Assembly: GCA_051294905.1 (NCBI GenBank)
Contig: CM119372.1
Location: forward strand, 34,040,001-34,104,000
Direction of reading: 5' to 3'
Source of the DNA: Botryllus schlosseri
Taxonomy: Eukaryota
Length of the DNA stretch: 64,000 bases
Of this stretch, positions 1 to 64,000 are shown one piece after another. The position numbers and the translations under genes are program-made. The number at the start of each line of letters is the position of its first letter. Position 1 is the first letter of the stretch. The notes beneath the pieces were generated by a model. It was given only the letters and a program-made list of their open reading frames with translations, had not been told where the DNA came from and did no database searches.

Positions 1-2000
1 ATTTCAATCAATGCTACAAATGAACAACAATGCAAAACACGTTTAGTGAATTACAGTGTAGCAAGTACTTCCTTAATATTACGATTGTTGTGCACTAGAC
101 ATTTCTAGTTGAATTGAATGCGTCGAGCAAACATATTCAATTTACTTTTGTAATGATCAAAGTCTTAGAGTGCAACCTCGTGATATTTTACATTTAGCAC
201 GTTCTATAGAAAGTGTGAACGGAGTTGAGTATTAATCGTGTACTTGGGATAGTGCTTTGATATCAAAGATATATTTTCACACTGTGTAATGTTTCGATTC
301 TCTGTTGTGAATACCTCCAGTAACGACATTGATGTTAAATCCTCACTCTTGGTCATTGTAAGCGAATCCTAAACATCGCAACAGTCGGTATGGAAATCGA
401 ACGCATGCATACTTTTAGATAGGCGACACTAACAAGTTTATTACATCCGTGAAATACTCTGAAACGTCGATTCGTGATTGGTGTTAGCTATATTCATCTT
501 CTATATCTGTGGACACAAAGAATTCTTAACTTTGGTTACAGCTCATTCGTAACGAATTGTTGCGCGCAATCTAGAAAAGCACAAGTCGAAGACGAATGAT
601 TTGATTTAAATAAACTAAAAAAAAATTCCTTTTGTTTTGATGTTGGATTAATACAATTTGTATGACTATACCGAATCCGAATCCGAAAGTGCAATGTTAC
701 TTTAGTAGAAAAATTGGATGACTCGCATTTTGATATTGATAGATGTGTAGAGTAATATGACTAGTTTATAAAATCTCGGTAATGTTTTTTTGTCATGTCT
801 GTGATCAACAAATATGTGATCAAGTCTTATCATTCGATATTAACTTTCGCAGTCGGTGTAATTTGTTGAAGTAACAATACCGACGAGTTCAATAATATTC
901 TCCATCGATGCATTCGAATAATCCGTCAGCTGCAAGCGGATTTAAAACTTGATGCTGTTTCGCGGTTAACTCAAGTCAGTGGTCGTGTTTGTGTTGATTT
1001 CAGGAATGATCATGACGAGTTGCCTGGGTAGATTAGTTAATGTGGTTGTAACTACGACCGTACAGAGTTGCTGACACCCCAATATCTTTTACGCTGTAAT
1101 ATACGGATTTAATTGTGATAAATTAATTCTCAGTTATTGTTCGGACATTCAAATCTCGTATACTCAAAATATAATATGTCCAAGTCAAATCGTATATGTA
1201 CCGATTAGTAAATACTTTGTCTTCAGAATAGTAACGACCTTTACAATCGAATAAAAACGACCGATCATACGAATACAGCCAGGACGAATTAAAATTTGTG
1301 AGTTGTAGTGATATAATCAAGTAAGTGAAAACTAGATTTTCAACAATTGTTAATGTTGTGAAGAATTCTTTTGAGTATGGTAAGATGTTAAAATATCTCT
1401 TTGACAAACGGAAAGCGGGATTGCGAATAGAGTTGCAATGTTTCATTACTTGTTTCAAATCAATGTGCATATAATATCGAAATGGGACTGCGGGGAAGTT
1501 GGTAGTCATGTTTGTCAATCTATTTCAATTCAGACTATGTCAAAGTCCAAATATTTCATTTTGGATTATTTGGATTTACCTTTAGTACATCCGCGAATGG
1601 ATTTAAAGTTGGTAAATTACCAAAATGATGGAATATTATCGGGTTAGAGATAGTTGGTATTGATTCTATAACTGTTAAAACAGCGGCGTGGAATGTGTGA
1701 ATAATTCAATGTGACTGAAAGTCGGTGTCAGTAATATTCAGGTTACGGTCGAATCAAAAGATCACGTTAAAAAGATTTCTCAAATTAATTAGAATTGTAC
1801 CGAATTAACACATTCAGACACGAATCAACTTGAGCTGTGTAGTAAGTTTCATTTCAGTCAATTGATACATTACTTGAATATTCGCATGATTCTTATCATA
1901 CAACTAAAGTCAACCACGTTCCAAAGTGTCAAAAACATATATAGCGACCATACCAGAAAGTGTCAAATTGTTGGTTTACGAATCACCGTCTGCGACGACT

Positions 2001-2503
2001 CTGTGACAAACTAATTACGGAAATATTACCTTGTGAGCGGGTATGAGGGATCGCTTTGTCTGAAGCATTACCCTGTGAGTGTCGTAGGATTTTAAAATTA
2101 TTTCACACCTATTTGAATAAGCGTTCACTTCACAAAGGATTAGGGTTAGAGCGGAAATAAGTGACAATTTGTCGCTATTCAAGTTACCGACACTGGCGGT
2201 CTGTTATTCGTTACTTATTAAATCTTTACGGCTGAAATCAAGTTCTGTGACAAACTGCTTACGAAAATTTCACCGCGTGAGCGATCGATATGCCTGTAAC
2301 ATCAAGTCGCGTATGTCTGAGACATTATCTTGTCAGCGAACGCAGGGTTTGCAAACTATTTCACACCTATTTGGAGTGTTAATATGTGAACGCGGCTATT
2401 TTTGGTATTGGTATTGGAATCGCCGTCTACGCCGGCTCCGTGGTAAACTAATTACCAAGCGACTGATTCCTAGATTTAGCAAACTATTTCACACCCTTTT
2501 TGG
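2001..2503 (+). repeat. Three diverged tandem copies of a ~200-250 bp unit
   Basis: Recurring CTGTGACAAACT...TATTTCACACCTATTTG blocks at about 2001-2116, 2245-2374 and 2439-2503 (the third is shorter). Confidence 0.7.
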
Positions 2504-2745
2504 TGAAAGTACGACATGCCGCTAGCATTCTATCAACGAAAGTACGAATCATCGCCGCGCCCATAAGAATAACGATATATTAAAGTCACATTCACCGTAA
2601 ACGTTGGGATTAACTCGAATCGGTCATATATAATAATTTGGGATGTACACATTAACTAAGAGCCAATCACGTGACTATTTACTTGATACATATTCAACAC
2701 CGTGCGAGAGATGCATATACCCGAAAGTACGAATTACCACTACGA

Positions 2746-2868
2746 CACCGGTTGAGCGATCCCTATACCGGAGATGGTCACCGGTTCAAGACGAGTTTCG
2801 AGGCACCGGTTGAGTGATCCCTATACCGAAAATGGTTACCGGTTCAAGACGAGTTTCGAGGTACCGGT
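2746..2868 (+). repeat. 58-bp tandem repeat (2 copies plus the start of a third)
   Basis: CACCGGTTGAGCGATCCCTATACCG...TTCAAGACGAGTTTCGAGG starts at 2746 and at 2804. Confidence 0.9.
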
Positions 2869-2894
2869 CGAGAGATGGCTGAAAGTGCGAATCA

Positions 2895-3200
2895 CGACCG
2901 CACCCATAAGAACACATGGCACCTCACCAGAGATCCCATAAGAACCAATGGCACATCACCAGAGATCCCGTAAAAAACAATGGCACATCACGAGCGACAG
3001 GGGGTCTGAAAGGGTGCCATCACCAACACGAGTTTTCACGACACATCAACGACGAAGCCTATACCTGAAAGGGTACCATCACCAGAGATCCCATAAGAAC
3101 ACATGGCACCTCACCAGCGGAAGGGGGGGTCAAAAGGGTGCCATCACCAAAACGAGTTTCGCGGCACCTCACCAGCGGGCCCATAAGAACCCCTGCCAGG
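2895..3200 (+). repeat. Array of short subrepeats (CCCATAAGAAC / TGGCACMTCACCAG)
   Basis: The motifs CCCATAAGAAC and GGCACCTCACCAG/GGCACATCACCAG recur several times. ORF 2948-3229 is a by-product of this array. Confidence 0.85.
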
Positions 3201-4306
3201 TCACGACCGATCATACTAACTACTTATGATGCGGTCGTGCGGGTGTTCACGATTTTCAGCTTGCCGTTTTGATATTGTATTCATGGTAGCCTATGTGTTT
3301 GTGAGGGTGCTGAAATTGGCACTTCTCAAAGTTTAATTGGTGGGTAGCAATTTAGTAGTAGTGCTCTATATTGCTCTTTATGACAGTTTTTATAGACATT
3401 CTTGGTATTGGTAACTTCCTATTCGGTATATCATGCCGACAAGATGCTTCAATAAAATCTCTGCAGTAGTTCCTGTATCGTGACTGACTCTTAAGTCACC
3501 GGCATACATGGGTTAGTCTGTTACAGAGGAGCGGCCGAACAACTAGAGGCTGCATGGGGTTTGCAAGTGGGTCACTTGAGTGTTAATGACCTTATTTTAA
3601 TTGCATCGACAAGTGATGCCTGACATATCAAAACAGTCGTTACTCCCGCCTATACTCCACGGCCCATCTTCGTTGACGCCGAAAAAGCTAGCTGATAACT
3701 TATACTTGTTGTTTTCCTCTACAATCATGATATGAACAAGATTATTTTCCTCTACAAATATCGATATTATGAGTATCTCATCATCCTCGTTAATTTCGAG
3801 GATAAGAAACGTTTCAGAGTACGACCAAACACACATTGTCGTTGTACCTTTGCCCACCAATCTTACTAAGAATATATATTTGTAAGGGGTAAAACGACAC
3901 CGGGTCGTCCACGATACAGCTTCCTGAAGGATCATGTAAACAGGGCCCTTTAACGAGTCAGCTTGGAGATGAGACGTGACGTCACTGGAGACGACTTGAA
4001 CGCCAAGTCGAGTCGAACATGTAACCAGGCCTTATGAAATCGTCAAAGTATGCATTGCCACAATCCTATAGTATAGGGTTGCCATACGTCCGGAATTTTC
4101 CGGACATGTCCGGAATTTCACAGAAAAATCTGCGTCCGGGAGGAATTTCAAAAATATGCCTAAATGTCCGGAATTTTGAAGGCTTGAAGCAAGCTCAAAA
4201 GTTTTTTGTAAATCAACATAAACAATATTATTTTCAAGCAGATTTATGCTATTCAAAATTGTTCTTCGCGCCGCGCGCGAGTTAACGCAACGTATGATGA
4301 TATTAC

Positions 4307-4890
4307 TATAGATAACTAACCTACGGATAGATACGCAACAGTCGTCGTCACGCTCTCTTGCCCGGAGGAAATTAGTGCTCAGCAATCTGGACGCAGCATA
4401 ATTGCTAATCCCATAGCTGACTACCTGAGCGCTCAAATTAAATAGAGTTGATCTTATTTGAAAGCTACTGTCGCGTTGATTCTGAAAATATACATTAAAA
4501 GTTCATTAAGGCAATGGAACCAGCTCGAAATAGCTTACAAAGTCTGAAAATCGGCATTGTTGCTAACAATGGCAGAGACGCAGCACAATGACCATAACAA
4601 TGGGCCTTGCATGTTGCATGGTTGCGATTGTTTACAACAATGCAGATTTTCAGACTTTGAGGTGAATTTTGAGTGGGTTCCGCTGCCCTGATCAGATTTT
4701 AATGTATATTTTCGAAATCAGTGCGACAGTAGCTTTCAAATAAGATCAACTTTATTCAATTTGAGCGCTGAGGTCATCAACTATGGGATTAGCAATTATG
4801 CTGCGTTCAGATTGCTGAGCAGTAGTTTCCTCCGGGCAAGCAAGCGTGACGACGGGTGTTGCGTGTCTATCGGTAGGTTAGTTATCTATA
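4307..4890. mobile_element. Almost fully palindromic foldback MITE with probable 7-bp TSD (P/Galileo-like)
   Basis: TATAGATAACTAACC... and ...GGTTAGTTATCTATA arms are inverted along most of the length. Flanks are ATATTAC and ATATTAG (7 bp, one mismatch). A partial copy lies at about 6560-6660. Confidence 0.85.
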
Positions 4891-5527
4891 ATATTAGTAT
4901 ATGGACACCAGGCACCACCCTCTCCAAAAATGCAATCAAAAGTAATATAAATAACCATCATATACTGAAATAAGTTTGAGTGTAATCGCAATTATAAGCT
5001 AACGGAATATTCCTAGAGTTGGTTATAGGCCGATTGGAAGCTTCAATCACAGACAGTGCTTCCAAATCTTGGGGTCGTTCGCCTTTTTCTTGGGATCGCG
5101 ATTATGTTGGACGCAATCAGCTCCCTAGGCCGTGAGTAAGTTTGGGCAAGGTGATTTTTTTGGTAATCAGCTCATCAAGTTTTGACCTTTGCCACGAAAC
5201 ATTTTCAAGTGGGAAAAGAGGTCGCGACCATAAAGGTTGGAAATCACCGGATGTGCAACCTGCTGGTGCATTTTTTAGTAGCCTAATATATGGAAGAATT
5301 AATATTATTGACAGAATTCACACATAAAATTTAACAGCCAAATGTATATAGTATAAGTGCCCAAGTTACATCGACTACCCTATGGTGGGCTCAAGATCAG
5401 TGCCTTTTTGGGCGGAAGGGGGGAGAAAAAAAGGTTTTTTCGAACCTGATTAAAACACATATACAGATAGCCCACCGACCTATCAGTATAGCAGGGCTGT
5501 CAAACACAATCCTGACAGGCCAGACAC

Positions 5528-5979
5528 TAGGCTTACCATACGTCCTCTTTTAAGAGGATTTGTCCTCTTTTTTGACTTTTTTGAAAGTGTCCTCGGAGGA
5601 CGCCCTTTTGTCCTCTTTTTTGAGATTTTGTCCTCTTTTTTAGGATTTAGAGCAGATTTAGAGCAAATTGCGAGTGATATGCCACATATTAGCACGGACG
5701 TGAAGCTCCGACGGGTGAAAAACGGTGATTTTAGCTCTGAGCGAAAAGATGACCTTTTTTTTTTTTTTTTTTTATAGTCATCCATCTGGCGATGTGGAGT
5801 AAAAAACGTTATTTTGAGATCTGAGCGGAAAAGATGACCTTTATTTTTTTCTTTTTTTAGTTAACCAGTCACAAAGTGGGAAAAATTAACCGGTTTTTGA
5901 GAATTCTACTCCGATTTTGAAAGTTGGAAATTTATGAAAAAGTGTCCTCTTTTTAGATTTCCAAAATATGGTAAGCCTA
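5528..5979. mobile_element. hAT-type MITE inserted in a CAGGG(G/C)TGTCAAAC-family fragment
   Basis: TIRs TAGGCTTACCAT / ATGGTAAGCCTA; exact 8-bp TSD CCAGACAC at 5520-5527 and 5980-5987; GTCCTCTTTT subrepeats. Confidence 0.92.
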
Positions 5980-7290
5980 CCAGACACGGCCCACCAGATG
6001 ATTTCATCCCGCCCGTGGAGGAATCTATTGCAGACCCTAGCAAGTAGCAATCACCAGAGCTCATATTAAAGGTGACCCAATTCATGACCTATGTTCCACT
6101 CCATTCCCGTATCGTGTATACAGTCAATGGGCAATGCTTTGCTAGTGTGACGTCATATTGACGGTCAATGAGTTACACCTCATTTTAAAATCCGCTAGTG
6201 GGCGCTAAAGAGTGTCCGGAATTTGCTTTACAAAAACATGGTAACCCTACTATAGTATAGTATACAACAATCGTCGCTTAGTCCGAAAAGTTGTCAAAAA
6301 CCCATGCATTTGGACACAGCACGCTGATACGTACTTGCCACCATTCATGTTCATCCTAGACTAAAGCTGCAACTACATACTAGCTTTACGCTATTTATTA
6401 CTATTCATTAAGACCAGTCATCCCCAATTCAACGTAATTTTGCTTAAATCCTTCATTTTTCAACCTTTTTCCATAAGAGCTCATAGTAAGCTTGCCCGGC
6501 CTTGTTCTTTGTTTACATCCTGCTGCAACCTGATTGGTTCGTGTCAAAGGTCACGTAAGTGTCTATTATGTTGCGTTCAGATTGCTGAGCAGTAATTACC
6601 TCCGGGCAAGTAAGCGTAACAACGGGTGTTGCGTATCTATCCGTAGGTTAGTTATCTATAATTTACCCGAGCTTGGCGCCCCCTTTCAAATGCTTTCACG
6701 CCTGACAATGGGGGCACGCCCCCAAGTGTGAGAACCACTGGTTTAGCCTATATTGTAATTCGCTGCGTTTTCTGTTTCTACTGAAGTATGGGAAACAGTT
6801 TAGCATGGCTGAATTATCTAGTTAATGAGGCACGCATAGAATACCGATGTGAACAGGCTAATTATTTTATGTTGTGAGATTGTCAATGTAATTGAAATTG
6901 TAATTAGGCAAAATTTTCATCAAATTACAATTACATTGCGATGTAATGAAAAAAAGGACGGTGCCGAAGCGACTTGGAGTTAGGGTTGTGTTTGAAACAA
7001 AAATCAATTTAAAGCAGACATGTTTAAAACAAGGCCCTTGTTTAAAACATGTTTTTAATGTTTTTTTCCTAAGGCATGACGTCACGCATATTCAATTGTG
7101 ACGTCATAGTGGATTGATATTGACAATTGAAAATATAGGATAAATATATGGCTCCTTTAACGAAATAGGCTTCCAACCCCTGTAACATACGGACCAAAAA
7201 TATCTTTAACCAGGATTACATCGTCTTGCAGCATTTTTACGGTCGGTGGGCATCATCAGAACATTCATTCCGTACCAATGTTCTATATCT

Positions 7291-8190
7291 CAATGTTGGG
7301 ATCAAGTCACTACCTTCGAGTCACGAGTCATCTCGAGTCATTGCAGATTTTGACTCGAGTCAAGTCAAGTCAATCGATTTTCAAAGGTGACTCGAGTCAA
7401 GTCAAGTCACAATTCAAGTCAAATAGAATTTTCGATGTATGAGTGATGATTCAAAGTCATTACACTTTGCTAGCTGTGTGAAAGACAGATTAATTGATCA
7501 ATGATGATCATTTATCTTGAATCAAATAACGAATATCTAGTTAAATATACATGCGAAAAGACGTTGTATCACTCGCGCACACGTAGAACTGTTAATAAAA
7601 TACGTGAGTAACTGTACAGTCACATGCTACAGTCAGTTATTATCAGCCAAAATATAGGACCTAATCTACATCTACGTATCCGTGAGTGAATAAACGCACA
7701 AACTATATTTGTTTGATTTAAATCATACATAAAGGTTGGTAAAGGTGAGCACTGCGCAACGTAAGCATTGATCCGACTAAGAAACAGAGACACATTGTTA
7801 TTTAGAGTAATCTTCTACTACAACTACTACTACGACAACGTAAGCTGTGATTGTTTAGTTTGCGGTCTATTTATTTGTGATCTAACAATCGAGGATCAGT
7901 GTATCGTACGATCAGTGAATGACTGGTTACACTCACAAGTGACACCGGCGTATCTCGAACAATCCGAACATACACAAGATACAGTGATTTATTCGACACC
8001 GTTTACTTGATGACTTGAAATTGACTCGTAAATTTCGCTCCGAGTCACGAGTCAATGCGCATTCTTGAAGCTTCGAGTCAAGTCAAGTCAAGTCATTTTT
8101 CCAAAGTGACTCGAGTCAAGTCAAGTCATACGAAAAAGTTGACTCGAGTCTGACTCGAGTCAAGTCATGACTCGAGTCATCCCAACACTG
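7291..8190. mobile_element. hAT-type MITE with GACTCGAGTCAAGTC subterminal repeats
   Basis: TIRs CAATGTTGGGAT / ATCCCAACACTG; exact 8-bp TSD CTATATCT at 7283-7290 and 8191-8198. Confidence 0.93.
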
Positions 8191-8291
8191 CTATATCTAC
8201 GTACTATAGCTGTTGAACCGACTGTTTCGAGGGTTCCAACGATCCCATATTGTATACGTCGACTATATCGGGTCGTAATCGTCGACCGTAA

Positions 8292-9395
8292 TTGGCTTAC
8301 CATATTTCAGCAACCCAAATTCCGGACACTCTTTAGCGCCCACTAGTGGATTTAAAAATGAGTTATGACGTCACACTAGCAAAGATTTGCTCATACACCA
8401 GAGGTATGGTCACGATCCGGTTCAGGAGTATGTGGCTGTGTGTTGTGTAACCGGGACCGAAACCACATGTTTTCTGCCCCTTCCCGCCCAAATAAACAAT
8501 GATTTTGAGCCCACATTATAAGGTTATCGATGCAACTTATGGGTGGGGGTCTTGCTGTATGAATATGGTTTCTATATGCATCTGGTCGTTAAATTATTTG
8601 AATGAATTCTGTGTATAATATTGATCGTTCAATATATTACTACTACTCTCCGCCCACATGATCAGAGTTAGCGGTAGAGCTGGTCATGAAGTATGATGAG
8701 TTCGATAATACAGGGAGCGTAATTGCATATCGTTAAGTCACGTTCATGTCCTACCGATAAGATTGTTTATCAGCCTTATGCCGGTGCGCACCACGGAGCT
8801 TTATAAACACCCCACATTCAGTGGTTTCCAACCTTTTATGGTCGCGACTCCACCTCCAATTTGAAAATGTGCCGTAGCACGGATCAAAATTAGACGAGCT
8901 GATTACTAAAATAAGTCAGCACCATTGCCCAGACTGACTCATGGGCTATTGTGGAAGCTGATTACGTTCAACATATTCGCAAATCCCAGAATAAAGGCAA
9001 GCGTCCCCCCGTTTTGAACCACCATCTTTGAATAAAGCATTTACACGGCCTTAACGATCTCTAGGAATATAATGTTCTCCTATAATTGCGATTGCAATTA
9101 GGCTTATTCCAGTAAATGAATATTTTTATATTTTATGGCAGTTTTCGCGAGGGTGGTAGTCTCCATATTGAAATCAATAAATAAGATAATAAATCGCGCG
9201 CAGCGCGAAGAAAAATATCATGCATCAGCATAAATATTCCCAAAACATATTGTTTTTATGCTGATTCACGAATAAATTATGAGCCTACGTCAAAATTCCG
9301 GACATTTGGCATATTATAGAAATTCCTCCCGGACGCTAGTTTCAACAGTGAAATTCCGGACATGTCCGGGAAATTCCGGACGTATGGCAACCCTA
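8292..9395 (-). mobile_element. Second, inverted copy of hAT family A, lacking the nested insertions
   Basis: 8292-8360 is the reverse complement of 6180-6249, and 9290-9395 of 4074-4180. Internal blocks also match 4900-5420 in inverted orientation. The TSD is only partly retained (CCGTA). Confidence 0.85.
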
Positions 9396-10007
9396 CCGTA
9401 GGCTCATATACAACATGTTTTTGTAAAGTTTTTACACAATTATGGCATACCTATACAACTTTGGAAAAAAATTGTATTCTCACGAATACAAACGAAGTCT
9501 ATTGTATAAATTTTGCATATTTTTTTGGGAGGCTTATATTAAAATCAGTGGGACGATGACGCGTCATAACGACTGACCATTTTTTAGTCAACCCCCGGAA
9601 ATTTAGTATACAAAAGTGTAAAATTCGACATCGAGCCGAAAAGTTGACCTTTTGTTTTTAGTCAACCAGCCGGTGTTTACAGTTTGTATGCCCATTTTTC
9701 GGTACACAAAATTTGGATGGCCGATGTTCGGTGTTGAGCTTGAAAAGGGGGCGATGGGTCGAAAAAGGTTGGGAACCACTGCGTTTTACGGGCCACCTCA
9801 GAGAAAGGTAAAGCTGATGCCCTCCGCTTAGATATATTTACCAGTGAGAAATACAGTCCGTTTAAAGCAGGGGTGTCAAACAAACGGCCCGCCAGACGAT
9901 TTCATCCGGCCCGCGGAGCAATTCTAAGTAAATTGAAACATGCTTATACTTTGCAGCACATTTGTAACAAATGTTAAGATTTTATGTAGGAGATACTTCC
10001 ATTAATT

Positions 10008-11595
10008 CAGTGGTTCTTAACGGCGATTTTAAAGGGGGTGGAAACGCTCAGGGGGCGATATGGGGGGGGGGCGCTGGGCACAGGGGGCGATAAGGGGGCG
10101 CTGAAGAAAAATGGCTTCGCCGAAGATGATTTTGTAGTAGGACATGAGTATTCAGAACAAATAACATTCCACAAAACATGTCAATTCCCGACATTTTTGG
10201 TCGCGATACGCGACTATGTTTGCTACATCTGTTTTCCTAAATGTGGTGGGTTATTATAATTCATATAAAACGAATTGCGCGTACTTTTAGATCGCCAATT
10301 TCTCGTTATTTAAAACACTTCCGTCACGCTAGCTAGGGTTATTTCCAACAAAATGTTTCGAATTAGGTATTATATCCCGCAGAATGAGGCACTGTATATC
10401 ACGTTTGATTGAGAGTGAGAGCCCCTTGTACATAAAATAAGTTTTGAAGCTTTGTGCACGAAATGAATAACTAAATATACATGTATTCGAAAGCTACAAA
10501 ATTAAATCGTCAGAATATTTCTTCATCGTATCAGAAAGGATGATACTATCTCGTGTTGTGATTTACAACCTCACACGAGCATTTTCAATACCAAAGTTCC
10601 AAAAAGACCGACTGAACTTGGACCTCTTACCAAGACCGAAACTGCTGCAACCCAAACCGCTCATCGGTTAGCTTGAAGGGTGCCCTAAATTATTTCGGTG
10701 AGTGAACATAAATTAAACATCATGTTTTGACGACTCCCCCACGGAATAATACGCATAATTATAGAAAATAAAAATAGGCATTTCGGCGGCGGCCATTACC
10801 ATCGCCACGATGCACGAAGACATGAAGTTCCGGTGAATATGGGACTTCGAGAAGTGTGTTAAAAAGATCGTCAACGAGAAAACCTTAGCCGCAGAGCCCT
10901 TATGCTGAGCGTAAACGGCGATGTGTATAAGTCTAATTGTCCATGGGTACTTGAATCGCGCGTGGCGAATTATTGGGTCGTCGCAATCTGCTGCCCACAA
11001 GACAAATAACATTCATCAGAGAAAATTATTTGCCAGTGACAAAATACCAATTTTGAATAGTGTGCTTACTTTAGTTTAATACGTTTACGCGTTTCAATAT
11101 GTTTACACTATATAGCGGACAGGAGGTAACAATATAACATGTAACAATTTAATTGTACCAACGGTCACGCCCCAATACGATCAATTATTAATTACGTCGC
11201 CTTCATTTTCCAATACAACAGCTCACTCTGCGCTACTGATTACGTGGGCGGAGAGAATAAAAAGTTTATAGTGACATATATTTGCAATTACAACCTATTT
11301 CATTCATGCATTATAGAAAATATTGGCTCCTAGGGCGACCAGGCCCATAAACTTTGCTGATCATCGAAATCACGCGACGGGGTTCTTGGGGGCGAAGCCC
11401 TCATGAGTTTGGTTTATCACGCTATGGGTCCTCAAGACAATCATTTTTTAGGGGTGCTGACGAAGTGCTGTAACGGCCCTCCCTCTCACCCATTGTCTTA
11501 ATTACATTCCTTACAATACGAGGTGGGGGGGGGGGCGCTGGAGCACGATAATTTTTGAAAGGGGGCGCTGGAAGAGAAAAGGTCAAGAACCACTG
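10008..11595. mobile_element. hAT-type MITE with GGGGGCG subterminal motifs, nested in the family B element
   Basis: TIRs CAGTGGTTCTT / AAGAACCACTG; TSD CATTAATT / CATTAAAT (one mismatch). Confidence 0.88.
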
Positions 11596-11641
11596 CATTA
11601 AATAATTCCCCCAAGAAAGCAAATGTCGAGCATATCCATAG

Positions 11642-12842
11642 CAGACATGGGGTAATCGCGATTAGTAATCGTAATCGATTACGACGATTACAGCATTTTC
11701 AAGTAATCGTAATCGCAATCGATTACATTTGAAAAAATACCGAAGTAATCGTAGTCGTAATCGACTACTTCACATATCTAATTAAGCTAATGAAAAGCTA
11801 ATGAAGCTAATGGAAAGCACAATGACTATGACATAAACTGAACATTAGTGAACAAGGAGATATATGTGGCGCCAAAATGCCTATTCCTGTAACTTAGCCA
11901 TGCTTTTATTCTTGAGGGAGTGACGTTTGAATTTGAAAATCAAGAAATTAAGAGACATTAAATTGCGACGCTCGAAGAACATTTTCAAGTTGATTAAATT
12001 TCTCGAAAATCTCTCACTCCCCACCGGGGTTGCAACCAAGTTACAATGTTCCGAGTCACCAGTCAGTCTCACTTTTTTAGTTTTGACTTGAGTCAAGTCG
12101 AGTCATTTTCTATATGTTCACTGTTCAGTTTTCAGTTCAATTCGGTTCAACCCACTTTTTTAACTCTGCTGGAGTGATATAGAAGACTCGCATTCATAAT
12201 ATAGTAATTTTCCTCAGCCTTAACACTTTGTGACTATATTTTCCGAGTATCAGAACTGATAGACGAAAAATCAATATTGTGTTACCAGAACTATTCTTCG
12301 AAGTTGCAATGAAATGTCTGTCTTGAGTGCCCGAGTCTCGAGTAGCATGACTTGGTTCGAGTCATGGACAATGACTCGAGTACAAGTCGTGTCAATGCAA
12401 AAATTGACTCGAGTCGAATCGTTTTACGCCTTTGAAAAAATGACTCGAGTAGAGTCGCGAGTAACCAAAATCGCGACTCCAGTCACTACAACCATGCTCC
12501 CCACCCGATTGGGGAGTTTGGGGTACGGTAGTTACGGACCTGGCAAGAAAGCGAATGGGTGGATGCGATAAATCGTCCCCTATAAAGTTGGACATTCGTT
12601 ATATTATGACGTATTATGATGTATTATCTATAAATAAAGTTATCTCATTACGACTTTTCATCGCAATCATTATATTGTCTACCAATATCTTCTAAGATTA
12701 GTTCTAAGAAGCAAGATAAATGTAATCGTGAGTAATCGTGATTACTTTTCCAATGTAATCGTAATCGTAATCGTAATCGCGTGACACTGAAGTAATCGTA
12801 ATCGCAATCGATTACATTCATAAAGTAATCACCCCATGTCTG
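11642..12842. mobile_element. hAT-type MITE with GTAATC/GATTAC subterminal repeats; contains the tandem-array breakpoint
   Basis: TIRs CAGACATGGGG / CCCCATGTCTG; exact 8-bp TSD ATCCATAG at 11634-11641 and 12843-12850. It contains a GACTCGAG-family fragment at about 12080-12490. Confidence 0.92.
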
Positions 12843-13904
12843 ATCCATAGCCCATCTTAGTACCAGCCGGCTGCAGTGTCGTTGTTTTACTCCAGTTGCC
12901 ATTAGGAAGAAGTCGGTGTCATCGTAACCCGATTTCGAGAAGGCAATAAGTCTACTAAGTTCAGAGTTTTATGGAAAATTATACCCAAAACACAGTTATT
13001 CACAGAAGCGAAAACGCCAATGCGAAGCCGCTATATGCAGTTTATATGTAAAAATATATTGATTTATACAACCATATAATCCAAATATCTGTGGTTGCAC
13101 TGCGGTGACACTTTCGGCTTAAAAGGTGCCACTGCCCAGCCTCCAGTCAAATCCGAATCGAGATTTAAGATTTATTATGAACCAAATTCCAACGTCTGCG
13201 TTTACTGTTCAATCTCTTGTATTCCTCACCCATCTTGCGCAGGGCTGACTCCAGATTACGACTAAAGGAGACGAAGCATAGATATATGCCAACTTATATC
13301 GTCGTTAGCGCCAGTGTTTTGGCGGTTTATATCCGTATTCAACCGGCCAATCATGGTATTTTTGCCAATTTCATGGTCCGCGAATAAAATGTTGCTGCTT
13401 GTTAGAATAAAACCCCTATGATCCGTGGTACAACGTAAAATACTATTATGTCTATATACTTGATAACAAAGTGAAAAAATAGAGAATCAGGTAACATTTT
13501 CGAATTAGTTGACTGGTGCGGCCCGCGAGTGATTTGAAGGCTCGTATCTGGCCCGCGACGCAATTTGAATTTGACACCCCTGGTTTAAAGGATTGATAGA
13601 TGTTAACCGGTACTGACGAAATTGCATTTAATCGCGACATTTCGATTCATCTGGTGTGATGCACAGATTTGAAGCAATATTTCGTTGTCATAACAATCAT
13701 TTGGAAATAAAAATTCTTGAGAACGAATGGTATAGCAATACGAATCACCGGTTTGACCCGAGTACATCGCTACACCTACTCGCACCTTGGCGAGTTGACC
13801 TTAATTGAGCCATGTTAACCAATGATCCGAAAGATGTAAATTTGTGAGTGTCATCTAGGGCATGACGTACTCTAAGTAGGTCTATATATACAAGAGCAAA
13901 TAAG

Positions 13905-13942
13905 TATAAAAGTTATTTACTTTGGTGGACAAAACAATCAGT
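13905..13942 (+). promoter_or_regulatory. Candidate core promoter (TATA plus Inr-like) for secreted-peptide gene A
   Basis: TATAAAAG at 13905-13912 and TCAGT at 13938-13942, about 45 bp upstream of the ATG at 13986. The spacing is slightly longer than canonical. Confidence 0.45.
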
Positions 13943-13985
13943 GTGCAAACAATTTGGTATCACAATCGCTACAAGGCCAGGAAAT

Positions 13986-14943
13986 ATGCGAGTCAAACTG
14001 ATGGTGTTCATCACCATTGCCACCCTTTTGACCAACGGGACATGTTCGTCCGATACTGAAGAAAGTAACAGATATCGTTCTGACGGTTTGTAAATGATAA
14101 GTTCGACATCAACTGAAAACGACAAATTGCAAGTAATTCCAGGTGCACATGGTGGTGAAATTACCCCTGTGAAGTGGTCTGCTGCGGCAAAGAATAAACT
14201 GCAATCGGAAATATCTTACCGTCATGAAGACCGCATGGCTGGCAGAGAGACACGGTAAGCAAATATAGGCCCTACCCGAAGCGACATTTCTGCGCAACTC
14301 ATTTGCAGAATATTTTCGCATAACGTAACTCGAAGGTCTCGAGATCTTATTCAACAGTTATTCTCCCATTATTTAGTCAGTCGGATACTTAATTTCATTT
14401 TTTCCCTTCATTTTAAGAGCATGGCCTTCTATAAAAGCAGGAACATCCCCCCTTCATAAAATGTACCGAGTTTTCATTCTCCGGAGAAATAGATCTCCAA
14501 TTATCGGCGATCCCATTGTGGTTAAAATTGAATAGTAGATTCATATTGAAATACACCCGCATATTTCGACTGACACTCGTCAGGGATACTCGTCAGCAAA
14601 TAATAGAGAATTGGAAATAACATTGTATAACAGCAATCGCATAACCAAATCTGACGTCACCAGCATAAAAAGAATAATTGAGGCGAAGAGATCGCTTAAC
14701 GACAATGTAATATTTACATGGTAGCGTACTCGAACTTCTTCTATTGGCACAAACTAGGTTGGTATATTTTGATACAAATGGGTAAAATTAGCTCCACAGA
14801 TGATACTCTGAAATTATGCGGAAAATGTAATTCGATTTATGCCACACCCTCATTTTGTCATCACAACTAGAATGGTTATGAAGTTCCTATATTTATTTTC
14901 TTCTACTTGCAGCTATCATCCCGATGTACCCGGATGGCCTTAG
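13986..14943 (+). CDS. Predicted small secreted protein, gene A (copy 1); ~80 aa if spliced 13986-14085, 14143-14254, 14913-14943
   Basis: Signal-peptide-like start MRVKLMVFITIATLLTNGTCS-SDTEESNRYRSD. The in-frame TAA at 14091 lies in a possible 57-nt GT..AG intron. There is a strong donor CACG|GTAAGC at 14254 and an acceptor TTCTACTTGCAG| at 14912. It could instead be a pseudogene. Confidence 0.5.
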
Positions 14944-16024
14944 TTAACCTATGACGAAGCGACAAAGGATTAAAAAAATAGCGATTGTTCCAAGTCCAAC
15001 GATAATATTTGATGTAATTTTGATGCTACACATGGAACAAAGTATATTGTCGCAAATTTGACTGGCTATTTCGGTTATCCGGGGCGTCGCAGGTTAATTG
15101 CGGGAATAAGGTGACTCTCACGTCCTTCGTGTCCAGAGATTCAATGATGGTTTACCTATAGCATAGTGACGTGCGTTCGAAGGACGTCTCACCTGTTGTC
15201 ATGACCGCAAAAGAAAATTGTGAAAACTTTCAATGAGGGATTGGTATTATTCTACCGATGTTAATGAATGACTAATCCTGAACATGTTTACACGCAAGAT
15301 GATGCGATTTACATATTTATTGTTCACAAATACTGAGAGAAGAGAGACGTGGTGCACAGACGAAACAAGCCTAATCTGTGTTTGCGCAAATACTCGTCAA
15401 GAGCGCTGAATTTATAATTCATTGTTTTAATCAAATGCCATTATTACACTGATTTCGAAGATCAAGTAATATTAATTACCAATCGCCAAAACAGCAGGAC
15501 CCCCTTGTAATTTCCATGAAGTTTGGAATTTTTTTTTCTTGCGTTCAATGACTACGCAGTGACTCAATAAAACTTGAGATAGAAATTTATACACCTTGCC
15601 AATTGTTCGTTATCAATCCAACAAGCGCAGAACATTGAAACAATGCGCTATCGGTTATCGACAGAGATAGTCAAAGCAGTCAAGAATTCAGTGCATGTAT
15701 TCAAACATTCTCAAGGAATTTCGAAAGGTAATCATAAATACTATCTCATGGGCTGTCACAGGCCGCAAATTGACCTATGAGAACTGTGCAGAGAACTGGA
15801 TTCGTGTTGCTACATCCTAAGATGTCTAAATCTTCAATGGCATAAAAATTCGACACCATCATCTGAAGTAAGTTTTGTTATATATAACAACGGCTCTTAA
15901 CCTTTTTTTTTAGCTCATCTCCCTTTCCAGAAATGTAATATTAAGGTTCCGTCCACCGTAATACAATCCCCGTGACGATGAAGCTGAAATGGGGCATATC
16001 GTAAAGATGTAGGCCTATTTACGA

Positions 16025-16978
16025 CAGGGGTGTCAAACAAACGGCCCGCGGGCCGCCAGACGATTTCATCCGGCCCACGAAGCAATTCTGATTAGATTGA
16101 AAACTGCTTATGTTTTCCAGCACATTTTTAACTAATGTTGAGATCTTATTTAAGGAAATACTTCCATTTAAATAATCCCAAAAGGCAGCGAATGCCGACA
16201 ATGGTAATTGTTCAAGGTTACATTTTAACCACCCCGACTGCAGGTTTGTGGTTTCACTCTAGACTTACCACTTGGAACAATTCGGTGACTTTGATACTCG
16301 ATTTCGAGAAGGCAAAAACGAGCAGACTGACATCAGACTTTTATGGAAAAACGGACCGAAATGCAGTTATTCGCAGAAGCGAAATCGCCAATGCGGAATC
16401 GTTTTTTTGCAGTTTACATGGATAATATATTACTTATATACAAAAATACATTTTAGATATCCGTGTCGTTACTGCTATGTTACTTCTGACTCAAAATGTT
16501 CCCTGACTCCAGATAAACCAGAATCGCGATTTAGAAAAAATGAAACAAATTCGAACGTCCGCGTTTGCGGTTAAATCTCTTGTGGTCCTCACAATGCATG
16601 GGCAGGGCTAACACCTGAAAGAATAGGGAGCATTGAAATATACCATCTTATATTGTAATTAGCGCCACTATTTTAGCCATTCATAACTGTATTCAGCCGG
16701 CTAGTCATCGGATTTTGGTCAATTTCATAATTCGCGAATATAGGTGTTGCTACTTGCTACAGTAAAAAAAACCTGTGATCCATGACATAGTAAAAAAAAA
16801 ACTGTGATTCATGACACAATGTGATATAGGCTACTATTATCTTTATCAAATATTGAAGTATTCGAGTGAAAAGCAATGACATGAGGTAACAATTTTTGAA
16901 TCAGTTGATTGGTCCGGCCGGCAAGCGATTTGAAGGTTTGAATCCGGCCCGCGACGCATTTTGAGTTTGCCACACCTG
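16025..16978 (+). mobile_element. Uninterrupted family B hAT-type MITE (also at about 37331-38283 and 59049-60001)
   Basis: TIRs CAGGGGTGTCAAAC / GTTTGCCACACCTG; exact 8-bp TSD ATTTACGA at 16017-16024 and 16979-16986. Confidence 0.92.
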
Positions 16979-17895
16979 ATTTACGATATATAAATATATG
17001 AAAATTTATCCTTAGAAATAGGAGCATTCAAACAGCAAATTTCAGTTGATAATATGACAGCAAAAATTATCTAAAATCCCATTCAAGTGCTGTAGGAGTA
17101 GGCTACATCAAATTATAGCAATGACGATAATGACTTCTTAAAACATTGCAAAAAATTGATATGCATCCGGTACAGCACATCAAACCTTCTCTATTCATTA
17201 GATCAACAAACAGAACTTAAATTTTATTGACCTCAAAAAAGTGATGGTTAAAACTACGAAGCAAAATGTCGATTGTAGATGCAAGGGATCAAATGGGTTT
17301 GGTGATAGAAACTTTTAAGTAATAATAGGGCTAATACCAGCAAGCATATATTGCCTTCGATAAAACTGATTCCTAATCTTCAGTACTTCTGGAGTCATTA
17401 TGTGCGTGCAACTATAATATGTCCATTCCATACCCATTTCCTCGGCACATTGTACAAATGGCGTCATTTCTGGCAGATAGTGGGTGCGGCGGGATATTTG
17501 CAGGGCATGCTGTCAGTCAGGATTTCACACATTCAGTTTGTAAGATCAATCCATCTCAGCTTACTTAATGCCTACATCACACTGTTAATTTAAGATCCAT
17601 AATCGCTCTTGATCCTGCTCTGATATCATTGTGAAGCACGCCATTTAAAGCTTTGTGATACAGCTCAACTTATTTGCGATGAATGCTGCAAAATGTTCGC
17701 ATGATAGAAAGGATATAAAGGGACGCAAACGCCCAGTGAACTTCTTTACATTATGTACTGCAGCAGACTAAGCTGACCAAGCCTATGATTAATCGATGAA
17801 ATTGCACTGAGAAACTATATAACCTCGGAAATAAAATCATCGTCATGGAGTTAGGTCAGCTGCTGCAAATAACTGAACATGGCTCGTGTACCGAT

Positions 17896-18088
17896 CAATG
17901 TTCCCTCTAAGCTGCGCACGTTCGCAATTTCGGACTGCCGACACGGTCTCTGCGCACATAAAATTTAAGCTGCGCACAAAAATTCCGAAATGATGACCTT
18001 TTTCTAGTCGTTATGCACTGTTTTCTAAGGGACCGCGCAGTGAGTTGGTGAGTGCGCGCAGACTCGTGAAAAATTAGAGGGAACATCG
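17896..18088. mobile_element. 193-bp hAT-type MITE
   Basis: TIRs CAATGTTCCCTCTAA / TTAGAGGGAACATCG; exact 8-bp TSD GTACCGAT; GCTGCGCAC subrepeats. Confidence 0.92.
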
Positions 18089-19565
18089 GTACCGATGCAG
18101 ATTCTATTAGAGGGCGCACTGGGTATATTTTCCCTCACTTGTCTTGAGATTCGCAGGCCTGTGTTGTGACATAACGAGTCCAATTTCCGTTTTGTAGTCG
18201 GATAAGTGGTTCATAAAGTGGTCGCCAGCGTCCGGCTGGGTGACGTTTACGACCTCGAATGGGGTTGATAGCTACAATTTGGGCGGTCGGGGGCGCTGAG
18301 AGTAAACGTAGGCTGTTTGACCTATGAGTAACTGTTTGGGTGAGTCCTTGAATTAGAGCTCTCTCTGTGCGCCAATGTAAGATTTATGAATTCATGATCA
18401 CGTCGTTCACGGTCGTACAAGGTGGATTCAATCGAAAATCGTCACGCACGCTCTCCGCATATGTTCATTGTGAAGGAGGATTGAGTGTTCTAACTGACCA
18501 AACAATCAATCAAACAACGAATAGACTAATTATTGTAGTGACACTTATTGTACGATTGTTTTCACTGACTGTGTCTGTCCGGAAATTCGTACAAAAAGGG
18601 ACAGATCAACGCGAAAAATCTATGCGACAATGCAGTGACTGTGCAATGAGCCAAATACCTTTTTTTTGGGGGGGGGAGCAGGAAGGGGCTAGGGACTGTT
18701 CGATACCTGGTTTGCTGTGGAGGTGGTCGATGTGCAGAAAAAGTTTGGCAAACACTGCTCTAGTATAACGGGCTGATTACCAACGTCCAAAACAGGCAGG
18801 CAGGTTTTCCCAAGCATATAATTGCAATAATATTGCACGTGCCTAGCCCAAGGAACTGAACGAGATCATTCCGACGGTGTCTAGATGCGCATAACTTGCT
18901 GGCGGCTGGAATAAAACGACTCTTATATTTCTAGTCTAGGAGCAATGGTTCCCAACCGCCTGTCCGTGGCAGCTTCCTGCCGGTCCGCCAAATGAACAAT
19001 AATATTATATACCAGTTCCAAAACGCGAGAAGTTGTGCATTATTAAAGAAGTACGACTTCAAATTTTAAATTGATTCAGGGTATTTCTGCATAGTGTCGT
19101 AATAGGGAGCTCATTGTCTACTTTGGTCGTACGTCACAATCAGGACCATAACCGCCGCACCCCAAACCCCCCAACAAATATCGCCTACATGTAGCGCGGA
19201 AAACGTATGTCACGGCGGGGGTAGGGGGTGTGGAGGGCCTAAGACCAACATTTTGGGGGTGGCTGACGAAGTGCTGTTTCAGCGCTGGTCATAATGATGC
19301 AAGTGTTGTGCGAAACTGTTTGAAAGTAGCCTACTACTTCGAACAAGTTACGGAGATTTTTTAACAAACTTCGTTAATTTCCGACAGCGCAATCAAGCGA
19401 CACTTCGCAGTATAATAAAATCTATAGGAGGGGTGGACAGACCTGCTTCATGTGCGAACCTCATAAAAAAATCTTAATTTTAAGAAAGCCACAACCACAA
19501 CAAAAAAAATTCAAAAATACGAATTCATTTCGTCATACAGAAATGTGGGGTATCGAATGAAGTTT

Positions 19566-19894
19566 ACTATAGTGTGATGATATGGTGCGTCTCCATCTGG
19601 GCTGCAAGGTGTTTGAAATCAGGCTGATATGATGTTGAATCAGTGCGGAGCAATTCCTTCAAGTTATAATAAGCATTTAAGGTAGATTTCAGCTCGGTAA
19701 TCACAGTACTTCGTAAATCCGTCTTCGTTTCAAGTTACTAGTTTTGTAATTCTTAGGCGGATTTTGATAGATAAGACACATTGGCTTATACCTTCATTAT
19801 CACTGAATGCAAACTCTTCCTCTCATTCTGTTTTGCAAGGTTTATATTCCTGTTCATACTTTCTTTTATTTTTGCAATTATCGCTCAACGACAT
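19566..19894 (-). pseudogene. Fused N- and C-terminal remnants of a GTF2IRD2/SPIN-type hAT transposase
   Basis: The minus strand reads MSLSDNCKNKRKYEQEYKPCKTE*EEEFAFSDNEG/KPMCLIYQ..KNYKTSNLKR (zinc-finger N-terminus), then NLKELLRTDSTSYQPDFKHLAAQMETH (typical C-terminal tail). The catalytic core is absent. Confidence 0.75.
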
Positions 19895-20011
19895 TTTCTT
19901 GGTCAAACTCTGCAGTTATTGCTACCCTTTACAATGAAAATAGAAGATCCGTATTCACCATCTTTAGCCCAGAAATGATGTGAACTGCGCTGCCGTGGTT
20001 AACCGTTGAGC

Positions 20012-22984
20012 CATAGTGTCCTATATGGTGTCGACACAAGCAAATCGCACGGTTCAATGAAATTGTATCACGTCACAGTTTCCATTTGGCTACAGGCAAT
20101 TTGACGGTGATTTTTGCCCGACTTGCCGAGCATTAAATTTGATGAAGCGGGTATCAATCGAAAGCTGACGCTGTACTGCTTGCGAAAATATAAATTTCAT
20201 TCCACTCATGGCCCTGGAACCCCCACAATCTGCCCCAAATTATTCATTGTCTAGTAGATTGGCAGTGTGACGCAACAATGATGTCTGGCGAAACGAGAGA
20301 CTAGCTCAAGAGCAAGGATGCGGCCGAGCGGCGAGAGTGGGATCAGCTGACGTCGCGGCAATAGCAATGTGCAACCGCGCCACAGAGAAACGCTGCGCTG
20401 TTGATACTTTTTCTATGCGTTCCGGTACAAGCGAGCACACACCAGCCTTTCCTTGACTTGTAAGGGTAGAACTGGGTCCACGGAATGTATTAGGGCCCTA
20501 CCAATTTTCGCGCAATATCCTTCAGCTGATAGAGATATGTAGTCTACATTGGATATGTCAGATTATTATGATATCGATTGCCTTAGCCCGCTTGTTGCGT
20601 AAGGCTCCAGAGCAGACTTGGACAACTAGATAATTCTAGTTGTCTAATTTCACTAAATTAGGGCGAAATGCCAGTAATCTAATTCTAATCTAATTTGTGA
20701 AATGTTTCCATGCTCTAATTCTAATTCTAATCTAATTTGTGAAATGTTCTTATGCTCTAATTCTAATTCTAATCTAATTTGTGAAATGTCCCTATTCTCT
20801 AATTCTAGCTCTAATCTAATTATTGTTTTAATGAAAATGCTTCTTTGTCCGAGGCATATTGCACTTTTGCGCAGGGAAATCCAGTGCCAAGCCGCCATCG
20901 CCTTACTTACACCGTGCAGTCATAGTAGATATTATGACGAATAATAGCCTGCTAGAGTAGCTTGTAGTCTGCGAACAAAATTCTAGTTTTTAAAACTTTA
21001 CGTTAGTACATCGCCGTTCTGACTAACATGGGCGATGTCCATGGTTATTATGAAGAAGTAATATTGTATTGGTGTACAGAAGTTAATGGGAATGCACTGA
21101 TGTTGTTGTTGTTGTTTATTGAACAAAAATATGTGGCGCTTATCGCGTGACGGCCTTTTGCACCACGCACTGTGATTTGATATGAACTGGATTTTGCTGT
21201 GTTCATTTCCCATATACAATTTCATTCAATTTCCAATTTTTTGCGAACTAAGTAGCTCTAATTCTAATTCTAATCTAATTTGGAAAAAACTTAGTAGCTC
21301 TAATTCTAATTCTAATCTAATTTGGAAAAAGCTGTGGAGCTCTAATTCTAATTCTAATCTAATTTGGAAAAACTGTGTAACTCTAATTCTAATTCTAGTC
21401 TAATTTGAAAAAAACTATGGAGCTCTAATTCTAATTCTAATCTAATTCAGAAAAGCTGAAAATTTTCTAGTTGTCCAAGTCTGCTCCAGAGATGCGTGGC
21501 GCTGTTGATACTTTTTCTACGCGCTTCGCTAAAAGCGAGCACACACCAGCCTTTCCTTGACTTGTAATGGTCAACTGGGTCCACAGAATGTATTTGGTCC
21601 CTACCAATTTTCGCGCAATCCTTCAGCTGTTAGAGATATTTCTAGTAAGAAAAATATACTTTCAAGTAATAAGATTCACTCAAGACAGCAAATTTAGATA
21701 ATGTAAATATATCATATTGTAGTAATACAACTACAGTGTTGAGTTTTCACTCTAGTCCCCATAAGCACCACGTCGGTGACCTTGCCAAATTCCGAGAAGG
21801 CGAAAAAGTGCAAACTCTGTTGGGCCGAATGGACAATGGACATTCAGTTATTCACAGATGCGAAAAAAATACTGCAAATCCGTTTTAGGTAAGTTACATT
21901 AGGAATATATATACAGACTACAGAATGAGTATAATTCAAATATCTGTGATACCACTGTATTACTTTTGACGCAAAATATCCCCGGCATTCAAAAAAACTA
22001 TTTGGTGATTGAAAAATGCTAATCCAAATTCCAACGTCAACGTTTATAGTGATATCAGATATATTCCAATGAAAAACAAAGGTATGAATTTGGTGCTAAC
22101 ATTTTGGAATCATTTGGCAGGTATGGCCCGCAAGCTTTCTAGTAACGGATTGAATCCGGACAGCGATTCCAGTTTAATTCGACACTCCTGCTGTTAAACT
22201 TTATTCAACAATCAACATTTTACCTGCTGCATTCGCGGACCAAGTCCTACCCATACGGATCAAATAAAAGCTTGTAATGTATGCTCATGCTCAATGCTCC
22301 TTGCTCACACTTAACCATAAAAGCGACTATAGAAAGTATCTACACCCGCCATCAACAGCGCGACGTGTCTCTGGAGCCCTACGCAACAAGCGGGCTAAGG
22401 CAACCGATATCATAATAATCTGACATATCCAATGTAGACTACTTAGACGTAGCCTACATATCTTTATCAGCTGAAGGATATTGCGCGAAAATTGGTAGGG
22501 CCCTAATACATTCTGTGGACCCAGTTCTACCCTTACAAGTCAAGGAAAGGCTGGTGTGTGCTCGCTTGTACCGAAACGCATAGAAAAAGTATCAAAAGCG
22601 CAGCGTTTCTTTGTGGCGCGTTTGCACATCGCTATTGCCGCGACGTCAGCTGATCCCACTCTCGCCGCTCGGCCGCATCCTTGCTCTTGAGCTAGTCTCT
22701 CGTTTCGCCAGACCGCATTGTTGCGTCACACTGCCAATCTACTCGACAATGAATAATTGGGGGCTGATGGTGGGGGTTCCAGGGCCGCGAGCGGAATAAA
22801 ATTTATATTTTCGTAATCAGTGCAGAGTCAGCTTTCGATTGATATCCGATTCATCAAATTTAATGCTCGGCAAGCCGGTCAAAAATCACCGTCAAATTGC
22901 CTGTAGCCAAATGGAAACTGTGACGTGATACAATTTCATTGAACCGTGCGATTTGCTTGTGTCGACACCATATAGGACACTATG
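20012..22984. mobile_element. Foldback element with ~600-bp TIRs and 7-bp TSD (Galileo/P-superfamily-like), non-autonomous
   Basis: Termini CATAGTGTCCTATATGG / CCATATAGGACACTATG; arms about 20012-20612 versus 22367-22984. The TSD GTTGAAC is exact on both sides in copy 2 (GTTGAGC/GTTGAAC in copy 1). Confidence 0.88.
20613..21483. mobile_element. hAT-type MITE with CTCTAATTCTAATTCTAATCTAATTT arrays, inserted in the foldback left arm
   Basis: TIRs CAGACTTGGACAACTAGA / TCTAGTTGTCCAAGTCTG; exact 8-bp TSD CTCCAGAG at 20605-20612 and 21484-21491. Confidence 0.93.
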
Positions 22985-24444
22985 GTTGAACACAATGATT
23001 TATCATTGATTCATGAACATGACCACGACCATGCACCATTGGTGCGGGTGAAACGTTCATGTGGAGTCGATTTGAGCGTTCAATTGCAACTTTCTAACCC
23101 TGTATAGTCCCACCGTTCTCTCAATTTTACATGTGTTACATAAACTATAAGGAAAGACGACACGAAAACCCTACAGATGTCGTTAATACGTGATAGAATG
23201 CATAAATTTGATAATCAGGTTAAATCTCTCTAACAAAATGGCGAAACGCATGAGCAAGTACATTGTATACATTGTACAATCAATGAAGAGACGTAATCGA
23301 AGCCTAACATCCGCAAGCGTCTGGTGAGCCGCAGTTTGCCCATCCCTGAGCTATAGCAATCATTAAAGTCGCATTTCTTTTAAAGGATACTGGACATTTA
23401 CAATCAAGTTTGTGCTGTTCAACTTAGGGATACCATATGTCCTTAGCCGGACTTCGCGAGCTTCGTTAGCAGAAACTTCTATAGAATGATGTATGCCTTA
23501 TAAATATCTGATTTTAAAGGGCAGCGTTAAATAAAGTTTTAAATATTACATTTGAGTTGCGTGCATTTGTTGTAATTAGATTTAGAGTTTGGGGCCCTAG
23601 GGGACGCGTAACACGGTTTGGAAAACCTTGTTCAACACCATTGTCTTTAGTACAACATTAAAATAACGGGGCGCCCAAACAAGAATAGTCCTAGGGCAGT
23701 GGTTCCCAAGTGAGGGGGGGGGGAATTCCCCCCTTGGGGGAATTTTGAAATTTTTAGGGGGGAATCTGGTTTAAATTTCTTAGGGGAAATCTGACTATGG
23801 CATTGTATTGGAAGATGCACTGGGTTCGCAAGGTTTTCAGAATTTTATGGTGTAGAACTGTTAAGTAGAAATTAGTTCTTTGCAATTGTATGTTTCTTTG
23901 GCGGATTTCAAGCTAGGTGTATATTTAAAAGCCTTCCGTAGATATTACACCCCCTGATAAAGTCGAGGCTCACGAGGCGATTTCGTTGTGTCAGCGACAG
24001 CCTCTCGACCAAATTGTTACTAGGCAGGAAAACGTCGAGCCGAATTCAGCACAAGGCCGCTAGTGAAATTGTTTAACTTTTTAAACCAACATATGAGCTA
24101 ACGGGAAAAACATACCGTACCAAATTCATCGATTCAACTCAAGTCCATAGCAAGCGGACTTGTTGATTTATTTTTCGTCAGCGGCTACCCGACCGGGCAC
24201 ACACAGGTCAAATTTGACTGTACTGACTGACTGGGGGTAGGGGGGGGGGGGGGTGCATGTAAAAGAGTATACGACACACTGATCATGTTTGTGTTCTGCT
24301 TTGCAAATCAGTTCGATTGATACTCTATTCTAATCGAAAGTAGCGGAAACGTTGATCACTAGTTGGGCCAGTTGTAGATGTACTAATGTTCTCGTTCATA
24401 ATAGATAAAACCCAATTTTCTTGGTGACTCGTATTGCGGAAACG

Positions 24445-25939
24445 ATGCGTGTACTTTTAATGACTCTTGTTTGGCTATTGCTTCATAACGCGGAATCGAG
24501 TGAAGTACCGGGAACGAAAGGCGCTGAAGATTCTGGATCACCGTCTGTCGACGGCAACGACCCACAAAACAGTACATTACCTTCGAACAAAAAAGATGAA
24601 AAACTACCGCCTGGACATGCCAAAGGCAATAGCAGCAGTAAAATTAAACCTAAAAAGAATAATGGTGACAAAGGTGGAATAAAGAATATGAAAGTCCCCG
24701 GTGAGACAAGGCAAGTGTCGCTTCTGAGCAGTCACTCACGTTATGCGAAACACTGTCCGTCCCTGGCATTCGATTTGCGTCGATAAGAAAGGTTCATGGG
24801 GTCCCGGGAACCTTTATTTGTGTTGATCATCACGCCAGTGTCAACTTCTTTGTTTCATTCGATGGGTAATGATTCACAAGGAGTTGACAATAGGCCATCT
24901 ACAACAGCAAGCATGTAAAGTAGGCTACGAGGTGTAAAATGTCAAAGGATATGTCCACCGACAATGCAACCTCTATAACACCAACGAAATTAAGTTTGCA
25001 AAATAAATTTGACTTTGTTAACAATTTTGACAATATTTTGACCTAACACTACAATTTTTACAAAATTTTGACTTTTCAGCCACGTCAAAATATAACTGTC
25101 CTAGTTAACATGTATACGATTTAGATTTTAACAGCATTATTTCTCAGCAATATCTTTCCCTTGTTTTTTAGGTACCACAACTGTCCACCAGGATGGCGCA
25201 ATTGCGTCCAGAAGTGAATCTGCCCACACAGGTAAAATATCCGCCTCTACTACGGAGTAATGCGCAGCACTCCCATATTATGCATTGGAAGCATCATGTG
25301 AAGAACTTCCTCTTTACCTACGTCACAAACAGCTTAGCCTTAACTACCGCTTCCACCTCAGACGCTACTAGGCCCACGAACCCCCACCAATAGAAGTTCT
25401 CGAAGGCACGTGGCATGAGATATACAGCATCATGAACCCAAAATTCAATACCCCCAACATGACCAGGAATGCCACGTCTCCCAATAACCTCGTACTGGAA
25501 AGAAAATCGCATCCAGATTTCACGACATGTTTGATGCAATCACAAAACGTTGATCTAGACCTGACAATTATCATTAAAAAAGGCATCGCACCTCTGTCGC
25601 ATAAACCCATAGTCCTGGACTTCATATTCGAACGCTATAACGAAGTCATTGAAATATACACTTGACGGCTTTAAATCAACAGAAGGAGCCGGTTATGCGT
25701 TTACTATCCCGTCGCTGATGATAAACTTTTCTGAACCTTGTTCGATTTGTTGTAAATGGGTCTCCTTAAAAGCATCTTGGGAACCACTTCTAGGTGTTGA
25801 GTCCTTGATTTGGCACCTTTTCGTTAAGCATACATTAGGCAAATTTATGTTTGCCTACGATAATTATCAAAAAATACACATTTATTTTGCAGAACTCATT
25901 GACCAATCCATGGAGGGGACGAAAATTTGCTGTGAATAA
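24445..25939 (+). CDS. Predicted 3-exon small secreted protein, gene B (copy 1), 120 aa; exons 24445-24700, 25172-25231, 25893-25939
   Basis: Signal peptide MRVLLMTLVWLLLHNAES is followed by a G/S/N/K-rich region. Splice sites are phase-1 compatible (CCCG|GTGAGA, TTTTTTAG|G, ACAG|GTAAAA, TTTTGCAG|A), giving an open frame ending ...VPGTTTVHQDGAIASRSESAHTELIDQSMEGTKICCE*. Confidence 0.72.
25240..25730 (+). mobile_element. Decayed non-LTR retrotransposon fragment with the start of an RNase H domain, in intron 2 of gene B
   Basis: ORFs 25432-25665 and 25649- join across a frameshift to give VDLDL...KK...ERYNEVIEIYT/DGFKSTEGAGYAFTIP. This matches the IYTDGSK...G.G.A RNase H motif of I/Nimb-group LINEs. 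Confidence 0.78.
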
Positions 25940-26289
25940 TCGGCATACGGGCAAAATCCATTATTTTCTATAATTAAGTCGTGTCGGTGATTGTGTATAA
26001 GTATTTATTGCATTTCATAATTATTTCGATACGGAGAAACCTGATTATGGATTTGGTGCGAGTCTTATGCGTTATCTGAAAAGATAGCGAAGTAATTATT
26101 CAACGCTCATTTGTGTCTACTGCATACTGATAATTGACTGCTGTGTGATATTAAAGAGTGTTGCGCAGGCTTACGTGTTACGTGTGTGCTTGCTCAATAT
26201 TTGCAAGAGGGTTCGAACCTCCGTTACTTAGCCCAGCTTGATCGTTACGCCAGAAACAGTAATATCGATTCCAATCCCGATATCCACAC

Positions 26290-26796
26290 CAGTGATGAGC
26301 GGATAGTAATTTCTGAGAATCCGAATCCGTCTGACAGCTCGCGTATCTGAGGAACTATCAGTCCGAATCCGAACAATCTCATCCAAAAATCCATTCGAAT
26401 CCGATCAATGTCGTCCAGAATACGAAAAGTCCGAATCGAATAACTTTTCCGAAGAATCCTGATTGCACGACTGAGCCGAGATACGATTAGGGCGTAGTCT
26501 TCACAAAGGCTAAGGTTAGGGTTTGCTGATTTGTATGTGCTTGGACCATTTACAGAACAACTTTAGAGTACTACCAGTCTTATCAGAACGTGTTTACTGT
26601 CCGTGTTTGGTTGTTCAGTTCAAATGACAAATCACGTCTGGTAAGAACTATTCGAAAATATCCGAAGCAGAAGTTACAACTATCCACAAATATCCGAAAC
26701 AAAATATGCAATAGAATGCGAATCCCATCAGACTGTCTCAAAATTGTGCGAAATCAGGCCGGAACCCTATCCGAGTCCGTCCGATGCTCATCACTG
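26290..26796. mobile_element. hAT-type MITE with ATCCGA subrepeats
   Basis: TIRs CAGTGATGAGC / GCTCATCACTG; exact 8-bp TSD ATCCACAC. Confidence 0.92.
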
Positions 26797-26933
26797 ATCC
26801 ACACATGCTTGAAATGCCAAGAGTGAACACTCATATTATGTCGTATCGATACGACGATTATACTTATTGCCAGATCTACATAGTTTATCTGACATGTACA
26901 AAGCAATACTACAAACGTGAAATATGTTATAGG

Positions 26934-28220
26934 CAGAGGTGGTCAAAGTAGTCAAGAAAGCTACTCAAGTAGAAGTAGAAGTAGCGACGAAAAAATCTAC
27001 TCAAGTACGAGTAGAAGTACTTCTTCCATAAGCCACCTAAAACTACTTGAAGGAAAGCTAGAATTGACTGACGTTAAATTTACTCAAGTAAGTAAGTGGT
27101 TTTGAAAACAGTCTCAATTCGTTCGCACGGACTGTCAAATGCTGCAAATTGAGCTATGCGGAAGATGCAGAGAGATTGATTCGTATTGATGCATCCCAGG
27201 AGGTATCAATTTGCGACAGAAGAAGCATTCTTTAGCATCATGGGATGCAAATGATAGTAATGATATGAAAATGCGATATTAACCTTGTTTACTAAGAGAC
27301 ACCATTTTAGAGAATATCATGGCATGGCGCCCTACATCATGTTATAAGGCCCCAAGTTTAGGCGAAGAGCAATACGTAGAAGTTGCATCGGATACGGTTT
27401 CAACATTTTGCGAGATTGGTATACAAATATTGTATGCAAATTAGTATACAAATATTGTGGATCGTAAAATTTATATTTAGTGTAGCTTTATTTTCGGAAA
27501 ATAGAGGCATTACTACACTTGCTTTTATGCTTCAACATGTATATTCTGCAGACAAAAGAACTGAAAGTAATTAGAACTCAAAGTATGATACTCTGAGTAT
27601 CATACTCGGAACTGCAATTGAAATACAAATACTTCAAACACTTCTAAAAAGCGGAAAATATATTTCATGTCTTTTGTTCATAAAGCTTCAAAGGTAGGTA
27701 ATCTGCTAAAAAAGGCGTAGCGTTCCAAACAGCCAGAATTTCCAGATTAACAGGACACGTCATGGGCTGCTAGATAACGATAGGTAATTGCTAAATTGCG
27801 AAACGGTGGTTTCAAACGCCATATTTACTGTGATGAAATATTTGATATGGGTGACGATGCAGTATGAGCGGAACCATAAGCAATCTGGTACCTAAATTAT
27901 ATTCATATATTTGGCATTCCATATACTGTGCGCGAAGCGCAATAATATTTCTGGGCTTTACTTTACTTTTTTAATATTAAATGGTGGCCCTCCGTGAAAC
28001 CAGCCCCGAAATTCCTCAGGCTATCTTTCGTATTGGGGGGTTAAACTACTTCTACTTGACAAACTGAAAATAGCGAAAAGTAAGTAAGTAGATCACAAAA
28101 TATTACGAAGTAGTAATAGAAGTAGAGAAAATCATATCTACTTGAGTAAGTAGCAGAAGTAGAGGAAAACTACTTCAGTACTTCCAAAAAGTAGAAGTGC
28201 ATCGTTACTGACCACCTCTG
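26934..28220. mobile_element. hAT-type MITE with AGTAGAAGTA subrepeats
   Basis: TIRs CAGAGGTGGTCA / TGACCACCTCTG; TSD GTTATAGG / ATTATAGG. Confidence 0.9.
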
Positions 28221-30893
28221 ATTATAGGCTACATGATGAAGAAAAGGATTAATTCAATTGTCCGAATTTTTCGCTGCCGATGGTGAAGATTAATTTTACG
28301 GAATGACAGTTTTAAAGTTGCAACCCTCTTACGGGCCGTGGTAATCTTTATTATTTATCTTGAGCTAATATGTTCACACCACACGTTAAGACTATCCATG
28401 AGTTTTCGAACGGTGAGCATCGGGCGGGCCACTAGTAATTACTTACTTAGTTAAAGCATGCTGTTTTGTCGCGACTTCCGGAAAATGTTGTCGCCACTCA
28501 AAAGTTATCTCACGCGTACCACAACTCAATAAAAAATTGGTAAGATACGCACGGTTCCCAATTTGCATTTATTCACAGCGCGCAAAATTTATTCCTCTGC
28601 TTCTTAGCATTTGTACCGTGGGACTCAGATTGCAATTAATGAGCCATCCCGCGCGATCTTAGGACAAGGTTCTAACGCCGGCGATATTTCTGGGATCGCA
28701 CTTCGTGTTGGCTAAGACATACCTGCCTTGGTGTGTCTTTTTAGCGCCGTAAAGCTGATACCTAATAGTCCCGCAACCGCTGGCAGCACACGCATATAAT
28801 TAGATTCAATTCTGAATATCGTGCGTTTCTTTATTCAGGCCTATTTTTTGATTTTTTGATTTATCAAGAGGCGGGCACGCTATAATTAACATACCACTGA
28901 AACCATATATCGCGCAAAGCGCGATGAAAAATTTCAAGTCGGATACATATGGTCAATAATAATAAACCTATATTAAGTTTTGAAAAATGTTCAAAAATTA
29001 TTGGGAGCACGGCCCCATTCTCCCAGTCCTGGCGACGCCAGTGCTATTGTATATATACATAGGCCTATGTATTAATACCGCTAACAGACTGTTTTGCGAT
29101 ATTAAAGAAAGCTCGGTGGATTTACATGCGTGCTCAATACTTGCAGGAGATTGTAAGACACTAGTACATGTAGTGTTTTGAGGCAGAAACTGTATAATAT
29201 CAACTGCAAATACATATAATTACACATTATTGAAATGATAATAACGCAACCCCTTCATAAGAAAACAAAAATCACAATTCGAGCTCATAACATTATGTCG
29301 CTTCGGTACGTCGATTATACTTCCTTCTAGATATACATAGCTAATCGGAGATAATCAGATAAGCATAAAACAGGAATACTAGCGACATACAATAATATAC
29401 TAAATATGATCCAGAGACGGGTCAATACAATCATCGAGATTTTTGGTTTCTGATGGGAAAAAATGTTAGCGAATGACTTGTTGAACGTGACAACTCCCTA
29501 TGTATGGGATCTGGTAGTCTATAAGGACGATTATACACTGCTTACGCCTCTATACCGACAACAGCTCACCATCGCTTCTGAAATCAATAATGGTGACAAT
29601 ATCAGAACTTATTGCCAATGAGTTTACATCCCTGTCGGTATACATGCCAAGGCGATCACACGAAGACGAAGACGGTCATTAAATCTGTTTGTTTGTTTGA
29701 GGTATTCATTGTGTTTGTCGACTACTTTGTACATTTACACCACGCCAATTTTCTTCATTTTTATTCCGTAGCTGCCGACTTGTAGCACTGCCCACTTCCA
29801 GGCTTTTCATAAGACACCGCTTACGCGGATAAGATGGCGAGGATGAGCCTGGATAAACCTCCAACACTTAGGTAATTTAATCTCTATTCGCAGTCGACTA
29901 GTCACGAAACATCTTAGGGTTCACGATTATAATAATTATTAATTGTAATCACTGGTTTGCCTGGAAAATAAGGATCACTTCGTGGAATAATTTTGAATTT
30001 CCTGAAGAGTTCAACCCAAGCATTGCTCACCGAGGACTGACCGGTATAGCTGCGGTACCGGCGGATAGAATATAATACTAATCTGTGTGCTGCGTAGGCC
30101 TGCGGAACGCGCATCCCCCAAACTGAAAAGAGAGTGGCCTCTCACTGTCTTCGAGCTTCAGATCCATATTTTAGTCAGTCTGACGTGGAATGCATAGTGC
30201 GGACGCTATACAAAATGGTAAATGGTAAGCGAGTAACAAATTGTGCGAATCCCTGGTTTAGTTAAATGCCTTGAATGAGCTACATAACACTACAAAAAAT
30301 GTAACAGTGAAATGCGACATGCAAGGTAGACGGGAGGCTCGATATGACATAGTCTTCAGAGCCGAGCCACCCGGGACAGGAGCAATTTTCACAGTCGATA
30401 ACTAATGAAAATCGATGTTTATGTGAGTAACGTAAACTAGCGATAGTCTACACTACATACGCATTTGGGCTTTGGGCTTTCCCAAGACGATATAGCTCTT
30501 CAAAATAACTTGGCGTATTCGTAGCCATTACTGCGACGAGCTGATGTGGATCAGGTGGGAATGAACTGGTATTAAGTATATTTGACTTGTGGTCATCAAC
30601 GTTTCGGGATGCGTGCTAAGGTAGGCCTACCCAATAAAATGGTTCTACCCGTCAGTCACTCGAGAAGGTTATCGAATATTTGCACCGAAGGTCTTTGTCC
30701 ACTAAGCGTCAGTAAATAGTTTTTCGTTTTATGGCGGTAATTTTAATATGAAACTGTCGCTCTTTTCCGAAATGTAGCCTACATGGTTATCCCAAATCGA
30801 GAAAATCAATGCTTATTGACTGCACAACAAAACGGTATGTGGAACTTGACCTCAAGCTGTCGACAGGGCTGTTGAAATGAAGGCAATTGTTGA

Positions 30894-32242
30894 CTATTGG
30901 CGGGTGCTGTAATGCGCCCAAAAAGTGAAGCCACTTGACACCACTGTTAACCCGGATAGCATGTGCAGCTGGATCGATACGCATGCAAGATCTGTCAAGA
31001 TATAAACGATCATTGTACCACAGGCCAAACCAAAAGTTTGCACGACGTAAGCTGAATTGTGATCAATAAAATAGGTACCGGAAATCATATAGGCCTACAC
31101 AGTCACTCTACGTAAAGCGTGCGTCGCACCCATCAGGATAGCCAGAACGGTCCGTGGACATATTGTGCGACCTAATTGACGGTTGCCAAATGGCAGCCAC
31201 TGAATATCCAGATGCTTCCACCACCAAACTCAGTATCAGTAGAAATGGCATCGGTGTGTAATTTCCGAGTGCGGTTACCGATGAACAGACAAGGAATGAA
31301 GTATATACGTGACGAACAAAACCTTATCTAAATGATCAACACCGAGCACACACGAGCCATAAGCGCGTGACATGTCCGACCAAATGAAACCAGCAATGAA
31401 GCCTTGCTGCAATAGGGCTGGAATGGTCAGCAAACCTGGCTTTGAAACCACGTGACGAATCAAACGTTAAAATTAATTTTTACAATCTACCATCAATTCC
31501 GTGAGATACCCCAAATTTCTATTTTCGCTTGACACGGCATACCATTGAACCAATATATACCCAGTACTTGAACTCCGCAACATAAGCACAGGTACATACG
31601 TATAGAAATTAACGTCGGTACCAATTGTCTACTAGAATCAGTCGCAAACGCGTAATCAGACGGGCAATCGTTTGCTGCGCGTTTTGTCAAGTCACGAGTC
31701 GAGTCTGAGAAATTGGTGAAGTCATCAGTGATTTCCCTTTTTAAGAACAAGTCAGGCACAAGGCTGAAGATAGCTTGACCCAGCCCCAGAATGGCGACGA
31801 ATATTCCGACAGCCGCTTCAGTACCGACTTGTTTGTCACTTGGCTGCGTCGACTGCGATATTGATGAGATTATGACTCCGAGTGCGGGCATTATTAGGCC
31901 CCCGCCGACACCCAGCAGCATGCCTGCGGGCGTTACAGTCCAAAATCGAGGGTAGCCTATAGCAACGCTAGAGTAAATAACAACGAAGGAACTTGGCCTA
32001 AATGTAAGCACGCTTTCTTCCCCAAAATACTAATCATTGGTACGTAAATCACCAGTGTCACAATGCAGAGAGCTTCGTAAACCACTACACTAATCGATCC
32101 CAGTTCCCAGTGCGCCCTTCACTCCAATGCTTCACTGTAAGGCAGTATGATTGTACTGCAGGCCAGCAACCATTGCAAAGCCAATTGAAACTTCATAAAT
32201 GCGTAGTTTAGCGGACACTGCTCTTCGCCCCAAATCCACCAT
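30894..32242 (-). pseudogene. Intronless UNC-93-like (UNC93A-type MFS membrane protein) pseudogene, copy 1
   Basis: Colinear UNC-93 motifs across several frames: VSIGFAMV..LQ*SIGVKGALGT; ILGKKACLHLG..F..LL/YPRFWTVTPAGMLLGVGGG; AANDCP; LLTIPALLQQGFIAGFIWSDMSRAYGSCVLGV; AIWQP; LACVSIQLHML. Multiple stops and frameshifts are present. Confidence 0.85.
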
Positions 32243-35200
32243 TGTAAATCATATAAGCTGTTGTGTGCATATTAGATATGCAACACTCCGTTAAAATTCA
32301 ATTGTGTGATCGATTATGAGCTGGTCTGATCGTATCAAACAATCTCGATTGTCGTCATCCAATCGTGACTATGCAAGTGTATAGGTAGGGCTGTTGAAAA
32401 CAAAAAAAAAATTCTTCCAAATCTTTCTTGCTACCTGATTAAATTGTCAGGTTACCCAAAAAAAACGATGCACACCAAATTTGACTCAATTCCAACCAGC
32501 AGATGCCGAGTTCTTACAAATTGAAATTTTGGCCATTTTTTAAATAACAGTATTTACGGTGGCAAATTTCGTCACTCCAACATGACGAAAAATCGTGTTC
32601 AAGGCATGCCCGAAGGCGCAGGGATGCTTTTTCTACCCGTTTACATCTTGACAAGGGCCTATGGTAGAGTTTGGATTTTAACATCGTCAGTTAACGAAAA
32701 AAAAGATATGAGACGGATTAGCTGGAAATAAGTCGACTTCATTGAAATAGCTACGTGCAAATGATGGTGATATAATTTGCAAATAAAATACCTTTCACAT
32801 TAAAATTAACGACCACGGAAACGAAATAAACTGACAAGCAGGTAAATACACGGTCAAATATATTTCTCAATTGATAGTTACGATTAGTAATCGTAATCGA
32901 TTACGACGATTACAGCATTTTCAAGTAATCGTAATCGCAATCGATTACATTTGAAAAAATACCGAAGTAATCGTAGTCGTAATCGACTACTTCACATATC
33001 TAATCGATTTATTTGTTCATGAACGATTACTTTATATGAGTGCCTTTATTTTGTACATGCAAGCTAATGAAAAGCTAATGAAGCTAATTAAGCTAATGAA
33101 AAGCTAATGAAGCTAATGGAAAGCACAATGACTATGACATAAACTGAACATTAGTGAACAAGGAGATATATGTGGCGCCAAAATGCCTATTCCTGTAACT
33201 TAGCCATGCTTTTATTCTTGAGGGAGTGACGTTTGAATTTGAAAATCAAGCAATTAAGAGACATTAAATTGCGACGCTCGAAGAACATTTTCAAGTTGAT
33301 TAAATTTCTCGAAAATCTCTCACTCCCCACCGGGGTTGCAACCAAGTTACAATGTTCCGAGTCACCAGTCAGTCTCACTTTTTTAGTTTTGACTTGAGTC
33401 AAGTCGAGTCATTTTCTATATGTTCACTGTTCAGTTTTCAGTTCAATTCGGTTCAACCCACTTTTTTAACTCTGCTGGAGTGATATAGAAGACTCGCATT
33501 CATAATATAGTAATTTTCCTCAGCCTTAACACTTTGTGACTATATTTTCCGAGTATCAGAACTGATAGACGAAAAATCAATATTGTGTTACCAGAACTAT
33601 TCTTCGAAGTTGCAATGAAATGTCTGTCTTGAGTGCCCGAGTCTCGAGTAGCATGACTTGGTTCGAGTCATGGACAATGACTCGAGTACAAGTCGTGTCA
33701 ATGCAAAAATTGACTCGAGTCGAATCGTTTTACGCCTTTAAAAAAATGACTCGAGTAGAGTCGCGAGTAACCAAAATCGCGACTCCAGTCACTACAACCA
33801 TGCTCCCCACCCGATTGGGGAGTTTGGGGTACGGTAGTTACGGACCTGGCAAGAAAGCGAATGGGTGGATGCGATAAATCGTCCCCTATAAAGTTGGACA
33901 TTCGTTATATTATGACGTATTATGATGTATTATCTATAAATAAAGTTATCTCATTACGACTTTTCATCGCAATCATTATATTGTCTACCAATATCTTCTA
34001 AGATTAGTTCTAAGAAGCAAGATAAATGTAATCGTGAGTAATCGTGATTACTTTTCCAATGTAATCGTAATCGTAATCGTAATCGCGTGACACTGAAGTA
34101 ATCGTAATCGCAATCGATTACATTCATAAAGTAATCACCCCATGTCTGATCCATAGCCCATCTTAGTACCAGCCGGCTGCAGTGTCGTTGTTTTACTCCA
34201 GTTGCCATTAGGAAGAAGTCGGTGTCATCGTAACCCGATTTCGAGAAGGCAATAAGTCTACTAAGTTCAGAGTTTTATGGAAAATTATACCCAAAACACA
34301 GTTATTCACAGAAGCGAAAACGCCAATGCGAAGCCGCTATATGCAGTTTATATGTAAAAATATATTGATTTATACAACCATATAATCCAAATATCTGTGG
34401 TTGCACTGCGGTGACACTTTCGGCTTAAAAGGTGCCACTGCCCAGCCTCCAGTCAAATCCGAATCGAGATTTAAGATTTATTATGAACCAAATTCCAACG
34501 TCTGCGTTTACTGTTCAATCTCTTGTATTCCTCACCCATCTTGCGCAGGGCTGACTCCAGATTACGACTAAAGGAGACGAAGCATAGATATATGCCAACT
34601 TATATCGTCGTTAGCGCCAGTGTTTTGGCGGTTTATATCCGTATTCAACCGGCCAATCATGGTATTTTTGCCAATTTCATGGTCCGCGAATAAAATGTTG
34701 CTGCTTGTTAGAATAAAACCCCTATGATCCGTGGTACAACGTAAAATACTATTATGTCTATATACTTGATAACAAAGTGAAAAAATAGAGAATCAGGTAA
34801 CATTTTCGAATTAGTTGACTGGTGCGGCCCGCGAGTGATTTGAAGGCTCGTATCTGGGCCGCGACGCTATTTGAATTTGACACCCCTGGTTTAAAGGATT
34901 GATAGATGTTAACCGGTACTGACGAAATTGCATTTAATCGCGACATTTCGATTCATCTGGTGTGATGCACAGATTTGAAGCAATATTTCGTTGTCATAAC
35001 AATCATTTGGAAATAAAAATTCTTGAGAACGAATGGTATAGCAATACGAATCACCGGTTTGACCCGAGTACATCGCTACACCTACTCGCACCTTGGCGAG
35101 TTGACCTTAATTGAGCCATGTTAACCAATGATCCGAAAGATGTAAATTTGTGAGTGTCATCTAGGGCATGACGTACTCTAAGTAGGTCTATATATACAAG

Positions 35201-35291
35201 AGCAAATAAGTATAAAAGTCATTCACTTTGGTGGACAAAACAATCAGTGTGCAAACAATTTGGTATCACAATCGCTACAAGGCCAGGAAAT

Positions 35292-36249
35292 ATGCGAGTC
35301 AAACTGATGGTGTTCATCACCATTGCCACCCTTTTGACCAACGGGACATGTTCGTCCGATACTGAAGAAAGTAACAGATATCGTTCTGACGGTTTGTAAA
35401 TGATAAGTTCGACATCAACTGAAAACGACAAATTGCAAGTAATTCCAGGTGCACATGGTGGTGAAATTACCCCTGTGAAGTGGTCTGCTGCGGCAAAGAA
35501 TAAACTGCAATCGGAAATATCTTACCGTCATGAAGACCGCATGGCTGGCAGAGAGACACGGTAAGCAAATATAGGCCCTACCCGAAGCGACATTTCTGCG
35601 CAACTCACTTGCAGAATATTTTCGCATAACGTAACTCGAAGGTCTCGAGATCTTATTCAACAGTTATTCTCCCATTATTTAGTCAGTCGGATACTTAATT
35701 TCCTTTTTTCCCTTCATTTTAAGAGCATGGCCTTCTATAAAAGCAGGAACATCCCCCCTTCATAAAATGTACCGAGTTTTCATTCTCCGGAGAAATACAT
35801 CTCCAATTATCGGCGATCCCATTGTGGTTAAAATTGAATAGTAGATTCATATTGAAATACACTCGCATATTTCGACTGACACTCGTCAGGGATACTCGTC
35901 AGCAAATAATAGAGAATTGGAAATAACATTGTATAACAGCAATCGCATAACCAAATCTGACGTCACCAGCATAAAAAGAATAATTGAGGCGAAGAGATCG
36001 CTTAACGACAATGTAATATTTACATGGTAGCGTACTCGAACTTCTTCTATTGGCACAAACTAGGTTGGTATATTTTGATACAAATGGGTAAAATTAGCTC
36101 CACAGATGATACTCTGAAATTATGCGGAAAATGTAATTCGATTTATGCCACACCCTCATTTTGTCATCACAACTAGAATGGTTATGAAGTTCCTATATTT
36201 ATTTTCTTCTACTTGCAGCTATCATCCCGATGTACCCGGATGGCCTTAG
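35292..36249 (+). CDS. Secreted-peptide gene A, copy 2
   Basis: Same ATG, splice sites and stop as copy 1 at offset 21306. Confidence 0.5.
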
Positions 36250-39200
36250 TTAACCTATGACGAAGCGACAAAGGATTAAAAAAATAGCGATTGTTCCAAG
36301 TCCAACGATAATATTTGATGTAATTTTGATGCTACACATGGAACAAAGTATATTGTCGCAAATTTGACTGGCTATTTCGGTTATCCGGGGCGTCGCAGGT
36401 TAATTGCGGGAATAAGGTGACTCTCACGTCCTTCGTGTCCAGAGATTCAATGATGGTTTACCTATAGCATAGTGACGTGCGTTCGAAGGACGTCTCACCT
36501 GTTGTCATGACCGCAAAAGAAAATTGTGAAAACTTTCAATGAGGGATTGGTATTATTCTACCGATGTTAATGAATGACTAATCCTGAACATGTTTACACG
36601 CAAGATGATGCGATTTACATATTTATTGTTCACAAATACTGAGAGAAGAGAGACGTGGTGCACAGACGAAACAAGCCTAATCTGTGTTTGCGCAAATACT
36701 CGTCAAGAGCGCTGAATTTATAATTCATTGTTTTAATCAAATGCCATTATTACACTGATTTCGAAGATCAAGTAATATTAATTACCAATCGCCAAAACAG
36801 CAGGACCCCCTTGTAATTTCCATGAAGTTTGGAATTTTATTTTCTTGCGTTCAATGACTACGCAGTGACTCAATAAAACTTGAGATAGAAATTTATACAC
36901 CTTGCCAATTGTTCGTTATCAATCCAACAAGCGCAGAACATTGAAACAATGCGCTATCGGTTATCGACAGAGATAGTCAAAGCAGTCAAGAATTCAGTGC
37001 ATGTATTCAAACATTCTCAAGGAATTTCGAAAGGTAATCATAAATACTATCTCATGGGCTGTCACAGGCCGCAAATTGACCTATGAGAACTGTGCAGAGA
37101 ACTGGATTCGTGTTGCTACATCCTAAGATGTCTAAATCTTCAATGGCATAAAAATTCGACACCATCATCTGAAGTAAGTTTTGTTATATATAACAACGGC
37201 TCTTAACCTTTTTTTTTAGCTCATCTCCCTTTCCAGAAATGTAATATTAAGGTTCCGTCCACCGTAATACAATCCCCGTGACGATGAAGCTGAAATGGGG
37301 CATATCGTAAAGATGTAGGCCTATTTACGACAGGGGTGTCAAACAAACGGCCCGCGGGCCGCCAGACGATTTCATCCGGCCCACGAAGCAATTCTGATTA
37401 GATTGAAAACTGCTTATGTTTTCCAGCACATTTTTAACTAATGTTGAGATCTTATTTAAGGAAATACTTCCATTTAAATAATCTCAAAAGGCAGCGAATG
37501 CCGACAATGGTAATTGTTCAAGGTTACATTTTAACCACCCCGACTGCAGGTTTGTGGTTTCACTCTAGACTTACCACTTGGAACAATTCGGTGACTTTGA
37601 TACTCGATTTCGAGAAGGCAAAAACGAGCAGACTGACATCAGACTTTTATGGAAAAACGGACCGAAATGCAGTTATTCGCAGAAGCGAAATCGCCAATGC
37701 GGAATCGTTTTTTTGCAGTTTACATGGATAATATATTACTTATATACAAAAATACATTTTAGATATCCGTGTCGTTACTGCTATGTTACTTCTGACTCAA
37801 AATGTTCCCTGACTCCAGATAAACCAGAATCGCGATTTAGAAAAATGAAACAAATTCGAACGTCCGCGTTTGCGGTTAAATCTCTTGTGGTCCTCACAAT
37901 GCATGGGCAGGGCTAACACCTGAAAGAATAGGGAGCATAGAAATATACCATCTTATATTGTAATTAGCGCCACTATTTTAGCCATTCATAACTGTATTCA
38001 GCCGGCTAGTCATCGGATTTTGGTCAATTTCATAATTCGCGAATATAGGTGTTGCTACTTGCTACAGTAAAAATAACCTGTGATCCATGACATAGTAAAA
38101 AAAAAACTGTGATTCATGACACAATGTGATATAGGCTACTATTATCTTTATCAAATATTGAAGTATTCGAGTGAAAAGCAATGACATGAGGTAACAATTT
38201 TTGAATCAGTTGATTGGTCCGGCCGGCAAGCGATTTGAAGGTTTGAATCCGGCCCGCGACGCAATTTGAGTTTGCCACACCTGATTTACGATATATAAAT
38301 ATATGAAAATTTATCCTTAGAAATAGGAGCATTCAAACAGCAAATTTCAGTTGATAATATGACAGCAAAAATTATCTAAAATCCCATTCAAGTGCTGTAG
38401 GAGTAGGCTACATCAAATTATAGCAATGACGATAATGACTTCTTAAAACATTGCAAAAAATTGATATGCATCCGGTACAGCACATCAAACCTTCTCTATT
38501 CATTAGATCAACAAACAGAACTTAAATTTTATTGACCTCAAAAAAGTGATGGTTAAAACTACGAAGCAAAATGTCGATTGTAGATGCAAGGGATCAAATG
38601 GGTTTGGTGATAGAAACTTTTAAGTAATAATAGGGCTAATACCAGCAAGCATATATTGCCTTCGATAAAACTGATTCCTAATCTTCAGTACTTCTGGAGT
38701 CATTATGTGCGTGCAACTATAATATGTCCATTCCATACCCATTTCCTCGGCACATTGTACAAATGGCGTCATTTCTGGCAGATAGTGGGTGCGGCGGGAT
38801 ATTTGCAGGGCATGCTGTCAGTCAGGATTTCACACATTCAGTTTGTAAGATCAATCCATCTCAGCTTACTTAATGCCTACATCACACTGTTAATTTAAGA
38901 TCCATAATCGCTCTTGATCCTGCTCTGATATCATTGTGAAGCACGCCATTTAAAGCTTTGTGATACAGCTCAACTTATTTGCGATGAATGCTGCAAAATG
39001 TTCGCATGATAGAAAGGATATAAAGGGACGCAAACGCCCAGTGAACTTCTTTACATTATGTACTGCAGCAGACTAAGCTGACCAAGCCTATGATTAATCG
39101 ATGAAATTGCACTGAGAAACTATATAACCTCGGAAATAAAATCATCGTCATGGAGTTAGGTCAGCTTCTGCAAATAACTGAACATGGCTCGTGTACCGAT

Positions 39201-41329
39201 CAATGTTCCCTCTAAGCTGCGCACGTTCGCAATTTCGGACTGCCGACACGGTCTCTGCGCACATAAAATTTAAGCTGCGCACAAAAATTCCGAAATGATG
39301 ACCTTTTTCTAGTCGTTATGCACTGTTTTCTAAGGGACCGCGCAGTGAGTTGGTGAGTGCGCGCAGACTCGTGAAAAATTAGAGGGAACATCGGTACCGA
39401 TGCAGATTCTATTAGAGGGCGCACTGGGTATATTTTCCCTCACTTGTCTTGAGATTCGCAGGCCTGTGTTGTGTTTAGCTTTACATAACGAGTCCAATTT
39501 CCGTTTTGTAGTCGGATAAGTGGTTCATAAAGTGGTCGCCAGCGTCCGGCTGGGTGACGTTTACGACCTCGAATGGGGTTGATAGCTACAATTTGGGCGG
39601 TCGGGGGCGCTGAGAGTAAACGTAGGCTGTTTGACCTATGAGTAACTGTTTGGGTGAGTCCTTGAATTAGAGCTCTCTCTGTGCGCCAATGTAAGATTTA
39701 TGAATTTATGATCACGTCGTTCACGGTCGTACAAGGTGGATTCAATCGAAAATCGTCACGCACGCTCTCCGCATATGTTCATTGTGAAGGAGGATTGAGT
39801 GTTCTAACTGACCAAACAATCAATCAAACAACGAATAGACTAATTATTCAGTGACACTTATTGTACGATTGTTTTCACTGACTGTGTCTGTCCGGAAATT
39901 CGTACAAAAAGGGACAGATCAACGCGAAAAATCTATGCGACAATGCAGTGACTGTGCAATGAGCCAAATACCTTTTTTTGGGGGGGGGGGAGCAGGAAGG
40001 GGCTAGGGACTGTTCGATACCTGGTTTGCTGTGGAGGTGGTCGATGTGCAGAAAAAGTTTGGCAAACACTGCTCTAGTATAACGGGCTGATTACCAACGT
40101 CCAAAACAGGCAGGCAGGTTTTCCCAAGCATATAATTGCAATAATATTGCACGTGCCTAGCCCAAGGAACTGAACGAGATCATTCCGACGGTGTCTAGAT
40201 GCGCATAACTTGCTGGCGGCTGGAATAAAACGACTCTTATATTTCTAGTCTAGGAGCAATGGTTCCCAACCGCCTGTCCGTGGCAGCTTCCTGCCGGTCC
40301 GCCAAATGAACAATAATATTATATACCAGTTCCAAAACGCGAGAAGTTGTGCATTATTAAAGAAGTACGACTTCAAATTTTAAATTGATTCAGGGTATTT
40401 CTGCATAGTGTCGTAATAGGGAGCTCATTGTCTACTTTGGTCGTACGTCACAATCAGGACCATAACCGCCGCACCCCAAACCCCCCAACAAATATCGCCT
40501 ACATGTAGCGCGGAAAACGTATGTCACGGCGGGGGTAGGGGGTGTGGAGGGCCTAAGACCAACATTTTGGGGGGGGGGGGCTGACGAAGTGCTGTTTCAG
40601 CGCTGGTCATAATGATACAAGTGTTGTGCGAAACTGTTTGAAAGTAGCCTACTACTTCGAACAAGTTACGGAGATTTTTTAACAAACTTCGTTAATTTCC
40701 GACAACGCAATCAAGCGACACTTCGCAGTATAATAAAATCTATAGGAGGGGTGGACAGACCTGCTTCATGTGCGAACCTCATAAAAAAATCTTAATTTTA
40801 AGAAAGCCACAACCACAACAAAAAAAATTCAAAAATACGAATTCATTTCGTCATACAGAAATGTGGGGTATCGAATGAAGTTTACTATAGTGTGATGATA
40901 TGGTGCGTCTCCATCTGGGCTGCAAGGTGTTTGAAATCAGGCTGATATGATGTTGAATCAGTGCGGAGCAATTCCTTCAAGTTATAATAAGCATTTAAGG
41001 TAGATTTCAGCTCGGTAATCACAGTACTTCGTAAATCCGTCTTCGTTTCAAGTTACTAGTTTTGTAATTCTTAGGCGGATTTTGATAGATAAGACACATT
41101 GGCTTATACCTTCATTATCACTGAATGCAAACTCTTCCTCTCATTCTGTTTTGCAAGGTTTATATTCCTGTTCATACTTTCTTTTATTTTTGCAATTATC
41201 GCTCAACGACATTTTCTTGGTCAAACTCTGCAGTTATTGCTACCCTTTACAATGAAAATAGAAGATCCGTATTCACCATCTTTAGCCCAGAAATGATGTG
41301 AACTGCGCTGCCGTGGTTAACCGTTGAAC

Positions 41330-44302
41330 CATAGTGTCCTATATGGTATCGACACAAGCAAATCGCACGGTTCAATGAAATTGTATCACGTCACAGTTTC
41401 CATTTGGCTACAGGCAATTTGACGGTGATTTTTGCCCGACTTGCCGAGCATTAAATTTGATGAAGCGGGTATCAATCGAAAGCTGACGCTGTACTGCTTG
41501 CGAAAATATAAATTTCATTCCACTCATGGCCCTGGAACCCCCACAATCTGCCCCAAATTATTCATTGTCTAGTAGATTGGCAGTGTGACGCAACAATGAT
41601 GTCTGGCGAAACGAGAGACTAGCTCAAGAGCAAGGATGCGGCCGAGCGGCGAGAGTGGGATCAGCTGACGTCGCGGCAATAGCAATGTGCAACCGCGCCA
41701 CAGAGAAACGCTGCGCTGTTGATACTTTTTCTATGCGTTCCGGTACAAGCGAGCACACACCAGCCTTTCCTTGACTTGTAAAGGTAGAACTGGGTCCACG
41801 GAATGTATTAGGGCCCTACCAATTTTCGCGCAATATCCTTCAGCTGATAGAGATATGTAGTCTACATTGGATATGTCAGATTATTATGATATCGATTGCC
41901 TTAGCCCGCTTGTTGCGTAAGGCTCCAGAGCAGACTTGGACAACTAGATAATTCTAGTTGTCTAATTTCACTAAATTAGAGCGAAATGCCAGTAATCTAA
42001 TTCTAATCTAATTTGTGAAATGTTTCCATGCTCTAATTCTAATTCTAATCTAATTTGTGAAATGTTCTTCTGCTCTAATTCTAATTCTAATCTAATTTGT
42101 GAAATGTCCCTATTCTCTAATTCTAGTTCTAATCTAATTATTGTTTTAATGAAAATGCCTCTTTGTCCGAGGCATATTGCACTATTGCGCAGGGAAATCC
42201 AGTGCCAAGCCGCCATCGCCTTACTTACACCGTGCAGTCATAGTAGATATTATGACGAATAATAGCCTGCTAGAGTAGCTTGTAGTCTGCGAACAAAATT
42301 CTAGTTTTTAAAACTTTACGTTAGTACATCGCCGTTCTGACTAACATGGGCGATGTCCATGGTTATTATGAAGAAGTAATATTGTATTGGTGTACAGAAG
42401 TTAATGGGAATGCACTGATGTTGTTGTTGTTGTTTATTGAACAAAAATATGTGGCGCTTATCGCGTGACGGCCTTTTGCACCACGCACTGTGATTTGATA
42501 TGAACTGGATTTTGCTGTGTTCATTTCCCATATACAATTTCATTCAATTTCCAATTTTTTGCGAACTAAGTAGCTCTAATTCTAATTCTAATCTAATTTG
42601 GAAAAAACTTAGTAGCTCTAATTCTAATTCTAATCTAATTTGGAAAAAGCTGTGGAGCTCTAATTCTAATTCTAATCTAATTTGGAAAAACTGTGTAACT
42701 CTAATTCTAATTCTAGTCTAATTTGAAAAAAACTATGGAGCTCTAATTCTAATTCTAATCTAATTCAGAAAAGCTGAAAATTTTCTAGTTGTCCAAGTCT
42801 GCTCCAGAGATGCGTGGCGCTGTTGATACTTTTTCTACGCGCTTCGCTAAAAGCGAGCACACACCAGCCTTTCCTTGACTTGTAATGGTGAACTGGGTCC
42901 ACAGAATGTATTTGGTCCCTACCAATTTTCGCGCAATCCTTCAGCTGTTAGAGATATTTCTAGTAAGAAAAATATACTTTCAAGTAATAAGATTCACTCA
43001 AGACAGCAAATTTAGATAATGTAAATATATCATATTGTAGTAATACAACTACAGTGTTGAGTTTTCACTCTAGTCCCCATAAGCACCACGTCGGTGACCT
43101 TGCCAAATTCCGAGAAGGCGAAAAAGTGCAAACTCTGTTGGGCCGAATGGACAATGGACATTCAGTTATTCACAGATGCGAAAAAAATACTGCAAATCCG
43201 TTTTAGGTAAGTTACATTAGGAATATATATACAGACTACAGAATGAGTATAATTCAAATATCTGTGATACCACTGTATTACTTTTGACGCAAAATATCCC
43301 CGGCATTCAAAAAAACTATTTGGTGATTGAAAAATGCTAAACCAAATTCCAACGTCAACGTTTATAGTGATATCAGATATATTCCAATGAAAAACAAAGG
43401 TATGAATTTGGTGCTAACATTTTGGAATCATTTGGCAGGTATGGCCCGCAAGCTTTCTAGTAACGGATTGAATCCGGACAGCGATTCCAGTTTAATTCGA
43501 CACTCCTGCTGTTAAACTTTATTCAACAATCAACATTTTACCTGCTGCATTCGCGGACCAAGTCCCACCCATACGGATCAAATAAAAGCTTGTAATGTAT
43601 GCTCATGCTCAATGCTCCTTGCTCACACTTAACCATAAAAGCGACTATAGAAAGTATCTACACCCGCCATCAACAGCGCGACGTGTCTCTGGAGCCCTAC
43701 GCAACAAGCGGGCTAAGGCAACCGATATCATAATAATCTGACATATCCAATGTAGATTACTTAGACGTAGCCTACATATCTTTATCAGCTGAAGGATATT
43801 GCGCGAAAATTGGTAGGGCCCTAATACATTCTGTGGACCCAGTTCTACCCTTACAAGTCAAGGAAAGGCTGGTGTGTGCTCGCTTGTACCGAAACGCATA
43901 GAAAAAGTATCAAAAGCGCAGCGTTTCTTTGTGGCGCGTTTGCACATCGCTATTGCCGCGACGTCAGCTGATCCCACTCTCGCCGCTCGGCCGCATCCTT
44001 GCTCTTGAGCTAGTCTCTCGTTTCGCCAGACCGCATTGTTGCGTCACACTGCCAATCTACTCGACAATGAATAATTGGGGGCTGATGGTGGGGGTTCCAG
44101 GGCCGCGAGCGGAATAAAATTTATATTTTCGTAATCAGTGCAGAGTCAGCTTTCGATTGATATCCGATTCATCAAATTTAATGCTCGGCAAGCCGGTCAA
44201 AAATCACCGTCAAATTGCCTGTAGCCAAATGGAAACTGTGACGTGATACAATTTCATTGAACCGTGCGATTTGCTTGTGTCGACACCATATAGGACACTA
44301 TG
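41330..44302. mobile_element. Galileo-like foldback element, copy 2 (copy 3 begins at 63049)
   Basis: Same structure; GTTGAAC at 41323-41329 and 44303-44309. Confidence 0.88.
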
Positions 44303-45769
44303 GTTGAACACAATGATTTATCATTGATTCATGAACATGACCACGACCATGCACCATTGGTGCGGGTGAAACGTTCATGTGGAGTCGATTTGAGCGTTCA
44401 ATTGCAACTTTCTAACCCTGTATAGTCCCACCGTTCTCTCAATTTTACATGTGTTACATAAACTATAAGGAAAGACGACACGAAAACCCTACAGATATCG
44501 TTAATACGTGATAGAATGCATAAATTTGATAATCAGGTTAAATCTCTCTAACAAAATGGCGAAACGCATGAGCATGTACATTGTATACATTGTACAATCA
44601 ATGAAGAGACGTAATCGAAGCCTAACATCCGCAAGCGTCTGGTGAGCCGCAGTTTGCCCATCCCTGAGCTATAGCAATCATTAAAGTCGCATTTCTTTTA
44701 AAGGATACTGGACATTTACAATCAAGTTTGTGCTGTTCAACTTAGGGATACCATATGTCCTTAGCCGGACTTCGCGAGCTTCGTTAGCAGAAACTTCTAT
44801 AGAATGATGTATGCCTTATAAATATCTGATTTTAAAGGGCAGCGTTAAATAAAGTTTTAAATATTACATTTGAGTTGCGTGCATTTGTTGTAATTAGATT
44901 TAGAGTTTGGGGCCCTAGGGGACGCGTAACACGGTTTGGAAAACCTTGTTCAACACCATTGTCTTTAGTACAACATTAAAATAACGGGGCGCCCAAACAA
45001 GAATAGTCCTAGGGCAGTGGTTCCCAAGTGAGGGGGGGGGGGGGGGGGAATTCCCCCCTTGGGGGAATTTTGAAATTTTTAGGGGGGAATCTGGTTTAAA
45101 TTTCTTAGGGGAAATCTGGCTATGGCATTGTATTGGAAGATGCACTGGGTTCGCAAGGTTTTCAGAATTTTATGGTGTAGAACTGTTAAGTAGAAATTAG
45201 TTCTTTGCAATTGTATGTTTCTTTGGCGGATTTCAAGCTAGGTGTATATTTAAAAGCCTTCCGTAGATATTACACCCCCTGATAAAGTCGAGGCTCACGA
45301 GGCGATTTCGTTGTGTCAGCGACAGCCTCTCGACCAAATTGTTACTAGGCAGGAAAACGTCGAGCCGAATTCAGCACAAGGCCGCTAGTGAAATTGTTTA
45401 ACTTTTTAAACCAACATATGAGCTAACGGGAAAAACATACCGTACCAAATTCATCGATTCAACTCAAGTCCATAGCAAGCGGACTTGTTGATTTATTTTT
45501 CGTCAGCGGCTACCCGACCGGGCACACACAGGTCAAATTTGACTGTACTGACTGACTGGGGGTAGGGGGGGGGGGGGGTGCATGTAAAAGAGTATACGAC
45601 ACACTGATCATGTTTGTGTTCTGCTTTGCAAATCAGTTCGATTGATACTCTATTCTAATCGAAAGTAGCGGAAACGTTGATCACTAGTTGGGCCAGTTGT
45701 AGATGTACTAATGTTCTCGTTCATAATAGATAAAACCCAATTTTCTTGGTGACTCGTATTGCGGAAACG

Positions 45770-47264
45770 ATGCGTGTACTTTTAATGACTCTTGTTTGGC
45801 TATTGCTTCATAACGCGGAATCGAGTGAAGTACCGGGAACGAAAGGCGCTGAAGATTCTGGATCACCGTCTGTCGACGGCAACGACCCACAAAACAGTAC
45901 ATTACCTTCGAACAAAAAAGATGAAAAACTACCGCCTGGACATGCCAAAGGCAATAGCAGCAGTAAAATTAAACCTAAAAAGAATAATGGTGACAAAGGT
46001 GGAATAAAGAATATGAAAGTCCCCGGTGAGACAAGGCAAGTGTCGCTTCTGAGCAGTCACTCACGTTATGCGAAACACTGTCCGTCCCTGGCATTCGATT
46101 TGCGTCGATAAGAAAGGTTCATGGGGTCCCGGGAACCTTTATTTGTGTTGATCATCACGCCAGTGTCAACTTCTTTGTTTCATTCGATGGGTAATGATTC
46201 ACAAGGAGTTGACAATAGGCCATCTACAACAGCAAGCATGTAAAGTAGGCTACGAGGTGTAAAATGTCAAAGGATATGTCCACCGTCAATGCAACCTCTA
46301 TAACACCAACGAAATTAAGTTTGCAAAATAAATTTGACTTTGTTAACAATTTTGACAATATTTTGACCTAACACTACAATTTTTACAAAATTTTGACTTT
46401 TCAGCCACGTCAAAATATAACTGTCCTAGTTAACATGTATACGATTTAGATTTTAACAGCATTATTTCTCAGCAATATCTTTCCCTTGTTTTTTAGGTAC
46501 CACAACTGTCCACCAGGATGGCGCAATTGCGTCCAGAAGTGAATCTGCCCACACAGGTAAAATATCCGCCTCTACTACGGAGTAATGCGCAGCACTCCCA
46601 TATTATGCATTGGAAGCATCATGTGAAGAACTTCCTCTTTACCTACGTCACAAACAGCTTAGCCTTAACTACCGCTTCCACCTCAGACGCTACTAGGCCC
46701 ACGAACCCCCACCAATAGAAGTTCTCGAAGGCACGTGGCATGAGATATACAGCATCATGAACCCAAAATTCAATACCCCCAACATGACCAGGAATGCCAC
46801 GTCTCCCAATAACCTCGTACTGGAAAGAAAATCGCATCCAGATTTCACGACATGGTTGATGCAATCACAAAACGTTGATCTAGACCTGACAAATATCATT
46901 AAAAAAGGCATCGCACCTCTGTCGCATAAACCCATAGTCCTGGACTTCATATTCGAACGCTATAACGAAGTCATTGAAATATACACTTGACGGCTTTAAA
47001 TCAACAGAAGGAGCCGGTTATGCGTTTACTATCCCGTCGCTGATGATAAACTTTTCTGAACCTTGTTCGATTTGTTGTAAATGGGTCTCCTTAAAAGCAT
47101 CTTGGGAACCACTTCTAGGTGTTGAGTCCTTGATTTGGCACCTTTTCGTTAAGCATACATTAGGCAAATTTATGTTTGCCTACGATAATTATCAAAAAAT
47201 ACACATTTATTTTGCAGAACTCATTGACCAATCCATGGAGGGGACGAAAATTTGCTGTGAATAA
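45770..47264 (+). CDS. Secreted protein gene B, copy 2; exons 45770-46025, 46497-46556, 47218-47264
   Basis: Same exon sequences and splice sites at offset 21325. Confidence 0.72.
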
Positions 47265-50200
47265 TCGGCATACGGGCAAAATCCATTATTTTCTATAATT
47301 AAGTCGTGTCGGTGATTGTGTATAAGTATTTATTGCATTTCATAATTATTTCGATACGGAGAAACCTGATTATGGATTTGGTGCGAGTCTTATGCGTTAT
47401 CTGAAAAGATAGCGAAGTAATTATTCAACGCTCATTTGTGTCTACTGCATACTGATAATTGACTGCTGTGTGATATTAAAGAGTGTTGCGCAGGCTTACG
47501 TGTTACGTGTGTGCTTGCTCAATATTTGCAAGAGGGTTCGAACCTCCGTTACTTAGCCCAGCTTGATCGTTACGCCAGAAACAGTAATATCGATTCCAAT
47601 CCCGATATCCACACCAGTGATGAGCGGATAGTAATTTCTGAGAATCCGAATCCGTCTGACAGCTCGCGTATCTGAGGAACTATCAGTCCGAATCCGAACA
47701 ATCTCATCCAAAAATCCATTCGAATCCGAACAATGTCGTCCAGAATACGAAAAGTCCGAATCGAATAACTTTTCCGAAGAATCCTGATTGCACGACTGAG
47801 CCGAGATACGATTAGGGCGTAGTCTTCACAAAGGCTAAGGTTAGGGTTTGCTGATTTGTATGTGCTTGGACCATTTACAGAACAACTTTAGAGTACTACC
47901 AGTCTTATCAGAACGTGTTTACTGTCCGTGTTTGGTTGTTCAGTTCAAATGACAAATCACGTCTGGTAAGAACTATTCGAAAATATCCGAAGCAGAAGTT
48001 ACAACTATCCACAAATATCCGAAACAAAATATGCAATAGAATGCGAATCCCATCAGACTGTCTCAAAATTGTGCGAAATCAGGCCGGAACCCTATCCGAG
48101 TCCGTCCGATGCTCATCACTGATCCACACATGCTTGAAATGCCAAGAGTGAACACTCATATTATGTCGTATCGATACGACGATTATACTTATTGCCAGAT
48201 CTACATAGTTTATCTGACATGTACAAAGCAATACTACAAACGTGAAATATGTTATATGCAGAGGTGGTCAAAGTAGTCAAGAAAGCTACTCAAGTAGAAG
48301 TAGAAGTAGCGACGAAAAAATCTACTCAAGTACGAGTAGAAGTACTTCTTCCATAAGCCACCTAAAACTACTTGAAGGAAAGCTAGAATTGACTGACGTT
48401 AAATTTACTCAAGTAAGTAAGTGGTTTTGAAAACAGTCTCAATTCGTTCGCACGGACTGTCAAATGCTGCAAATTGAGCTATGCGGAAGATGCAGAGAGA
48501 TTGATTCGTATTGATGCATCCCAGGAGGTATCAATTTGCGACAGAAGAAGCATTCTTTAGCATCATGGGATGCAAATGATAGTAATGATATGAAAATGCG
48601 ATATTAACCTTGTTTACTAAGAGACACCATTTTAGAGAATATCATGGCATGGCGCCCTACATCATGTTATAAGGCCCCAAGTTTAGGCGAAGAGCAATAC
48701 GTAGAAGTTGCATCGGATACGGTTTCAACATTTTGCGAGATTGGTATACAAATATTGTATGCAAATTAGTATACAAATATTGTGGATCGTAAAATTTATA
48801 TTTAGTGTAGCTTTATTTTCGGAAAATAGAGGCATTACTACACTTGCTTTTATGCTTCAACATGTATATTCTGCAGACAAAAGAACTGAAAGTAATTAGA
48901 ACTCAAAGTATGATACTCTGAGTATCATACTCGGAACTGCAATTGAAATACAAATACTTCAAACACTTCTAAAAAGCGGAAAATATATTTCATGTCTTTT
49001 GTTCATAAAGCTTCAAAGGTAGGTAATCTGCTAAAAAAGGCGTAGCGTTCCAAACAGCCAGAATTTCCAGATTAACAAGACACGTCATGGGCTGCTAGAT
49101 AACGATAGGTAATTGCTAAATTGCGAAACGGTGGTTTCAAACGCCATATTTACTGTGATGAAATATTTGATATGGGTGACGATGCAGTATGAGCGGAACC
49201 ATAAGCAATCTGGTACCTAAATTATATTCATATATTTGGCATTCCATATACTGTGCGCGAAGCGCAATAATATTTCTGGGCTTTACTTTACTTTTTTAAT
49301 ATTAAATGGTGGCCCTCCGTGAAACCAGCCCCGAAATTCCTCAGGCTATCTTTCGTATTGGGGGGTTAAACTACTTCTACTTGACAAACTGAAAATAGCG
49401 AAAAGTAAGTAAGTAGATCACAAAATATTACGAAGTAGTAATAGAAGTAGAGAAAATCATATCTACTTGAGTAAGTAGCAGAAGTAGAGGAAAACTACTT
49501 CAGTACTTCCAAAAAGTAGAAGTGCATCGTTACTGACCACCTCTGATTATAGGCTACATGATGAAGAAAAGGATTAATTCAATTGTCCGAATTTTTCGCT
49601 GCTGATGGTGAAGATTAATTTTACGGAATGACAGTTTTAAAGTTGCAACCCTCTTACGGGCCGTGGTAATCTTTATTATTTATCTTGAGCTAATATGTTC
49701 ACACCACACGTTAAGACTATCCATGAGTTTTCGAACGGTGAGCATCGGGCGGGCCACTAGTAATTACTTACTTAGTTAAAGCATGCTGTTTTGTCGCGAC
49801 TTCCGGAAAATGTTGTCGCCACTCAAAAGTTATCTCACGCGTACCACAACTCAATAAAAAATTGGTAAGATACGCACGGTTCCCAATTTGCATTTATTCA
49901 CAGCGCGCAAAATTTATTCCTCTGCTTCTTAGCATTTGTACCGTGGGACTCAGATTGCAATTAATGAGCCATCCCGCGCGATCTTAGGACAAGGTTCTAA
50001 CGCCGGCGATATTTCTGGGATCGCACTTCGTGTTGGCTAAGACATATCTGCCTTGGTGTGTCTTTTTAGCGCCGTAAAGCTGATACCTAATAGTCCCGCA
50101 ACCGCTGGCAGCACACGCATATAATTAGATTCAATTCTGAATATCGTGCGTTTCTTTATTCAGGCCTATTTTTTGATTTTTTGATTTATCAAGAGGCGGG

Positions 50201-51949
50201 CACGCTATAATTAACATACCACTGAAACCATATATCGCGCAAAGCGCGATGAAAAATTTCAAGTCGGATACATATGGTCAATAATAATAAACCTATATTA
50301 AGTTTTGAAAAATGTTCAAAAATTATTGGGAGCACGGCCCCATTCTCCCAGTCCTGGCGACGCCAGTGCTATTGTATATATACATAGGCCTATGTATTAA
50401 TACCGCTAACAGACTGTTTTGCGATATTAAAGAAAGCTCGGTGGATTTACATGCGTGCTCAATACTTGCAGGAGATTGTAAGACACTAGTACATGTAGTG
50501 TTTTGAGGCAGAAACTGTATAATATCAACTGCAAATACATATAATTACACATTATTGAAATGATAATAACGCAACCCCTTCATAAGAAAACAAAAATCAC
50601 AATTCGAGCTCATAACATTATGTCGCTTCGGTACGTCGATTATACTTCCTTCTAGATATACATAGCTAATCGGAGATAATCAGATAAGCATAAAACAGGA
50701 ATACTAGCGACATACAATAATATACTAAATATGATCCAGAGACGGGTCAATACAATCATCGAGATTTTTGGTTTCTGATGGGAAAAAATGTTAGCGAATG
50801 ACTTGTTGAACGTGACAACTCCCTATGTATGGGATCTGGTAGTCTATAAGGACGATTATACACTGCTTACGCCTCTATACCGACAACAGCTCACCATCGC
50901 TTCTGAAATCAATAATGGTGACAATATCAGAACTTATTGCCAATGAGTTTACATCCCTGTCGGTATACATGCCAAGGCGATCACACGAAGACGAAGACGG
51001 TCATTAAATCTGTTTGTTTGTTTGAGGTATTCATTGTGTTTGTCGACTACTTTGTACATTTACACCACGCCAATTTTCTTCATTTTTATTCCGTAGCTGC
51101 CGACTTGTAGCACTGCCCACTTCCAGGCTTTTCATAAGACACCGCTTACGCGGATAAGATGGCGAGGATGAGCCTGGATAAACCTCCAACACTTAGGTAA
51201 TTAAATCTCTATTCGCAGTCGACTAGTCACGAAACATCTTAGGGTTCACGATTATAATAATTATTAATTGTAATCACTGGTTTGCCTGGAAAATAAGGAT
51301 CACTTCGTGGAATAATTTTGAATTTCCTGAAGAGTTCAACCCAAGCATTGCTCACCGAGGACTGACCGGTATAGCTGCGGTACCGGCGGATAGAATATAA
51401 TACTAATCTGTGTGCTGCGTAGGCCTGCGGAACGCGCATCCCCCAAACTGAAAAGAGAGTGGCCTCTCACTGTCTTCGAGCTTCAGATCCATATTTTAGT
51501 CAGTCTGACGTGGAATGCATAGTGCGGACGCTATACAAAATGGTAAATGGTAAGCGAGTAACAAATTGTGCGAATCCCTGGTTTAGTTAAATGCCTTGAA
51601 TGAGCTTGAACTCGCCCGGCAGCTACTTTCCACCATAACGTTGTAGCAAACTACAATGAATTGGCGAAGTATAAATGAAAATTAATTTCAAGGTCAGTGG
51701 CCATATCGATGTTCATTACTCACCCTCAAGCGGAATGCTTCGGATCCGTGTTCAGACAGCACAATCGAAAACAGAATTCCCATTTGATCAGGAATCCTAA
51801 CTGGATTGGATCCGGATCTTCAATAACACGACCCTTGCTTGTGTAATTATAATTGAGTCACCGCGGTACGCCCGCGAAGCAATTTCAGGTTATGCTCGAC
51901 TAATTCATAATTATTCACTTCGTTGCACGCATCTAGCCGTTGAAATATC

Positions 51950-51973
51950 GAGAGAGAGAGAGAGAGAGAGAGA
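51950..51973. repeat. (GA)12 microsatellite next to a minus-strand AATAAA (51977-51982); absent from unit 1
   Basis: Read directly in the 394-bp segment 51607-52000. Confidence 0.9.
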
Positions 51974-52612
51974 ATCTTTATTCGTATACATTACATATCA
52001 ACATAACACTACAAAAAATGTAACAGTGAAATGCGACATGCAAGGTAGACGGGAGGCTCGATATGACATAGTCTTCAGAGCCGAGCCACCCAGGACAGGA
52101 GCAATTTTCACAGTCGATAACTAATGAAAATCGATGTTTATGTGAGTAACGTAAACTAGCGATAGTCTACACTACATACGCATTTGGGCTTTGGGCTTTC
52201 CCAAGACGATATAGCTCTTCAAAATAACTTGGCGTATTCGTAGCCATTACTGCGACGAGCTGATGTGGATCAGGTGGGAATGAACTGGTATTAAGTATAT
52301 TTGACTTGTGGTCATCAACGTTTCGGGATGCGTGCTAAGGTAGGCCTACCCAATAAAATGGTTCTACCCGTCAGTCACTCGAGAAGGTTATCGAATATTT
52401 GCACCGAAGGTCTTTGTCCACTAAGCGTCAGTAAATAGTTTTTCGTTTTATGGCGGTAATTTTAATATGAAACTGTCGCTCTTTTCCGAAATGTAGCCTA
52501 CATGGTTATCCCAAATCGAGAAAATCAATGCTTATTGACTGCACAACAAAACGGTATGTGAAACTTGACCTCAAGCTGTCGACAGGGCTGTTGAAATGAA
52601 GGCAATTGTTGA

Positions 52613-53961
52613 CTATTGGCGGGTGCTGTAATGCGCCCAAAAAGTGAAGCCACTTGACACCACTGTTAACCCGGATAGCATGTGCAGCTGGATCGATACG
52701 CATGCAAGATCTGTCAAGATATAAACGATCATTGTACCACAGGCCAAACCAAAAGTTTGCACGACGTAAGCTGAATTGTGATCAATAAAATAGGTACCGG
52801 AAATCATATAGGCCTACACAGTCACTCTACGTAAAGCGTGCGTCGCACCCATCAGGATAGCCAGAACGGTCCGTGGACATATTGTGCGACCTAATTGACG
52901 GTTGCCAAATGGCAGCCACTGAATATCCAGATGCTTCCACCACCAAACTCAGTATCAGTAGAAATGGCATCGGTGTGTAATTTCCGAGTGCGGTTACCGA
53001 TGAACAGACAAGGAATGAAGTATATACGTGACGAACAAAACCTTATCTAAATGATCAACACCGAGCACACACGAGCCATAAGCGCGTGACATGTCCGACC
53101 AAATGAAACCAGCAATGAAGCCTTGCTGCAATAGGGCTGGAATGGTCAGCAAACCTGGCTTTGAAACCACGTGACGAATCAAACGTTAAAATTAATTTTT
53201 ACAATCTACCATCAATTCCGTGAGATACCCCAAATTTCTATTTTCGCTTGACACGGCATACCATTGAACCAATATATACCCAGTACTTGAACTCCGCAAC
53301 ATAAGCACAGGTACATACGTATAGAAATTAACGTCGGTACCAATTGTCTACTAGAATCAGTCGCAAACGCGTAATCAGACGGGCAATCGTTTGCTGCGCG
53401 TTTTGTCAAGTCACGAGTCGAGTCTGAGAAATTGGTGAAGTCATCAGTGATTTCCCTTTTTAAGAACAAGTCAGGCACAAGGCTGAAGATAGCTTGACCC
53501 AGCCCCAGAATGGCGACGAATATTCCGACAGCCGCTTCAGTACCGACTTGTTTGTCACTTGGCTGCGTCGACTGCGATATTGATGAGATTATGACTCCGA
53601 GTGCGGGCATTATTAGGCCCCCGCCGACACCCAGCAGCATGCCTGCGGGCGTTACAGTCCAAAATCGAGGGTAGCCTATAGCAACGCTAGAGTAAATAAC
53701 AACGAAGGAACTTGGCCTAAATGTAAGCACGCTTTCTTCCCCAAAATACTAATAATTGGTACGTAAATCAGCAGTGTCACAATGCAGAGAGCTTCGTAAA
53801 CCACTACACTAATCGATCCCAGTTCCCAGTGCGCCCTTCACTCCAATGCTTCACTGTAAGGCAGTAAGATTGTACTGCAGGCCAGCAACCATTGCAAAGC
53901 CAATTGAAACTTCATAAATGCGTAGTTTAGCGGACATTGCTCTTCGCCCCAAATCCACCAT
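52613..53961 (-). pseudogene. UNC-93-like pseudogene, copy 2
   Basis: Same fragments and the same lesions at offset 21719. Confidence 0.85.
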
Positions 53962-54599
53962 TGTAAATCATATAAGCTGTTGTGTGCATATTAGATATGC
54001 AACACTCCGTTAAAATTCAATTGTGTGATCGATTATGAGCTGGTCTGATCGTATCAAACAATCTCGATTGTCGTCATCCAATCGTGACTATGCAAGTGTA
54101 TAGGTAGGGCTGTTGAAAACAAAAAAAAATTCTTCCAAATCTTTCTTGCTACCTGATTAAATTGTCAGGTTACCAAAAAAAAAACGATGCACACCAAATT
54201 TGACTCAATTCCAACCAGCAGATGCCGAGTTCTTACAAATTGAAATTTTGGCCATTTTTTAAATAACAGTATTTACGGTGGCAAATTTCGTCACTCCAAC
54301 ATGACGAAAAATCGTGTTCAAGGCATGCCCGAAGGCGCAGGGATGCTTTTTCTACCCGTTTACATCTTGACAAGGGCCTATGGTAGAGTTTGGATTTTAA
54401 CATCGTCAGTTAACGAAAAAAAAGATATGAGACGGATTAGCTGGAAATAAGTCGACTTCATTGAAATAGCTACGTGCAAATGATGGTGATATAATTTGCA
54501 AATAAAATCCCTTTCACATTAAAATTAACGACCACGGAAACGAAATAAACTGACAAGCAGGTAAATACACGGTCAAATATATTTCTCAATTGATAGTTA

Positions 54600-57500
54600 C
54601 GATTAGTAATCGTAATCGATTACGACGATTACAGCATTTTCAAGTAATCGTAATCGCAATCGATTACATTTGAAAAAATACCGAAGTAATCGTAGTCGTA
54701 ATCGACTACTTCACATATCTAATCGATTTATTTGTTCATGAACGATTACTTTATATGAGTGCCTTTATTTTGTACATGCAAGCTAATGAAAAGCTAATGA
54801 AGCTAATTAAGCTAATGAAAAGCTAATGAAGCTAATGGAAAGCACAATGACTATGACATAAACTGAACATTAGTGAACAAGGAGATATATGTGGCGCCAA
54901 AATGCCTATTCCTGTAACTTAGCCATGCTTTTATTCTTGAGGGAGTGACGTTTGAATTTGAAAATCAAGCAATTAAGAGACATTAAATTGCGACGCTCGA
55001 AGAACATTTTCAAGTTGATTAAATTTCTCGAAAATCTCTCACTCCCCACCGGGGTTGCAACCAAGTTACAATGTTCCGAGTCACCAGTCAGTCTCACTTT
55101 TTTAGTTTTGACTTGAGTCAAGTCGAGTCATTTTCTATATGTTCACTGTTCAGTTTTCAGTTCAATTCGGTTCAACCCACTTTTTTAACTCTGCTGGAGT
55201 GATATAGAAGACTCGCATTCATAATATAGTAATTTTCCTCAGCCTTAACACTTTGTGACTATATTTTCCGAGTATCAGAACTGATAGACGAAAAATCAAT
55301 ATTGTGTTACCAGAACTATTCTTCGAAGTTGCAATGAAATGTCTGTCTTGAGTGCCCGAGTCTCGAGTAGCATGACTTGGTTCGAGTCATGGACAATGAC
55401 TCGAGTACAAGTCGTGTCAATGCAAAAATTGACTCGAGTCGAATCGTTTTACGCCTTTGAAAAAATGACTCGAGTAGAGTCGCGAGTAACCAAAATCGCG
55501 ACTCCAGTCACTACAACCATGCTCCCCACCCGATTGGGGAGTTTGGGGTACGGTAGTTACGGACCTGGCAAGAAAGCGAATGGGTGGATGCGATAAATCG
55601 TCCCCTATAAAGTTGGACATTCGTTATATTATGACGTATTATGATGTATTATCTATAAATAAAGTTATCTCATTACGACTTTTCATCGCAATCATTATAT
55701 TGTCTACCAATATCTTCTAAGATTAGTTCTAAGAAGCAAGATAAATGTAATCGTGAGTAATCGTGATTACTTTTCCAATGTAATCGTAATCGTAATCGTA
55801 ATCGCGTGACACTGAAGTAATCGTAATCGCAATCGATTACATTCATAAAGTAATCACCCCATGTCTGATCCATAGCCCATCTTAGTACCAGCCGGCTGCA
55901 GTGTCGTTGTTTTACTCCAGTTGCCATTAGGAAGAAGTCGGTGTCATCGTAACCCGATTTCGAGAAGGCAATAAGTCTACTAAGTTCAGAGTTTTATGGA
56001 AAATTATACCCAAAACACAGTTATTCACAGAAGCGAAAACGCCAATGCGAAGCCGCTATATGCAGTTTATATGTAAAAATATATTGATTTATACAACCAT
56101 ATAATCCAAATATCTGTGGTTGCACTGCGGTGACACTTTCGGCTTAAAAGGTGCCACTGCCCAGCCTCCAGTCAAATCCGAATCGAGATTTAAGATTTAT
56201 TATGAACCAAATTCCAACGTCTGCGTTTACTGTTCAATCTCTTGTATTCCTCACCCATCTTGCGCAGGGCTGACTCCAGATTACGACTAAAGGAGACGAA
56301 GCATAGATATATGCCAACTTATATCATCGTTAGCGCCAGTGTTTTGGCGGTTTATATCCGTATTCAACCGGCCAATCATGGTATTTTTGCCAATTTCATG
56401 GTCCGCGAATAAAATGTTGCTGCTTGTTAGAATAAAACCCCTATGATCCGTGGTACAACGTAAAATACTATTATGTCTATATACTTGATAACAAAGTGAA
56501 AAAATAGAGAATCAGGTAACATTTTCGAATTAGTTGACTGGTGCGGCCCGCGAGTGATTTGAAGGCTCGTATCTGGCCCGCGACGCAATTTGAATTTGAC
56601 ACCCCTGGTTTAAAGGATTGATAGATGTTAACCGGTACTGACGAAATTGCATTTAATCGCGACATTTCGATTCATCTGGTGTGATGCACATATTTGAAGC
56701 AATATTTCGTTGTCATAACAATCATTTGGAAATAAAAATTCATGAGAACGAATGGTATAGCAATACGAATCACCGGTTTGACCCGAGTACATCGCTACAC
56801 CTACTCGCACCTTGGCGAGTTGACCTTAATTGAGCCATGTTAACCAATGATCCGAAAGATGTAAATTTGTGAGTGTCATCTAGGGCATGACGTACTCTAA
56901 GTAGGTCTATATATACAAGAGCAAATAAGTATAAAAGTTATTCACTTTGGTGGACAAAACAATCAGTGTGCAAACAATTTGGTATCACAATCGCTACAAG
57001 GCCAGGAAATATGCGAGTCAAACTGATGGTGTTCATCACCATTGCCACCCTTTTGACCAACGGGACATGTTCGTCCGATACTGAAGAAAGTAACAGATAT
57101 CGTTCTGACGGTTTGTAAATGATAAGTTCGACATCAACTGAAAACGACAAATTGCAAGTAATTCCAGGTGCACATGGTGGTGAAATTACCCCTGTGAAGT
57201 GGTCTGCTGCGGCAAAGAATAAACTGCAATCGGAAATATCTTACCGTCATGAAGACCGCATGGCTGGCAGAGAGACACGGTAAGCAAATATAGGCCCTAC
57301 CCGAAGCGACATTTCTGCGCAACTCATTTGCAGAATATTTTCGCATAACGTAACTCGAAGGTCTCGAGATCTTATTCAACAGTTATTCTCCCATTATTTA
57401 GTCAGTCGGATACTTAATTTCCTTTTTTCCCTTCATTTTAAGAGCATGGCCTTCTTTAAAAGCAGGAACATCCCCCCTTCATAAAATGTACCGAGTTTTC

Positions 57501-60500
57501 ATTCTCCGGAGAAATACATCTCCAATTATCGGCGATCCCATTGTGGTTAAAATTGAATAGTAGATTCATATTGAAATACACCCGCATATTTCGACTGACA
57601 CTCGTCAGGGATACTCGTCAGCAAATAATAGAGAATTGGAAATAACATTGTATAACAGCAATCGCATAACCAAATCTGACGTCACCAGCATAAAAAGAAT
57701 AATTGAGGCGAAGAGATCGCTTAACGACAATGTAATATTTACATGGTAGCGTACTCGAACTTCTTCTATTGGCACAAACTAGGTTGGTATATTTTGATAC
57801 AAATGGGTAAAATTAGCTCCACAGATGATACTCTGAAATTATGCGGAAAATGTAATTCGATTTATGCCACACCCTCATTTTGTCATCACAACTAGAATGG
57901 TTATGAAGTTCCTATATTTATTTTCTTCTACTTGCAGCTATCATCCCGATGTACCCGGATGGCCTTAGTTAACCTATGACGAAGCGACAAAGGATTAAAA
58001 AAATAGCGATTGTTCCAAGTCCAACGATAATATTTGATGTAATTTTGATGCTACACATGGAACAAAGTATATTGTCGCAAATTTGACTGGCTATTTCGGT
58101 TATCCGGGGCGTCGCAGGTTAATTGCGGGAATAAGGTGACTCTCACGTCCTTCGTGTCCAGAGATTCAATGATGGTTTACCTATAGCATAGTGACGTGCG
58201 TTCGAAGGACGTCTCACCTGTTGTCATGACCGCAAAAGAAAATTGTGAAAACTTTCAATGAGGGATTGGTATTATTCTACCGATGTTAATGAATGACTAA
58301 TCCTGAACATGTTTACACGCAAGATGATGCGATTTACATATTTATTGTTCACAAATACTGAGAGAAGAGAGACGTGGTGCACAGACGAAACAAGCCTAAT
58401 CTGTGTTTGCGCAAATACTCGTCAAGAGCGCTGAATTTATAATTCATTGTTTTAATCAAATGCCATTATTACACTGATTTCGAAGATCAAGTAATATTAA
58501 TTACCAATCGCCAAAACAGCAGGACCCCCTTGTAATTTCCATGAAGTTTGGAATTTTTTTTTCTTGCGTTCAATGACTACGCAGTGACTCAATAAAACTT
58601 GAGATAGAAATTTATACACCTTGCCAATTGTTCGTTATCAATCCAACAAGCGCAGAACATTGAAACAATGCGCTATCGGTTATCGACAGAGATAGTCAAA
58701 GCAGTCAAGAATTCAGTGCATGTATTCAAACATTCTCAAGGAATTTCGAAAGGTAATCATAAATACTATCTCATGGGCTGTCACAGGCCGCAAATTGACC
58801 TATGAGAACTGTGCAGAGAACTGGATTCGTGTTGCTACATCCTAAGATGTCTAAATCTTCAATGGCATAAAAATTCGACACCATCATCTGAAGTAAGTTT
58901 TGTTATATATAACAACGGCTCTTAACCTTTTTTTTAGCTCATCTCCCTTTCCAGAAATGTAATATTAAGGTTCCGTCCACCGTAATACAATCCCCGTGAC
59001 GATGAAGCTGAAATGGGGCATATCGTAAAGATGTAGGCCTATTTACGACAGGGGTGTCAAACAAACGGCCCGCGGGCCGCCAGACGATTTCATCCGGCCC
59101 ACGAAGCAATTCTGATTAGATTGAAAACTGCTTATGTTTTCCAGCACATTTTTAACTAATGTTGAGATCTTATTTAAGGAAATACTTCCATTTAAATAAT
59201 CTCAAAAGGCAGCGAATGCCGACAATGGTAATTGTTCAAGGTTACATTTTAACCACCCCGACTGCAGGTTTGTGGTTTCACTCTAGACTTACCACTTGGA
59301 ACAATTCGGTGACTTTGATACTCGATTTCGAGAAGGCAAAAACGAGCAGACTGACATCAGACTTTTATGGAAAAACGGACCGAAATGCAGTTATTCGCAG
59401 AAGCGAAATCGCCAATGCGGAATCGTTTTTTTGCAGTTTACATGGATAATATATTACTTATATACAAAAATACATTTTAGATATCCGTGTCGTTACTGCT
59501 ATGTTACTTCTGACTCAAAATGTTCCCTGACTCCAGATAAACCAGAATCGCGATTTAGAAAAATGAAACAAATTCGAACGTCCGCGTTTGCGGTTAAATC
59601 TCTTGTGGTCCTCACAATGCATGGGCAGGGCTAACACCTGAAAGAATAGGGAGCATAGAAATATACCATCTTATATTGTAATTAGCGCCACTATTTTAGC
59701 CATTCATAACTGTATTCAGCCGGCTAGTCATCGGATTTTGGTCAATTTCATAATTCGCGAATATAGGTGTTGCTACTTGCTACAGTAAAAATAACCTGTG
59801 ATCCATGACATAGTAAAAAAAAAACTGTGATTCATGACACAATGTGATATAGGCTACTATTATCTTTATCAAATATTGAAGTATTCGAGTGAAAAGCAAT
59901 GACATGAGGTAACAATTTTTGAATCAGTTGATTGGTCCGGCCGGCAAGCGATTTGAAGGTTTGAATCCGGCCCGCGACGCAATTTGAGTTTGCCACACCT
60001 GATTTACGATATATAAATATATGAAAATTTATCCTTAGAAATAGGAGCATTCAAACAGCAAATTTCAGTTGATAATATGACAGCAAAAATTATCTAAAAT
60101 CCCATTCAAGTGCTGTAGGAGTAGGCTACATCAAATTATAGCAATGACGATAATGACTTCTTAAAACATTGCAAAAAATTGATATGCATCCGGTACAGCA
60201 CATCAAACCTTCTCTATTCATTAGATCAACAAACAGAACTTAAATTTTATTGACCTCAAAAAAGTGATGGTTAAAACTACGAAGCAAAATGTCGATTGTA
60301 GATGCAAGGGATCAAATGGGTTTGGTGATAGAAACTTTTAAGTAATAATAGGGCTAATACCAGCAAGCATATATTGCCTTCGATAAAACTGATTCCTAAT
60401 CTTCAGTACTTCTGGAGTCATTATGTGCGTGCAACTATAATATGTCCATTCCATACCCATTTCCTCGGCACATTGTACAAATGGCGTCATTTCTGGCAGA

Positions 60501-63500
60501 TAGTGGGTGCGGCGGGATATTTGCAGGGCATGCTGTCAGTCAGGATTTCACACATTCAGTTTGTAAGATCAATCCATCTCAGCTTACTTAATGCCTACAT
60601 CACACTGTTAATTTAAGATCCATAATCGCTCTTGATCCTGCTCTGATATCATTGTGAAGCACGCCATTTAAAGCTTTGTGATACAGCTCAACTTATTTGC
60701 GATGAATGCTGCAAAATGTTCGCATGATAGAAAGGATATAAAGGGACGCAAACGCCCAGTGAACTTCTTTACATTATGTACTGCAGCAGACTAAGCTGAC
60801 CAAGCCTATGATTAATCGATGAAATTGCACTGAGAAACTATATAACCTCGGAAATAAAATCATCGTCATGGAGTTAGGTCAGCTTCTGCAAATAACTGAA
60901 CATGGCTCGTGTACCGATCAATGTTCCCTCTAAGCTGCGCACGTTCGCAATTTCGGACTGCCGACACGGTCTCTGCGCACATAAAATTTAAGCTGCGCAC
61001 AAAAATTCCGAAATGATGACCTTTTTCTAGTCGTTATGCACTGTTTTCTAAGGGACCGCGCAGTGAGTTGGTGAGTGCGCGCAGACTCGTGAAAAATTAG
61101 AGGGAACATCGGTACCGATGCAGATTCTATTAGAGGGCGCACTGGGTATATTTTCCCTCACTTGTCTTGAGATTCGCAGGCCTGTGTTGTGTTTAGCTTT
61201 ACATAACGAGTCCAATTTCCGTTTTGTAGTCGGATAAGTGGTTCATAAAGTGGTCGCCAGCGTCCGGCTGGGTGACGTTTACGACCTCGAATGGGGTTGA
61301 TAGCTACAATTTGGGCGGTCGGGGGCGCTGAGAGTAAACGTAGGCTGTTTGACCTATGAGTAACTGTTTGGGTGAGTCCTTGAATTAGAGCTCTCTCTGT
61401 GCGCCAATGTAAGATTTATGAATTTATGATCACGTCGTTCACGGTCGTACAAGGTGGATTCAATCGAAAATCGTCACGCACGCTCTCCGCATATGTTCAT
61501 TGTGAAGGAGGATTGAGTGTTCTAACTGACCAAACAATCAATCAAACAACGAATAGACTAATTATTCAGTGACACTTATTGTACGATTGTTTTCACTGAC
61601 TGTGTCTGTCCGGAAATTCGTACAAAAAGGGACAGATCAACGCGAAAAATCTATGCGACAATGCAGTGACTGTGCAATGAGCCAAATACCTTTTTTTGGG
61701 GGGGGGGGGAGCAGGAAGGGGCTAGGGACTGTTCGAGACCTGGTTTGCTGTGGAGGTGGTCGATGTGCAGAAAAAGTTTGGCAAACACTGCTCTAGTATA
61801 ACGGGCTGATTACCAACGTCCAAAACAGGCAGGCAGGTTTTCCCAAGCATATAATTGCAATAATATTGCACGTGCCTAGCCCAAGGAACTGAACGAGATC
61901 ATTCCGACGGTGTCTAGATGCGCATAACTTGCTGGCGGCTGGAATAAAACGACTCTTATATTTCTAGTCTAGGAGCAATGGTTCCCAACCGCCTGTCCGT
62001 GGCAGCTTCCTGCCGGTCCGCCAAATGAACAATAATATTATATACCAGTTCCAAAACGCGAGAAGTTGTGCATTATTAAAGAAGTACGACTTCAAATTTT
62101 AAATTGATTCAGGGTATTTCTGCATAGTGTCGTAATAGGGAGCTCATTGTCTACTTTGGTCGTACGTCACAATCAGGACCATAACCGCCGCACCCCAAAC
62201 CCCCCAACAAATATCGCCTACATGTAGCGCGGAAAACGTATGTCACGGCGGGGGTAGGGGGTGTGGAGGGCCTAAGACCAACATTTTGGGGGGGGGGGGC
62301 TGACGAAGTGCTGTTTCAGCGCTGGTCATAATGATACAAGTGTTGTGCGAAACTGTTTGAAAGTAGCCTACTACTTCGAACAAGTTACGGAGATTTTTTA
62401 ACAAACTTCGTTAATTTCCGACAACGCAATCAAGCGACACTTCGCAGTATAATAAAATCTATAGGAGGGGTGGACAGACCTGCTTCATGTGCGAACCTCA
62501 TAAAAAAATCTTAATTTTAAGAAAGCCACAACCACAACAAAAAAAATTCAAAAATACGAATTCATTTCGTCATACAGAAATGTGGGGTATCGAATGAAGT
62601 TTACTATAGTGTGATGATATGGTGCGTCTCCATCTGGGCTGCAAGGTGTTTGAAATCAGGCTGATATGATGTTGAATCAGTGCGGAGCAATTCCTTCAAG
62701 TTATAATAAGCATTTAAGGTAGATTTCAGCTCGGTAATCACAGTACTTCGTAAATCCGTCTTCGTTTCAAGTTACTAGTTTTGTAATTCTTAGGCGGATT
62801 TTGATAGATAAGACACATTGGCTTATACCTTCATTATCACTGAATGCAAACTCTTCCTCTCATTCTGTTTTGCAAGGTTTATATTCCTGTTCATACTTTC
62901 TTTTATTTTTGCAATTATCGCTCAACGACATTTTCTTGGTCAAACTCTGCAGTTATTGCTACCCTTTACAATGAAAATAGAAGATCCGTATTCACCATCT
63001 TTAGCCCAGAAATGATGTGAACTGCGCTGCCGTGGTTAACCGTTGAACCATAGTGTCCTATATGGTATCGACACAAGCAAATCGCACGGTTCAATGAAAT
63101 TGTATCACGTCACAGTTTCCATTTGGCTACAGGCAATTTGACGGTGATTTTTGCCCGACTTGCCGAGCATTAAATTTGATGAAGCGGGTATCAATCGAAA
63201 GCTGACGCTGTACTGCTTGCGAAAATATAAATTTCATTCCACTCATGGCCCTGGAACCCCCACAATCTGCCCCAAATTATTCATTGTCTAGTAGATTGGC
63301 AGTGTGACGCAACAATGATGTCTGGCGAAACGAGAGACTAGCTCAAGAGCAAGGATGCGGCCGAGCGGCGAGAGTGGGATCAGCTGACGTCGCGGCAATA
63401 GCAATGTGCAACCGCGCCACAGAGAAACGCTGCGCTGTTGATACTTTTTCTATGCGTTCCGGTACAAGCGAGCACACACCAGCCTTTCCTTGACTTGTAA

Positions 63501-64000
63501 AGGTAGAACTGGGTCCACGGAATGTATTAGGGCCCTACCAATTTTCGCGCAATATCCTTCAGCTGATAGAGATATGTAGTCTACATTGGATATGTCAGAT
63601 TATTATGATATCGATTGCCTTAGCCCGCTTGTTGCGTAAGGCTCCAGAGCAGACTTGGACAACTAGATAATTCTAGTTGTCTAATTTCACTAAATTAGAG
63701 CGAAATGCCAGTAATCTAATTCTAATCTAATTTGTGAAATGTTTCCATGCTCTAATTCTAATTCTAATCTAATTTGTGAAATGTTCTTCTGCTCTAATTC
63801 TAATTCTAATCTAATTTGTGAAATGTCCCTATTCTCTAATTCTAGTTCTAATCTAATTATTGTTTTAATGAAAATGCCTCTTTGTCCGAGGCATATTGCA
63901 CTATTGCGCAGGGAAATCCAGTGCCAAGCCGCCATCGCCTTACTTACACCGTGCAGTCATAGTAGATATTATGACGAATAATAGCCTGCTAGAGTAGCTT
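54600..64000 (+). repeat. Large tandem duplication, unit 3 (partial, runs off the window)
   Basis: Colinear with 11659-20960 at an offset of about 43025-43037. Confidence 0.97.
57011..57968 (+). CDS. Secreted-peptide gene A, copy 3
   Basis: Same ATG, splice sites and stop as copy 1 at offset 43025. Confidence 0.5.

Follow-up and report, generated by a model that had tools for sequence, protein, structure and literature searches.

Scars left by the excision of cut-and-paste transposons are textbook knowledge, and what is known of them usually comes from laboratory work with one named element. In the available part of one account (PMC6943129), excision of Tc1/mariner elements leaves 3′ overhangs at the donor site, and end-joining then yields TA, two to four terminal bases and a second TA; the Sleeping Beauty footprint given there consists of TA, three terminal bases and TA, that is, TACAGTA or TACTGTA. 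The accessible text of a study of Caenorhabditis elegans Tc1 (10.1101/2025.10.09.681459) describes two-base remnants, with TATGTA/TACATA found in 78% of somatic excisions. Stereotyped scars are nevertheless not the rule everywhere, since 8 of 94 excisions in rice were clean according to the accessible sections of PMC4423477. Other groups are distinguished by their target duplications. Excerpts of the relevant papers give, for the PHIS group (ISL2EU, PIF/Harbinger, Spy, Pangu and Nuwa), AT, TWA, none, ANT, and CWG or TNA, with AT assigned to ISL2EU, TWA to PIF/Harbinger and ANT to Pangu (PMC4482050); Zator duplicates 3 bp and IS3EU 6 bp (PMC10045372), Kolobok TTAA (PMC9587614) and Sailor TATA (PMC8533490).

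The window analysed here, a stretch of 64,000 nucleotides from Botryllus schlosseri, is eukaryotic, repeat-rich, about 40% GC and almost devoid of long reading frames. It contains a gene copy with two short insertions of the form TA-GGC(C)-TA, and we conclude that both are probably scars of a TA-targeting cut-and-paste transposon with presumed GGC...GCC ends. The geometry of such scars is already known; the words TAGGCTA and TAGGCCTA are undescribed as scars in the available portions of the literature searched, in which GGGTTGCCA was likewise not found in this role (Repbase and Dfam lay outside the search, so that a described GGC family could have been missed). Nor is a TA-duplicating, GGC-ended family named in the available parts of this literature, which included PMC4455052, PMC9179366, PMC4122938 and PMC2289394. 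The present analysis adds a comparison with intact proteins, empty sites from other organisms, the target preference, an account of both scar lengths from a single overhang and the exclusion of the hAT look-alike.

An UNC-93-like pseudogene

The longest reading frame of the region (31493-32029, minus strand) led to one intact relative, P0001, a protein of 433 residues, from which a further search gave P0002 and 431 more distant representatives. Frameshift-aware alignment to P0001 delineates an intronless UNC-93-like/MFS pseudogene, copy 1, at 30894-32218 on the minus strand; the two are colinear, with 430 of the 433 residues covered, 67% identity and no introns. In a Pfam scan of 21 relatives, 11 lay above the UNC-93 cut-off (PF05978), P0004, P0005, P0008 and P0009 among them, and several matched MFS_1 (PF07690). 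By transitive homology the host gene is therefore UNC-93-like, as the earlier note had proposed. Its likeness to the UNC-93/MFS family is that of a divergent branch whose relatives pass the Pfam cut-offs; it differs in being a pseudogene, and neither its nearest intact relatives, P0001 and P0002, nor the window reading frame has a Pfam UNC-93 or MFS match. A scan of the metagenome collection with alignment A1 gave no relative.

What had been called a gene is heavily decayed. Its reading frame is interrupted by nine disabling lesions, namely five frameshifts, three nonsense codons and a 6-bp insertion carrying a stop, so that seven remain besides the two insertions of interest and removal of both would not restore function. 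Eight indels separate copy 1 from P0001 (+7, +5, +6 in frame, −2 residues, +2, −1, +4 and +6 with a stop), and the TA-GGC(C)-TA motifs account for two of the eight and for two of the six that are disabling. The same alignment places the others that shift the frame, all on the minus strand: a +7 tandem duplication, visible as a repeat and lacking the motif, at 32104-32110; a +2 duplication of AT/TA at 31557-31558, which may have arisen by slippage or by an excision that left the duplicated TA alone; a −1 frameshift near 31303; and a +4 frameshift, again lacking the motif, at 31152-31155.

A second copy of the pseudogene (52613-53937, minus strand; motifs at 52809-52816 and 53672-53678) lies in the next tandem unit and differs from copy 1 at 10 aligned positions over 2.8 kb. 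Because copy 2 carries the same set of lesions, the gene was already dead before the tandem duplication, and both scars, being present in both copies, also predate it. The pseudogene is long dead, and given its state of decay, the scars may postdate the death of the gene. At position 32218 (C on the plus strand) the start of copy 1 reads GTG, with ATG in copy 2 and in three runs. For the host gene alone the outcome is ordinary, a dead transporter-like copy.

The two insertions

The motifs lie where the earlier note had placed them, and both mark insertions. At site 1 (31953-31959, minus strand; TAGCCTA on the plus strand), the minus strand reads TTG CTA TAGGC TAC CCT. Intact P0001 has IALLYPRFW here, with no additional residue, and intact P0002 has SMMYPRFW. 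Alignment to either protein gives exactly 5 extra nucleotides between Leu84 and Tyr85, as the note had foreseen, and the insertion, at the TA of Tyr85, shifts the frame. By inspection of the sequence, the insertion can be placed equally well only as TAGGC, AGGCT or GGCTA; the change is thus TA to TAGGCTA, and on this reading its placement is unambiguous. When 5 random nucleotides were inserted in simulation, the 7-mer was produced in a fraction of 0.00025 of 400,000 trials.

Site 2 (31090-31097, minus strand) reads GTG TAGGCC TAT, an in-frame 6-bp insertion that would introduce a TAG stop before Tyr369. Relative to both P0001 and P0002 there are exactly 6 extra nucleotides within 31090-31100, so that the predicted length held; the aligner, on the other hand, favours GTGTAG (31095-31100) over the TAGGCC placement. 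This alternative preserves Ala368 of P0001 and opens the way to a different history, compatible with the main explanation, in which site 1 is a scar and at site 2 an ordinary insertion of 6 bp fell beside a native Ala-Tyr (GCC TAT) and created the word by chance. Such a history requires that the Ala codon was GCC and that the inserted bases ended in TAG; the scar reading requires only Ala to Val, a replacement seen at 3 of the 32 aligned Ala positions of P0001. Simulated insertion of 6 random nucleotides produced an overlap with one or other of the three words in a fraction of 0.0027 of trials, so that the matches exceed chance expectation at both sites. We regard an ordinary insertion at site 2 as unlikely, the scar being by rough estimate some five to ten times as probable there, and the TAGGCCTA placement as likely but not proven.

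An assembly error as the source of the insertions was rejected, since independent runs carry both. A contig of run X4 covers 30384-32192, including both sites, with no gaps, and X8 bridges site 2 with no gaps; the X8 piece over site 1 was left out of the count, as it extends for just 8 letters to one side. X6 covers both sites with two gaps, whose positions are not listed, and the stretch 30713-31374 is uncovered in run X17, from organism B. Among the 12 indels listed, none represented an allele lacking either insertion (the table, mostly of repeats, has 203 more entries).

Word enrichment and target preference in the window

A tandem array of units of 21.3-21.7 kb, 99.5-99.8% identical, runs from 11778 to 64000. 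Window statistics were consequently restricted to the non-redundant positions 1-33083 (33,083 bp), as the array repeats the remainder. The second unit is longer by an extra segment of ~395 bp, which lies at about 51607-52000 and has a GA microsatellite at its end. No Rfam matches were found in 1-34000.

In these 33,083 bp, TAGGCTA/TAGCCTA occurs 11 times against 2.4 expected (P 4e-5), which places it at the head of the 32 TA-nnn-TA words. For TAGGCCTA the count is 4 against 0.2 expected, the third rank among 136; both words that outrank it are probably units of the CTAATT- and GTAATC-type repeats of the window. By comparison, TAGGTA/TACCTA is not enriched (13 against 12.3 expected), nor is the Sleeping Beauty word TACAGTA/TACTGTA, with one occurrence in the window against about 4-5 expected. 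Third among the TA-nnn-TA words is TAGTCTA/TAGACTA, with 8 occurrences against 3.6 expected, possibly a centre-base variant of the scar word. The sites also share a context: 13 of 15 have R-TA-Y, compared with 28% of all TA in the window (P 3e-6), and with the word oriented as TAGGCTA, the following base is C at 10 of 11 window sites against a background of 21%. A density of 15 sites per 33 kb predicts about 0.6 per 1.3-kb gene. The two in the pseudogene are close to this background, so that it does not appear to have been singled out; they are probably neutral hits at roughly intergenic density, many or all of which followed the death of the gene.

Seventeen motif sites were checked for a paralogue within the window. 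Fourteen had none, and one gave a self-match as a palindrome. Where TAGGCTA stands at 16827-16833 (plus strand), the paralogous copy of the repeat (12867-13587) has a gap of 5 bp, in an alignment that is only 65-70% identical. Left out of the count were site 5279, where the alignment is ambiguous, and site 22450, which falls within a compound 15-bp insertion. The latter concerns inverted copies at 22369-22991 and 20005-20612, 93% identical, in which the 15-bp insertion has TAGGCTA beside TAGTCTA. Three comparisons between tandem units of the window gave 6, 2 and 5 indels, none of them with the motif. Inside a repeat at 24113-24119 is TACCGTA, possibly a CCG-type scar; in three runs the 5 bp are missing from a minority of the contigs of this family.

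The words in metagenome loci

A pattern of three motifs retrieved 122 metagenome loci, out of about 770 such stretches estimated overall; L038 was dropped because it overlaps L037, and none of the remaining 121 has a BLASTN match to the window. Scans of viral contigs gave no matches. Several loci have eukaryotic marks, including retrotransposon, B-box, chitin-binding and Tc1 domains, and L009, L050 and L059, with bacterial-type genes, are probably chance matches. Because TAGG-rich satellite arrays inflated the unmasked locus counts and many indel rows, masked counts are used instead. Masking of motif arrays and seed matches leaves 436 kb, in which TAGGCTA/TAGCCTA is found 160 times against 43 and TAGGCCTA 106 times against 5, each first in its class, an enrichment that is biased upward even after masking because the loci were chosen for three motifs close together. 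TAGGCCTA stands in R..Y context in 116 of 212 strand-counts, compared with a background of 22%, while the bias towards a following C is absent (41 of 160).

Pairs of related loci provide filled and empty sites. In L045/L019 (98% identical over 1083 bp) and in L017/L094 (87%), TA on one side corresponds cleanly to TAGGCCTA on the other, and in L074/L036 (80%) TA corresponds to TAGCCTA. Comparable pairs show TA to TACATGTA (L001/L047) and TA to TAGTCTA; the pair L069/L036 was left out of the count, its empty side having no clean TA. In a stricter masked survey, which does not include the L074 site, scar words were carried by 2 of 12 six-bp indels and by none of 9 five-bp indels.

Some loci, among them L006, L021, L034, L037, L061, L064, L067 and L073, contain cryptic satellite arrays of ~1 kb made of TAGGT, TAGGC and TAGCC words. 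These are 65-78% alike, lie inside a repeated element and may represent either an accumulation of scars or a simple repeat of unrelated origin. At 423-648 of L007 is a small element of the form TA-CCGG...CCGG-TA, and in the masked loci TACCGGTA shows enrichment (14 against 2.1); together they are possibly a parallel case with a visible source.

Probable origin of the TA-GGC(C)-TA words

The element proposed here would insert at TA, preferably in R-TA-Y, with duplication of the TA. By analogy with Sleeping Beauty, excision would cut the non-transferred strand three nucleotides inside each end, leaving a 3′-GGC overhang on both flanks. Pairing over three bases with a central G:G mismatch would give TA-GGC-TA or TA-GCC-TA, a gain of 5 bp, and pairing of the terminal GC alone followed by fill-in would give TA-GGCC-TA (TAGGCCTA), a gain of 6 bp; as the terminal GC is self-complementary, one GGC overhang would account for both lengths. 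CAG overhangs would be incapable of two-base pairing with fill-in, which would account for the lack of a +6 form in Sleeping Beauty. Four points of this model are matters of observation: the lengths of the insertions, the duplicated TA, the enrichment of the words and the preference for particular targets. A symmetric G:G mismatch does not predict the following-C bias at 10 of 11 window sites.

The elements that the earlier note had pictured as a source, TA-duplicating with GGC...GCC ends, were not found in the 33 kb of non-redundant window or in about 0.5 Mb of loci, and no family sharing TA|GG ends with different flanks was found in either. Eight window reading frames gave no Pfam match at E<=0.001, and the 56 reading frames of the loci yielded one DDE_3 remnant, in L007, with a CAC-type end. 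That no source was found in window and loci would be expected if a transposon-independent process, such as a repair polymerase or a template switch building a short palindrome, inserted bases at TA and repeatedly wrote the same word. The words are palindromic or nearly so, the bases at site 2 might have been copied imperfectly and in inverted orientation from the adjacent CCTATA, and the excision model does not account for the strand bias of the following C. Templated insertions should, however, vary with their flanks, and at site 1, L045/L019 and L017/L094 the empty site offers no template for GGC(C). A fixed word with an R-TA-Y preference would better fit a transposase, and we consider a transposon-independent origin rather unlikely.

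The same excision logic could also operate with 2-nucleotide overhangs from a GG...CC-ended element whose third base is free: retention of both overhangs would give TAGGCCTA and loss of one base TAGGCTA, so that both lengths are again accounted for. The two-base remnants of C. elegans Tc1, as reported in the accessible text of 10.1101/2025.10.09.681459, and the TA to TACATGTA pair are in keeping with such overhangs. Against them, the dominant product to be expected, TAGGTA/TACCTA, is no more frequent in the window than chance predicts (13 against 12.3) and falls outside the top five words in the masked loci, which favours a 3-nucleotide GGC over a 2-nucleotide GG overhang; moreover, neither window nor loci yielded a GG-ended TA-duplicating family. 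We judge 2-nucleotide overhangs to be improbable.

Positions 4074-9395 of the window hold a nest of TAGG...CCTA elements of hAT type, which we take to be Blackjack-like, together with long inverted repeats. The element at 5528-5979 (no strand assigned) ends in TAGGC...GCCTA and so mimics a TA-flanked GGC element of the very form that the earlier note had proposed to look for. It differs in that the TA lies inside the element end: outside the TA is an 8-bp duplication, CCAGACAC, and a second element (4074-6249) likewise has an 8-bp duplication. As these direct repeats flank both elements, the TA is part of hAT-type ends, and 5528-5979 was rejected as the source of the scars. The duplications of both elements are perfect, and 8292-9395 is the mirror arm of 4074-6249. 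A high-copy element ending in CAGAGGTGG lies at 26934-28220 with a near-perfect 8-bp duplication (7/8); it cuts through TAGGCTA at 28225, so that this scar is likely to be older than the insertion. The bases left behind by hAT excision are derived from the flank, not from the element end. That the scar words are collapsed ends or excision products of these resident elements is very improbable, their presence in the window and the TAGGC...GCCTA ends of one of them notwithstanding, and is largely refuted already by the net gains, as remains of elements with 8-bp duplications (CCAGACAC; CTATAGTA) should add at least 8 bp, and at the scar sites 5 or 6 bp are gained and TA alone is repeated. Also rejected were elements with TAG...CTA ends of their own, from which a gain of at least 7 bp would be expected, and, by reasoning, the addition of telomere repeats, which is unable to yield a palindromic 8-mer.

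Significance and comparison with known systems

The scar word is dense, being the top TA-nnn-TA word in the window and appearing in other organisms as clean insertions that resemble polymorphisms. We suggest only tentatively that a widespread, unrecognised lineage of GGC-ended, TA-targeting elements, or a machinery that writes a fixed word, has stamped TAGGCTA/TAGGCCTA in several unrelated animal groups. If it has, it would be a major unmodelled source of short insertions in them, one sufficient to account for a third of all disabling indels where a gene decays as this one has. Were the source found, the word would provide a genome-wide count of past excisions together with their target preference, and would put a name to a recurrent class of indels that is a pitfall both for motif discovery and for the use of indels as phylogenetic characters.

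Among described systems, the PHIS group and Zator, Kolobok, Sailor and IS3EU are set apart by their duplications, since what is repeated at the scar sites is the 2-bp TA, and not a PHIS target, 3 bp, TTAA, TATA or 6 bp. The TA duplication of Tc1/mariner elements is found at site 1 and in L045/L019, L017/L094 and L074/L036, and the 3 and 4 bases between the TAs fall within their range of 2-4. The footprint reading of the earlier note thus stands as regards the geometry of TA, remnant and TA, which recurs in the clean filled and empty pairs; its attribution to a Tc1/mariner source does not follow. Scar behaviour of Tc1/mariner type is well supported, and membership of that group is not established. 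C. elegans Tc1, as far as the accessible text describes it (10.1101/2025.10.09.681459), resembles the present case in leaving TA, an end remnant and TA, and differs in its two-base remnant and gain of 4 bp, the matching TAGGTA class not being enriched here. Sleeping Beauty is distinguished by its CAG/CTG remnant, where the words described here have GGC/GCC and are accompanied by a palindromic +6 form. In the available part of PMC6943129 it nonetheless shares with them a duplicated TA, three terminal bases between the two copies, the occurrence of both orientations and a gain of 5 bp.
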